Positions 1-64,000 of a DNA stretch of 64,000 nucleotides are shown here, in pieces. A program made the translations under genes and the position numbers. Origin of the DNA: Reclinomonas americana ATCC 50394 (lineage: Eukaryota); NCBI GenBank assembly GCA_048213135.1, contig PS015014.1, positions 60,973 through 124,972 of the forward strand, written 5' to 3'. Every line of letters begins with the position of its first letter. The first letter of the stretch is position 1. Below the pieces are notes generated by a model. That model was not told the DNA's origin. It made no database searches and saw only the letters and a list, made by a program, of their open reading frames with translations.

Positions 1-3000
1 TATGCGATGCTCAGGAGCGAGTCGCTGCGCGCCTCAAAGGCCAACAAGTCGCTGAAAAAGAAGGCGTTTGCGGATCTGCTCAACTTCTTGGAGGACATTG
101 GTGTCTCGCACCGGATGCAGTCGGTCCCACTCGATACCTCATCCATGTTTGCCGTTTTCAACATTGAGCCGCCAGTGGTCGGGCAAAGTGTCGTGACGGG
201 AGGAGTTATCGACGGCAAGCTGCTCTCCGCCGGTGAGACAGAGAGAGAGAAAGAGAGAGTTCACGGAGTCTCCCTCAGTTGGCGTGTTCAGTCTCTGATT
301 GTGTGTGTGTTACACATCTTGCAGGCGAGCGCTACTTTATGCGCTCGGTGTACGGACTGCAGTCGCTTCGTTTGGGAGTGCACACGCACAGTCGTGACTT
401 GTCGCATGCCGAAGCCCTGCGATGCCTGCACTTGGAGGAGAATGTTTTCGGACTGCTACTGCAGCAGCGCAAGGAGATGGCTGCGGTGTTGACCGATCTC
501 GATTGCTTGATGTCCGTGTGTCAGGCACTTGCGCCTCTCACCGCAGGTACGTTGTCGCGCTGTTGTTGCCTCGTTTGCTTGCACTTCGATTTCACACTAT
601 TCACCACCTGCAGAGTCGTCGCTGGTGCCGGCTCCGTCGGCATACGAGCGCGCACGCGATCTGCTCGATGCATGTCGTCTGCTGGAGCGTGGACTCGAGG
701 AGTGNNNNNNNNNNNNNNNNNNNNTGCATCGGTAGTTGAGACTGCGCAGTCGGCAACAGCGGTGCGTGAGCTGCTCACGTCGCTGCGAGTGGCCTGCACA
801 TCGGCCGACGAGGAACTGGTCACATCCTGCGCCTCCATGGGTCACTCCTGGGCGATTGTGTCGGAAGCTGGCCGATCAACGCTACTCGCCGTGTGCCATC
901 GCTTGACTGCTTGCACGTTGTCGTTTGCGGCGTCGCTGGAGGGCGCCGCTGTCGGCATTGAGTCGGCTGTGCGCGGCGCGCTGTCGCATCTCGTGCGCGG
1001 TGTCGAGCGATGTGCCGAACAACTCCGTTCGACTCTCGAGTCCGAGTGTGAACCTGGTCGCGCTGCGGAGCAGGCGTTTGTCGCGCAGTGTCAGTTGCTG
1101 GCCGAGGCACTTCTTGTTGGCATCCAGTCGGCCGAGAAGGTCGATCTGGCACTCCAACAACAGCAACAGGAGCAACAGAAGCAGCAGGCGATGCCTGCGG
1201 GCGATGTGGAGATGGCGGTCGACGCAGAAGTCAGTGCTGCGAGTGCTGCTGCTGGTGGCGACGATGAGAGCGATTCGGTGCAACAGGATGAGCGTAACAT
1301 CCTCAGCAACACTGTCAGCAGCACGCTGCAGTGGCTTTCCGCTTTGCGGTTGCCCCATGTTCTTACTTCTCTCCGTGGCGCATTGCATGCGCTGTCGGTG
1401 TGCGACAGCACCGATGCCGGTGGGCGGACTCGAATGACGCTGCTGGTGGGCCTACTTCCATTGCTGGACTCGTATCGCTCGGTCCTGCTGCTGGCCATGT
1501 CGCAGTTTGTGGCGTTGCATCGGGCGCTTGGCAAACTGTCGCTGGTTCTGTGTTCGCTATTCGGCACACTCTTTGTCGACGGCTACTGCGACGAACCGGA
1601 GACAGAAGACGGCGAAGGCGAGGGTGACGTCAAGGAGGCCTCGGGCATGGGCATTGGCGAGGGAGAGGGCGAGAAGGACGTGACGGATGAAGTTGAGGAG
1701 GAACTGATGTTTGGCAACGAGGGCCAGGAGAAGCCAGAGGAGAACGCCGGTCAGAAGCCGCTGGAGGAGCGTGGCGATGGCAAGGAGATGGCGCAGGACT
1801 TTGAGGGTGCGCTGTACGACAAGCCAAAGGACGAGGACAAGAAGGACCAGGATGATGGTGCGTGGGAGGTCGCGCATGTAGGCGCATGGATTGCTTGCTT
1901 GTGTGTATTGACTGACGAGTTTCCTTTGTGTTTGTGTGCTTCAGCTTCGTCGCAAGAGGACGATGAGGAGGAGCAGATGGACGAACAAATGGGCGACGTG
2001 GGCGAGACGGGCGAAGTGATTGATGAGAAGCAGTGGGCAAGCGACGATGAAGAGGACGACCGAGAAGATGAAGAAGGCGACGATCCGACGCAAAATNNNN
2101 NNNNNNNNNNNNNNNNNNNNNNNNNNNNNNNNNNNNNNNNNNNNNNNNNNNNNNNNNNNNNNNNNNNNNNNNNNNNNNNNNNNNNNNNNNNNNNNNNNNN
2201 NNNNNNNNNNNNNNNNNNNNNNNNNNNNNNNNNNNNNNNNNNNNNNNNNNNNNNNNNNNNNNNNNNNNNNNNNNNNNNNNNNNNNNNNNNNNNNNNNNNN
2301 NNNNNNNNNNNNNNNNNNNNNNNNNNNNNNNNNNNNNNNNNNNNNNNNNNNNNNNNNNNNNNNNNNNNNNNNNNNNNNNNNNNNNNNNNNNNNNNNNNNN
2401 NNNNNNNNNNNNNNNNNNNNNNNNNNNNNNNNNNNNNNNNNNNNNNNNNNNNNNNNNNNNNNNNNNNNNNNNNNNNNNNNNNNNNNNNNNNNNNNNNNNN
2501 NNNNNNNNNNNNNNNNNNNNNNNNNNNNNNNNNNNNNNNNNNNNNNNNNNNNNNNNNNNNNNNNNNNNNNNNNNNNNNNNNNNNNNNNNNNNNNNNNNNN
2601 NNNNNNNNNNNNNNNNNNNNNNNNNNNNNNNNNNNNNNNNNNNNNNNNNNNNNNNNNNNNNNNNNNNNNNNNNNNNNNNNNNNNNNNNNNNNNNNNNNNN
2701 NNNNNNNNNNNNNNNNNNNNNNNNNNNNNNNNNNNNNNNNNNNNNNNNNNNNNNNNNNNNNNNNNNNNNNNNNNNNNNNNNNNNNNNNNNNNNNNNNNGT
2801 TCCGGTGACTTCTGGTGGCGGCGGCGCGTCGTCGTCCACGGGAACCGCGGCGGCGGCTGCAGCCGCGGCAGCCTCGGTCGGCACGTCAATTCTCGACATC
2901 AAGAGCGTCTCCTTTGTCAACGGCCGCATGCGCATGGAGTCGTACATGGACACCTTCCCGTTCCCCTACTACATTGTGTTGCGCGACCTGGCCGCTCTGC

Positions 3001-3065
3001 CCGAAATCCTGGGCGACACCCTGTGTCAGTGGTTTGAGCTCATGCGCACCACGACGGTGGATTAA
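1..3065 (+). CDS. MDN1: Midasin (Rea1) AAA-ATPase, 3' part: linker, D/E-rich region, C-terminal MIDAS/VWA end; spliced, partial, spans a gap
   Basis: KKKAFADLL..IG segment; GMGIGEGEGEKDVTDEVEEE acidic-region motif; C-terminus YMDTFPFPYYIVLRDLAALPEILGDTLCQWFEL typical of midasin. The N gap at 2097-2798 hides much of the acidic/VWA region. Confidence 0.92.
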
Positions 3066-3153
3066 AAAAGACGAAGACTGAGTTGTCCCACACTATGATA
3101 CACTCTTTCGTTCTCGTTGTGGGAGCGCTTGTCGCGCAGTGCTTGTGTTCATC

Positions 3154-4155
3154 ATGCCGGTGAGCAGGGCGATACCCACCAAGCGCCACTCATGAGCACT
3201 GGCGGGTCTCACCCTTTGTTTGTCATCACACAGCTCTTTGCGCTCTACATCAAAGCCGATCTCGAGAATGTCGAGGAGTGCGTGCGCGTTTTTTAGTCTA
3301 TGCGGTGAGTGCCGCACTTATGCTCAAGTTCGCCTGCGTGCAGGTTGACTGCCGAGCCCAACATGACTTTCGGATTCACGATGGCATGCGGTGCTTGTGG
3401 TGCCGGTTGCGTCACACACACACACACATGCTCTGTCGCCTTGCGCATTGCGGCGATCTGACGAGTGCTTTTTTTTTTGCGGCACAGTGACGGAGAAGCC
3501 AGTGTATGTCACTGCTGGCGAGGAGGTGAAGCTGGAGGGTTCCCGCGGCACCGCCAATCTGGTTGTCAAGTGCAAGATGTGCGAGCGCTCAGGCAACGTG
3601 AACATCCAGAAGGACGCCTTTACACCGTACGCCGATACCAAGTTGCGTACACGTGGCAAGCACGCATGTAGAAGAGAACAAGGGAGGTGCACCGCTTATT
3701 TTTTTCCGCTCACCGCCCACACCGTACAGTGCATCCGAGTTTGGACGCATTGTGGCCATGGAGGTAACCGTGTGTGGGGGGTGAAGCTGCTCTGACTGGA
3801 AACTCACTCTTGTGAACACGCATGCGACCCCCCCACTTCTTGCAGTTCCGCGGCTACGGTTGAGTTGTCTTTCGCTTTCCCGCGCTTGCCTGCGGTCTCC
3901 GTTCTGACCATGATACACGTGCTGCAGCTCCCGAAGAGTTCCTGCCGGCCAACGGGTGGCATGGTATGCTTGCTCGACAGCGAGGGGTGCACTCGTGTCG
4001 TCGATCGCTCACCTCTGGCTGACACAGTGAAGACGCCATCTGGCAAGGAGTTCAGCGACGTGGATCTGTCGGAGAGGGACTGGTCCGAGTTCGACGACGA
4101 GCTCAGCGAGCCTGTTGGCATCTACGGCTTCGAGAGCAAGTGGGAACGGGAGTGA
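3154..4155 (+). CDS. CZIB: CXXC-motif zinc-binding protein (DUF866/C1orf123), multi-exon
   Basis: Spliced product MPLFALYIKADLENVE..FTMACGACG..GSRGTANLVVKCKMCERSG..FSDVDLSERDWSEFDDELSEPVGIYGFESKW; all introns GT-AG. Confidence 0.9.
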
Positions 4156-4331
4156 GGCGACAGAGGAGGAGCGGCACAGCGCGGACCTCGCAACACAACA
4201 CACATTACACATTGTTTTCATTTCTACTGCAAGCTGCTGCTATCTGGGGGGTGCTGGTGGTGTTTTCGGTTCCCTGCGCAGCAACTCATGAGTTTGCGAT
4301 GACGTGAAGTGGCAGTGTCTGCACGGCAGAC

Positions 4332-5920
4332 TCACCACGATGCTGGTGGCGGCAACGGCGCATTCTCGTTGTTGTTATTATTGGATGACTGTGGCGCGGG
4401 CGTCACTGTCGCAGTGGGGCCGAGAGGCACCACGTAAGCAGAGGCGTACTTTGCAGCCAGGCTCTCACTAAGGCCACTGTCAGTAGAGACCATGGACGAT
4501 GTCGATAGAGGCACGGCTGGCTCGGCCAATTCGGTCGCTCCCAACAGTCGATGCGTAGTGGAACTGCTGCGCATCTGGCGATACACACTCCCTCTGGAGG
4601 CAAATGAGGACCCGGCTGCATCCGTGTAGCCCCCATCACCGCTCTCGGCACGTGCACAGCAGGCCCAACAGCGGAACATGATCGGCAGGTAGGCGCTGAT
4701 GAAGAAGACATACAGAGCGGCGGCGGCTGGCGCCAGTCGAATGCAGATGCGAATGCAGATCTGCACACGTGACTCACGGGTGAGCGATTGTGATGGAACG
4801 CAGTATGCGTGTGGCACGCACCACTAGAAACACGCCCCAGCCAATGTTTTCCAGATCGGCGCAACGATTTCCATGATTGACGAATTCGATATGCGTGTAC
4901 ACGTCGTACACCAACTGCGGAAGAAGCACTTGAGCGGGGAGACGCAAGCAAGCAGTGCAGCGAGACTTGCCTTGACGAGGGCACAAAAAGCGTCGAAGAT
5001 GATGAGAAAGAGCAGCTGCCGTCGTTTGGACTGGCGTGACTTGCGCGCAACATCACTCGATCCACCCACATCGCGACCGCGAAGCTGGCTGCGCTTGCCC
5101 GCGTGAATAGCAGAGTACGGGGGGGTGCCACACTGCACGGACACGTACCACACAATGTAGATCGAGGCCAGCAAGAAGATGCCGGCAATGGCAAAGGCAC
5201 TGGCCGAGCTGAGCATCCACGACAAGTCTGCGGGGGAGAGAGAGAGACCCGTCAGCGGCAACAGCGACAAGAAGATCACAGCGCACAATGTCGCTCCCAC
5301 TCGCCAGCGCAAGTGATCGTCTTGTCAATGGCATTGATGCACGAATACAGCAACACCGCAGTCGAGTAGATGATGACAATCGTGATCGCCACCACAGTCA
5401 CTCTGCGCGTCCGAGTGAGCATCCTCGCAGCGCGAGGTGAAACAAAAAAAAAAAAACGACGAAACGGCCACAAGGTCTTGACGCCGGCCACTCGGATCGA
5501 CAGACGCACAAAGAAGAACGCGAGGCAGGTGTAGAGCAAAACTTGGACTGGCAGATGCGACAATCAGATTGATACAAGTAGACAAACCAAGCGCGAACGT
5601 GCGACTCTTGCACACACAACTGTAATCGACGACAAAGTAGACCATGGCTGTCCGCAAGAGCAGGTTCTTGGAGAACAGCAGGAGACTCTGCAACGCCACC
5701 AGCGTGAACAGAACAGGACGGAAGCCGCCAATCCGCTTCTTCCGCTCGAACAACAGCAACCACAGCGCAGTCAGCGCCAGTGCAAAGACACTGAAGGACA
5801 ACCAGCCGACCACATTGGCACTGTGAAGACGACGGAGAGTGAGAAGACAGGTGCACAGATCTAGACGCATCTCTGGTCTGAGAAGGCGAACCGAATGCAG
5901 TCGCTGGCCTCGCACTTCAT
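4332..5920 (-). CDS. Multi-pass (about 7 TM) membrane protein of unknown family with Ser-rich cytosolic tail
   Basis: Spliced ORF from MKCEASDCIRANVVGWLSFSVFALALTALWLLLF with about 7 hydrophobic segments, ending ..PLPPPASW*; includes a GC-AG intron at 5228-5304. Confidence 0.65.
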
Positions 5921-6089
5921 GCGCCCCCTCAGCAGCTCGCCACTGACAAAGCGAGAGGAAGAGAGTGGGAGAAGAGAGCGCCTTGCGTGTGCACGAAGAT
6001 TGAATACAGGAGGACGTGGAGGACACTTTCCGTGTGTGTGTGTGGTGGCGCGGTCGTCTCTCCGTCTGTGTGGTGGGGGGAGAGAGAGA

Positions 6090-8337
6090 ATGAGCGACTT
6101 GTTCCAGTACGTGTGGAGTCTGGCTCCGGCCCAACTCGACCGTCTGTTTCAGAGTCCAGCTGTCGTGCAAGCACTCTTTCGGTACATCACACACTCTCTC
6201 TCTCTCTTCTTCTGCGGAAGCATTCATTCATGCATCACTGTCGCGCAGCGCGTTCCATCCTCTCTCCAAGCTCTACATCTCACGACTGGCATTTGTCGAC
6301 TTTGCATCGTCATCATCATCATCATCATCATTGTTGTCGTCGCCATCTTCCATTCGCTTCTCCGAGATCGCCATGCTGGCCATGGACTCGGAGGAGGCCA
6401 TGGCTGGTGATGCGCGGATGGTTCTGTCCTCGTCGTCCTCCTCTTCATCGGGTGCTGCTGCAGCGGCGGCGGCGGCGGCAGCTGCGGCTGCATCGGCTGC
6501 TTCGGTCGACGAAGCTGTGTTGACGGCTGGCGAGGAGCTCATTCGGTGTCACGTGTTGCTGGTGGATGAGCAGGCGACTGCTGCTGCCTCGGCGGCGGCT
6601 GCGGCGGCGGTGGCGGCCGTCACTGGCGTGATGGAGGTGGATGGTGTGGATGAGGGTCCAAAGTTGCGCGCACGCGTGATTGCCTCTTTTTGTGTCCTCG
6701 TGGACACCCGCTCACTCGTTGTGTGTGCGTGTGCAGAACAAAACGCGCGCGCATGAGCGATCTGCGTCGATCAATGGTGCGGCTGCATCCTGCATTCCAA
6801 GAGAGCTACAGGTCGATCTTGTTGCATGGGCTGCCCGATCTGTACTCGGCCACCGACTTGGGTGTCGACCGGAATCAGCCGTCCATTGCCGACCTCGATG
6901 CATACGCGCAGAGCCAGTGGGAAGGTCAGTCAGTGTGGTGCGCTTCTCGCTGCTGCCCAGCCCGTCGCTGACCCCGTTTGGCAGACATGCTGCACTGGAT
7001 GGTGAATCCGCATGATCAGACGCAGATCGACGACAGCATTCGCACGCTATTGAACCATGCCAAGCTGCTGCGGTTTGTATCTCTGCGGATGTCGCGATGA
7101 CTGTGTGCGCTCACTGTTGTCGACAGAGGTCGAAATCTCACCAACCTCGGCTTCCAGTTCCTGCTCAAGGACACCCACTCGCAAGTGTGGGACCTGTTGC
7201 ATGAGTACATTGATTCGTCTGAGGTACCACATACACTCTTCCATTCTCCTTGCTTGCGGAGTGCACCCACATGTTTTCGTCGCCGCAGTCGCGTGGCATG
7301 GACCGCGAAGAGCTCTTGCAGTTCCTGTTTGAGTTGAGCCACATGCGACTGGGTCAGGTGTGTCCTCTATTTTTCATNNNNNNNNNNNNNNNNNNNNCTC
7401 CTCTCTGCCTTGTGCCGGATGGCTCACGAGCGAGATGCGCAGGATTACAACGTAAAGGGATTGGGCGACTTGAAGCACGTGGCACTCATTGATATGCGAC
7501 ATTTGGGCCTGGTCTACATGCGCAAGGTGAGTTGGCCAGCTTGATGTGTGCGTTCGTGTGTGCTCACGGTGACCTCGCAGGAGTCTGCGCGGCGATTCTA
7601 TCCGACGCGTTTTGCACTCAACCTCACCAGCCACGTTCCGCTGGAGCAGACCACGCGCGGCCTGATCATCGTGGAGCCGACGTTTAAGGTGTACGCGTAC
7701 ACCGACTCGCTGCTGCAGGTGGCGCTGCTGAAGCAGTTTGTGGAGGTGGAATACCAGCTGCCGAATCTGGTTGTGGGGTCGATTACACGCGCCATGGTGC
7801 TCGATGCTGTCAGCCGCGGCATCAGCGGCGAGCAGATGATCCGCTTCTTGCACCAGCACGCGCACCCGTGCGTGCAAAATCGCAAGTATGCTGTGCCACA
7901 CACTGTGGAGGACCAGGTGCGTCGAGAGTCGTGGCGCGAGGTCTCCACAACAGCTGGTCTCACTCGTTGGTGTGCGCAGATTCTGTTGTGGGAGCAAGAA
8001 AAGAAGCGCGTATCGCTGACAAATGGACTGCTGTACACCAAGTTCAGCAGCATGGAGCAGTTCGAAGCTGGTGTGTGGCCACTCACACACCNNNNNNNNN
8101 NNNNNNNNNNNTTTGGCGCCCGTACGTTGCTCACATGTGTGTGTGTGTGTTTGCGTGCATGCAGTCGAGGCGTTTGCACGCGAGCGCAACTACTGCATGT
8201 GGTCCAACTTTGACACCATGATGTTGGTGGTTTCCGAGGAAGGCCATCTCATTGTGAAGGACTTTACGAGTCGACTCAAGGATCAGCAGGACCGACGGGA
8301 GGCCAGCGGTTCTGCGTACGGAGCCTCGTGGACATGA
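6090..8337 (+). CDS. GTF2H4: TFIIH subunit p52/Tfb2, multi-exon
   Basis: LDRLFQSPAVVQALFR; LTNLGFQFLLKDTHSQVW; RFYPTRFA; IIVEPTFKVYAYTDSLLQVALLKQFVEVEYQLPNLVVGSITR; ISGEQMIRFLHQHAHP; VPHTVEDQILLWEQE. Confidence 0.93.
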
Positions 8338-8445
8338 CCACGATTTGGGAAGAGGGGGCAGGAAAAAATGTATTGCATTCACGTAAAAAGAGAGGGGAAA
8401 CGGAGAACTTTCACTGCGTGAAGCACCGCCACGGCGACAGGCTTA

Positions 8446-10834
8446 CTAGAGACCATTGCACGGAGAGGTGTTCTGTGTGGGGGAAGATAGGAGTGTGTGA
8501 GTGAGTGAGGGAGGTCGTCGACACAGAACAAACTCGTGGCGACGAACCTTGGTCTGGACAGTGCCGGTGACCGTGACTTGATTGGCCTACACAATGGAGA
8601 GGTCAATGTCGCGCATGTGTGTGTGTGCGTGGAGAGAGGAAGCGCGGCGACACCCAAGACAGAAATAAACGCCCACGCACCACAAATGCACATTTCGGGT
8701 CGCACCAGCCGGCACCGCCATCTGTGGCCTGTGATCCAGACACTGTCGAGTGCGACACGTTGATCGAGCCGTACTGGTCGCAGTAGAAGGTGCCACCGTG
8801 GCCACGCGAACTGCCGTTGGCGATTGCACGGTTGTTGGTGAAGGTGCAGCTGTCAAACGCCGCATTCACATTGTCGCCGATGTACACGGCACCGCCGTCG
8901 ATATTGCTGCCGCCGTTGGAGCTGAACCTGTGTGGATGGACAGGGAGAGAGAGAAGAGAGAGTTAATGCACAAGAGCACAGTGTTGTCGAGTGTTGCATC
9001 AACGAACGTGGACTTGGTGACGACGATGCGGCCCTGCGGGGACGACGCATTCGGGATACCGTACGCATAGAGGGCAGTCGCGGTGGTGTTGAAGAACTGC
9101 GAGGTGAAAATAAGCAGTCGGTGAGGAAGCGCCACGAGGACGAGACGGTGGCGAGAAGCGTACTTGAGCGTTGCTGAGGTTGATGTAGAACGCGCTGCAA
9201 CAGAGACCAGGGAAGCGTGAATATCGCGGTACGTTGTAAGAGTCACCAACCGAACACGCACTGATTCTGGGTGGTGACCGACACACCCGTGGAGACATTC
9301 TCGAAAGTGAGACTGTGGAGTTAACGAGATGAAGGCACGTGTGAGAACATTGCTGGGGGGGGGGGGGGGAGAGAGAGAGAGAGGAGGAGAGACGACGTAN
9401 NNNNNNNNNNNNNNNNNNNAAGTGAGACTGTGGAGTTAACGAGATGAAGGCACGTGTGAGAACATTGCTGGGGGGGGGGGGGGAGGGAGAGAGAGAGAAG
9501 ACGGGGAGTGAACAGACGTGTCAGCCTGGAACTCCGAGTATCCGCTGGCCACAGACAGGCCAATAGTGCCGCCGGTGACGCTGTGGAGGGAATAACAGAG
9601 TTGTCAACGGCTGGCACCTGTGAAAGAGTGCAGAGGCACGAGCGCTGCGCAACGTCACTCGCGACGCCAGAATCGACACCTTGGCCGGCGGGAAGTCGTC
9701 TGTGGACGGACATTCAAGCAACTCAGCACACACCAGAGAGAGGGAGGGAGGAAAGAGGGAGACGGGCAAGTAACGCGACTGTAAGGGAATGCAATTGCTT
9801 TGCCATTGTTGACAAAGTTGACGTCCGTCAGAGTCGAAGAGCCATTGCTCACGGCCAGACCGGTGTCGTTGTTCCAGAAGGCGCACTTGTTGAAATTCAC
9901 AGTGGCAGCAGCATACACGGCACCAAAACCGCTGTTGTACGCACTGTAGTGGTGCACCAGAGAAAATTAAACCCAGTGAGAACACGCACACGCGAAGCTT
10001 GACACACAGAGCTTGAGGCACGCAACAAGTCCGCAAAGCCAACGCCGGTAAACTGGCGAAAGAATGCAGCAGAGAGTGAACACAACAAAGCACCAGCATG
10101 AGCGACACGCACGCAGTGACCTCACCAACACATTCACAGACGGGTCAAACGTGAAGCCGACGATTCCTGTGCATAAGAAGGAAAGAGAGCGCGAGGCCAG
10201 TCAGCCACGATCATTGTTCCGAGTCGTCATCGCATCACAGTACCAGAACGGCCCTGTCGCGGCACTCAGTGAGGATGCAGTGTCAGAGTGGCAACATACT
10301 CTCATCAACAGCTACGCAACCTGGCCTGAAAAGTACGCCTGACTCGGCGAATCCACTGTGTGTGTCTTGCAGTCAAAAATAGTGGACATGCAACAGTCAA
10401 TGCGTGGTGAGACACACCAGATGAATCCGCGACAATGTTGACGGACTTGGTGATGCCTGTGTGCAGGCACATGTCACTCTCACGCGCTCAGCATTCGTGA
10501 CACGCGCGCGCACACACACACGCAACGAGGGAAGTTGATGGAGCCCGTGTACACGCCCGGCAACACGTACACGGTACCGCCAGGGTTCACTGACGCGATG
10601 CCCTTGCTGACAGTGAGGTACGGCGATGCATATGTACCACTGCCAGTGGTGTCACTGCCAAAGGGACCGATCCTGTGCGTGTGCGTGCGTGACGTGTTAC
10701 GTGTTGTCACATGGTGGGGGTCAGTGCTATCACTGCGCAGTCACGAACCAGACAGTGTTGGTCGACTGAGCATGGACGACAGTGCACAGAAGTACCAGTG
10801 CAACAGTGACGACGACGGTGAGGCGCGGTGACAT
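8446..10834 (-). CDS. Secreted right-handed beta-helix / pectin-lyase-fold protein (DUF1565-like N-terminus), copy 1
   Basis: Signal-peptide-like MSPRLTVVVTVALVLLCTVVHAQ; WIGPFGSDTTGSGTYASPYLTVSKGIASVNPGGTVYVLPGVYTG; CAFWNN, CTFTNNRA and GG(T/A)xY repeat-like motifs. Confidence 0.75.
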
Positions 10835-10913
10835 GGCGTTGACGTGAGATCGTCGGAGAAAAAGGAGTGCGTGGTGCAGGACGCTGCGATCTAATGTTTG
10901 TTCGGTGCATTCT

Positions 10914-11228
10914 TCACCCATTGTTCTGCGCCTGCCACATGGAGGCGTAGATGCCATTCGGGTGTCGTAGCAGTTCGCTGTGAGTGCCACGCTCCGCAAT
11001 CGCACCATCCTTCAGCACTAGAATCTGCGACCGATTGGTGAGTGGCAAACATGACAGAAGTGGACGCTCGCTAGTGGGCAAGGAGATGTAGTGGTGGTGG
11101 TGGTGGTGGTAGTAGTAGTGGTGATGGTGGCGGTGGTGGTGGTGGGTGGCACGCAACTTGATCAGCACCGGCAATGGTGGCCAGACGATGCGCAATGACA
11201 ATACTGGTGGTGCCGGAGCGTCCGCTCG
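10914..11228 (-). pseudogene. Orphan duplicate of the last exon and part of the penultimate exon of the ABCB transporter at 14305-17674
   Basis: [17 protein letters not shown] / [36 protein letters not shown] is nearly identical to 14305-14600, and no upstream ABC exons are present. Confidence 0.8.
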
Positions 11229-11466
11229 CTGTCCATGGTGCCTGCCAACCCTCAAGTCTCTCGTTCTCCGTGGGCGGCCACCAGAGTGTTGAAGCACTGA
11301 CGCGACAACAGTTCTCCTAGAACAACAACAACTGCGAGGATCGAAGGCCAGCCTCGTGACGATTGCGATGATAGAATGTACTGCATTAATATTCACGTAA
11401 AAGAGGGGAGACGGAAAACATGCACGCGTGGAGCACCACCACGACGACAAGGCGAGACGAGGTGGC

Positions 11467-14224
11467 TTACTGGAGACCACTGCACGGAGAGGTGTTCTGT
11501 GTGTGGGTGAGACATGCGAATGTGAGTGAGAGGGAAGTCGTCACGCGAAAAGCTCGTGTCAACAAACCTGAACTTGGACGGTGCCGGTGACTGTGACTTG
11601 CTTGGCCTGCACCAATGGTGTGGTCAATATCGCGTGTGTGGAGAGGAAGCGTGGCGACACAAAGTAAAAAGAACCCATGGCCACGAACCACAAATGTACA
11701 ACTTGGAGCACACCAGCCGGCACCGCCATCTGTGGCCTGCGATCCAGACACAGTCGAGTGCGACACGTTGATCGAGCCGTACTGGTCGCAGTAGAATGTG
11801 CCGCCGTGGCCACGTGAACCGCCGAGGGCGATTGCGCGGTTGTTGATGAAGACGCAGCTGTCAAATGCCGCATCTACATTGTCGCCGATGTACACGGCAC
11901 CGCCGTCGACATTGCTGCCGCCGTTAGAACTGAACCTGTGTGGATGGACATGGAGAGAGAGAAGAGAGAGTTAATGCGCAAGAGCACAGTGTTGTTGAGT
12001 GTTGCATCAATGGACGAACGTGGACTTGGTGACGACGATGCGGCCCTGTGGATTTGACGGACCATACGCCCAGAGAGCAGACGACGTGGTGTTGAAGAAC
12101 TGCAAGGTGAAAATAAGAAGTCAACGGAAAAGCCACGAAGATGAGAGGGTGCATGCAAGGCGATAAACGGTGCGTACCTGGGCGTTGTTCAGGTTGATGT
12201 AGAATCCGCTGTGGAAGCATGCGCGCATCATCCGTGAATATGGCAGCACGTCGCAAGGAGCACGCAAATTAAACACACAAAACTACTCACTTGTGCCGAG
12301 ACGCGACTGACACACCGTTGGAGAGATTTTCAAAGGTGAGACTGCATGCGCAGGGTCGACAGCATTAATGCGTGTGAGAACAATACGGGAGAAGGTGGAG
12401 ACAGGGAATGCACAGACGTGTCAGCTTGGAACTCCGAGTATCCGGCGGCCACTGACACACTTAAGCCAATGCGACCGCCGGTGAAGCTGCAGAGGACATA
12501 AAAGACAGAGATGTAAACAACTGGCACTTGTAAAACATCGCGAGTCCGAAGGCAACAGCGGAACTTCACTCGTGACGCCAGAATCGACGTTTTGGGTGGC
12601 GGGTTGACGCCTGTTTGCAATCAAGATACTCAGCACACCAGAGAGGGAGGGAGGGAGGGAGGAAAGAGGGTGGCAAAACGCGACTGTAAGGGAACTCAAT
12701 GGCTTTGCCATTGTTGACAAAGTTGACGTCGGTCAGAGTCAATGCGCAGCCATTGCCCACGGCCAGACCGGTGTCGTTGTTCCAGAAGGCGCACTTGTTG
12801 AAATTCACAGTGGTGGCAGTGGCAGTCACAGCACCGAAACCGCTGTTGAACGGGCTATCGTGGTGCACCAGAGAAAATAATCCCCAGTGAGAAGACGCAC
12901 ACGCGAAGCTTGACACGCAGCGCTTGAGGTACGCAACAAGTCCGCAAAGCCAACGCCGATAAACTTTTGCAAGGATGCAGAAGAGGGTGAACAAAAAATA
13001 GCACCACCATGGGCGACACGCACGCACGCAGTGGCCTCACCGACACATCCACAGATTGATCAAACGTGAAGCCGAGAATATCTGTGCGCAACAAGGAGAG
13101 TGGGCCAGCCAGTCACGACCACTATTGTTCCGAGTCGCCGCATCACGACACAGCGTACCAAACCGGCCCTGGCGCGGCGCATTGCACACAGTGAGGATGC
13201 AACGTCAGAGTGGCAACATACTCTCATCAACAGCTACGCAACCTGGCCCGAAAAGTACGCCTGACTCGGCGAATTCACTGCGTGTGTCTTGCAGTGAGTG
13301 AATGGACATGCATCGTCGCAAATGCCGGAAGATACGAACCCGATGAATCCGCGACAATGTTGACGGACTTGGAGATGCCTGTGTGCAGGCGCGTGTCACT
13401 CTCACTCACTCAACAGATGCGACACACGCACACACACACGCACACACACACGCAACGAGGGAAGTTGATGGAGCCCGTGTACACGCCCGGCAACACAAAC
13501 ACGGAGCCGCCTGGGTTCACTGACGCGATGCCCTTGCTGACAGTGAGGTACGGTGACGCGTATGTACCACTGCCAGTGGTGTCACTGCCAAAGGGGCCGA
13601 TCCTGTGCGTGTGCGTGTGTGACGTGTTACGTGTTGTCACATGATNNNNNNNNNNNNNNNNNNNNNNNNNNNNNNNNNNNNNNNNNNNNNNNNNNNNNNN
13701 NNNNNNNNNNNNNNNNNNNNNNNNNNNNNNNNNNNNNNNNNNNNNNNNNNNNNNNNNNNNNNNNNNNNNNNNNNNNNNNNNNNNNNNNNNNNNNNNNNNN
13801 NNNNNNNNNNNNNNNNNNNNNNNNNNNNNNNNNNNNNNNNNNNNNNNNNNNNNNNNNNNNNNNNNNNNNNNNNNNNNNNNNNNNNNNNNNNNNNNNNNNN
13901 NNNNNNNNNNNNNNNNNNNNNNNNNNNNNNNNNNNNNNNNNNNNNNNNNNNNNNNNNNNNNNNNNNNNNNNNNNNNNNNNNNNNNNNNNNNNNNNNNNNN
14001 NNNNNNNNNNNNNNNNNNNNNNNNNNNNNNNNNNNNNNNNNNNNNNNNNNNNNNNNNNNNNNNNNNNNNNNNNNNNNNNNNNNNNNNNNNNNNNNNNNNN
14101 NNNNNGGTGGTCAGTGCTACCACTGCGCAGTCACCAACCAGACAGTGTTGGTCGACTGAGCATGGACGACAGTGCATAGAAGTGCCAGTGCAACAGTGAC
14201 GACGACGGTGAGGCGCGGTGACAT
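11467..14224 (-). CDS. Secreted right-handed beta-helix protein, copy 2 (tandem paralog; gap in first intron)
   Basis: Same exon structure and motifs as 8446-10834; ends QNTSPCSGLQ*. Confidence 0.75.
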
Positions 14225-14304
14225 GGCGTTGACGTGAGATCGTCGGAGAAAAAGGAGGTGCGTGGTGCAGGACGCTGCGATCTAATGTTTGTTCGGTGCA
14301 TTCT

Positions 14305-17300
14305 TCACCCATTGTTCTGCGCCTGCCACATGGAGGCGTAGATGCCATTCGGATGCCGTAGCAGCTCGCTGTGAGTGCCACGCTCCGCAATCGAACCGTC
14401 CTTCAGCACAAGAATCTGCGACGGATTGGTGAGTGGCAAACATGACAGAAGTGGACGTTCGCTATTGTGTGGTGGTGGTGGTGGTGGTGATGGTGGTGGT
14501 GGTGGTGATGGTGGCGGTGGTGGTGGTGGGTGGCACGCAACTTGATCAGCACCGGCAATGGTGGCCAGACGATGCGCAATCACGATACTGGTGCGTCCGC
14601 TGGCCAGCGCAGCAATCGACTCTTGGATTTCGCGCTCCGTGGCAGTGTCCAGCGACGATGTGGCCTCTGCAGTAATGGTGAACGAGGGGGGCTACGGATG
14701 GAGAGCGGCAGCACGAGGAAGCACGAGTCGCAAACCGTCGAACAGCACTACGCGACTGTCCTTCAGGAAGCACCTCGCAATGCCGATGCGTTGTTTCTCT
14801 GCTCATACATTCACAACAGTCAGGCATGACGACGGTGAGAACCTCAACGCCCCCCACACACTCTCGCACCACCGCCGGAGAGGCGGAGTCCACGTTCGCC
14901 CACCAGCATCTGATATCCCTCCTCTAGTCGATCCACAAAGTCATGAACGTGCGCCAACTTGGCGGCACGTATCACCTGCACCAAAACAGCACACTCTCAG
15001 CTTACAGGATTGCAGTGGCAACCCATATGTACTGGTTGCCAACCTCGTCGTGTGTGGCTCCCACACGTCCGTACGCTCTGCGCGCATCACACTGCTCTCA
15101 CACCGAGCACAGAAACTGCAATCGCGTACAACAGCAACACTCACATGTTGTACTCGACACTGTCGTGCAGCAGCGAGGTATCCTGCGGCACGATACCAAG
15201 CTGCCTTCGCAGTGAGTGCTGAGTGACGGACCGCACGTCTTGTCCATCGATCATGATTGCTCCACCGTCCACCTAATTGTGCAGCGTGAACTCGCTGCTC
15301 CGTGTCTCCATGGATGCACACAACGCAACATCAAAGTGCCGGAATAGTAGCTTGCCGATGGTGCTCTTGCCGGCTCCAGAAGGCCTGCACGTAAGCATGC
15401 ATCGGTCATACCCGCACTGCAATCACATTCTTTCTAGCAGCATACCCGACAATGGCCGTCTGCTTGCCGGCCTCGCACACAAAGGAAACGTTGCGGAGAA
15501 CGGCAGGCCCATGAGCATATTGGAAACTAGCGGAAAATCACCACGTGAGAACGGGAACACTCGATGTAGACTTTTCAATCTCATCACACCTGACATTGGC
15601 GAATTCTACTCGACCCTTCTCGACCTGGAGACACGTCGCGTCACTCGCATCGACAATGTCACACGGCTGCACGGCACACAGTGCCACTCTCGGTGAGTGC
15701 TTGCCTCTGCGCGACCTCACTCGCTGAAGCAGCTCACCGTATCCTGCAGCGCAAACATTGGTTCCATGTCGGTGAGCGCATCCTTTGTCATCCTGTGTGC
15801 GTGTTTGCGCATATCATGAGCGACAGACACCCTTTGCAATCAGACATGCTATCGCAACTGATACGAATTTGCCAGCTCGCCGAGTGGTGCAAACACCAGC
15901 TTCAAGTACGTTTCACACAGCACCAAATCGCCGACACTGAAAGAGCCTGCGGCAATCCATGCGTGAGTACCACCGCACATGCCACGACACAGTGTATGCA
16001 TGGTATGGCATCCACCTTCGAAAACTCGCCGCGCGGCCACCAGCAACACAATGACCTGCACGACTCATCAACATGCTGGTCAGTGCATCATCAGTCCACT
16101 GCATCGAAGAGAACACGCACATTGCCGAGACCAACGATAAATGCTGCGCGTGGTTCCGCGAAAGCAAATCAGCAAAACATCAACTCCCTGGAATTCCTAT
16201 CGAGCAGGCGCAACTCTGTGTCAGCGCCAACGGTGCGGAGCTCGCCGTGGCCACCACACTGCCGTGAGCAAACTGCTTCATGGCCTCTGCGTATCGCTCC
16301 TCCTCAACACTGAGAGAGAAAGAGTGAGAGAGAGATGACCACGCAAGGCATCGCTCCACCACGAACCGCTCATTGGCCATGTATTTGACTGTCTCGATCT
16401 GCATGAGAGGCAGGCAAGTGAGAGTGACGTCAGAAGAGGAGCAGATCTCGTGTCAGACGCGAACATTGAGCAGGCCGTCCATGGCGAGAGCCACAGCATT
16501 CGCCGCGTGACCGTCGCGGTACCGTCGAAACTGTCACTGCGCACTCAGCCTGCGCGCGCTCAGACACACAGTGACACGCACACATCGCAAACCTTGGAGC
16601 GCCACTCCGATATCAGCAGCGTGGCGCCAATGTATGCCACGCTGCTAGCCAGAATCACCAGAAAGATGAGCCAGTCGTACTGTGTGCGCACATCAACACC
16701 CTCCAGTCAGCCACATGCGGTGACGCATTCCCCCGACAACACGAAACAAACCGTGGTCAACACCACACCACAGCAGGCGACGATTTCCAGCAGCGTCGGC
16801 AGCGTGCGCAAAAAGGCATGATCGAATACCGTACTCATGCCCGCCGTACCTGCGGCAGTCGACGGCATGGTAAGCAAGACCAATGACCTGCCAGCAGGCC
16901 CGCCAACCCACCTGTTTCCATGGCTCGCAAAGTCTGACGAGACGCGAGTGAGTGCATGGCACACCTTCGAGCATGCGGCTCGCACGCAACTTGAGCCGTC
17001 TTGCGGTGAACGTGAAAGGCCAACGAGAGCGACTGGATGTGTGCCAGTGTGGACACCGACGCCGTCGTGATCCCATGCATTTGCACCTGCAGCGTCAAGG
17101 CAAGTCAGCACTCTTCTGCGTCGCGTACGCAACCCGCGCACAGTACCACGCAGCATTGATGAACAGCGAGTTGCGCAGATCAGTCAGCGCCTGTCGCACA
17201 AACTGACCGACGGCGACATACACGATCAGCATCGTCGTGCGCTCCCTCAGTGACGACGACTCGTCGCCAAGAACGACGGCCTGTGGCAACGGTGCAGCAG

Positions 17301-17674
17301 TCGCCCCAGAAAGTAGGTCGACCACAGACTTGAGGGCTAGCGGCGTCAGCACCGACACCAACTTGGCGAGCAGCGTGCAAATGACCGCCAAGACAAGTCT
17401 GATCAGCATCATCATTATCGTTATCCTGCTTGGCCTCTCTCTCTCCCTCTCAATGTGTGTGAAGGGCGCCACTTAATGCGCAACTGACATCGAATCCACC
17501 AGTGATCGCGTGGCCACAGATACGCAAGCACACGAAGCAGGCTGGGAATGAATCGGTACGGCTGAACAGAGGTGTGTGAGCGAAGACTCCCCCACTCTGC
17601 AACGAGGCATACACACACACTCTCAGTGCCTTTAATGCCGCTCTGCCGACGCCGGCACCGTCAGTTGGCGCCAT
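14305..17674 (-). CDS. ABCB half-transporter (ATM1/HMT1/ABCB6-like), paralog B
   Basis: TMD ([22 protein letters not shown]); Walker [10 protein letters not shown]; signature [38 protein letters not shown]. Confidence 0.88.
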
Positions 17675-17782
17675 GCGACGAGAAATAAAAACGCGACAAA
17701 TCCGTGGGACAACTTCGCTGTGCACCCCTTCTCACCACCCTTCCCTCCCTTGTTGGCGAACATAAAAGTGTCTACTACATTC

Positions 17783-20700
17783 TTAGTTGTCTGCGGATAG
17801 CGACGACTGGCTGGCACTATGGACCGACGCCTCGTCCGTCTGCGTCTGCTTCCGCCACATTTCCGAGTACAACCCATCCTCCAACTGCAGTAACTCATTG
17901 TGCGTGCCACACTCGGCGATTCGCCCGTCCTTCAGCACCAGGATCTATGCGTGCGCCACTCAGTACCACAAACCGCGACAAGTCACCTCTCTCACGCTGC
18001 AGCAAGCGCACGCGACAAACCTTGTGGGCGTTCGCAATCGTGGCCAGTCGATGAGCGATCACGATGGAGGTTCGACCGCGGGCCAGTGCCGTCATCGAGC
18101 CCTGGATGGCCAGCTCGGTGGCGGAATCCAGCGATGAGGTGGCCTCTGTGTACAACGTAAGCAAGAGAGCACGCGAATTGTGGGAGGGTGTCATCGGCGG
18201 ACGACACTGACCGTCGAACACCATGATGGGACTATCCTTCAGGAAGCACCGCGCGAGCGCAACGCGTTGCTTCTCGCCACCAGAGAGACGGAGACCACGC
18301 TCACCGACCTTGGTTTCATACTTTTCCGACAGGCCTAATGTACACACGTGTGAGGCAAGCGAGGCAACAACGACACAGCGTGTAAGCATTCACCATCAAT
18401 GAAATCGTGAATCGCCGCCTGCTGCGCCACATACTCGACCTCCTCGTCTGTGGCATCGCGCTACGAGAGGGCGAGTAGTAGTGAGGAAATGTGGCATTGG
18501 GAGAACTGCATACAACTATGGACGAGAGAACCTTGGCGTACGAGATGTTGTACTTGATCGTGTCGTTGAACAACACTGTACAGAGAGCATGCAATGAGCG
18601 CGCATTCAAGTGGAGCGAACGAGGCAGTGCGACGACGCACCAGTATCCTGTGGAACCATGCCGATGCTTTCACGCACTGATGCCTGCGTGCACAGCGCAA
18701 TGTCTTGCCCGTCGATGAGGATGCGACCGCCGAGGACGTCGTACAGGCGGAAGAGTAGTTTCGAGATACTGCGAGGTAGGAGTCAGCTCATCCACGAACG
18801 TCCAACGAAGGAAGATCATGCGCCACGCGACGCAACGTGCTCTTTCCGGCTCCCGATGAGCCGACAATGGCCACCGTTTGGCCGGGCTCACACGAGAATG
18901 TCACATCGTAAAGAATCGGTCGCCCATCGGAATACATGAAAGTGACGTGATCGAACTCGACTCGGCCCTCCGTGACGTGCAGCGGTTGGGCGCCAATGAC
19001 GTCGGTCACCGTGCGTGGCTGTGCCGCGCACACAAGAACAGAGGAGGAGGCCAGCGAGTGAGTCGATATGTGCGGGACGGAGTGAGTGCTCCAAGAAAGA
19101 CTGACCTCGTCCAGCAAGTCGATCATGTCTTCCAGATCTGCGGTAGCAGTACGTTTTCGTAAGGAGGGGAACATGCATGATGCAGGGTCGACAAGATTAC
19201 CAATCAAGCTGTTCTTGGTCATGCGGTACGTCGTGCCGAGGAAGTTGAGTGGCTGCACACCAAACAGTGAGTCAGTGCGGCAATCCAAGCACACGCCAGT
19301 GCGCAAGCAACTCACCGAATACAGTTGTGCCAAATATGCTGCAAATCAACAACAAGAGTTGGCTGACGTGCTGAAGAACCAATCGAGAACAAGGAGAACG
19401 CAACTCTGAACCAGCACCACGTCGCCGACCGATTGCTCGCCTGCGCCGTGATAAGGAAACAACAGAGGTGCACAACTCTTCGACACCACCAACGAACCGT
19501 AGACCACACGATACGCCGACAGCATGACAATCGACACTGTTCCCACACCCATGATGAGTGCCTGCGTGACGTTGAGGAAGGCCAGCGAGCTCGTGCTGCG
19601 CGAATTCGCGACGCCGTACTCCTCCATCGCCTTGTCATACCGGCCAACTTCAGCACTGCATTGGAGAGAGAGCATCAGTTTCACAGTCCCTGTCACCGCC
19701 TCCACCACAGTGACGCACGCTTCCTGCGAAAAGATCTTGACCGTCTCTGCGAGAGCGCTATCCTTTAGCATCGACAGCGGAAAAACGCACGAATCACGAT
19801 TGTACACGCACCATAGTTGAGCAGCGAGTCCGTAGCGATTTGATTCGCCTGCATATACGCACATGAGAATGACGATACCGGTCACCTTGAAAGCAGTGGA
19901 CGGCTTACCCGGTTGTTGGCGTCATTCAGCGATCTGCAGCAGAGGGGGCGGTCATGCTAGATGCACAGTAACGACAGAGACAAGGAGATGAAACGAACCG
20001 TCGGAATTTGGTTCTCCAGTCGGTGAGGGCCGTCTGGCGGTAGAGTACAGTGAGACGAGAGTGGGTTCACTTCATCTTCACAACACATACGCAACTGTGG
20101 CCCAGGCGTACGAAGAAATAGTGACAATGACAATAATCGCAAAGATCCAGTCGTACCGCGTCAATAGCACAATGCACACCAACAAGATCTCCAGCACCTG
20201 CACACGAGAGGCCATGCAGGTGAGAAGAAAGTGAGCAAGGCAGAATTCGGTAGGAGAGCGCACCAAGGGAACAATCGAGAACAACAGGAAGCTGAAGATT
20301 ACTCTGCAGAGGGATGTAAGCACGGCAGTGACTCTCCGCACACGAGAGAACACAAACGCACGCACCCAATGGCCGACGTGCCACGATCCATGCTTCTCAG
20401 CACTGCAGAAAGAACATGAAAGCAAAAGAAATGAGCGAGGTGTTGAAGACGGTGGCCCATTGGATTTCGTGTGCAAGACCTTGGCCAGTTTTTCTGTGCG
20501 ATCAAAGAGTCAGTGAGAGACATTACGCTGCGAGCCACGCATGGCATCACTCGAAATCACGCACCGCTTCACGTGAAACGACACGGACAGCGATTGCAAG
20601 TGGCTGAAGGTTCGCGTCGATGCCGTGCGAAGAGCGTTTGTCGATACCTGCACAACGCAGTCAGCACAGCGCGCCAACAGGGACTGGCAAAGGTACAAGC

Positions 20701-21799
20701 ACACAACTGCCACAAAGACACTGTCGCGCAGGTTGGAGAATGCATCGATGCTGAAACGCCCAATGCCCATGAACAGAACGGCCCACAGCGGGAACGTTGG
20801 CGGCTCCTCCGACAGGCTGTCGATGACGGCCTTGTAGGCGAACGGAGTGAGGATGCTCGTCACTTTCGAACCGATCAGGCACATGAACGAGATGACGACT
20901 CTGTGATGAACACACACGATATGAGCCCAATATCACGAGTTTTCAGCGGCGGTCAGCTGCTGACCGAAGGCGCAAACCCCAGCGCCCCGCCGGCCACATG
21001 AGCGGCAGCAGGGATTTGATGTAGTACCAGTGCGAGTGCTTCCTCTGCAGACGCGCGTACACGTCAGTTGTGAGCGACAACAAAAAAAACGCGCGCGCAG
21101 CTCATGTGCACATGAAGAAAGCACCTTTTTCTTCTCCTCTTCCGCGGGCTTCTTGCCGGAAGGCGACTTGGCCGCCGTCGGTGTACCCGCCGCCGTGCTG
21201 GCCACCTCCACGTCGCCTAGAGTGGACGCCGAGGCACCGGCACGAGCCGGGCGCACCTGCACCACCGCCGACTGTGATCGCGGCAATGCATCCGACGCCG
21301 GCGGCAGCGGAATGTTTCGGAACGACGACCCGCGCGGCGCCACCGGCAGCATAGCGCGCGCCTGGTCGTGCGACCAGTGCCGCGAGTGACCCCCACGTCC
21401 GCGTGCCGCTCGCGTGTGCATGGTCGCCACTGGATCACGTGCAAGCGCCGCCGGCACTGCATCGTCATCACCGCCATCATCTGCTGGCCCCGTCGCCGCC
21501 ACATCCCCCTGCTCCACAGTGCGCCGCACGGCCAGGTCGCTTGCTCGCGTGACCCACGAAGGCTGTCGCAGAGGGCCCGCCGGTGGCCCACTGGCGGCCG
21601 CGGGCACCATCAGTGGCGGAGGTCGTGCACCACGTCCCGCCACATTCGGAAAGGTTGGTGGCAGCCTCATGTGTGGTGCTTGCGGCACAGCCAGTGCACC
21701 AGGGCGAGGCACCGGTACTGCACGCAGTGGTGGTGACGACGAGGGCGGCGGCAGTGCATTCTGTGCGTCCTCGTCGAGACGTGCATAGCGCTCGCTCAT
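17783..21799 (-). CDS. ABCB half-transporter (ATM1/HMT1/ABCB6-like), paralog A, with long Pro/Ala-rich N-terminal extension
   Basis: [106 protein letters not shown]. The start codon is the least certain part. Confidence 0.9.
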
Positions 21800-21928
21800 G
21801 ATCGCGCGCGAGACTGAGAGCAATGCTCTTTCGTGCGGAGGACGTCGGACCCGGAGGCTTCCGTACACGTTCATTCATTGATAGTGATGTGCATCCCGGC
21901 CGCCGCTTCTTCGCCCTCTCTACGCCGC

Positions 21929-22700
21929 TCATGGCTTGACTCTGCATCGCAAAATCTTGACCTCGTCCACTGGCCGATCCTGCGCGTCTGTGGTCACCAA
22001 ACCCTGCAGACAGCAGCAGCAGCAGCAAATGCACGAGTGTGAGTGAGTCCCCTCTCAGTGCTGCAGAAGACACTCCAACGCAGAGACCAATCGTTGCACA
22101 TTGCTCATGCCAGAGCTCACGCGTCCAAAGATCGTGTGCTTGCCGTCCAACCACGGAGTCGGTGCCTGCTCGCCCACCCGTCACTCACAGAGTACGCACA
22201 GTGCACGAGACAGCGAGAGAGAGACAGACCAGTGTGATAAAGAACTGCGATCCGTTTGTGTTGGCGCCGGCGTTGGCCATGCTGAGAATGCCTGCGCCTG
22301 TGTGCTTCAACGTGGGCGTGGTCTCGTCCTCAAAGTGCGCGCCATAGATGCTCTCGCCTCCGCGCCCTGTGCCAGTGGGGTCGCCGCCTTGTGCGATAAA
22401 GTCCTTGATTACGCGATGAAAGATGGTGTCGTTGTAGTAGCCGCGCTTGGCCAGCTCTGCAAAGTTCTTGCAGGCTTTGGGTGCCTCCTCGTAGTACAAC
22501 TCCACCTGCAGCGGGAGGAGTGAGGCACACACGCACAAAGGGGGAGAGAGACTGTGTGTGGCTCACCTCAACGGGACCCACAGTTGTCTCCAGCCTGCGT
22601 GTGTGCGTGCGTGTGTGAGAGAGATGCATTGTTGGTGAAGTGTGTGTGTGTGAGAGAGACGCAACACGACGTGTGTGTAGCCGCAGTACTCGTCTGTCAT
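21929..22700 (-). CDS. PPIL1: Cyclophilin-type peptidyl-prolyl isomerase (PPIL1-like)
   Basis: [101 protein letters not shown]. Confidence 0.9.
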
Positions 22701-22811
22701 TGCAAAAAAAGTCAAGCAAAGGTCGACATCGACTTTGAGTCATTTTTTGTTTCGCGTATACGCGCAGGCAATTTCTGACACACATCCTCTCCCTCTTCTC
22801 GTACGAGTGAG

Positions 22812-25800
22812 ATGGGGCAGTCGCTAAGCAACGCCGAGACCTTCTCGACCTCCGTGTCGGACTCGGGTGCGTTCACGTGACATGTCGGGGTCGTTGTTCC
22901 TCCGCAACTCACGCTTTCGTTTGATGCCATGCTGTGATCTCTCTGCCCCGTGCGTGCGTGTGTGTGTGTGTGTGTGTGTGAATGCAGAGGCCGGTGATCT
23001 GCTGTCGTTGCCATTGGAGCACCTGCTGGATCGTCGGTTTGTGCTGCTGAAGGCCGCCGAGGATGAGAGCCGTCGCTTGACTCTGCATCCCGTTGCGGAC
23101 GAGTCGGCCGACAAGTTGCGTGTACATACACACACACGCACGCGCGCGCCACACAGTGTCTCTTGTGTGTGGCATCGGTGATCAATGCATTGCTGACTGC
23201 TTGCTTGTTCGGATAAATCTTTGTGCTGCAGATCGTCGTCGGCAGTCTCGCGAACAGTGGAGCTGACGCGCCTGTTGCGTCAGGCGGCTCTGGAGCAGAG
23301 CCAGCGGTTCGAGACGGCGGGCTTGCTGTCGGAGGCGTCGACTGGTGCCTCGGCGACGGGAGCAGCGCCGGCATCAGCAACTGCGGCCGCGGCCACAGCG
23401 ACCGCCGCCTCGGCGACAGCGGAGGATGCGATTGGTGGTGGAGTGGATCGCTCGTCGCTGCAATTGTGCGCCATTGCCAATGCTGACATGCGCGAGTCGT
23501 TTGAGACTCTGGCCGAGCAACGTGCGGCCATTCTGCTGCGCGTGCATCAGGCCCTGCAGCAGCAGCACAAGCGCGTCAAGTCCAGTGATCGTCGCCGACG
23601 CCCGCCCAAGGCCGACACGTCGCCTGTGCTACGTCTCGGCATCATGTCGTTCAGTCGCATGATGTTCGCCATGCTGCGCCGTCTCAGTGTGGTCGAACCG
23701 TCCGAATGCGCCGAGGTGCTTGCCTTGCTGCGCGAGGAGGTGGGTCTGCTGGAACCCATGGCCCTCACGCCCGAACGCACGGGCGGCGTGGCCGATGTGG
23801 CGTTGGATTCGACCGCCAACTTTTTGTACTCGCTTGCCGCACGCCCCGACGGTGACGCCTACGGCCGCATGTGCCTGGAGATGCTCATCTCCGTTGGTGT
23901 CGCTCGTGGAGTTGCGTCGTCACTCGCACTCGTGTGTGTGTGTGTGTGCGACACGCTCACAATGCGCCCTGTGTGTGTGTGTGTGTGTGTGCACGCGCAG
24001 TCGGTCCGCTATCTGTTGAACGCGATGAAGTTGCTGGCCTCTGCTGATTTGCCCGCCACCCGCGAGCGATTGATGGTGGCGCAGACGCTGCGCAACATGG
24101 CATTCGTGCAGCGTGTGTGTCACCTGGTCCCACCGACCGGCGCTCTGATTGGTGGTTGCGTCAAGAGAAGGGGGAAAGCGCCTCTCCTTTTCTTTGTTTG
24201 ATTCGAGCTTCTCAACATCGCTGTCTGCAGGCAAATTTCCATGGGAGGCCATGCAGCAGATTCGCCCCAGCCCGCTGTCGCTGATGCAGGGAACCACCAC
24301 CACGTACCTGTCCATGACAGTCGACGGTGCCGGTCACATGTACTTGCACAGTGCCAGTGGTCTGTGGAAAGTCGGAACTGGTTCGTGTATTGATAACTCC
24401 TCTGTATCGCTTTGTGTTCATTATGGGCCTCACCTACTTCTCCGTTCGCAGGCTATCAGGGGACGATGCAGTCGCGAGTGTACGCCTCCAATTCCGAGTT
24501 CCGCCCTCGTGAGACTGGACATTTGCTGTTTGTGGGCAACATGCTGCTGTACCGTTCGGGAGCGATTTCGCCGGCAGTGTTTATTGTGGTGGACACCACC
24601 ACGCTGCGAGTTGCGTTTGTTTGGAGAGAACTGTAAGAGGGTTTTTAACTCATCAACTGAAAAAAATGTGCGTGCGACGCTGCAGGAAGTGGGCACCATT
24701 TTGCGTGACGGCACCGGCACTGTGCGCACGGCAGACAACTCGAGCATTGCGGCATTTGCGGCGCAGTTTGAGCCGAAGAAGCGCAAGCGCGTGAAGAAGG
24801 AAGTCGATCTGCAGGCGCAAGCGGTGCAGACCTTGCAAGCGCAACAGATGATGCAGCAGGCGCCGACGCGGGGTTTGTTCAGCAGCACCACTGCCCCAAT
24901 GTTCAGCACCACGCCAACACTCTCGGCGGGAACTGGCTTCTCATTTGGTGGTGTGTTGTTCGCCTCAAGCGTTGCGTTTGGGATGATGACCAAACATCGC
25001 TGCGGTTGCGCAGGTGCTGCAGCACCTGGTGGCTTCGGTTTTGGCGGGCCCATCGCCATGCAGGCGGCGACGAAGAAAGTGAAGGATGATTCTGAGTTTG
25101 GTGCAGAGTCGTCCAAGGCTACCGAAGCCGAAGACGATGCCCAGGAGGATAAAGAGGGCGCGGAGAGTGGGGATGACTCTGATGACGCGGGCAGCCAGGA
25201 TGGAGGCGAGTGTTTCGTGCGCATGTACATCAGTGGCAGGGTGTAACGTTTCGAGCACGCAGAGTCGAGGGGTGCGAGAAGTGTGCCAGCCGCGGACGAG
25301 GAAGTCGATCCGGATCAAGAATTCCTCCCCTATGTCGCGTTCGCGACAGACGGTCGCAACGTCGTCTCGGTCACAGTGGTTACACCCACCGACAAGAAGG
25401 TGTGTGTGTCATTTCGCCCAGTTACACTCCTGCATCACCGCTCAACCACTGCGCGTGCGATCGCGCAAAACAGGGAACCGATGACGACGCACGCTCCACC
25501 CAAGTCGTGTGTGACGTTTTCGACGCCGCCAACGGCTTCCGACACACCAAGAATGTGGTGCTTCGTGGTCCCCAGTACTGTTGCGCATCTCGCTTGCTTG
25601 CTTGCTCAGCAGTGGTGCGTGTGAATGTGTGTCTGTACTAAGCGTGCGTCCGTTTCGCAGCTTTCAGCACCAAGACCGNNNNNNNNNNNNNNNNNNNNNN
25701 NNNNNNNNNCGCGCGTGCAGGTGCAGAGCTGCATCACACCGCGCAATCCCAAGGTGCTCAATTTCAGTGGACCCTTCACGGTCGAGATGTGGATCCGTGC

Positions 25801-28800
25801 GCGCGATGTTGCGTTTTTTTCGCTGCGGTCGCGCATGCCTCCTCACCAGACGACTCACTTTTCTGGTGTCTTTCTTTTGCAGGTCAACAACAACACGTAC
25901 GCGCTGCTGTCCCGCGGTTCTCCGTCAACTGGAAACGGGCGCTGCATCAACATGTTGCGTCTGCGTTGCACCTGGTGTGTGACCCGGTGGTGCTCACGTA
26001 CGCTTCTTTGCCGACTACAGGGCCATTCAGTACGGCTCTCTGCAATGCAATATCATGTTGCGTCCTCGGTGATGTTGTGAGTTGTGGGCCGCGTGCGTAC
26101 GTGCTCATTATGCTTTGCTGGTGATGCAGCAATACGACTGTGAGCTGCCAGGTGTATGACTGCCAGAACAAGTGGACGCATGTTGCATGTACGTCATGGG
26201 TTGTTGCACAGATCTCATTCCCTACCCTCTTGTGCCTATATTCAATTGCATGGCATCAGTGGTGGCCGACGGCAGTCACATCACGTTGTACAAGGACGGC
26301 TCCGCGGAGACCACTCTCCCGAGCAGCAACGTGATGTTCGAGAGTGCAGTGGATTCGTGGTGGTTCGGCTGCATGGAGTTTGGTCGACAAGGCTTCAACG
26401 GCAACATGGCGGAGGTGTGTGTTCGTGATGTGAAGCGAGCGTGCGAATCGTCTGACGACTCATCATGCGCTTTCTCCCACTGGCCGCAGCTGCGCATCTG
26501 GAAGTGTGCGCGGTGAGTGCTGCTGCTCGGCATATTTCAAGTCTGCGCATTTCTCGTCCACGTGCTTACACTGCTCCTTCTGTGACCGACCTCGCAGGTC
26601 GGCGTCGGAGATTGCCGAGTATCGCAACGTGTCGATGACGGGGCGTGAGAGTGGCCTCGTCGGCTACTACCGCATGATTGAAGGTGCTGGTGACACACTG
26701 TGGAACTCGGCTGCCACCACTGGACATGCGACCTTTACGGGCTCCAGCTGGTGCGTTGAGTGGCCGCACGCATGTGCATGAGTCGCCATGGAAATTTGAC
26801 ATACGCATGCTCTCACTCAGGTCGAATCACGAGTCGCCAGTCAAGCCCGACAAGGAGAGCCTGGCCGGTACGCTCGTGGACTGCGAGTCGTGCATGCCCA
26901 CTGTGTGCGAGATGTCCCTTCTGACCTCTCCTGTGTGCGTAGCCGTCGAGCTGCCGTGCTCGCTTGACGAGGACGTTCTCAAGCGTGCCCAGCTGGTCAG
27001 CAACGGCGACTCACTCGGTGTGTTGCTGCGCGAGAATCGCCAGCAACATTCGCAGCACCCGCGTCAAGCAGGCCTGTTTGGGGGACCTGCACCGGCTGGT
27101 GGCGTGCACTATGTCGCTCGCTTCGAGGTCTACAGCCTGGAGACCGGAATGCTGGTGGCGGGCGAGGATGTGCCGGATGCGTGTGCCAGTTGAGAGAGTG
27201 TCGACTTTTGATCTCGGTGCTTCATTCGCACATGTGCATGGCTCACGCGTTCCTTTTCTTGCAGTCACCGACGTTTGCTACGATCGCGTGAACAACGTCC
27301 TCTGGGCGCCATCGTCTGCGGTTCGTTTCACCGGTGAACACAACGCTCACTGTGTGCGCACTTGTTCTGCTCACTGTTGTCCCCCCACAGCAACCACGCA
27401 CCATGTACCGTTTCCGCATGCCAGGCCGCGGCTCTCGTTGCGTGGAACACTCTCAAGAGCGAATTCATGTCGTCGACCTCACTGCGTTTGTCTTTCTTTC
27501 GTTTGTTTGTTTGTGTCGCCCGACCTTTGCAGCATTGTACGCCGATTCCAACGCGGGTGCCAAGGCGTTTATCGATTCGGGTGCCGATCTGCTGCTGCTG
27601 CAGCCGGAGTGTGCGCTGACCGCAGAGCACGACGTATCTGGTGTCGACTCAACGACTGCGCTTCTTCGTCTCGTTGCGGTGTTGGACTCTGCAGGTGAAT
27701 TGCGGGCAGTCATATCTCTCTCTCTCTGTCTCTGTCTGTCTTTGCGCCTGACTCCGCGCAACGCAGCCGCAAGTGAGGTCGATGACGAGCCGAATCCGAC
27801 GCTGAGTGTGCCCGGTGTGCTTGACGTGTCGGTCGAGACCATTAGCACACTGTGTGACATGGTCGAGCGCCTGTCCGACGTGTACCTGCAGCCGACTGCA
27901 GCCGTCGATGCTTTGCGACACCAAACCATTGTGTTCACCCTCCTGTACGCAATCCGCTGTGTCCGCACGCACATTTCGTATGTGATCAAGTGGAATCTGG
28001 ATCCGGCCGTAGAATGTGACCTTGGTCCGGCTTCTGGTGCGTTCACACACTCACACACTGAATCTGTCCACCTGCTAAGATATTTACACGCTGTCACGCA
28101 GACATGACTCGCCGCCTCAAGTCGGCATTGCATCGTGTGCTGGTGACAGTGCCCACCGATGCCATTTCACGACTGGCGGCGTCGTCGCTGCAGATGGCCG
28201 CGTGTGAGGTTTGTGCTAGAAGCAATGCTGGCATGTTTTCTCTGTCTTGTCTGACGCCTACGCTGGCAGATGTTGACCGGTGGCTTCCAAATCTTCTATC
28301 CGACACCAGTGATGCAGCGCGAGTTGCTGCAGCTGCTGTTCCGCGAGTGCGGCACTGCTGACGTGAGTTTTTTTCTTCTCTTTCTATGTGTGTGTATGTA
28401 TTCCTCGTAGCGCTCACCACATGAGTCTCTTTGCTCAGGCTGCTGCGGCGGCGGCGGCCGAGGAAGAGTCGGAGAGCCCCCAGTTTACATTCCTGCAGCA
28501 TGCGCTGACCAAACTGGGCGAAACCAACTCGACCTTCCAGTTCCTCACGCAGGAGGATGACGATGCTGACAGCGAGTATTCTGTCATTCGTTGCGTGCGC
28601 CAGTGTTACTGGTGGTCAACTCGTGCCAACCTGCTGACATGAATGGTAGGCACTCTGCGCTTGTTGGTGGAGATTGCGTGTGACAACGACATGCGTCTCC
28701 TCGCCACTCGCTTGAGCGGTTCCGAGGATGCAATGCCGAGCTCAGTGTTCCGCGCCCTGCACGGCTTCCTGGTCTCTGTGCAAAAGGCTATCTTGAGTGA

Positions 28801-30342
28801 GGTGGGTATCTCACGCACTTCGCGCTGCACACTTCACCTCCTCCTCATTGATCTCATGCTTTTGGTCTACGCAGGGATTCTCTCGTCGTTCAACGGCGAA
28901 CAGCTCCACCGCGACACCTGCCTCGTCGGAGAGTCTCAACGTGATGCTCACGTACGTGCTCATTGTGTGGGAGGCTGCCGATCGACTCTTCCGCCGATGC
29001 ATCTCGCTGGTGGCCGAGGACGCACGCGCTGCGGCACTGGTGAGTCATTGCCTGCCTCTTTGTGCAAATGATCGACTGCTCACGTACCTGTCTGTGCATG
29101 CTGCTGGCATGGCAGGCTGGCAAGCTGGTGATGCAGAGCACCATTGGATCGCTGCTGCCGTCCTTGTGGACTACAATTGGTTGCATGTCGGTGGATCTGC
29201 CGACCAGCGGCCGTCTGCTGACTCCGCTGTTGAATGGACTGAGCACACTGTCGTCACTGGCGCAACACTTGCCCGAAGCACAAGATACGGAGCACCTCCT
29301 ATGTGGCACGTATGCGCCGGAGCCAGTGGTTGTGGAGACCGACCACCCGTTGCGTCTCCCGTGTGTCTGCACAGTGTATGTCTGCATCTCAATCCTGAAA
29401 ATCTTCTTCGTATGTGCCTGCAGTGTCGAGCTGACTGAAGATCGCACAACATTCCGCGTGGCCGTCCCGTATGCAAACTCCCTCACAGTGGCGTTTGCAC
29501 CGGAAACAGAAGTGCCGGCGGGGTTCGTTTGTTTGTCGCTCTGGAACGCAACGCGAACTCTTAACCTACTTCTCCCCACAGATGTGTCCTTCGCGTGTAT
29601 GGTGAGAACGACCAGCGTGGCGTCAAAATTTCGAACACGAGTTGGGTGGCGCCGTATTCGTCGAGTCGTTCTCTGGCCGAGGTCAAGCCGCTGTCGTTCT
29701 GGTCTTGCAATGTCGTGTACTTCATTCTGGAGAAGCGGTCCAAGACCGCTGGCCAGCCCGTCAAACCCAGCTGGGGCTTCAAGTTGTGTTTGCTTGCACG
29801 AGGAGCCTCGTCCCTGTTGTACTGATCCGTCACGCCACACAGAGCGACTGTCACGACGACTGCCGTTGCACGCAATGCCGACACGGGACCACTTGTCGAT
29901 CTGTGTCGCACTGTGGGACTTGTCGCTGGCAGGGTGCGCTGCTGTTTTTTTGTCGTCGCTCACACGGCTTCGAGACCCAGCGCTTGCGCTCATGATCTGT
30001 GTCACTGCAGTGCTGTGGCCGGCTGATGCGGTCGGAGAAATTGACAGACGACGAAAGCGCTTGCATTGAGTGGCTCAGCTCTGAAATCTTCTCCGAAGGT
30101 CTCGACGCTCACGGGCAGGTGTGTGCATTGTGATGACACGCGTGCATGCGCGTGTGTCGTGTGACTCTCGNNNNNNNNNNNNNNNNNNNNNNNNNNNNNN
30201 NNNNNNNNNNNNNNNNNNNNNNNNNNNNNNNNNNNNNNNNNNNNNNNNNNNNNNNNNNNNNNNNNNNNNNNNNNNNNNNNNNNNNNNNNNNNNNNNNNNN
30301 NNNNNNNCCGTACGGTACGGAACGGAACGACGTACCTCGTAC

Positions 30343-30414
<72 letters not shown>

Positions 30415-33400
30415 GTTGGTTGCCAATGTTGCCGCTGCTGAAACGATGATCAGATGCGACTGCTGTCGCATTCCTCGAGGATATTGTCGAGTTGCGCGGT
30501 GACGCTGCACCGCTGATGGTGCGGCTGGAGACGGTGCAATCTGTGCCGCTGCTCGGACCGCAGAGTGCGGCCGCCGCTGCCAGTTGCGTTCACTGTCTCT
30601 GCACGAAAATCACTCTCGGCGTCCGGGTGCTGAAACATACATACTACTGCGTGCATGATGAAACAGTCACGCGCAGCGTGCGAGCGGTGTTTGCCGCGCT
30701 GTTGCACCACAATGGAATCACCTCGGATGCCATGTCCACTGCGCTTGGTGGCCCCGGTGCCGCCATTTCTGAGAGCCTCTCGCGCTGCTGGAAGACAGCC
30801 ATCAAGGTAGATTGCAAAGTGCGCTGCCGCAGATCTGCCTGTGTACTCATCTTACAACTTTCCCACGCAGCTTTCCAAGTGGCTCATGCAGCGGTACCAG
30901 CAGGAACGCAGCAAGCTTGCCGATGAAGATGAGGGCTCGGGTATTTCGTTGCGTCAGAGCGTCGATGATGGATATTCATGCACTCCTCCTCGTCTCTGTT
31001 TTTTTTTGAATTCCTCCTCCTCGCTACGACTCGCAGCAACCTGTACGACTCGATCTGCAAAAAGGTCGTGAAGCGTGCTCGCTTTTTCATTGAGCTGCTG
31101 CCGTTCATGAACGTTGCGTATGCGATGCACTCTGTTTTGTGAGCCTTCACACTGTGACTGACGTCATGCGAGCAGATTGTGACGGAGACTCCGGGTACGC
31201 CAAATCCCGCCAATCGTCGTGAACTGACGGAGAGTCAGCGACGCGCGAGAAGTGTAGCCATGGCCTGGAAGAACTTGCGCCGATCTGGCCTCGCGTCCGG
31301 CGAAGATCGCTTCAGCCACGTGTGGCGCCTGCTGATCCACTTTGTCGGTGCCCCGGTGTCCATCAAGAAACTGCGAGTCGCCATTATTGCACGCCAGCGC
31401 CGTGCGCGACTGCGTGCCGCCGGACTCAAAGCCATGAGTGACATGTTCCAGGCCGCGAAACTGGTCAGCATTCGGCAGGAGATTTTGCGCGCACTCGTTC
31501 CTGCTCTGCAGGAGGCGAGCCAGCCGCTCTCTGCTGCACCGACAGTCGTCAACAACCTCGAGGTCTTTTTTTCTTTCATTTCGCGCGCGTGTGCGTATCT
31601 CACCGATGCCCTGACAAGCGACTTGTGACAGGGTTGTGGCCACGAGTGCCTGCTGTCGGTGAAGATGGCGTTCATGAAGCTGTACTCGGAGCTGGTCCGT
31701 GCATTGCACGACCCAGTCAATACGGGCGAGGGTCTCATCACCAGCATCCTGCACGCATTCAATGTGGACTACAAGGGCGAGAACGACATTTTGGTGCAGC
31801 TGGAAGTGTTTACGGCTGTGCGCGAGATGTTGTCTGGAGTTTCGTTTGCGTGTCTGTGGGTCCTTTTCAGGGCATTCGCCCGATCCTCACCAATGCCGTA
31901 TGCTCCTCTCCTCAGCCGCAAGCAGTCATCGGTTCCGCTCAGCGTGCCACTTGGATGCTGTTCGAGTTGGTGATGTCGAACGCCCTGCGTACTTCGTCGT
32001 CGACCGAGTCGGTCAGTGAGGTGCGACAGATCGACGTGGAGCCCATCTTTGAGTTGCTGGTGGACCAAGTCACCAAGATTGGCCACGACATTGATAACCG
32101 TGTCTCGGACGATGCCGACGGTGCGTGTCAGTTTGTGGATGCTTGTTTATGTGTACTCCGTTCTCCCCCTTGTTCACACTGTCGTGCGGGCTGCAGACGG
32201 CACGATCTCGTCCACTCCCAAGCACGTGATTGTCAGCAATGCATTCGACTCGGCTGTCGTACAGGCACAGGCGGTGCAGCAGCAACAACTGCAACAGCAA
32301 CAGCTGATGTTGCAGCAGCAGCAGCACATGCAGATGCAGCGTGAGGAGGAGCCGCAGCCAGAGGTGCGACGCAGCAGACGTGGCCGTCGATCGCGTGGCG
32401 GCACCGCTGCTGCCGAATCTTCCGGTGACGGCAGTGGCACCAGTGCAACCGTGCTCTCCACCTCTGGGACCGGCTTTGGTAGCTTGACAACTGCAGCTAG
32501 TGCCTTGTCGCGTCATGCGTCGCACACGGAGATTCTTGCACTCCTGCTCTCGGCGTGTCGCTGGCAGCGAGCCAAGGAGCTCCTGTTCAGCGGAGATGTG
32601 ATCTCCAGTCTGCTACGCATCTTCCGGTACGTCACCGCGGTTATTCTGGTGTATTGTTGCGCCGTGCTCACCCCGTTTCGCAGTCACGGCGATCACAAGC
32701 TGCAGTTGCTGGCGCTACGGATTCTGCGCAAAGTGCTGCCTGTGCATCCGCGACTCGAAGAGGTCAAGCGCTTTCCCTCTCATTTTTCTACTCGGTGCAT
32801 TGTGCTTACTTTTACATGCCATCTTTGCAGGTGGACGCCGCTGCCACCTCACAATTCCCGTCGCAATGCACAACTGTGTCGTCGGTGCCGGGCTCGGCCT
32901 TTGTCTCTTTGATTCTGTACACGTGCGGCGTGTCCGTGTGCCTGCCGGTGGCTTGTTGCGTCCGTTGCCGGTATCTCGCGTGTTTTTTCGTGCATAGTGA
33001 CCCGCTCCTGTGCTCAGATGGCGAAGAGGGTGCCTTCCTGCGCACGGCACTGGATGTGCAGAGTCCCGCTGAGACTCCATCTGCAGTAGCTTCAAGTGCT
33101 CCATCCGCAGCAATCTACGGTGTGCTTGTCGGTGAATGCGTCTCGCTGGTCCGGCTGCTCTTCCAGAGCGCATCATGGGTACGGTCGTGCAGCAACTATG
33201 CATGCAGGTTGTCTCCGGTTTTTTGACACTGTTTGTGTGTACGTGTGCATCTGCAGAAATCGGCCCTGCTTGCTGTGGTGTCGACGGCGTTCACTTCGCT
33301 GTCTGAGTTTGCTGCTGCAGCAGATCACGAGTGGCGCGCGTCAGAGTGGTCGGTGGACAAATGGCGCCGCTTCATTCTGCTGCTGGCCTCTGTCGCAGTT

Positions 33401-36400
33401 TGCGGTTCGTGTGTCGTCCGTGTGTGTGTGTGTGTGTGTGTTGTGCATGTTTCAACTCAACGCTTTGCTTCGTATCGGATGGCAGGTGGACATGTCGAGG
33501 CTCCTCGTGTCGGTGCCAGGCTGTTCCACAAAGACAAGTCGCAGTTCTCGACCATGTTGTCGGTGTCGAATGCGTTCAGCTTTAGTGTCGTTGTCGACCG
33601 TTCCTCAACTCCGACGTCGCTGAGCTGCAAGGGATTGCTGGTTGTGCCAGAGGTGGGTGTGACCGTGTTTTCGTTGCGCTGGATTGCATACTGAGGAGAC
33701 AATAATGCAGGTGCAACCGCCAGTGGAGATGTTTGAGCAATTGTTCCACGTCGAACAGTTGGATGCGCTGTTCCACTACACGGAGGCGGTGCAGACAACT
33801 GGCGAAGGGCTTCGTGCAGAGCGTGATCGCATCGGTTCATCCAAGCTGCTGAACTGCCTGTTGCGAACGTCGACCCTCCGCATGTTGTCGGTGTTGGTCA
33901 GCCAGGAATCGTTTGTCGAGTCACTGGCGTCCAGCGGCCGTCTGTCGAGTCTCCTGGCGTTGTCGTTTGAGACTGCCCGCGCCGAGCGACCAATCAAGGA
34001 GATCGAGGATCTGACCACTGGCGCCATGACCTGGCTCCTCCGATCGGGCGTCTCGCAAGCGAACTCGGAAGTGAGGGTCACGTTTGACGGTACGGAATCG
34101 TCGCCCCTCGACACTGATATTGTCCATACATTTGTTTGTTTTTGTGCTTCGCTCATGCAGCATCTGCGCATGCACAGGCACGGTGCAGCTGAACGTGCTC
34201 AATGGTTTCGATCAGTGGGATGGCTTTGTCTCCGACACCAATCTCGGTCGTACTGCGAGCTTCCCGCCCACTCCCGTGCGCTACTTGCATTTCGAGTCGT
34301 CGCTGCCGTCTGCCGCCGAGATCAACGGCAAGGTGGTGCTGTTGTACGCTGCGCGCGATTTCGAAGAGCGAGTTGCGTTCCCACGGCCTGCTGCTGCTGC
34401 TTTTATTTTTGCAAGCTGATGGTGATTGCTGCTCTTGGCGGTGCTGCAGATTCAAACGCTGCAGAAGAAGTTCACGCCAGTGTGCATTCTGGTCCAGGCA
34501 ATGTCCGACGCCAATGTGCCTGCCAGCTTGACTGCTTTCAAGCAGGCATCGCGTGGCTGCCCGGTGCTGCGAGTGACGCGTGACTTTACCAATCGCCTGA
34601 TTGACGAGCTCGGTATCGAGAATCCGCTGACCGTGTTTGCTTCCGCTCTGGCCGACAACATGTCAAAGGATGTTGCGTGTGGCGTGTTTTTTGAGATTGG
34701 CGCCTCACCCGTTCACTTTAACAACTCGTGCACGGCCATGCAGTATCCTCGCGAGTATGCCATGAAGGCACTGGAGAAGTGCGGTTACGATACGACGCAA
34801 GCGGGTGAGTTGGGCGTGCTCTCTCGGGCAGTCGCCACACGTGACGTCTAATACGGTCGTGTAGAGAACTGGCTCAAGTACAACTACGAGATGTTGCTGG
34901 AGGAGGAGGAGCTCAACAAGGTGATGGCGCAAGAAAAGGATCGCGTACGCAAGCGCGACACGGAAACGACAACGGTGGCCAAGAAGGAGGCCTTCGACTT
35001 GTGCAAGATTCTGCGCAGCAACGTCACGTTCCTGGACGGAGGTTTGTGAGTTGTCGTGACAAGGAGAAACACAGCCCCGCGCGCTCACTGTTGCGTCAGT
35101 GGTTACCGGCGAGTCGCTGGCGGATATCTTTGGTTCCCCCACCACTGAGTTCCCTGGTATTGTCAAGTACCACTTTGCGCACCTCAAGCCCAAGATCTTT
35201 GGACAAAATGCGTTTGCCCAACCCGGAGGCTTTGGTCAGCAGCCTGGCGGCTTTGGCCAGCCGGGAGGCTTTGGTCAACCTGGTGGATTTGGACAACCGG
35301 GCGCCGGCTTTGGCCAGCCGGGATTGTTTGGTCAACCGGCAGGCTTTGGCCAGCCTGCACTGTTCGCTCAACCTGCGGCCCCCTTCGGGCAGCCAGCATT
35401 CGGTCAACCTGCTGGCTTTGGTGGTGGAGTGCTGGACGGACAACAGCAACAACAATTGACGGTCAACTCTGTCACCCATGACTGTGCGTTGGTTGTTTCC
35501 CCCCACATGCGGTACCCTTGCTGCTCGGTCTCACTGCGTCTCGATTCACGCACACACTCGCAGTGCTCTCGTCGCTGTCGAGTTTGCATGTGCAGTACGC
35601 GCGCCACGCGGTTATCTCGATGGTTGCCCGCTGGCCACTGCCTGTGCCGTTCTCCAGTCTCGGCGATACCGCCACCGTGTCCAAGATCGTTCGTCTCACG
35701 CACGTGTGCTCGGATGTGGTGCACAAGGTGCCGCTGGTGAGCGAGCCCACTCTGGCGCAGGATCGACTCGCCAGTATCCTCTCGCACGAGGTCGCCGCCA
35801 ACGAGTTGCGCCTCTGTGCTCTATCTATCCTCAGTCGCTCTGATTTATGTGTGTCCTGTCCTCACTATATATGCATCTTGCAGGAGCTGGCTGCGCGGCA
35901 TCATGGTTACCGATGTGTTGCAGGCTCTGGACATTGATCCGAATGCAAATACTCGCTCGGTGATGTTTGAGAGCGAGCATCCGGTACGTCTCCGCACACT
36001 TGCGTGTAGTACGGAGCTCCTGTTTCACGTTTCTCTTGGTTGCTGCAGGTCATTCCGCAACAGCGACCGCCGATGCGCGTGTCGTTGCCGGGCGCGCCCT
36101 CTCTCGTTATTCGATTGGATCCCGCCATGGACTTCTCAGTGAACGAGTTTCTGTGCTTCTTCCGTCGCGAAACTTGCCAGCCGCAAGATCAGCTGGGGCG
36201 AGTGGGCAGTGGACAAATCATTCCGCCGAGTATCACGTTGCCTGTCGACACGTGCTGGTGAGAGCGTGCATGTGTGTGTGCGTGCGTGCATTTATTTCCT
36301 GCTATTGAGAAAGTTCATCGTTTGGTGTTTGCGTGCATTCTCAGGGTCGTCTACCAGGCCGAGATGTGGGGCCGCCAGAGCTGGGGATTCCGGTTTACCG

Positions 36401-39400
36401 CAGTCGCTGGTGACAGCGATTCGGATGCCGATTCGCCTCTGGAGCTGACGACGGCGCTTGGTGTGAAGACGATGCAACTGCTCCTCAAATCGCCCAACCT
36501 GCACTTGCCGCTGTCGGTGAGAGTCCCGTTCCGCGATTCGTCGCGCTAGCCTCGCAGCGTCTCACATTATGTGTACGCAATAGCTGCTGGAGAAGCTGTT
36601 GGAGACGCTGCCGCGGTCAGACAGTGTGGTGGCAGCGCGGTGGATGCGTGTGGCCATTCAGATGTTCAATCGGTGGAGCGAGTTCGACCACGAGTCGTTG
36701 ACATCGCGAGCGCACAAGGAGCGCATCCTGGAGGTGAGCTGCTGCACACCCACAGCTGCATTGTCGGCTGTCTCCACTTGGTATCGCTGAATCGTGAGTG
36801 CAGCTTCTGGAGACCATTCCCAAGAATCTCGTGGAGGAGGTGCAAGGCGAGGGCTCAGTGAGCATCATGATGCCGAACGAGGACAGCATCACATGCCGTG
36901 GCGTCGAACCCATTGTGGTCGCGTCAGCCATGGAGACAGTGCTGGTAAGTTTGCGAGTGAGAGCGAGACCACGGAGATGCTTCGTCGTCATGTGCTCACG
37001 TTCTGTAGATTGGAATGCGCACTGTTCGACTGGACGAGTCGGGTGTGGGACGTGATATTCCGGTGCCAGACTTTTTGTCGGCCAAGCGTGGCGACTTTGT
37101 GGTGTTGGACGATCCGTTTGATGAAGCCAACGGACCGGGCCGCCCTGTTCCTGGTGGCTTTGGTGCCCAGCCGGCGTTTGGTGGTGGTTTCGGCGGTGGC
37201 GGCGGCGGCTTTGGCGCGTCCTCATTCTCGTTCGGCTCGACAGCTCCCGCATATGGCTTTGGTGCCGCTGCAGGTGGCTTTGGTGGCTTTGGAGGCGCGT
37301 CGAGCTTTGGTGGCGCCGTCAGCAGCTCGAGCGCCAGTGGATCGTCTCGTCGACCCACCGTGGAAGATGAAGATGACGATGTTCCGCTTCCCGAGGACGA
37401 CGACGACGCGCCCTTCTTTGGCCCGGAACTGCCAACGGCCGCCGATTCCGCGCAGTCGCCCACCGGGGGTGCGGGTGCTGCAGCCGCCGGCGCCTCTGCC
37501 AGTGGTTCCAGCGGAAGCGGCGCTGCAGATGCAGCAAAGACCACAATGTCGAGCTTCACGCCTGAGCAACTGAAAAGTGCGTGCACGTGTGGGGTGGGTG
37601 AATAGCGTGTGACAAAGCGAGTCATGCTAACATTGTGTGCGCCTTGTGCAGTCCTGGCGGATCATCGCAAGGGCAAGGCTCTCAGCGCACTCGTTACGCT
37701 CTGGCCGTCGCAAAAGCGCGCACAGTTCACCAAGGACAACAAGGTACGATTGGCGAACACGTTGCATGCATGCATCATATGTGTTCTTAGCCAACCCTGT
37801 GTGCGTTTCTTTGCAGTTCTGGTTGATGAACACGTACGAGAACACCCTGGCTATCACCGACACAGTTGTCAGTTGCGCCACCACTCCTGCACCGATTTGT
37901 TCCCTTGCGTGTGTGGTGTGTGCACTCACTGCGCATTTTCTCGACAGATGGTGGCAAGTGGTACTTTGAGTGCGAGGTCAAGCTCGGCCAAAACACCAAC
38001 GTCTTCATCGGCGTTGTCCGCTCCAATTTCACGTTTGTGGTGCGTTCGTTGATCATGTGCGATGCAGTGACGGTATTTCGAGTCTTGCAAGCTTCCCTCA
38101 CTCTCTGTCTGCTTGACAGAATGGCGTGCAACTGGGCTGCGACAACGCCGGCGCCTCCTGGGCCATGGCGATTCCGGGCAACCAGCTGCGCCACGGCAAT
38201 GTGCTCACCAGCAGCTTTGCCTACGATTGGTCTGTGTTGTTGGTTACTTGCTTTGGGGATTCAGTGCCCGACGCACTNNNNNNNNNNNNNNNNNNNNNNN
38301 NNNNNNNNNNNNNNNNNNNNNNNNNNNNNNNNNNNNNNNNNNNNNNNNNNNNNNNNNNNNNNNNNNNNNNNNNNNNNNNNNNNNNNNNNNNNNNNNNNNN
38401 NNNNNNNNNNNNNNNNNNNNNNNNNNNNNNNNNNNNNNNNNNNNNNNNNNNNNNNNNNNNNNNNNNNNNNNNNNNNNNNNNNNNNNNNNNNNNNNNNNNN
38501 NNNNNNNNNNNNNNNNNNNNNNNNNNNNNNNNNNNNNNNNNNNNNNNNNNNNNNNNNNNNNNNNNNNNNNNNNNNNNNNNNNNNNNNNNNNNNNNNNNNN
38601 NNNNNNNNNNNNNNNNNNNNNNNNNNNNNNNNNNNNNNNNNNNNNNNNNNNNNNNNNNNNNNNNNNNNNNNNNNNNNNNNNNNNNNNNNNNNNNNNNNNN
38701 NNNNNNNNNNNNNNNNNNNNNNNNNNNNNNNNNNNNNNNNNNNNNNNNNNNNNNNNNNNNNNNNNNNNNNNNNNNNNNNNNNNNNNNNNNNNNNNNNNNN
38801 NNNNNNNNNNNNNNNNNNNNNNNNNNNNNNNNNNNNNNNNNNNNNNNNNNNNNNNNNNNNNNNNNNNNNNNNNNNNNNNNNNNNNNNNNNNNNNNNNNNN
38901 NNNNNNNNNNNNNNNNNNNNNNNNNNNNNNNNNNNNNNNNNNNNNNNNNNNNNNNNNNNNNNNNNNNNNNNNNNNNNNNNNNNNNNNNNNNNNNNNNNNN
39001 NNNNNNNNNNNNNNNNNNNNNNNNNNNNNNNNNNNNNNNNNNNNNNNNNNNNNNNNNNNNNNNNNNNNNNNNNNNNNNNNNNNNNNNNNNNNNNNNNNNN
39101 NNNNNNNNNNNNGACCTTGTTCTGGTGCAGGTACAAGCAAGAGAGCACCGTGGTCGGCTTTGTCCTCGACTGCGAGAAGAAGACTCTCAAGTTCTCGTTG
39201 AATGGCTCATTTGCCGACGGTGCCACGATCGAAGAACTGGATTCGAAGAAGGGTTTCCATGTCGCCATCTCCGGCAACGGAACCACATCGTGCCAATTCA
39301 ACTTTGGACGACAGCCGTTCAAGTTGCGCACACGCTCACACAACTCGTTCACTGCGTGTCTCTTTCCCATATCTTACTTGCCCGCGCGCGCGCGCGCGCC

Positions 39401-42400
39401 ACAGGTTCGCCATCCCACGCGGCTGCCTGCCACTGGAGAGCGAGCACCTGTCTCGTTGCGTCCNNNNNNNNNNNNNNNNNNNNGCGGTAAACGCTCATGC
39501 ATGTGCGTTGCCTCTCTCACGCGCAGCGGCGTGCTACAGAGGTGCGAACCTGGGTCGACGATGTCATGTCGTGCTACGAGACTCTGTTGGCGGCGCAAAG
39601 CGGCGAGGCGATTTCCGAGGCGTTCATGGACCGCTGTCTCGAGGGCGAAGGCTTGCCGACCGGTGCGTGTGTGCAATGTCTGTGAGACCAGACGCGTGGC
39701 GGACTTGAGTTGACTGATGATGGTCGCAGAGACCACACTCGCCTTGGAGGTTTTGTCGTGCGATGTGCCGACACGTCCGGGCGACAACATGAGTCTGTCG
39801 ACCCTCACGGAGAACGATGGTGTGGCGTACACGTTCCGCAAGGGTCGCAATGTGCACGTCTCGTTCCGCATGGACGAGGACCAGGACTTTTTGCTGACCA
39901 AGATCCGAGTGTCCCCCGGGTATGTTGCTAGCTGTTCAGCGTGCGTTTTGTTTTGTTCACTCGGACTTACCACTGATTGGTACAGTGCGTTCGGCTCCAA
40001 CCTGAGTGGCATGGTGTTTGTCACGGACGGTTTGTGTCGAATGTTGTTGTCATTTGTCGTACTCACCAACTGAATGCGCTTTCTTTATTCCGCTGCAGAG
40101 AAACCGCAATTCGACTCGCTGAGCTGGTGCGATGACTACGAGGAGGAGCGTTTCAAGAGTGCGTGGTGCTCTCTCTTCTTGGTCAAGTAGAGCCTTGCAC
40201 GCCGTGTGCTCATCTGCGGTACAGAGTTCGCCGAGCGTAAGCGCGGCCTTGGCCAGGAGTGGCGCCCTCACGAACCGGTGGCGTACTTTATGTGCAACTC
40301 TGGAGCTGCGCCGACCACCAATGTGGCCGAGGTGCGACGCGGTCGCTACGTGACTATCAGTTGCGGATGCTGTCGCACGAGTTGTGCGAGTCTCTCTGCA
40401 TTCTGACCTGCAATCCACACAGAGTTCATCCAGTCGTCGACTCCGCACGAGATCTCTGTGACGTTTGTGGAATTCACCGGCGTGCCTGGCGTCCATCCGG
40501 TGAGTGTGCACTCATTTTTTTCGCGCCACTGCACTGCATTATCTGCTCATCGCATTGTTTTTTTGCAGTTGGCGCATCTGTACGGACAGCCGTCACTGGC
40601 CACCGAAGCGGACCGACTGCGTCTTGAGCTGAAACGCAACATGGTGTTCGACACCAGTTGGACCAGCGAGCATGACCGCGAATTGGTGGAACTGGTTTGT
40701 GGAGACTGGAAGAGGCGCACTCGTGCGGTGATGGTGGTTAACATTCGACATGCTCATTGCGTCGACAGAGTCAAGTGTGCAGCAAGCGGTGGGGTATCAA
40801 GCCGTCGTCGGTCGACGTGTTCATGTTGAAGCCGACTGCCGAGGATCTGATGCGTTTCTACGCGCTGCGGGTGCGCTCGTTGATGTTCACGTGGTAGTGG
40901 GTGTGTTTTTGCATAACGAATGCTGGCGTGCTGTGCGCAGCGAGTCACCAAAGTGGAGACACTTCGTGCACGCCTCGCCATCATCAAGATGCTGAATCGC
41001 GCCGTCGTTCCGCTGCTGCGCTATTGCACGCTGTTGCCCGATGCGGTGACAGAAGAGGGATCGCTCAGCGCTCGCATCTTTGAGGTCAAGGAGGCGCTGT
41101 ACTTGCACAACAAGACGGCGTTCTGGAATGCCGTGCTGTCGCAGACCACGGAGCGCAACGGTGGTGGTGGCCTGTTCGCTTCGCGCGTGTCCATCAATCG
41201 TGTGAAGGCCACGCTGGCTCGCACTGGTTGGTGGTGTGTCAGTGCGTGCCGTGAAAGACTGTCTCATTTGCTGATCGCACGTGCAATGCAGAGCCTGCCA
41301 AGGATCCGGATGGCGCCAAGTCTATCTTTGGACAGTTGTACGCCTCTGTGCACCTGATGGCCCCGCGCCAGCTGCGACACAATCGCCAGTTGTGGAATGT
41401 GGAGTTTGTCGGGTGCGGTGTTGGTCCTCTCACTTCTTCTCCATGTATTCGACTGTTCCTCACCCCTGCCATTCCACGCTCGCAGCGAGGGGTCCATCGA
41501 TGCTGGGTTCGTTGTTTTTCTCACTCTTGTGCTGTTGCTGCAAGCTTTGCTTGATCCTCATGGCTGTTGCGTATTGCCTGACACATTACTCAGTGGACCT
41601 TACCGTGAGGTATGTCATCACGTGCAAGTGTTGTGGGACGGGGGCTAACAATTGACTTGTCGTTTCACAGTCGATTACGCTGGCTTGTGCCGATCTCATG
41701 TCGTCGGCCACCCCGCTGTTTATCAAATCGCCCAACGGTCGTCACGGGCTCGGCATCAACCGGTGAGTCGCGTGGAGAGGGAGAAAGAGAGGAGGAGGAG
41801 GAGATGATGATGATGACCAAGATCAAGGAGGGCAAGAGAAGGAGGAGTAAGAGGAAGAGAAGAAGGTATTATTTGTGTGCTGACGTGCATGCGCCGCAGT
41901 GAGAAATTCATTCCGAATCCGAGTGCGACGTCGTCGTTGCACCTCGACATGTATCGTGTCGTCGGCATGCTGATGGGAGTGTCGCTCCGTTCACGCTTCC
42001 CGCTTGCGTTCGACTTGCCTTCCATTGTGTGGAAGCGACTGGTACGGGCGTGACTGCAATTCGTGGGTGCGTCTCTCACATCCANNNNNNNNNNNNNNNN
42101 NNNNNNNNNNNNNNNNNNNNNNNNNNNNNNNNNNNNNNNNNNNNNNNNNNNNNNNNNNNNNNNNNNNNNNNNNNNNNNNNNNNNNNNNNNNNNNNNNNNN
42201 NNNNNNNNNNNNNNNNNNNNNNNNNNNNNNNNNNNNNNNNNNNNNNNNNNNNNNNNNNNNNNNNNNNNNNNNNNNNNNNNNNNNNNNNNNNNNNNNNNNN
42301 NNNNNNNNNNNNNNNNNNNNNNNNNNNNNNNNNNNNNNNNNNNNNNNNNNNNNNNNNNNNNNNNNNNNNNNNNNNNNNNNNNNNNNNNNNNNNNNNNNNN

Positions 42401-45400
42401 NNNNNNNNNNNNNNNNNNNNNNNNNNNNNNNNNNNNNNNNNNNNNNNNNNNNNNNNNNNNNNNNNNNNNNNNNNNNNNNNNNNNNNNNNNNNNNNNNNNN
42501 NNNNNNNNNNNNNNNNNNNNNNNNNNNNNNNNNNNNNNNNNNNNNNNNNNNNNNNNNNNNNNNNNNNNNNNNNNNNNNNNNNNNNNNNNNNNNNNNNNNN
42601 NNNNNNNNNNNNNNNNNNNNNNNNNNNNNNNNNNNNNNNNNNNNNNNNNNNNNNNNNNNNNNNNNNNNNNNNNNNNNNNNNNNNNNNNNNNNNNNNNNNN
42701 NNNNNNNNNNNNNNNNNNNNNNNNNNNNNNNNNNNNNNNNNNNNNNNNNNNNNNNNNNNNNNNNNNNNNNNNNNNNNNNNNNNNNNNNNNNNNNNNNNNN
42801 NNNNNNNNNNNNNNNNNNNNNNNNNNNNNNNNNNNNNNNNNNNNNNNNNNNNNNNNNNNNNNNNNNNNNNNNNNNNNNNNNNNNNNNNNNNNNNNNNNNN
42901 NNNNCACACACACACTCTATCCACACTTTCTCTTTCACAGTCTTTCTCTCTCTCTCTCTCTCTCGCTGTCATCTCATTCTTGTTTGGTCACTGATACTCT
43001 CGCTCCCCGAAGCATCCTCGGTCTCAGTTGCACACAAGCATACATGCACATACACACTCCCTTTCGTATCTCTCTCTCTCTTTCTCTGTCCCTCCCCCTC
43101 CCTCTCTGTTCTCCCTCCTCTCTCTCTCTCTTACCTGCACTTGCGGGGACGACGCCGAGTAACCCGAGTACTTGGTGTGGCGCTACACAGTCCACTGATA
43201 AGTGACGCGATTAAACACACGCATGTACAGCTACTCGTAATCACACACCTTAAGCGTCGCCACGTCAATGTCGGGCTTGCCACACTGCGGGAGACAGTGA
43301 GTATCAAAATGCAACCCGCCTCGCCTTTAAATGCACGCGCGACACACACGCAACGACGAGCAGCTCCAGCTCGGACCACGAGAAGAGCGACAGCACGCTG
43401 ATGGGAACCACCGACGCCAAACCGTTGCGCATGGCCTTCAATTGCGTCACGCTCTCGTCCAAACGCGTCTGCATCACGAGCTCGACAAACTCGTCGCGTG
43501 TGTCAAACCTGTGCCAGTGTTAACACACGAACATATGCGCGCACATACACACCACAGACGACGCAACGTCACAGGAATGTCCTTGCCGCCCGGCTTCAGT
43601 TCCTTCTCCGTTCCATCACTGCAAAAGCAAAGCAAGATGTGAGTAACACACACACACAACACAAGTTGCGCTGTGCTCTCGCCACACGGCGCACCTGAGC
43701 TGCGTCGAGAATGTCTCGAGGAACACGTCCTACGGCGGCGGTCACACCGTGAGCAGAGTACGCAAAAGTCGCACGGCGATACGCACGTTGCACGCACCTG
43801 GAATACATCACGACCAATCTTCTTCACTTCGTCGAGAGCCTGCACGCAAAGCTTGTCGACAGCTTCCAGATCGGACGGATCGACTGGCAGCGACAGCTGC
43901 GTCACGTGTGAGNNNNNNNNNNNNNNNNNNNNAGAGAGAGAGAGAGGCACAGATCATTTCGGCACGGAGACAGGTCAGGCTGATAGAGGAACTGTTGCAT
44001 ACGCTCCTGCTAATCGCGTGAGCGTGCAGTACTTGTGGCGTGCACTGCAGTCCTTCACCGCCGAGGAGCGCCAGCTGTTCCTTCGTTGCGTCATTTGTGT
44101 TCTGTTCGTGCGTGATACGTTGTTGCTAACAGTGCAGTGCGTGCATCTGCAGGCTTTGTTGCGTTGTAACCAGGAGTACATTATTTCCTCTAAAGAATGG
44201 TCTGACCTCACGAGAATTGTGTGCTGCAGGTGTGGGGTCGCAATCGCCTGCCGCCGAACGACGATTCTGTTGCGTTCCAAGTCGTGCACTTATCGACTGT
44301 GTGTATCTTCTCACTCTGCTCACGACAACTTGTTGGCAGTGTTGCGAACTCTTTGGCAGTGAATATCATGCGGTCTCTGCGCGTGTTGCTCACGCACATT
44401 ATGCAGGGGACTGTCCATTCACCATCAACCGGTTCGGAGGACACGCCAGTGACGAGACTCTACCGGTGAGACTCCCCTTCTCTGTTTGTGTGAGTTTGCT
44501 TGCTTGTGCACAAAGTGCTCACTGTGTTTCTCGTTGCGAATCAGGTGGCCCACACATGCGTTGCGTTCATTTTTTCTGTTTCGCATTGCTCCTTTCGTGG
44601 TTCGGGGACTTACCGTCTCTCCGCCTCTCCTTCCTGCGACACGCACGAGTAGTGTGAGTCAGATGTGCTTGCCGTCTTATGTATTTGTCTCATTGTGCTC
44701 ACGTGTGTTTTTTCGCACAGTGTTGCGTCTTGTCGAGTAGTGCGGTGTTCTTGTGCAGTGAGAGACTGACATCCCGTTTGTGTTTCCGCGGCTCGCTTTT
44801 CGGTGCCTCCATAGCGTTGCGTTTGTTCAGCCCATGCGTGCAATTGTTGTACCTGACAGACTTGGCTGACTCTTTTTTCATACGCACAGTGTTGCGTTGC
44901 GCCACTCTGCGTTTGCATGGCAGGTGTTGTACTCACTGGTTGTTTATTTACATCGCTCGTGCTCGCTCGCTCTTCGCACATGCAGTGTTGCGTCTCTCGT
45001 AATCTGCTTTCTAACTGCCTCGATTGTGTGTCACTCACTTGGTCGTTTCTTGCATGTCCTGCAGCTCGGTTCGGCTGTATTTTGCTGTCTTTGTGCATGC
45101 TGAATATCTGTTGTGATTTTGAGTGCTCACCTGTGCCACCTGCAATTCGCCCGGTTCGATGTGCACAGCTCGGTGAGTGCAGTGTTCTTTTTGAGTCACA
45201 AGATGGTGATTCTGATGCGTTTNNNNNNNNNNNNNNNNNNNNNNNNNCTTGGTGGGGGAACGTGCAGACTTGCCGGAGTACACGTCGCAAGATGTGCTGC
45301 GCGAGCGCATCCTGTTTGGTGTGTGTTCTTGATGTGCAACGTTGTTGTATTTCAAATGCCTTGCTGAAGTTGTTGTTTTTCCAGCCATTGTCAATTGCCA

Positions 45401-45694
45401 GGCTATCGATACCGACTTCAATCCGGAGAGGTGATTAGTGTTGTGAAGTGTGTGTTTAACTGTGACTTGGCTAACTCTGTTTGTAATACACAGCTCTGCG
45501 TGCGTCGCATCGTGTCACGCACATCTTCTGCGGTGATTGCTTGTTCCTCACATTTTTTTGTTGTTGAATGTTGCTGTACACAGCTGGTATGTTATCGTCC
45601 AAGAGGGTTGGGAAAAGGTGTAAGGTTGGCAATGGTGAGTGTGTGTGACGGTTCTTCTCGTGTGTGCAGGTTGGATGCCGGTGTCGAGGAGTGA
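22812..45694 (+). CDS. Giant HECT-domain E3 ubiquitin ligase (HERC/HECTD4-like C-terminus) with LamG/ConA-like, UBA-like, FG-repeat and SPRY regions; very many exons
   Basis: Start MGQSLS; LamG-like FTVEMWIR..WTHVA..FNGNMAELRIW (~25720-26760); UBA-like YPREYAMKALEKCGYD; SPRY GKWYFECEV; HECT VEFVGEGSIDAGGPYRE..LPSIVWKRL..LFLRFVWGRNRLP..LPVAHTCFFSLDLPEY..AIDTD; stop at 45694. The single-gene extent is inferred from continuous same-strand exons across gaps. Confidence 0.85.
30346..30410. repeat. (GT)n microsatellite, intronic (CA/GT and GA/CT tracts are common in introns of this window)
   Basis: Uninterrupted gt run visible in sequence. Confidence 0.95.
35210..35428 (+). repeat. Coding tandem repeat (GQPGGF-like, about 18-nt units) within the HECT ligase
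   Basis: AFAQPGGFGQQPGGFGQPGGFGQPGGFGQPGAGFGQPGLFGQPAGFGQPALFAQPAAPFGQPAFGQPAGFGGG. Confidence 0.9.
43135..43896 (-). CDS. Internal HECT-domain exons lying in reverse orientation within gap-bounded contig 42905-43912
   Basis: LSLPVDPSDLEAVDKL..FSTQLSDGTEKELKPGGKDIPVT..WSELELLVCGKPDIDV..YSASSPQVQ joins exactly between plus-strand ..VWKRL and YLWRALQSF.. Confidence 0.9.
44560..45267 (+). other. Micro-exon chain: 1-nt exons at 44653, 44721, 44815, 44890, 44986; 4-nt exons at 45065-45068 and 45169-45172
   Basis: Each is flanked by YAG and GT; concatenated T+T+C+T+T+CTCG+CTCG+AC = TTC TTC TCG CTC GAC (FFSLD). Confidence 0.88.
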
Positions 45695-46242
45695 GCAGGT
45701 ACAGGTGGACGTTGAATGGGAGGAACACGTGAAAAGATCAACAATGAATGCCATGGTTATACTCTTTGCGACGTGATGGGAGAGGAGATGGTAACAGCTG
45801 TCTTGATGACCAAGTTCAAAACATCACACAAACACTAGTCTTGAGGACAACAAAAGAAACTTCACTGATCCAAATGAGCATCTTCCAGTGATCACCAACA
45901 AGTCTCGTGTGCTTTCCTTCTACAACCAAAACTGTTTAAAGTGTGTTATCGATGTTGAGAATATAGCCCTATTCAGCACACACTGCCACCAGGCCAAGAA
46001 GAAGACTTCGTCAGCAGTGATCGCTAGTTACCGATTGGAAGACGTCCATCGCGGTAACAGCAGGTTTCTTGTGTCACTCACACATCTCACACACCATCGA
46101 CAATGGGCATGACATAGGGAACAACACGTGCAGCAGTCTTCCCCTGCGCACTGATCTGACGTCCTCCTCTGGCAAACCTCATGCAAGAAAGAGAGAAAAA
46201 AGCAAATTTTCGCAGCGTGTCATTTGTTTGTTTGTTTTTGTG

Positions 46243-46849
46243 ATGGCGGAGGAAGAGCAGTACTTGTTCTCGAAAGAGTACTATGCCAACTTGCTTGCCC
46301 GCATCAAGGCGTTTGCTGAGCGTGCGAGTCGAAAAGTCTATCGGGACCACAAGCGCAGTTCGACTGTGACTGTGTTTCCTGGTGATGACTATGGTGGCGA
46401 ATATGATGATGCGGGAGAGGAAGTGGAGGTGACCGAGGACTCGGTTGGTGGCGATCGTGATCGCGAGGTCGATGGCGGCTATCTCAGTGACTGGGGCGAG
46501 TGTGCCAAGGACTCCGCAGTTACGTCCTGCTCTCACATGCATGTGTGCCTCTCTCTCTTTGTGTGTGTGTGCGTGCGTGCACGAGTGTGTTGGTGGTGGT
46601 GGTGTGTGTGTGTTGGTGGTGGTGGTGGTGGTGTGTTGCAATTGTGTAAAGATATTGGTTGCATTTTTCTGTGAACAGAGGCATCGTGCGGGCATGGCTG
46701 GTCATGAGCTTTTCAAGGTCGCTGCAGTTGCCAGTGCGGTAGCAAGTGTGCTTGATCATGAAGCTCCTTCGAATCCGGATCCACTGCTGGCGCCGCATCC
46801 CGTCGATTTGCCACCAGCGTTGTTGCGTGACTTACTGAAGGCACATTGA
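46243..46849 (+). CDS. Hypothetical two-exon acidic protein
   Basis: MAEEEQYLFSKEYYANLLARIKAF..DSA, a GTTACG..CAG intron, then in-frame RHRAGMAGHELFK..LLKAH*; no recognisable family. Confidence 0.45.
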
Positions 46850-47180
46850 TCTCACACACACACACTCGATGAGTGTTTCTGCTTGGGCGTGTGTGGTCTG
46901 TCGATCGTGGGCCACTCTTTGCCACGCGCTCGTTGTCGATGTGTACAGGAAAGAAGAGAGATCCCCGAGTCTGACCTGTTTGTTTCTTTCGTGGGAGCGC
47001 CTTCATGTTTCTCCCTCTCTCCCTCTCTGTGCGATATTTTACGCGTGGCGCGCACACACTCACGCACCGCAGAGAGAGAGAGAGAAACAGCGTCGCTCTC
47101 GCGTTGTGTAAGTGTTGTCTCAAAGTGCCAGTTTTCTCTGCTTCTTTCTCTCCGTTTCTCCCACTGTTATTTTGCTCTGC

Positions 47181-47214
<34 letters not shown>

Positions 47215-47585
47215 ACACACATACGCTCAACTTTGCGGAGGAGATCTAGAGTGCGTAGAGCGTGGCAAGTAGCTATCTACGGTGTTGGTGGTCTGATCGA
47301 AGTGTCTAATATTTCCAAATTTGGCAGATCTTTTTGCCGGTATGTTGCATGATTTCTCTCTTCACGCATGCACGCACTCACACGCTGTTCTTCCACATAA
47401 GAGAGAGAATGAAATTGATAGTACACACCACGGTGGATGTGTGTGTGTGTGTGAGTCTCTTTATGGCTCGCGCCAGCTGCGTGTGTGATCGTGTGTTCAT
47501 CTTTACACCGCGATCCTTCGTCGAAGCGACCAATTCATTGAGTTACAGATGCTAACCAGTACTGTGTATCGTGTGTGCGTGCAGG

Positions 47586-48482
47586 ATGCCTGTACGGAAC
47601 TCCACAGACCAGTTGTTGCAATTGGTTACTCTGCTGGAGCAGCGACAGATGCTCCAGGAGCTCGGGCGGCAACATATGCTCCAGGAGCGGCAACAGATGC
47701 TCCGTGAGCAGGGACAGCAGCTCCAGGAGCAGGGACAGATGCTCCAGGAGCTCATGCGGCGACTGCAGCAACAGGAGCTGCGACAGCGGCTCCATGGCCA
47801 GGCGCTAACGGAAACCGTCCTAGGCCTGCTGTGCCGTGATGCTAGCGCTGCGCAGCCGCCACACCAATTGCAGTCCAGTGCTGGCAGTCTCGAGAAGACA
47901 TTGGGGCACAACACGGTAAGACCGGCGGACATATCGCAACGTCTTTTCGATGGGAAGCTGCTTATAGTTGTGTGCATGCGTGCAGACTTGTCGGTGCAAA
48001 GTGTGCGCATGCGCGTTGAGCTGCATTCAAGGTGGCATGTATCGCTTGGCCCAGTTTTCTCGCGAGGCAACAAGCGCTGCGGCTGGCAGCAGCAACGTTG
48101 AAACAAGGGGCTTCGAATTCTGGAAGGAGATTGACGCCTGCTTTGTTTGAGAGCAAAAGAAGAGTGAAAACGAACAGGACAACTGACATTGAAGTGGTGG
48201 TTCCTGGCGCCTGGTCGTTTCTCACTCTGAAAACATAAGTATACCGATCGGACTAGCGACCTGCGGCGGTCGGTAGTCCCGATCGGCCGATCCACACAAC
48301 ACATGTACAACAAAAACCCCATCGTACAAAGATTTCTCGTGTGCGAATTCAAAGCGCTGCGGATTAGCGACCTTCGCAATACAGTTTTAATAACATGGAC
48401 TGCAGTCAAGGCCGTCCATGTTTGTCGTTCTCGGCAGTTAACGTTTTCGGAATGCCACCAAATCCACAGTCCACCCAAGTGA
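47586..48482 (+). pseudogene. Coiled-coil heptad-repeat ORF followed by disrupted downstream reading frames (possible gene relic)
   Basis: QMLQELGRQHMLQERQQMLREQGQQLQEQGQMLQELMRRLQQ encoded by ~21-nt tandem units; downstream frames are interrupted by stops. Confidence 0.35.
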
Positions 48483-48524
48483 CCAAAAACGCAATCATAT
48501 CAGTGTTCTCTTTCCACACGCAAC

Positions 48525-51036
48525 ATGTCACAGAAAGTCCAAGAGCGTCATCAGAAGATCCTGCGCGACCTTGTGCAGCTTCCCGACAACCGCCGTTGCT
48601 TCTCGTGCTCCACTCGAGTTGCGTCATCTGCAACAGTTGTCGACGCAGTACGCACACACATACACTCTCTCTCTTGCTCTTTGTACATTCCCTCCCCTGT
48701 CAGTGCTCTCTCTCTATGTGCGAGAGACAGAAAGAATGTGTGTGGACACACCCAATTTGCTGTGTTGCTCATGTCCACACCATCGTCGCTCGACACGCGC
48801 ACACACGCAACACACACACGCGCTCAGCCGCTTCTATGTGTACGCATGAGCACGCGTGTCTCTGCGCGCGTGCACCACGTGCGCGGTTTTCTCTCTCGCT
48901 CTCTTTCTCTTCACACTGCATCACTTTGCGTGGGGTTGTCAATGCCCGCCACCACTCTCGCGCGCACACACGCCCACACTCTCGCTCCCTTCCACTGATG
49001 CGTGTTTCTCCTCTCGCCGCGCACTCGTGTTCTCCTGCCTGCACACTTGTGTTGTGAGAGTTCTATTTTTCTTGCAAGCTCACATCCACGCCACACACAC
49101 ACACACGCGTTCACAGGGCAATGTGTACGCGGTGCTGCCGTTCAACATCTTTGGTTTGTTGTCTACTTGCTGCCTAGAGGTAAATCTCCTCCCCTCGCCA
49201 CGTCATTGACTCGTGTATCTCTTGCTATGCAGTCTGCACGCACTGTGCCGGCATTCAGTTTCGTCTGTTTCTTGTCCTCGGGAGTCGCACTGTTGGCTTA
49301 CTGTCTGTGTCTGTGTCTGTGTGTTTGTTTGTGATAGCCGCAAGTTCACCAACCACCGCGTCAAGGGCATTGGTATGGCCAATTTTACCCCCGATGAGGT
49401 CAAGGCGCTGCAGGAGGGCGGCAACAAGGTCTGCTGGAGCTCGCTGACTTGCGCGCGCTCTCTCAATCTATCACACTCACCACCATCACCTCTCGTCTCT
49501 TTTGTTTCCCCATTCACAGGTCGCTCGCGATGTCTGGCTCGGCCAGCTGAAGGACAGCGACATTCGCCTGCCCGACCCCAAGGACGATCGGTTCGTATTC
49601 GGCCGCCCCTTCTCTCGTTGTTCATGCACTGATCTCTCTCTCTCTCGCTCTCTTGTTTGCAGTCTGATCGAGGCGTTCATTCGGAGCGTCTTTGAGCAGA
49701 AGCGCTACTACCGCGAGCCAGGAGAGGGTGGCTCGGGCGGCTTTGACGACGATGTTGCGTCGCACGCAAGCATCACAATAGTGAGAGGATTCTTGTGTTG
49801 CTGATCGTGACGCAGGGTGAGGTCGATTCCATCCCGCAAGCCGACGTCCGCGAAGTCGTGAGGGAGCTGCCAAAGCTCCATGTTGCGTCTTTCTGCCTCT
49901 ATAACGCGCCCTTGGATATTCTTATGCTCATGAGAATGAACAGGTGTCGGATCCGGGCACTCGCCCCCGCTCTGGCTCGGGCCGCAAGATGCAGCTCGGC
50001 GGTGGAGGTGGTGGTGCTGGTAGCTCTGCCACACACGCTCGCCGTGATCACTCGCCCGAGAAGCCGGCGGCCGCGGAGAAGCCAGCTGCCGCAGCCGGTG
50101 GCAAGAGCGGTGGTGTTGCGTCACTCGTGCACAAATTTGGTTTATCGCAGCAGATGATTGACATGTGCATGGTTGGCTTGCAGGATGATCCATTTGGATT
50201 CTTTGATGGCCCCGACCCGCATGCCAGCGCCGCCAAGGCACCTTCGGCGGCCGTGGCTGGTGAGCATGCGTCATATCACGCGCGATACATGATGTCCACT
50301 CACTCACGTGTACGTGTTGCAGGTCTTGATGAGTTTGACGCCGCGTGGGACGATGATGGAGTGCGTCGTCGCATGTTTTTTTGATTTCATGTTGGCGCTT
50401 GCTTTCACTCACTTCGTCTGTTCTGTCCAGGCTGCGGCTGCGGCCTCGGCAGCACCTGCCAAGGACAAGAAGTCGATTGTGTCGGATCTGTTCAAGTCGG
50501 TGAGTCGCTCCCCCTCACTTTACCACTGTACCTCTTCCTTCCTCTGACACATGAAATCAGATGCCGGGTGGTGGCTTTGGTGGTGGTTTTGGCGGTCAGG
50601 CGGCACCCTACGGCGCCAACCCGTACGGCGCGCAAGCCAATCCCTACGGTCAACCGGCTGGCGGCAACCCCTACGGCCAACCGGCCGGTGGCAATCCGTA
50701 CGGACAGCCGGCTGGTGGTAACCCCTACGGGCAGCCGGCTGGCGGCAACCCGTACGGCCAAGCTGCGGGTGGCAACCCATTCGGCGGAGCTGCTGGCGGC
50801 AACCCGTTCGGTGGTGCTGCCGCGGGCGGTTACAACATGCCGCAGCAGGCCAACCCCTACGGTGGAGCCGCGCAGGGTGGCAATCCGTTTGGTGGACAGC
50901 AGGCGCAGGGCGGCAATCCGTTTGGTGGTGGTGAGTTCCATTTCTGTCCATTTTTCCCCTGTGTTTGTTGTTCTCGTACTCATGTCAGTTGTCGCCAGAC
51001 ATGGGTGGCTTTGGCGGTGGCTACCCGCAGCAGCAG

Positions 51037-51071
<35 letters not shown>

Positions 51072-51862
51072 GCAGTACCAGCAGCAGATGTACGCGCAGC
51101 AGATGATGGCTCAGCAGCAACAGCAGCAGATGATGATGGCGCAGGGTATGCTCCCGTACGGCGCCGCTGGCGGTTATGGAGCTCACCAGGGTGAGTTCCA
51201 CTCACCCCCTCCGACCGTGGCGTTGGTATGTACTGACTCCACTCCGTAGGTATGATGGGCGGAGGTCTTGGAGCTGGCCTGCCGGGCATGCCTGGTCAGT
51301 CAGCGCCACAGCCTGGCGTCGGTGGTGGCTTTGGAGCACCTGCACCCGCACCAGTGAGTGTCACGTCTCGTGTTTCTGGATGATTGCCACTTGTTGATTT
51401 GATTTTTTTGTGTCGACGCAGGAACCCGCTGCCCCTGATCCATTCGCGGGCATTGTGGACTTGAAGCACGCTAATGTGGCCAAGAAGCCTGCCGGTGCTC
51501 CCGCTCCGGCACGCCCAGCTGGTATGTTGCTTGCGCGCTGACGCATGCATTCTCATGTCTGTTTCGTCGTTTGACGTGTTTTCTTGCGCCAGCTGCCCCG
51601 GCGGCCGCACCATCAAATGGATTCGGCGACGCGTTCGGCGCCCCTGCTCCCGCTCGTGCCCCGGCACCCGCTGCCTCGTCGATGAGCAGCAGCGATCCGT
51701 TTGGTGACCCATTCGGTGCTCCGGCGCCTGCGCAAGGTACGACAAACGCTCCCGCTTGCACCTCTCAGTCTACGCCTTCTCACACCATTCTCTCTCCGCA
51801 CAGCGCCGAAGCCTGCAGCTGCTCCTGCGGCGGCCGCTGGCAATCCGTTTGACTTCTTCTAA
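48525..51862 (+). CDS. ArfGAP with NPF/NPY and FG repeats (AGFG/HRB subfamily-like)
   Basis: Spliced CFSCSTRGNVYAVLPFNIFVCTHCAGIHR (CX2CX16CX2C); HRVKGIGMANFTPDEVKALQEGGN; NPY/NPF repeats; ends GNPFDFF*. Confidence 0.88.
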
Positions 51863-52048
51863 GCTCCCCTGTCAACCACTTGCCCCTCTCTCCCTCTCTC
51901 TCCTGTCGCTAGTTGGCATGAAAAAAGAAGTATTTCCGTGTAGTTGCTGTCCCTCGCTCGGACAGTTGTCTTTGTCTCGTTTCCTCACTCTCTGTTCCTT
52001 TTTTTGACTCTTTCGTTTTAGTAAACCTCCCATCTTTCTCTCTCTCTC

Positions 52049-52693
52049 TCATCGATAGTATCGCTGCACACTGTCGCAAATGGCCTCGACACCCGACTTG
52101 GCGTCGTCCTCGCTCACATTGCGCGGACACACCGCCCACCAGCACACAAGCAGCGTGTGTCGCAGCTGTGCAAACGAGGCCGGCAGCATCTCCACCGGCG
52201 CACTGCCAATGCCGAGATCCAGCAGCGCGGACAACTCGCCAATGCCCTCCGGCAACGCGCTCAGCTCCTCATTGCCGTCCACATGCAGCACCTGCAGTCG
52301 CCGCAGCTGACACACCTCATCCGGCAGGCGGCGTAACCTGTTACGATCCACTCGCAGCTCACGCAGGTGCACCAGCAGTGCAATCTCCCGTGGCAGCTCC
52401 TCCAGCGCATTGTCATGCAACGCCAGGTGCGTCAACGAACCCGCCAATGAGCGACACAGTGGCGCTGGTAGACACCCGCGCAACGCATTGTGATCCAAGT
52501 ACACGTGCACAGTGCGCCTGCCGACCGCCTCAGCGACCGCCTCCCACACCTCGTCTTCCACGGACTCCAGCGTGCGATCATGAGCGTCGATCACCACCTC
52601 CTCGTGTGACGCATTCTGCTCGATCGCTGTCAACGTCGCCAGTGACGAGAGTCGCCACACGTGGTCGTCGCACGCAGGAACACGCCACTCCAT
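52049..52693 (-). CDS. Small intronless leucine-rich-repeat protein
   Basis: LTHLALHDNALEELPREIALLVHLRELRVDRNRLRRLPDEVCQLRRLQVLHVDGN LRR consensus. Confidence 0.85.
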   Translation of the reverse strand: MEWRVPACDDHVWRLSSLATLTAIEQNASHEEVVIDAHDRTLESVEDEVWEAVAEAVGRRTVHVYLDHNALRGCLPAPLCRSLAGSLTHLALHDNALEELPREIALLVHLRELRVDRNRLRRLPDEVCQLRRLQVLHVDGNEELSALPEGIGELSALLDLGIGSAPVEMLPASFAQLRHTLLVCWWAVCPRNVSEDDAKSGVEAICDSVQRYYR

Positions 52694-52765
52694 CCAAGGC
52701 GCAAAGAAAGGCGAAGGAAGGACACGATCGCGCGCGGACGGGACACCACTTTGTGGACGGAAGGA

Positions 52766-54281
52766 ATGGGAGAGAGGGAGGTGTGGCTGGCGACCGCCAG
52801 CAGTGACCCCGTGTCTACAGTGGACGAGTACACCTCCAAGGCCGGCGGTCGTCCGGTGCGTGCACGTCACACACTCACACTCTCTTCATCCTCTCACTCT
52901 TCCTGCACACCAGGTGTGGCTGGTGCCGCCTTCTGCTGGAAGTGATGGAGAAGGGGTGCGCTGTCTGTCATGCGGAGGTGCACTGTGGCTGCTCGTGCAG
53001 GTGCACTATCCCATGTGCGGAGTGGAGGAGCTGATGATGTTGGTGTTTGGGTGTCCATCGTCTGCATGTTGCGGCAAGCCGGGCAGGTGCGTGCGAGTCG
53101 CCTGTCTCTTGAGCTCCTCGGTGGCGCACTCATGTGTGTGCGTGTGTGTGGTCAGTGTGAGGGCGTTCCGATCGCAGAGGAGGCCTGCACCAGTGGCAGC
53201 GACGACGACTGCAGCTGCGGCGTCGCCTGTTGTCAAGTACACGGCCACGTTTGCTGTCAGCGATGACTGGGGCGCAGACGATGACGACGACGAAGAGGAA
53301 GAGGAACAAAAGAAGGTGGTGGTGGTGGAGGAGGAGGAGAAGGTTGTTGCACCGGTAGCATCGCAGGCGTCGAGCAGCTCTGGTGCGATTGTTGAGGAGG
53401 GCGAAGAGGAGGTAGAGAAGCCGGAGGCCGTGGCCGAGGTCGAGGTGGAAGGGGAGGCCGAGGTGGATGTGGATGCTGACATTGAGGCGCTGCTGCAGCT
53501 GCGATTACAGCAGCTGACGGGCGATCAGCGAAGGAAACCGAGTTGCGACGACGACGCCACTCGTTCACCAACACAATCGCGTCACTCACTTAGATGTATG
53601 TCGCAGAGCGATCGGCAGCGGCTCAAGCACCGTCGACCGACGTCGGAGAGGAACTAGGGGGAGGAGGAGGTGAGGCATCTGGCAGCGGCAGCAGCAGTGG
53701 TAGTTCGGCTGCTGGCGTGGCGTTCCCGGAGATGTACCTGGCTGTGTTTCGCGAACCCGATGCCTCGGCCGAGCTGGCCGACGACGACGAGACCTCTCGA
53801 CTCATGCACGAGTACGAGGCGCACGCAGCAGAGCGCGAAAGCGAGGAAGCAGAGTCGGCAGCAGGTAGTGGCGGCNNNNNNNNNNNNNNNNNNNNGCGGC
53901 ATGGAACGAGGAGTACGAGACGATGCACGGCGACGCCAAGTACCAGCTGCGCTTCCAGCGTCGCATGCGCCGCTGCCCGGACCAGTGCGTTCGTTTTGGC
54001 GGTCGCCCACTATGGACATGCGCACCGAGCGCTGCCGACACTGCTCCACCACCACCGTGCCCACACTGCGGCGCCGCTCGCTCGTTTGCCCTGCAACTGG
54101 TGCCGACACTGCTGTTCGAATTCGGCGTGCTTACCGGACCCGACTGGTCCGCCATCTACGTGTTCTCCTGTGAAGAGGCGTGTCGGCAGGCCAGCGCCCG
54201 CACCGCCGCCGAGCGCGAATGCTGTGTCGAAGAGCACGTNNNNNNNNNNNNNNNNNNNNCATTGTACATCGAGACGACTGA
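52766..54281 (+). CDS. PDCD2L: PDCD2-like / Tsr4 ribosomal-protein chaperone
   Basis: SKAGGRPVW..CLSCGGALWLLVQV..VFGC; C-terminal RFQRRMRRCPDQCVRFGGRPLW..CPHCGAARSFALQLVPTLL..DWSAIYVFSC. The end is inferred across a 20-N gap. Confidence 0.85.
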
Positions 54282-54336
54282 TCGACAGACAGACGGACTC
54301 ATCGCAGTGTTTCTTTTCAGTGTCTTTGCTGCGCGC

Positions 54337-54733
54337 ATGCTGTCCATCACAGGCCTCTTCAAGCTCATCATCCTCTTCCTCAACGCTTTTGCCATCCTGT
54401 CAGAGACGTTCCTCGCGCAGAGTTACGCTCTCTCCCACACACTCTCTCAGAGTGTGTCTCTCTCTCACATGAATCGCGCGCAGTCGGTCTGGCCGAGCCC
54501 AAAGGCCAAGGCGCACACGATGCCGCCTTCCTGCGCCAGATAGGCGGTGCCTCGCAAGACTCTGTGCGCATTCGCCTCATGAAGTTCCTGGAGAGCGTGC
54601 GCTTCCTCATGCGAAGTTACACTCAGTCTTCCTCTCATGCACACACACGCACACACTGACTGTTAATGTGCACACAGCACCACTGATCTTCCTCAACACG
54701 CTCACCATGGCCGTGCTGATTGTGTTTGGATAG
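54337..54733 (+). CDS. IER3IP1: Yos1/IER3IP1 ER-Golgi transport protein, 3 exons
   Basis: LIILFLNAFAILSETFLAQIG..FLESVRFLMRTPLIFLNTLTMAVLIVFG*. Confidence 0.88.
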
Positions 54734-54793
54734 CACACATTGAGTAAACAACGTTTGATCACGAGTTGTCCTTCTTGTTCGCGCTCTTTCCAC

Positions 54794-56268
54794 ATGGCGT
54801 CTTCGTCATCTCCATTAGGCAATGGTGCTCAAGAGGAGGAGGAAGAGGCACTGCGTGAGGAGTTTGAGCAGCTGCTGGAGGAGGCGAGCAGTGAGGATCG
54901 TGTGGCGCGACAGCAACGATTGGCGCAGTTGGTGTTCACACGTGGAGTGCCACGCGAGACAGAGGTGTGCGCACATATGTGAGCACGCGTGTGTGTGTGT
55001 GTGTGTGTCTCACACATGTGTGTGAATGGAAAGGAGGAGGTCATGCGCTTGCAGACGCACATGGAGCCTGGATTGCGCGCGCGACTGTGGAAGGCGTTTC
55101 TTGCAGTGCCGCCATATGAGGCTGAAGAGTTGAGCAACACACTGTTGTACACATGCCACGTGCGCGCGTATTCATGCTTTGTCCACACATGGTGCAGGTA
55201 CTTGAGGTATGTGCATTGCGATGATGAGCTGGAGGCGTGGAAGGAGGCGGCGATCATTGAGGACGATGCACCGCGCACGTTGAAGAAGAACTTTGAGTTC
55301 TCCGCGCGTGCTCCTCAAGACATTCTGCGGCGTGTCTTGTACTGCATCCTGCGTGCGATTCGTTGAGTTGTCTCTGCGTTCTTGCAAGTGACTTGCTCTT
55401 GTGACTGAGTGGGCTCTCTCGCAGCAACGCAAAAGTACATTCAGGGCATGAATGTGACANNNNNNNNNNNNNNNNNNNNCTGGCGCCGTTTCTGGTGGTC
55501 ATGCCCGAGGTCGACGCCTTCTTCTCGTATCGCCGGTTCATCACCATGTTTTGCCCCACGTACTACTTGTCGGGCATGCCGGGTGTGTATGCCGGATTGG
55601 AGGTCTGTCCATCGCTCACCTGTTCTGCAGCTGCATAGTGCTGACACCGTGTCGCAGCTGACCGCCGAGTTGGTGCGCCGGCGCGATCCTGATCTCTTTC
55701 GCCATGTGTTCCAAAGGCCAAGTGGCTCCTTTGATGCCGGCACGTTTTTGGCCATGTGGTTTGCCAGTTGCGCCTCTCTCCTTGCTCCTTCTCCCTCTCG
55801 CTCCACCACTGACACCTGAGAAAAACGACAGAGCTACTCGCCGCGTTCACCGACGTGCAGCCGCTGGAGGAGGTGCTGAAACTGTGGGACTTTATGTTGG
55901 CCTTTGGTGGAACACACATGCTGGTGTTCATGGCCGTGGGGTTCCATTCGCTGCATCNNNNNNNNNNNNNNNNNNNNGGGAGGCATTCATGCAGAGCACC
56001 AAGTTGCGCAGACGCCGTGGCACGCATCGATGATTGCTTCCCCCACTCATGCTGCGACAGGTCGGTGATCGCCAAGTCGCTGGTCGAGGATCGGCATTTT
56101 GAGGCACGCCCGCTGCAACGCGAGGCGCTGGCCGCCGCCGAGTGGACCGCCGAACACCACCCTGACCTGTACGACGACTGCGTGCAGCACTGCCTAGACG
56201 TGAACGTGTGCGAGCGGTTATTCAACACCCACGGTCGCTTCCACCGCATGGCACACGAACGTCGATAA
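54794..56268 (+). CDS. TBC-domain GTPase-activating protein, Bub2/Cdc16-like
   Basis: LRARLWKAFL; IEDDAPRT (Arg finger); YIQGMN (Gln finger); APFLVVMPEVDAF; PLEEVLKLWDFMLAFG. Confidence 0.85.
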
Positions 56269-56313
56269 AAAAAAAATCATAACCCGCCTCTCATGTGTTT
56301 TCGTGTTCTCTTT

Positions 56314-57043
56314 TTACAAGTGGCGCTTGCCGAGGGTCCTCACACGCGCGTCAAACGTACGCGTAGTGATGGGCTTGGTGGGGCTGAAGAAGGGGCTCAT
56401 CATGACCTTCAGGAACAACTCGTAGACCTCCTTGAAGAAGGCCTTGACTCCGTCCTACCAGCAACAGCAGCACAGTGAGACAACGCGCAATCAACAGGCA
56501 CACACTGTAGGCGCAACTGGCGGCAGGTTATCGTGCAACAACATGAACTGCGCACACAGCACAAGTGGTGAGCGTGAGTCGACACAGGGAACGAGAAACA
56601 GACTGACCCGAACACCCGACGCTGTGATGAACGCCGACACAATGTAGTCATTGAAGCGGTCGACGCTGCCACTCTTCAGAAACCTGTGTTGTTGTTGTGT
56701 TAACATGGGAGCATGTGTGAGAGAGAGAGGAGAAAGAGCGCAACATGGAGGTTGTCTTCCACTGCTCCTCATCGACAAAGTCCAGTGCGGCGTGGATCAC
56801 AAACTGGTTCAAGTGGCTCGAGTCCTCGCGCTGTGCGAGGAAAGTCAGCACACAGAGAGAGACACACACACACAGAGAGAGAGAGCGCGCAACTCGTGAT
56901 CCTCCTGTGAACTCGGCCTGTGTGTGTGACACGAGTGAGCGCATGTGTGTGTGTTTGAGTGTGTGTGCGTGGAGAACCTCATAGATGGGCGTGTCCTTGT
57001 CGCCGACAATCACAAAGCATGAGTACTTGGAAGCGGATGACAT
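56314..57043 (-). CDS. TRAPPC2: TRAPP complex subunit 2 (sedlin/Trs20)
   Basis: FVIVGDKDTPIYEAEF; HLNQFVIHAALDFVDE; VDRFNDYIVSAFITA; FMLLHD; FFKEVYELFLKVMMSPF. Confidence 0.93.
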
Positions 57044-57341
57044 CCTTCACACACAACAAGAAGAAGAGAGAGTGGAGTGATTGTCAATCGACCGATCGCG
57101 CGTGTTGATTGCGTTCGTGTGCGTGTGTGTGTGCAGCAACGTCACAACACACACACAGACATACAGACAGACAGAGAGAAGGTGTGTACGCGTGTGTGCG
57201 CGTGCGTGCGAGAGGGATGAACGCCATCTCTCACTCTTTCTCACTCACTCACGCCCTCTCTCTCTCTCACACTCACACACACACACACTCTCTCTCACTC
57301 ACACTCTCTAGAGAGCGCCTGCTGCCTGCCGTCGCATTGCA

Positions 57342-59741
57342 ATGAAGGGCTCATCGACATCGTGTCAGTACTGCCCGAACGCACAGTTGATTGACGAGTT
57401 GCGTGCACACACTCTCTCTCACACACACTCTCTCACACACACTCACTGACACTCGCTGTGTGAAAACCAATCGCAGTCGATTACATTCAGTCATTGTGTG
57501 TGAACGATGTCGTCGAGTTGCGTGCGCGCGCTTTCCAGTGTCAACACACACACACACACACACAGAGAGTGCATGCTGATAGAGTGTGTGTGCAGGTTCT
57601 GGAGGAGCGACGAACGGACACGGGTGAGGTGACGATTGGACCGGAGGAAGATCAGCTCTTGTGTGTGGTTCTCGAGGACTTGGTGGAGCACACGCCCAAC
57701 TTGGACGTTGCGTGCGCTCATGCTTTTCTCTCTCTCTCTCTCTCGCTCTGTGTGCGCTGATTGTCGCTCGCAGTTGCCCAACGATCCGTTCGGCACGCAA
57801 GGGTACATTACGGCGTTCAGGCAGGTGCAAGTGGCGCACGACTATGCGCTGACGGCCACGGCACGGTGTGCATGTATGCGGCTGCTGCTTGTCGTGCGTT
57901 TGCTCGTGCTGATGTTTGTGTTTTGCGGTCGTGGGCAGAACAATGGCGCCGACACTGGCGGAATTCGAGCGCAGCATGAGCGATGTGTTGTTTGGCGATC
58001 AGTCGACCGATAGTTGCGCGTGCTCTCTGCCCTTACTCATCGCTTTCGTGGCGATCTCACGCGGCGCCAGGTGTACCGGTGATTGCGGCCATTGCGCCGA
58101 CGACGCTCAAGGGCCTGACGACGTCGTACTTTCTCTGCCACGATCTGTGCGACATGTTTGGGCTGGAGACGTATGTGGCGGAGCGCATGGTCACCACGCT
58201 GAAGACGACGGTGCTGTCGGGCAAGCTGCGTTTTGGGAAGAGTGTGGAGCCGACAGTGTGCGCCGCGTTGGTGGTGGCGCTGGAGGGCGTGGAGCCATCG
58301 CCGGAGGTGCCGACCCTGGCGCAGATTGCCGACATGTATGAGCAGCCGATTCACGATGTGGTGCGCTACGTGGAACTGATCAAGTTGCGTGACGATGCGC
58401 GCGTGGAGTATGTTGCGCGTCTCTGCTGCTCACCACTGCGTGCGCAGGCAATCGACAAGAGCACTGGCGGCTGCGGCGGCAATGGCTGCTGCCTCCTCGG
58501 CGGCCGCTGGCTCGTCGACCACCACCACCGCCTCGGCTGGCGCTCCGTCGGGATCGTCGACGTTGTCTGTGCACATGTCATCGTCGGTCATGTCGTCGTC
58601 GGCGGTGAGCGCTGCTGCTGCGGCGGCCGCCGCCGCTACAGCAAGTTCCATGTCGTCTCCATCGTCAGGGTCGGCCAGCAATGCGGCGTCACGGACCCTG
58701 GTGCAGGAGGTGCTGGAGACACTCGATCGGTACATGGATCAGTTCGACTTGTCGCCCACCACGCGAATGATTGCAAAACATGTGGGCGAACACTTTGCCA
58801 TGGTGTCGAAGCGCATCTCCATTTCTATTTCGGCGGCCTCCATGTGAGTGTGTGTGTGTGTGTCTGTGATTGTCGCTTGGGAGAGAGATGTATGCTGACT
58901 CGTGCCCGTCCAGCTACGTGACCACGCTACTGGAGTGCGAATACCGAACACAAGCGGAGCTGTCGCAGGCCATGAAGGTGTCGAAGGTGACGCTGCGCAA
59001 GGTGGCGCGCGAGATCTCCGACCGGCTAGCCTCGCTGTTGCCGAGAGATTACAAGCCGAAACAGTCGGTGGAGGAGGTGATTTCGTGGTTCCGACGCGAG
59101 ACCTCGGGTGGCGACAAGAAGGCCGATGTGAGTGTTATTAGATTCTATGCTTTTGCCGATTTTGCGTTGTTGACAATACGTGTTTCGGCAGCGTCCGTGG
59201 GTCAAACCGAGGAAGACAAGCAACGGGACGGCGAGTGGCGGAGCCAGTGCCACCTCGTCGACTGCCACCAGCACGACGACCACGACGACGACAACCACCA
59301 CCGCTGCCACGGCCACTGCCGCCGCAGGAGACGCCATGTCTGCAGCAGCGAAGAACGCACGTGGCTCAAACGGCACGCCAACCATGACCACGGCCGTCGC
59401 AGGCTCACAATCACCACCAGCCGCGGTACGTGCACATGGAATCCCAAGAGAGGAGAGAAGAGACACGCATTCACTCATGTTGTTGACTGGTAACGCAGAC
59501 GGCGGCGTTCCGACCGCGGACCCAGCAAGTGGAGAACTGGACCTTGCTGCTGGCAAACCAAGCTGCAGCCGCTGCAGCCGCCGCAGCCGCAGCAGCATCG
59601 TCATCACCGTCGTCCTCTTCCAGCCTCATTGCCGGCATCAGACCACCACAATCAGCAGGTGATGCAGCACTACCACCACCACCACCACCACCACCACCTC
59701 CTCCTCCGCCACCACCACCACCACCACCGGGGGCGGTATAA
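57342..59741 (+). CDS. Divergent TFIIB-family transcription factor (Zn ribbon, two cyclin folds, low-complexity tail)
   Basis: Spliced CQYCPNAQLIDDRLHSVIVCERCRRVLEER; repeat 1 LCDMFGL..GKSVEPTVCAALVVA..PTLAQIA; repeat 2 SISAASIY..RTQAELSQAMKVSKVTLRKVAREI. Confidence 0.8.
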
Positions 59742-59785
59742 TGATGCCTTTAAAAAGAGAATGTACGTTCCGTTCCGATCATTCG

Positions 59786-60097
59786 TCATTCATCAGTGGC
59801 TGGCAATGCATCGCGCAGTTGTCGTCGCTGCTCACTGGTCAACGATCGCGGCACTGTCAGTCGCGCATATCGCACACGTTCGCGCCCAATGTCGACCACC
59901 AACACGCGGTCGCCCGGCTGCAGCTCCATGTCGGCACCACTGCATTCACAATCAGAGACAGAATGAGAGAGACCGGGTGAAAGATTGAGACAAAAAACAC
60001 GCAACGCAGAGACAGAATCGGCGCCATGCACGCGAGCGTACAGTGCACTGGCGAGAGAGGAGAGCGCAGAGAGGAGCGTGGAGAGCCCGAAGACCAT
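59786..60097 (-). CDS. Small hypothetical two-exon protein
   Basis: MVFGLSTLLSALSSLASALYARV.., a GTTGCGT..CAG intron, then GADMELQPGDRVLVVDIG..VPRSLTSEQRRQLRDALPATDE*. Confidence 0.45.
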   Translation of the reverse strand: MVFGLSTLLSALSSLASALYARVHGADSVSALRVFCLNLSPGLSHSVSDCECSGADMELQPGDRVLVVDIGRERVRYARLTVPRSLTSEQRRQLRDALPATDE

Positions 60098-60188
60098 CGA
60101 TAATTCGCGTAACAATCCACAGTCCACTGCAGTGAACTGATCATCGTGTTTCCTTGTCGTTGCTTCTGTGCGAGCGGGTCTCCATTAA

Positions 60189-62225
60189 ATGGAGCTCGTG
60201 ATTGGCGATGAGACGGGCCTGATCAAGAGTTGCGTGCATCATCTGCTGTGCTTTGTGCCTGTTGCCTTGCCTATTTGCTGACTTCGACTGTGTATGATAG
60301 ACATTCGAGTGGGCCGCACCAATGTCGCGCTGCACAAGTGGGGTGTGCAGAACCGCGAGAACGGCGTCGTTGGACTGGTGTGGCGACCGGAGCACGAGTA
60401 CCGGCAGGTTTGCGTGTGTTTTTTTTTGGTCGGCATGTGCACATGCACATGTACATCTCCACTCACACAACCGCAACAGACGATTCACCTGTGCAACAAT
60501 GGCACTGGTGCCGTGTACGATGTGAGCAATGGGAACGAGGTGGTGCAATTCGGAGGCGTGTTGCCGCATGCGATGGGCATGAGGGCCTTGTCGAGCGAGT
60601 TGCGTTTTTCTTGAAAGAAACATGCATCTCGTGGACGTGCTTATTCATTCATTCCGGTGTTGCTCACAGCCACCCGTGTGTGTGTCTCTCCTCCCTGTAG
60701 TCGACTGGTGTGTGCCGATGCCGAGGGAAAGGTGCAAGTGGCGTCCTTTGCCGATTTGCTGGCATCATCGTCATCGTCGCATGATGACGAGGATGAGCAT
60801 GTGGCTGCCGATGAGGACGGACCACCACCCGTGTCGGTGCTGACGAACATGGAGTGCAATGGTCCCGTGTCGGCCTTTGATTGCTGTGCAGCGACCGGCG
60901 AGGTGGTGCTGGGCGGACGGGAAAATCTCATCAAGGTTGGCGTGTTTTCTTGTCATCATCTTGCTGCCTTCTCAATCAAGCTCACCTCACATCTCCTGCA
61001 GGTGTGGAATGTGGAAACGGAGCAAATGGTGTGGGCAGGCAAGAATGTCAGGCCCGACTTTCTCGACGTGCCGTTCAGAATATGGCCGCGCGGTGTGCGC
61101 TTCATGAACCACAACCCCCAGGTTTGTGTACTCTCATATTTGTCTCCCTCGGCAAGCCACCGCGATGCTTACTCCTCTTTTTCTCTCCATCTATCTCTCG
61201 CAGGTCATGTTTACGTGCACCGCGTACGCCCAGGTGCGCATGTGGGACCGTCGTGTGACGCGCTCACGGCGGCCGGTGGTGTCGGCCTTCCACGGAAAGA
61301 CCATGTGCGACATTAGCGACCTGTGTTACCAGTGCTTGACCGTGAGCCCAGACGACACGCTGTTGGCGGTGGGCAATCGCGATGGTGGTGTGGCTGTGTT
61401 TGACGTGCGAAGATTAGGTATGTGTGTCTTGGGGGAAGAAGCACACTTCATCGTTCTTTCTCTTCTTCTCTTGGTCCTCTTTCTCCCCCCTGCGAATGCA
61501 CTAGCGCGCATTGCGGGCACGCCAACGTGGTGGCGTGCTCCGGCCCAAAGCAGGGAAAAGCAGAAGATGCAAGCAATGCCATTTCCGTACGATTTCTCCA
61601 CGCGGAGAGGGCTGATGATGTGTCGTACATTTCTTTCCCCCCCACCTTTCCCTTTCCTGCTCCCCTTCCATCCCTCTCTCTTGCTACCATTCCCGCTGCC
61701 GTGGCTCACACATTTTTGCTGTCGTTTGTATGACCAGCTGCCCCGGTCCGTGCCTTTATCGGCGCCGGTGGCTCTGTGCGCAACATTGACTTCCACCCGA
61801 CACTTCCTGCCACGCTGGCCACGGTGTCGCTGGATCGCTTTGTGCGCGTTCACAGCATTGAGGAGAAGCGGCCGCTGTACAAGGTATACATGAAGCAGCG
61901 GCTCAACGCGGTGCTGTTCTCCAACGCGTTGCCCGAGGCGCCGCCGACTTCGCAACAGGCCGCGTGGTCAGCTGCGGCTGCTGCTGCCAGTGCGGCGGCG
62001 GCGGCAGAAGATGAGCGAGGAGGATCGTCCAGCAAGGGCGACGACGACTTTGACGAGCGCTTCCGGGCAGCCACACAGCTGCCGCGCGACGCCGAGCTGC
62101 GACGCACAAGGAGAGCGTTGTCGTCGCGCAAGGCCACTGGTGGCAAGAGCGGTGGACGACACGCGGCGGCGGAGGAGGCTGAACCGCCAAAGAAGAAGCG
62201 GAGGAAGACAAGTCGTGAATTGTAA
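60189..62225 (+). CDS. WDR74: WD40 ribosome-biogenesis factor Nsa1/WDR74
   Basis: IGDETGLIK; GGRENLIKVWN..WAGKNVRPDFLDV; GAGGSVRNIDFHPT..VSLDRFVRVH..KVYMKQRL. Confidence 0.9.
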
Positions 62226-62300
62226 GCAATGATGTTTTGCATTCATCCATTGTCGGGGAGTAGATAGGGACAACAGAGAAGTAGCGACGGCTCTTGCTGC

Positions 62301-62798
62301 TCAATGTGACGGCGGCTGCACCGTGATGCCCTTCTTCTTCAGCTCCGCAATCGACCACTCAATGTCCTTCACACAGAGAGGAGACATTAGCACAAAGGCA
62401 CTGTGTGGACGCGACAACGGGAGAACAGCTACCTTCTTCAGCAGATCATACTCCTTCGGGCACGACGGGAAGAAGAGGATGCGCAGCAGCACTCGCACTC
62501 CCGAGACAAGCACCCACGCGGCAAACACCGTCAGCGGCAACTGTGTGCGTAAAAAATGAGCACATGGAAAGAAAGCGAGGCAGTGTGGCCACCACTCACA
62601 TAGGCCACTGCAGTGCTGAGGGCACCGGGCAGCGACGATGCCACTGGTCGCAGTGCGAGCCACGCCTGTGAGTGTGAATGAGTGAGACAAGTGAGTGACA
62701 AGTGGCACTGCATATTGTTTGCGTGGCAACCCCCCCACGCGTGAGCGCACCGCCAGCAGAATGAGAATGTTCAGTGCAACGCGCTGGTATCGTTTCAT
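62301..62798 (-). CDS. DPM3: Dolichol-phosphate mannose synthase subunit 3
   Basis: MKRYQR + 2 TM segments (YLPL) + FPSCPKEYDLLKKDIEWSIAELKKKG. Confidence 0.82.
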   Translation of the reverse strand: MKRYQRVALNILILLAVRSRVGGLPRKQYAVPLVTHLSHSFTLTGVARTATSGIVAARCPQHCSGLCEWWPHCLAFFPCAHFLRTQLPLTVFAAWVLVSGVRVLLRILFFPSCPKEYDLLKKVAVLPLSRPHSAFVLMSPLCVKDIEWSIAELKKKGITVQPPSH

Positions 62799-62866
62799 GC
62801 TGTGCGTGTGTGTGTGTGCGTGCGCGTGTGATTGTGCGGAAAAAGGGGGGCAAAAATTCCCGCGCT

Positions 62867-64000
62867 TCACTTGACAAATGCGTGGTCGAGCAACTCGTCG
62901 ACCGAGAACCGCAAGTGGGGTTCCCTGCGCAGCGCCACCAGTCAGATAGTTAGCATATGTGCGCTGCTCATCTGCTCCTCTTGCGGATCAGACCTTTGTA
63001 GGCAGTGCTCGAGAAAATCCACAAGATCGGGCGGCAGTGAGTTGTCGGTGGGAATTGTCGGGCGCTGGCCAGCAAGGAGTGCGCTCACGATTTGCCACTG
63101 CCAGCCACACCATGCCATGCGCATGTGAGTAAAACCGTGCTTCGCCCTTCATCGACAGCCACTCACCTGGTTCAATTTGCCCCACGGAGCTCTGCCGGTG
63201 GCCAGCTGCAACAGCATGCAGCCGAGAGACCACACATCGGCACGCAGGCCGTAGCGCACCGAGCCCTCGTTGGTTGCACCTTCTGCGTCAAACGCCACGC
63301 AGCACACCTCCGGCGCAAAGTACGCCGGCGTGCCGGTCGATTGCGTGCCGGTTTGCGTCTCGGCGTCGAGCAGCTTGGCCACACCGAGATCGGCAATCTT
63401 CAACACATCGCCCGCCGATGATGGGCAGAGGAGCACGTTGCCGGGCTTGATGTCTGCGAGCGGGGATGGGAGGAGATGAGAGGCAAAGGAGAAGAATTTA
63501 AATGCATCTTGAAGACTTGCCTCGATGAACCACCAGATGAGAGTGCAGATAGGAGAGGCCATGCAACAGTTGCCTGTAATGCGGGAAAATGAGTGCTGGA
63601 TGGAAGCAGTGTGCGAGAACAAGAGCACAGACCGCGTGTAGTCGCGCAAAATGTCCACCGGCAGCACTCGATACAGAGAGAGACGCTCGGCGAGTGTGCC
63701 ACCCGAGCAGAGCTCCATGACTGTGTGCTCACCAAATGAGGTGACAGATGGCAGAAGGCAAAAGAGAGAGAGAGAGAGAGAGTAACACACCTAGTTGAAC
63801 CTCGGCAGCCTCGGGTACGTAGTGCACGTCGATGAGCTGCACCAGGTTGCGATGTCGCAGCTCCCGCAACAACTGCACTTCGTTGACCACCGCCACCACA
63901 TGCTGCTCGGCGACACCAGTCTGTGGCAATCGAATGCGCTTCACTGCCACTTGCGTGCCGCGTATTGGGCCCGACAAGATCATTCCTACCGGGCGTCGTT
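62867..64000 (-). CDS. Ser/Thr protein kinase (STE/MAP3K-like), 5'-truncated by window end
   Basis: VAVK; NEVQLLRELRHRNLV; HRDIKPGN; KIADLG; GTPAYFAPE; ADVWSLGC; LLDHAF. Confidence 0.88.

What the first reader, a model, noticed from the sequence alone, without database searches (positions are those of the whole stretch)
44545..45318. Five consecutive single-nucleotide exons (plus two 4-nt exons) encode the motif next to the HECT catalytic cysteine
Seen: exon 44545-44559 encodes VAHTC and exon 45268-45318 starts AC TTG CCG GAG TAC (.LPEY); joining them directly breaks the frame. The 708 nt between them parse into eight full-size introns separated by tag|T|gtgagt (44653), cag|T|gttgcgt (44721), tag|C|gttgcgt (44815), cag|T|gttgcgt (44890), cag|T|gttgcgt (44986), cag|CTCG|gttcgg (45065-68) and cag|CTCG|gtgagt (45169-72). 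At least the first seven introns have a CT(C/G/T)AC branch-like motif. Concatenated, the 13 nt restore the frame and read TTC TTC TCG CTC G|AC = FFSLD. Established: HERC-type HECT domains have TCFFxLxLPxY here. With uniform bases, five free positions giving TTYTT has probability 1/512. Inference: a spliceosome that assembles codons one base at a time, requiring intron definition and ordered splicing. Isolated 1-nt exons are known, but I know of no tandem run of five. Skipping any one would frameshift the catalytic lobe, so the chain might also act as a splicing-fidelity switch.
Basis: partly seen in the sequence, partly recalled or inferred. Interest (0 to 1): 0.96.

Follow-up and report, generated by a model that had tools for sequence, protein, structure and literature searches.

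The report
Run of five single-base exons
In an unidentified, intron-crowded eukaryote, the five amino acids after the catalytic cysteine of a ubiquitin-ligase gene seem to be assembled from five consecutive one-base exons plus two four-base exons, a layout not described before, but no RNA data could be found to confirm it.

Summary
Between the VAHTC exon (44545-44559) and the LPEY exon (45268-45318) lie eight intron-sized units of 67-100 nt. Each has a GT donor and a YAG end. The seven units without N also have a CTNAY branch-like motif. The units are separated by T, T, C, T, T, CTCG and CTCG.

A chain of seven such junctions never arose in 80 simulated strands, where the longest chain was 2. 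The 13 leftover bases restore the frame and read FFSLD. That peptide scores above the median of 61 real relatives. A composition-matched null reaches its score with P about 3e-5.

The joined 237-aa C-terminus aligns without a gap to ten metagenomic orthologues, up to 60% identical. The same gene needs a sixth 1-nt exon (44340, completing a conserved Trp codon) and a 5-nt exon (44153-44157).

The protein resembles HECTD3, not HERC.

No RNA run was listed and no close relative's genomic DNA was reachable, so splicing is inferred, not seen. The scaffold is a draft: one gene-internal contig lies inverted, and 25 N sit in the last chain intron.

I rate a real micro-exon chain at about 0.78. Isolated 1-nt exons are known; I found no report of a tandem run.

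The parts
44545..44559 (+). 15-nt exon encoding VAHTC. The catalytic Cys codon is 44557-44559.
   Evidence: sequence; translation. The homologues have [AS]HTC at this place.
44560..44652 (+). Chain intron 1, 93 nt, GTTGCG...TAG. A CTTAC motif lies 40 nt from the 3' end.
   Evidence: A GAG lies 3 nt upstream of the TAG; using it would leave an in-frame TAG in the message.
44653..44653 (+). 1-nt exon T (first base of Phe codon 1).
44654..44720 (+). Chain intron 2, 67 nt, GTGAGT...CAG. CTCAC lies 19 nt from the 3' end.
44721..44721 (+). 1-nt exon T.
   Evidence: The junction 15-mer CGCACAGTGTTGCGT recurs exactly at 44883-44897.
44722..44814 (+). Chain intron 3, 93 nt, GTTGCG...TAG. CTGAC lies 45 nt from the 3' end, with no AG between it and the 3' end.
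44815..44815 (+). 1-nt exon C (completes Phe codon 1).
44816..44889 (+). Chain intron 4, 74 nt, GTTGCG...CAG. CTGAC lies 20 nt from the 3' end.
44890..44890 (+). 1-nt exon T.
44891..44985 (+). Chain intron 5, 95 nt, GTTGCG...CAG. CTCAC lies 50 nt from the 3' end, with no AG between.
44986..44986 (+). 1-nt exon T.
44987..45064 (+). Chain intron 6, 78 nt, GTTGCG...CAG. CTCAC lies 27 nt from the 3' end.
45065..45068 (+). 4-nt exon CTCG.
45069..45168 (+). Chain intron 7, 100 nt, GTTCGG...CAG. CTCAC lies 39 nt from the 3' end, with no AG between.
   Evidence: A GTTCGT donor is also used at the homology-supported intron 41507-41593.
45169..45172 (+). 4-nt exon CTCG. Its last G is the first base of the Asp codon, completed by AC at 45268-45269.
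45173..45267 (+). Chain intron 8, 95 nt as scaffolded, GTGAGT...CAG. It holds the 25-N gap 45223-45247.
   Evidence: The branch region is presumably inside the gap.
45268..45318 (+). 51-nt exon encoding (D)LPEYTSQDVLRERILF.
   Evidence: tblastn of P0025 and P0097.
45385..45434 (+). Last coding exon, AIVNCQAIDTDFNPER. The stop TGA is at 45432-45434. It follows the 66-nt intron 45319-45384.
   Evidence: The orthologues end ...NCQAIDTDFNP.
44340..44340 (+). Sixth 1-nt exon, T, which with GG at 44407-44408 makes a Trp codon. It lies between the introns 44269-44339 (71 nt) and 44341-44406 (66 nt).
   Evidence: A single 138-nt intron here would leave the wrong frame. Trp stands at this place in 7 of 10 loci.
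44153..44157 (+). 5-nt exon GCTTT, which completes the Arg and Phe of FLRFVWG. It lies between the introns 44085-44152 and 44158-44229.
   Evidence: FLRFV[WY]G is present in all 10 loci.
44030..44465 (+). Neighbouring ordinary exons of the C-lobe: 44030-44084, 44230-44268 and 44407-44465.
42905..43912 (-). Contig between two N gaps that carries six HECT exons on the minus strand: 43896-43798, 43729-43695, 43618-43568, 43508-43355, 43284-43249 and 43182-43135. Once flipped, it is colinear with the gene.
   Evidence: Pfam HECT hit; colinearity with P0025; the joined ORF.

Best explanation
This is the 3' end of a functional HECT ubiquitin-ligase gene of the HECTD3-like family in a GC-rich, very intron-dense eukaryote that I could not identify. 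The 13 nucleotides that encode FFSL and the first base of Asp, directly after the catalytic Cys, are split by eight ordinary short GT-AG spliceosomal introns. The resulting exons measure 1, 1, 1, 1, 1, 4 and 4 nt.

In this genome the recognisable splice signals lie inside the intron: a donor such as GTTGCG, GTGAGT or GTTCGG, a CTNAY branch-like motif, and a YAG end. I saw no exon-side consensus. An intron can therefore be defined on its own, and the exon between two introns can shrink to a single base.

The 3' end of one intron and the donor of the next are one base apart. Neighbouring introns probably cannot be engaged at the same moment, so they are most likely removed one after another, probably 5' to 3' as transcribed. 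Each splice then adds one base to the growing 5' exon.

Shown here: the DNA anatomy, its non-random nature, the restored frame, and the exact fit of the peptide to the family. Inferred: that the introns are really spliced out, in what order, and how efficiently.
For: (1) All junctions and coordinates are as described. The unit lengths of 67-100 nt fall within the 59-137 nt of 12 homology-supported introns of the same gene. All 7 units free of N have a CTNAY motif.

(2) The chain of 7 junction signatures is unique in the window. The longest chain on the minus strand is 1. In 80 simulated strands it was 1 (72 strands) or 2 (8 strands). YAG plus one base precedes GTTGCG in 5 of 9 cases here, against 2 of 111 elsewhere.

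(3) The leftover letters number exactly 13 and read FFSLD. Their family-profile score is 17.56. The 61 motif-bearing relatives (of 150 fetched) have a median of 15.86 and a range of 7.0-18.5. The null gives P = 2.7e-5 with local composition and 0 of 150,000 with uniform bases. FFSLE is the commonest form in relatives, with 11 instances.

(4) The joined model of 714 nt (237 aa plus stop) has no frame break. It matches P0025 at 7e-83 and P0097 at 8e-82. It aligns across the Cys region with exactly five residues between C and [LM]P in all 10 metagenome loci. Identity is 59.6% to L002, 58.5% to L005 and 58.3% to L003.

(5) The same gene independently needs another 1-nt exon (44340, a conserved Trp) and a 5-nt exon (44153-44157, the Arg-Phe of FLRFVWG).

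(6) Relatives carry introns at or next to both ends of the 13-nt stretch. L009 has a GT-AG intron between the Thr and Cys codons. The read-through ORFs P0140 (after HTC) and P0033 (after FFSI plus G) point the same way.

(7) Isolated 1-nt exons are experimentally confirmed in plants and Fusarium (passages of PMC8831610; passages of PMC12940212).
Against: There is no transcript evidence of any kind. No protein of this organism was found in the collections (best identity 60%).

The scaffold is a draft with 17 N runs. One contig inside this very gene is inverted, and the last chain intron contains 25 N.

In 4 of the 7 readable chain introns the last CTNAY motif lies 39-50 nt from the 3' end. In the homology-supported introns it lies 12-25 nt away, for the 10 of 12 that have such a motif.

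A small donor/acceptor matrix trained on 12 introns did not single out the proposed sites. It scored GTTGCG donors poorly and listed several other GT and AG sites in the region.

None of the 10 related loci shows such a chain, so it is not known to be conserved.

A 3' splice site and a donor one base apart should clash sterically.
Confidence: 0.78

Rival explanations
1. An ordinary 13-nt exon, or a larger one, is hidden in the N gap 45223-45247. The roughly 660 nt upstream form one long intron whose AG-N-GT sites are never used.
For: The gap exists. The scaffold is demonstrably imperfect, with an inverted contig.
Against: The leftover letters would then spell a better-than-median family motif by accident, with P about 3e-5. 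The chain of seven junctions would also be accidental; no simulated strand exceeded 2. The gap would have to hold at least about 75 nt instead of the 25 stated. Ten of the 17 gaps are a fixed 20 N and the others vary, so the 25 looks like a size estimate. A 660-nt intron would far exceed the 59-137 nt of the supported introns.
Confidence: 0.04
2. The locus is a decaying or non-functional copy. The chain is not spliced accurately, and a working paralogue lies elsewhere in the genome.
For: There is no expression evidence. The whole genome is not held, so paralogues cannot be excluded. Branch-to-3'-end distances are atypically long in 4 of 7 chain introns.
Against: Twenty-one exon pieces join into an uninterrupted 237-aa frame. 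The catalytic Cys, the FLRFVWG motif, the Trp and the C-terminal NCQAIDTDFNP are all conserved, with up to 60% identity to orthologues. All 16 splice-site dinucleotides of the chain are intact. A dead gene would not keep this.
Confidence: 0.08
3. The chain is real DNA, but it is only partly or conditionally spliced. Most transcripts skip a piece or retain an intron and are degraded. The chain then acts as a throttle or switch on ligase output rather than as a constitutive gene structure.
For: Each of the seven micro-exons is a chance to frameshift. Long branch-to-3'-end distances and competing GT and AG sites could lower efficiency. Plant VPS55 1-nt exons are alternatively used (passages of PMC8831610).
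Against: There are no data either way. In the gene's other homology-supported introns the signals look the same, and nothing marks the chain's sites as weak.
Confidence: 0.1

Closest known systems
Single-nucleotide exons of plant APC11 and VPS55 (PMC4674806: search listing and abstract start; PMC8831610: passages) and of Fusarium CYP621A (PMC12940212: passages)
   Same: One base lies between an AG and a GT. It is needed for the frame and for a conserved motif, sits between short introns, and is missed by gene predictors.
   Different: Those are single, isolated 1-nt exons, one per gene, with RNA proof and conservation across species. Here five stand in a row, followed by two 4-nt exons, with a sixth 1-nt exon 313 nt upstream. 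There is no RNA proof and no known conservation.
Adjacent micro-exons in plants, for example 5 nt plus 12 nt in a rice transcript (PMC8831610, passage)
   Same: Two very small exons are neighbours, each with its own introns.
   Different: That case has two exons, both longer than 1 nt. This case has seven in a row, five of them 1 nt long.
Recursive splicing at ratchet points with zero-length exons, as in Drosophila long introns
   Same: A 3' splice site is juxtaposed to a 5' splice site, so a long stretch is removed stepwise, with the upstream exon re-used as 5' exon at each step.
   Different: Ratchet points leave nothing in the mRNA and subdivide very long introns. Here each step would leave one coding base, or four, and each unit is an ordinary short intron.
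HECTD3 ubiquitin ligase (PDB 9r85 and related entries)
   Same: It is the best solved match of the orthologue P0097 (E 3e-65). It shares the C-terminal NC-x-AID-x-D ending and the catalytic TC.
   Different: Human HECTD3 has TCSSTLFLP where this family has TCFF-x-[LI]-[ED]-LP (alignment). The orthologue P0025 carries a SPRY domain. The comparison used a homologue, not the window's own joined protein.
Introner elements and stwintrons (recalled)
   Same: Both are cases of unusual intron crowding or nesting that arose by intron gain.
   Different: Introners are multi-copy, sequence-similar introns. The 14 introns tested here have no copies in the window or among themselves, and there is no tandem array. 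Stwintrons leave no exon base between the nested introns.

Membership tests
HECT-domain E3 ubiquitin ligase (Pfam PF00632) | Sequence match to the HECT profile | tested here: met
   Single exons hit PF00632. Window 43355-43507(-) scores E 7.6e-09 at profile positions 138-187. Window 41901-42041(+) scores E 1.8e-05 at positions 25-69.
HECT-domain E3 ubiquitin ligase (Pfam PF00632) | Catalytic Cys in the [AS]HTC context, about 35 residues before the C-terminus, followed by a fixed-length segment and LP-x-Y | tested here: met
   This holds only if the micro-exon chain is spliced in: VAHTC + FFSLD + LPEY. There are five residues between C and [LM]P in all 10 loci and in 61 of 61 motif-bearing relatives. 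The latter follows from the way the search pattern was built.
HECTD3-like subfamily | Closest solved relative is HECTD3; C-terminal NC-x-AID-x-D ending | tested here: inconclusive
   The test was run on the orthologue P0097, not on the window's protein: HECTD3 E 3e-65 against 6e-37 for the next family. The window model ends NCQAIDTDFNPER. The DOC domain of HECTD3 was not looked for.
   Ten long + strand ORFs between 27.3 and 41.4 kb gave 0 Pfam families. No HERC chain is among the 60 best of the 72 matched PDB sequences for P0097. Short exons could hide a domain, so this is weak negative evidence.
Spliceosomal GT-AG intron | GT at the 5' end, AG at the 3' end, a branch-like motif, and a length typical for the genome | tested here: met
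   All 8 units begin with GT and end in YAG. The 7 units without N each have a CTNAY motif. Lengths of 67-100 nt compare with 59-137 nt for the supported introns.
Spliceosomal GT-AG intron | Removal from the transcript | not testable with these tools
   No RNA run was listed, so read laying had nothing to work on.
Single-nucleotide exon (APC11, VPS55, CYP621A type) | One base flanked by AG and GT that is required for the frame and for a conserved residue | tested here: met
   Six instances: 44340, 44653, 44721, 44815, 44890 and 44986.
Single-nucleotide exon (APC11, VPS55, CYP621A type) | Junction reads or cDNA, and conservation in related species | not testable with these tools
   There is no RNA. 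The 10 related loci are too distant (at most 60% protein identity) and lack the chain. The nearest relative with the same GTTGCGT donor, P0005, is known only as a protein from a 647-nt contig.
Introner-like multi-copy introns | Sequence-similar copies of the intron elsewhere | tested here: not met
   blastn-short of 14 introns against the 64-kb window gave only two chance-level hits of 13 and 18 nt. TRF found no array. The rest of the genome is not available.

The most novel reading that the evidence does not exclude
The spliceosome of this organism routinely builds codons one base at a time. All eight introns are removed in strict 5'-to-3' order as a one-base ratchet. The cluster itself was made by repeated local re-insertion of introns into an ancestral 13-nt micro-exon, for example by reverse splicing of a just-excised neighbour followed by 3'-biased reverse transcription and recombination. 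The evidence is compatible with this but does not show it. The junction 15-mer CGCACAGTGTTGCGT is shared exactly by two junctions and at 80% by a third. The extreme crowding of introns at the gene's 3' end, and the introns at both flanks of the 13-nt stretch in relatives, also fit.
Probability: 0.3. Interest if true: 0.92.

Novelty: new variant of a known kind. Interest (0 to 1): 0.82.

Why it matters
Exon size has a known lower limit of one base. The documented cases I could find are single, isolated exons (APC11, VPS55, CYP621A), and the 2026 Fusarium paper counts its own case as only the second gene reported.

A run of five, with a sixth nearby and three exons of 4-5 nt, would show that exon content is dispensable for splice-site pairing over many consecutive introns. 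It would give a natural substrate for studying intron definition, steric exclusion between neighbouring spliceosomes, and splicing order. It would also mark a hotspot of intron gain.

In practice no gene predictor would find this C-terminus, so such proteins are mis-annotated as lacking their catalytic motif. Some relatives in the databases already show exactly that kind of broken model, for example P0019.

Tried and rejected
RNA evidence. The look-up of sequencing runs on window:35300-45222 listed no RNA holder ('none was listed', not 'none exists'). Read laying was therefore never used.

Whole genome. None is held for this window.

The organism's own protein or transcript. The search for homologous proteins with the 51-aa exon, set to 'longer' (91-2000 aa), found nothing. 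The HMMER scan of 1.84 billion representatives gave 232 hits, the best 60% identical. No product of this organism was found.

Close genomic relatives. The metagenome scan gave 10 loci, all at most 60% identical. Eight are uninterrupted across the region, and only L009 shows clear introns there. A first scan with a 14-sequence alignment was rejected as not conserved enough.

Splice-site matrices. Matrices trained on 12 supported introns were too weak to rank sites; leave-one-out scores ran from 0.3 to 7. I dropped them and used the junction-signature and peptide tests instead.

Other candidate origins. Tests for an introner or tandem-repeat origin were negative. The other AG-N-GT sites in the window (19405-, 16215-, 51190+) are ordinary exon ends with open coding frame upstream. 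The site at 39986 leaves too little room for a following intron, judged by reading.

Other searches. Rfam found 0 matches. A literature search for a GTTGCG donor returned 5 papers, none relevant by title or abstract. The earlier-findings index held nothing for this genome.

Pfam on SPRY-like exons. Two SPRY-like exons of the window gave 0 families. The SPRY assignment rests only on the orthologue P0025 and a 9-residue match.

Searches for a tandem run of 1-nt exons in print. Three searches found no such report: 28 papers; 7 papers; 14 papers. Supplementary files were not opened and may list further 1-nt exons.
Full report
**What is in the sequence.** The window is a draft eukaryotic scaffold of about 57% GC with 17 runs of N. 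No whole genome is held for it. The exon 44545-44559 reads VAHTC and is followed by GTTGCGT. The next 708 nt contain seven places where a YAG is followed by 1 or 4 bases and then a strong donor. The single bases are T at 44653, T at 44721, C at 44815, T at 44890 and T at 44986. The four-base pieces are CTCG at 45065-68 and CTCG at 45169-72. The exon at 45268 begins AC TTG CCG GAG TAC. The eight units between these points measure 93, 67, 93, 74, 95, 78, 100 and 95 nt; the last includes the 25 N at 45223-45247.

**The gene.** Single exons hit Pfam HECT. Using relatives fetched with a 51-aa exon, I rebuilt the C-terminal half of the gene by coordinates. It comprises six exons on the minus strand of contig 42905-43912 and then fifteen pieces on the plus strand from 44030 to 45434.

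The minus-strand contig lies between two N gaps. It is exactly colinear with the orthologue P0025 once flipped. I therefore read it as a scaffolding inversion.

The join is 714 nt, open from end to end, and gives 237 aa plus a stop. Its first codon probably belongs to the preceding intron's CAG. It matches P0025 at 7e-83 and P0097 at 8e-82.

The family is HECTD3-like, not HERC. P0097's best solved relative is HECTD3 (3e-65; the next best is 6e-37). P0025 has SPRY plus HECT domains. Ten long upstream ORFs of the window carry no Pfam domain.

**The finding is larger than reported.** Between 44268 and 44407 a single 138-nt intron would leave the wrong frame. The sequence instead has cag|T|gttgcg at 44340, flanked by a 71-nt and a 66-nt intron. 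The T completes a Trp codon, and Trp stands at this place in 7 of 10 related loci.

At 44153-44157 a 5-nt exon, GCTTT, completes the Arg-Phe of FLRFVWG. That motif is present in all 10 loci. Exons of 16 and 21 nt lie further upstream (my reading). The HECT domain of this gene is thus cut into unusually many pieces, most densely at its 3' end.

**Is the chain more than chance?** GTTGCG is a common donor across the window, with 70 occurrences on the plus strand and 50 on the minus strand. The bases upstream of it are unconstrained. Only in this gene is it preceded by YAG plus one base: 5 of 9 cases in 44200-45300, 0 of 61 on the rest of the plus strand, and 2 of 50 on the minus strand.

The junction signature forms a chain of 7 at 55-140 nt spacing. 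The minus strand has no chain longer than 1. In 80 simulated strands the longest chain was 1 (72 strands) or 2 (8 strands). Three other AG-N-GT sites in the window are ordinary exon ends.

All seven units free of N have a CTNAY motif. In four of them it lies 39-50 nt from the 3' end, farther than the 12-25 nt seen in supported introns. In three of those four no AG lies in between.

**Do the leftover letters mean anything?** They number 13, which is what the frame and the family spacing need, and they read FFSLD. Of the 150 fetched relatives, 61 have the C-(5 residues)-xP-x-Y motif. In those 61, F occupies position 1 in 59 and position 2 in 59. S is the commonest residue at position 3 (23), L at position 4 (41), and E or D fills position 5 in 52.

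FFSLD scores 17.56 on this profile, above the relatives' median of 15.86. Random 13-mers with the local T-rich composition reach that score in 4 of 150,000 trials. Uniform 13-mers reach it in 0 of 150,000.

The ten metagenome loci read FFSID, FFTID, FFSLE or FFLLK, with no gap against the model.

**Relatives and intron positions.** No close relative's genomic DNA could be reached. The ten loci are at most 60% identical, and eight are uninterrupted across the region. L009 has a GT-AG intron between the Thr and Cys codons, and two further introns offset by 2-3 nt from those of the window.

Two read-through ORFs suggest introns directly after HTC (P0140) and after FFSI plus G (P0033). P0005 continues after LFLR with residues that fit a GTTGCGT donor at the same place as in the window. 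These are readings of protein sequence only. They make an ancestral 13-nt micro-exon plausible but do not show it.

**Origin.** The chain introns are not copies of one another or of anything else in the window, and they form no tandem array. Only the junctions are alike: the 15-mer CGCACAGTGTTGCGT occurs exactly twice and once more at 80% identity. Local intron propagation is a possibility, no more.

**Mechanism.** The recognisable signals are intronic, so intron definition can work with an exon of one base. That part follows from established knowledge of short-intron splicing and from the confirmed 1-nt exons of plants and Fusarium (passages read). It is my inference that adjacent introns cannot be engaged together and are removed in sequence. 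No data bear on it.

**Rivals.**
- A hidden exon in the 25-N gap would require two independent coincidences, at P about 3e-5 for the peptide and no simulated chain longer than 2. It would also need a gap at least three times its stated size.
- A dead gene would not keep 21 pieces in frame with all conserved motifs.
- Partial or regulated use of the chain cannot be judged without RNA.

**What is missing.** Missing are RNA, the organism's identity, the rest of the genome, and a sister species. Literature searches found isolated 1-nt exons and adjacent micro-exons, but no tandem run of 1-nt exons. Supplementary tables were not seen.

**Verdict.** The core interpretation is strongly supported in silico but unproven. 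The HERC label is wrong. Ordered splicing and a fidelity switch are untested. I give the micro-exon chain a confidence of 0.78 and an interest of 0.82.

Noticed in passing
window 42905-43912: A contig between two N gaps carries six exons of the same HECT gene on the opposite strand. Flipped, it is exactly colinear with orthologue P0025. This is most likely a scaffolding inversion.
   Followed up: yes
window, whole: The unusual donor GTTGCG(T) is very common. The heptamer occurs 42 times on the + strand and 22 on the - strand, against about 4 expected per strand. There is no exon-side consensus. A literature search found no description of such a donor.
   Followed up: partly
window 41486-41506 and 41594-41609: Two further small exons of 21 nt and 16 nt encode EGSIDAG and GPYRE of the HECT N-lobe, read off the sequence against P0025 and P0097.
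   Followed up: partly
window 44327-44341 and 44347-44361: A 15-nt near-duplicate (87% identical) straddles the 1-nt exon at 44340. The 3' end of the upstream intron is repeated just after the next donor. This may be a trace of a small local duplication.
   Followed up: no
window 44560-45168: In four of the seven readable chain introns the last CTNAY motif lies 39-50 nt from the 3' end, against 12-25 nt in ordinary introns of the gene. This might keep the branch complex away from the next donor.
   Followed up: no
L009 1-1000: A distant relative has introns 2-3 nt away from those of the window. They lie between Met and Val instead of between Val and Cys, inside the Val codon of FVWG, and between Thr and Cys. 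This suggests either intron sliding or repeated gain at the same spots.
   Followed up: partly
window 9485-11209 and 12387-14593: A tandem segmental duplication, 82-94% identical, is interrupted by a 460-N gap. Introns with GTTGCG donors on the minus strand are duplicated with it.
   Followed up: partly
window 35060-35740 (+): An ORF rich in GFGQP repeats (FG-repeat-like) lies on the same strand upstream of the HECT domain. Pfam found nothing in it, and it is unclear whether it belongs to the same gene.
   Followed up: no
P0019, P0014 (fetched proteins): In some database relatives the catalytic HTCFF-LP-Y stretch is replaced by what looks like read-through intron. Gene models of this family therefore seem to fail often at this spot.
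   Followed up: no

Follow-up and report, generated by a model that had tools for sequence, protein, structure and literature searches.

Are an exon of five nucleotides and an exon of just one, predicted close to each other within a single protein domain, real parts of the gene that contains them? The question is raised by a locus in the 64,000-nucleotide stretch of DNA analysed here (hereinafter the window), a draft scaffold with 17 runs of N and a G+C content of about 57% from an intron-rich eukaryote. The locus (44030-45434, + strand) corresponds to the C-terminal lobe (C-lobe) of a HECT ubiquitin-ligase domain, and the original prediction had placed in it the exon GCTTT, completing the peptide LFLRFVWGR, and the exon T, supplying the first base of a TGG codon. 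A direct check of the sequence located both exactly: GCTTT lies between a cag acceptor and a gttgcgt donor at 44153-44157, and the lone T lies at 44340 in the context cag-T-gttgcg.

The middle of the same HECT domain is found at 42905-43912 on the - strand, in exons of 99, 35, 51, 154, 36, and 36 nt, on a contig that sits between two N gaps and is inverted in the scaffold; a SPRY-domain exon upstream (39114-39329, + strand) was read as belonging to the same gene. The 51-aa exon at 43355-43507 (- strand) matched the HECT profile PF00632 with 36.1 bits (cut-off 23.9), and the catalytic Cys occurs in an LPxxHTC motif (LPVAHTC, 44460-44559). With that 51-aa exon as the query, a HMMER search of 1.84 billion representatives returned 232 matches at E<=0.001, with identity not above 60% throughout the best 150 of them, and word-indexed protein searches with two exons of the HECT gene gave no match at E<=0.001 among proteins of up to 2000 residues. 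For the closest homologue (P0097), the best match among solved structures is HECTD3 (224 bits, the next families reaching about 130), and another relative (P0025) combines SPRY and HECT domains. The gene is a predicted SPRY-HECT, HECTD3-like ubiquitin ligase.

In the model of the locus, all on the + strand, a coding exon at 44030-44084 reads YLWRALQSFTAEERQLFL plus the C of an Arg codon, ending CTT C, and is followed by a 68-nt intron (44085-44152) with the donor GTTGCGT and a TGCTAAC whose A lies 23 nt before the CAG acceptor. The 5-nt exon (44153-44157) would then provide the final two bases of that CGC codon and the TTT of a Phe. The next intron (44158-44229, 72 nt) again starts with GTTGCGT, carries CTGAC and CTCAC 24 and 19 nt before its CAG, and leads to the exon VWGRNRLPPNDDS (44230-44268), which ends GAT TCT. 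Beyond a 71-nt intron (44269-44339; GTTGCGT, TGCTCAC 17 nt before CAG) stands the 1-nt exon (44340), base 1 of a TGG Trp codon, separated by a 66-nt intron (44341-44406; GTTGCGA, TGCTCAC 14 nt before CAG) from a coding exon (44407-44465) that begins GG GAC TGT and contributes the GG of the Trp codon and DCPFTINRFGGHASDETLP. A 79-nt intron with the donor GTGAGA (44466-44544) precedes a 15-nt exon (44545-44559) encoding VAHTC, the catalytic Cys motif. The larger coding exons and the VAHTC exon are supported by translation and profile; the 5-nt exon by frame, profile, conservation, a spliced aligner, and shuffles; and the 1-nt exon by frame, profile, conservation, the DNA of relatives, a spliced aligner, and shuffles. 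The exons of 44030-44465, once joined, translate as YLWRALQSFTAEERQLFLRFVWGRNRLPPNDDSWDCPFTINRFGGHASDETLP, followed by VAHTC from 44545-44559, so that the joined product of 44030-44559, VAHTC exon included, is YLWRALQSFTAEERQLFLRFVWGRNRLPPNDDSWDCPFTINRFGGHASDETLPVAHTC; the modelled mRNA reads CTT CGC TTT GTG TGG and GAT TCT TGG GAC.

As in the ultra-short exon of the APC11 type, an AG acceptor and a GT donor directly abut both GCTTT and T, and the bases between them are needed to keep the frame and to supply conserved residues; AG-T-GT occurs a single time within 44269-44406. When the T at 44340 was omitted from the in silico joining, the exon at 44407 fell out of frame, as the original prediction had stated, and when GCTTT was omitted a stop codon was met. 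Yet the omission of both (6 nt) restores the downstream frame, with 44230-44268 read in the wrong one. Frame alone is thus insufficient, because frame-keeping alternatives exist, and the case for the microexons rests on conservation and on splice signals.

As far as conservation is concerned, a profile was built from 49 relatives with a complete C-lobe (recognised by LPx[AS]xTC followed by 25 or more residues), taken from the best 150 of the 232 matches and leaving out the sequence of the window itself. With both microexons included, the product aligned to this profile free of gaps and scored 74.3-74.4 bits, the best-scoring path at both sites; the score was 45.3 bits without T, 17.4 without GCTTT, and 39.5 without either. 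The Arg and Phe completed by GCTTT are found in 40 and 48, respectively, of the 49 relatives, and the column of the T-GG codon holds an aromatic residue in 38 of the 49 (F in 25, W in 13). The motif FLRFVxGRxRLP, which the original prediction had called a conserved HERC-type signature, is indeed conserved at these residues (R 40/49, F 48/49), but the HERC-type label was not retained, since HECTD3 is nearest among solved structures (224 bits) and a SPRY exon lies upstream, as judged on HECT similarity and SPRY rather than on RCC1 repeats.

The DNA of relatives speaks to the same residues. When metagenome contigs were scanned with nine aligned relatives, 203 related stretches emerged and 80 of them were retained; at 62 of these 80 loci, all critical positions are covered by one tblastn match that runs without interruption along the modelled protein. 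The Arg position is occupied by R in 58 of the 62 and by K in 4, the Phe position by F in 62/62, and the T-GG position by W (25), F (16), K (9), R (7), L (2), Q (2), or Y (1). The closest loci among those listed (61-66% identity) read FLRFVWGR(N/S)RLPxxxxDW, all with D-W at the T-GG codon. The residues that would here be built from microexons are, in these relatives, encoded by plain uninterrupted DNA, in agreement with the claim that GCTTT completes LFLRFVWGR. The remaining 18 of the 80 are HECTD3-like genes at a greater distance, and their introns are ordinary; no microexon cluster was seen on a cursory inspection of these 18, or in the other relatives viewed. The nearest metagenome relatives do not exceed 66% identity (about 65%), and among the relatives examined in this range (<=66% identity) the predicted microexon architecture appears to be without counterpart. 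Two relatives, P0033 and P0140, apparently contain mis-predicted read-throughs at nearby positions.

The second line of evidence comes from the splice signals. The word GTTGCG has 120 matches in the window against 68 expected; outside the C-lobe it is found 61 times in sense and 15 times in antisense orientation, and the longer GTTGCGT 38 and 2 times, respectively, the sense and antisense labels being our own reading of the genes. GTTGCG donors begin 9 of the 14 introns modelled in the C-lobe versus 7/40 elsewhere (Fisher p=0.002), and they follow 6 of the 9 exons of at most 5 nt (p=0.007). All four introns around the two microexons (68, 72, 71, and 66 nt) start with GTTGCG and end with CAG, and each of them (44085-44406) has a CTNAY motif match, a predicted branch site, with its A 14-26 nt before the acceptor. 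Like those of the APC11-type exon, both introns flanking each microexon would be complete in themselves, with donor, predicted branch site, acceptor, and a viable length. Neither the Rfam nor the tRNA scan of the window yielded a match, so that the window offers no snRNA to account for the GTTGCGT donor; a literature search for GTTGCG or GUUGCG together with intron or splice site returned nothing relevant.

The norms for introns in this genome were taken from 30 control introns of two neighbouring genes for ABC half-transporters (- strand), obtained with a spliced aligner guided by the homologue P0237, which came from a word-indexed search with an ABC exon that returned mostly bacterial ABC proteins. 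Of these introns, 25/30 measure 57-87 nt (median 66), the exons between them measure 25-226 nt, and 5/30 have GTTGCG donors. Merged single introns spanning the two intervals of the microexons would measure 138-145 nt, which is atypical in comparison with the controls. One control "intron", 19429-19253, is really two introns with a weakly conserved exon, so that at least one such long case is present in the set. When a position weight matrix was trained on 26 introns of the ABC genes, GTTGCG donors did not come out high in the ranking, because the donors of this genome are a mixture of types; the donor and acceptor matrix was non-discriminating, and the weight matrix was replaced by the sense/antisense ratios of hexamers.

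The locus was also submitted to a profile-to-genome Viterbi alignment in which any GT..AG intron of at least 35 nt, codons split across several exons, and frameshifts were permitted. When every intron was charged a flat -6 or -10, the aligner chose the T exon with exactly the introns described above, and at the other site a path from a donor at 44090; with a flat penalty of -15 it stopped early, before the T site. With site-aware scoring (donor hexamer ratios and an acceptor matrix) both microexons were chosen at -6 and -8, and the 1-nt exon together with the donor at 44090 at -10 and -12. In total, the 1-nt exon was recovered in 6/7 runs, in line with the claim made for T at 44340, the 5-nt exon in 2/7, and the path from 44090 in 5/7.

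This last path deserves attention, as it would leave only the 1-nt exon real: the first exon would extend to 44089 and be followed by a single intron of 140 nt, from the donor GTCATT at 44090 to the acceptor at 44229, giving LFLRCVWGR. It keeps the frame, uses one intron fewer, and was preferred by the aligner in five of the seven runs, that is, when extra introns were heavily charged or sites were left unscored. The original prediction had named frame-keeping splicing of this kind as what would speak against it, and such alternatives do exist on paper (donor 44090, RCVWG); the path nevertheless scores lower, at a cost of only 4.6 bits (69.8 versus 74.4), and loses the conserved F. Indeed, it would put Cys in place of a Phe kept in 48/49 relatives and in 62/62 related loci, it would bypass GTTGCGT at 44085 (38 sense/2 antisense) in favour of GTCATT (12 sense/3 antisense), its intron of 140 nt is atypical when 25/30 controls measure 57-87 nt, and it would leave the arrangement TGCTAAC...CAG-GCTTT-GTTGCGT unexplained, such a path having arisen in 2/500 shuffles. 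We regard it as very improbable.

How often such arrangements arise by chance was assessed in two ways. For the string CAGNGTTGCG the window has 6 occurrences where 1.58 would be expected, and 6 or more were found in 0/100 shuffles; of the six real ones, four are on the + strand, all between 44337 and 44992, and two on the - strand, at 19399 and 16209. The occurrence at 19399 (-) was discarded as a microexon, being the ordinary end of an ABC-gene exon (GTT CAG A, then GTTGCG). In shuffles of the intervals that retained the outer donor and acceptor, with GT..AG introns of at least 50 nt, a path supplying T was found in 19/500 (4/500 under stricter donor/YAG rules) and a path supplying G-N-T-T-Y in 2/500 (0/500 under stricter rules), the real intervals having exactly one such path each. 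A grammar scan of the whole window gave 12 microexon-like sites, 6 of them inside the C-lobe.

An artefact of assembly or sequencing might also have produced this picture, if each interval truly contained one intron and the base or bases had been lost or mis-joined. The scaffold is a draft with 17 N gaps, and a contig is inverted within this same gene; on the other hand, 44030-44465 contains zero N, as had been noted for the site, and an indel error would not create a branch motif, CAG, the needed base(s), and GTTGCG twice, and then again downstream. An origin of this kind seems extremely unlikely. All things considered, we hold it likely that both microexons, GCTTT and T, are real.

A related question concerns the rest of the C-lobe. 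Downstream of VAHTC, between 44653 and 44986 (+ strand), five further candidate 1-nt exons were found at YAG-N-GT sites (T 44653, T 44721, C 44815, T 44890, and T 44986), with introns of 67-95 nt between them, followed by two candidate 4-nt exons, both CTCG (45065-45068 and 45169-45172, + strand). The final two exons (45268-45318 and 45385-45434, + strand) encode LPEYTSQDVLRERILFAIVNCQAIDTDFNPER and end with the stop TGA, the first of them beginning AC TTG CCG GAG TAC. When the five 1-nt and two 4-nt exons are joined they read TTC TTC TCG CTC G(AC), that is, FFSL(D), the family consensus: relatives have HTC-F-F-x-L-(E/D)-LPxY, and in 46/49 the spacing is fixed. The 5-residue spacing (FFSLD) that the locus would share with these 46 of 49 relatives, from the Cys motif to LPxY, rests on this downstream microexon model. 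Six of its introns would split two adjacent Phe codons base by base.

The downstream run was assembled by eye from YAG-N-GT sites and tested afterwards. The aligner did not recover it, because seven extra intron penalties exceed the gain from five residues. The string TTYTTYNNNCTNG is spelled by only one GT..AG path, and any such path was found in 1/500 shuffles, the last intron, which holds an N gap (45223-45247), having been swapped for filler. The complete model of 15 exons (55, 5, 39, 1, 59, 15, 1, 1, 1, 1, 1, 4, 4, 51, and 50 nt) scores 132.6 bits over 94 gap-free residues, with its stop where the relatives end, and places 14 introns in 288 coding nt, all GT-AG with YAG acceptors, a CTNAY motif being in range in 11/14. 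The N gap lies in the intron 45173-45267, before the last two exons, and because of it the downstream part is less secure than the sites at 44153 and 44340. We consider splicing of the entire C-lobe according to the 15-exon model slightly more probable than its contrary. The exons of the rest of the HECT domain measure 16-166 nt, so that the cluster of tiny exons would be local.

A different explanation of the whole arrangement is that splicing of the locus according to the model is not productive: the copy may be silent or decaying, or most of its transcripts may lack the microexons or keep introns, and so be degraded or yield variant proteins. Several in-frame, stop-free alternatives can be drawn, namely the skipping of both microexons, the retention of the intron 44341-44406, and a donor at 44303 that adds 11 residues; between 44230 and 44465 there are 26 stop-free, frame-keeping single-intron paths, the best of which scores 64.4 bits, and the relatives found, those from metagenomes being at <=66% identity, include no close one that shares the architecture. 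Against this, 14/14 modelled C-lobe introns are GT-AG with YAG acceptors, the frame is open up to the stop position of the relatives at 132.6 gap-free bits, and nine exons of at most 5 nt are kept in phase, which a decaying copy would not do; moreover, all the alternatives, with the exception of the path from donor 44090, score at least 10 bits lower. This explanation appears quite unlikely to us, and we infer that the two microexons, GCTTT and T, are probably included in the mRNA, and constitutively so.

Comparable arrangements have been described in other systems. Recursive splicing in Drosophila and vertebrates makes use of zero-nucleotide AG-GT ratchet points that subdivide very long introns; stwintrons are nested spliceosomal twin introns of fungi, spliced in order, and introners suggest bursts of intron gain. 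As at ratchet points, an acceptor here adjoins a donor and removal would be stepwise, but 1 or 5 bases are kept and would be essential for the product, and the introns measure ~70 nt, which sets the locus apart from that class. It shares with stwintrons and introners the presence of unusually close or repeated introns; unlike stwintrons, however, each intron would have its own complete signals and none interrupts the splice site of another, and unlike introners the introns share no sequence beyond these signals. Indeed, in pairwise comparisons of 11 C-lobe introns trimmed of donor and acceptor, the median z was 0.5 (top pair, 5.2), and an introner family or a recent duplication was discarded as their source, given that no sequence is shared beyond the signals.

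The closest parallels are true ultra-short exons. Arabidopsis APC11 has a validated, constitutive 1-nt exon with RNA and reporter proof, for which Guo and Liu proposed intron definition and stepwise removal of the two introns (PMC4674806); conserved 1-nt exons are present in plant APC11 and VPS55, that of VPS55 being validated as well and followed by a strong conserved donor, GTRAGT, and a rice transcript has adjacent microexons of 5 and 12 nt (PMC8831610). The 1-nt exon of Fusarium CYP621A was deduced from exon-phase incompatibility, a conserved motif, and an intronless relative, and SRA reads confirm it; the 2026 paper terms its own case the second example (PMC12940212). APC11 and VPS55 resemble the present locus in a single base between AG and GT, a branch point upstream, an essential role in the frame, and having been missed by annotation, and in VPS55, as here, a strong donor follows the microexon, the word being GTTGCGT in our case versus GTRAGT. 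They differ in that each has one microexon per gene, whereas here there are six candidate 1-nt exons, five of them consecutive, together with exons of 4, 4, and 5 nt in 288 coding nt; the flanking introns are much shorter here (66-100 nt), and the exons are predicted from sequence while theirs are RNA-proven. The logic followed for CYP621A is the same as ours (phase incompatibility and a conserved motif), but the fungal microexon is single and read-confirmed. The rice pair likewise consists of neighbouring ultra-short coding exons with ordinary introns between them, although it numbers two, against a run of seven of at most 4 nt. A literature search for 1-nt or single-base exons, supplements lying outside it, returned plant, Fusarium, and organellar cases only, and no consecutive nuclear 1-nt run. 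Single 1-nt exons are already known, and a cluster as dense as the one predicted here, with consecutive 1-nt exons, was not found in that search.

As for the mechanism, each microexon would be flanked by two independent, complete GT-AG introns of a size normal for the genome (median 66 nt), nearly every one with its own GTTGCGT donor, the most specific word of the genome, and a CTNAY 14-26 nt upstream of CAG. Recognition would presumably occur across the intron, because the introns are short and uniform; with such intron definition an exon body may be unnecessary. Because just 1 or 5 nt separate an acceptor from the donor that follows it, neighbouring introns would be removed in turn and never engaged together, as an acceptor and a donor one base apart imply that splicing must be ordered. 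Either order of removal would work, since after the first one the tiny exon would be joined to an exon of normal size and the remaining intron would keep all its signals. The pairing of the outer donor with the outer acceptor would instead skip the microexon and shift the frame, and the strong donors after microexons probably guard against such skipping; that this most specific donor word is enriched behind microexons fits selection against it. As to origin, we can speculate that introns were gained locally beside existing splice sites.

Validated nuclear 1-nt exons are very few, and they offer no exon body for exon definition or exonic enhancers. If one gene does contain six of them, five being consecutive, it would test the limits of splice-site recognition, and none of the standard gene finders and read mappers would annotate such a gene correctly. 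If the 15-exon model is true, no denser cluster of ultra-short exons would be known and no earlier consecutive run of 1-nt exons, and the gene would be a natural substrate for studies on the order and fidelity of splicing and a case of local intron accumulation. It would imply a spliceosome able to work with essentially no exon between introns, and it would point to a lineage-specific placing of introns one base from existing ones, for which possible routes are reverse splicing in the wrong register and repair at splice junctions already present.

Between HTC and LPEY in the C-terminal lobe of the HECTD3-like HECT domain (window 44560-45267), a run of tiny candidate exons can be read, comprising five further ones of 1 nt (T at 44653, T at 44721, C at 44815, T at 44890, and T at 44986) and two of 4 nt, both CTCG (45065-68 and 45169-72); the last intron of this interval embeds an N gap (45223-45247). 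When joined, they read FFSLD, which is the family consensus for this segment. In two relatives known as metagenome gene predictions the consensus is lost, directly after HTC in P0140 and directly after HTCFFSI in P0033, as if introns lying at or near the intron positions of the window had been missed in prediction; the 80 related metagenome loci did not include the DNA of either.

At 44269-44406 in the window, around the T (44340), several frame-keeping escape routes exist. Retention of the intron 44341-44406 (T + 66 nt + GG) leaves the reading open and in frame, and the frame is also kept if both microexons, GCTTT (44153-44157) and this T, are skipped; such routes could represent alternative isoforms or be due to chance only.

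The contig 42905-43912, flanked by two N gaps, carries the central part of this HECT domain on the minus strand, so that it is inverted relative to its flanks, most likely through a scaffolding error. Upstream in the HECT gene region, tag/CTGTTCAG/C/gtgcgt at 39932-39940 also matches the microexon grammar and is a candidate.

Elsewhere in the window, a pair of ATM1/HMT-like ABC half-transporter genes lies in tandem on the minus strand (14200-20950). Together they harbor about 30 short introns, and there is a fragmentary third match near 10900-11200. One frameshift was flagged in this region (at 14311), and a modelled 177-nt "intron" (19429-19253) conceals an exon of weak conservation.

No snRNA gene was found within the window. 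Outside the C-lobe, GTTGCGT is unusually specific as a donor word (38 sense vs. 2 antisense occurrences), and the base directly preceding it is seldom G (5 of 61); this pattern is at odds with the usual consensus for pairing with U1.
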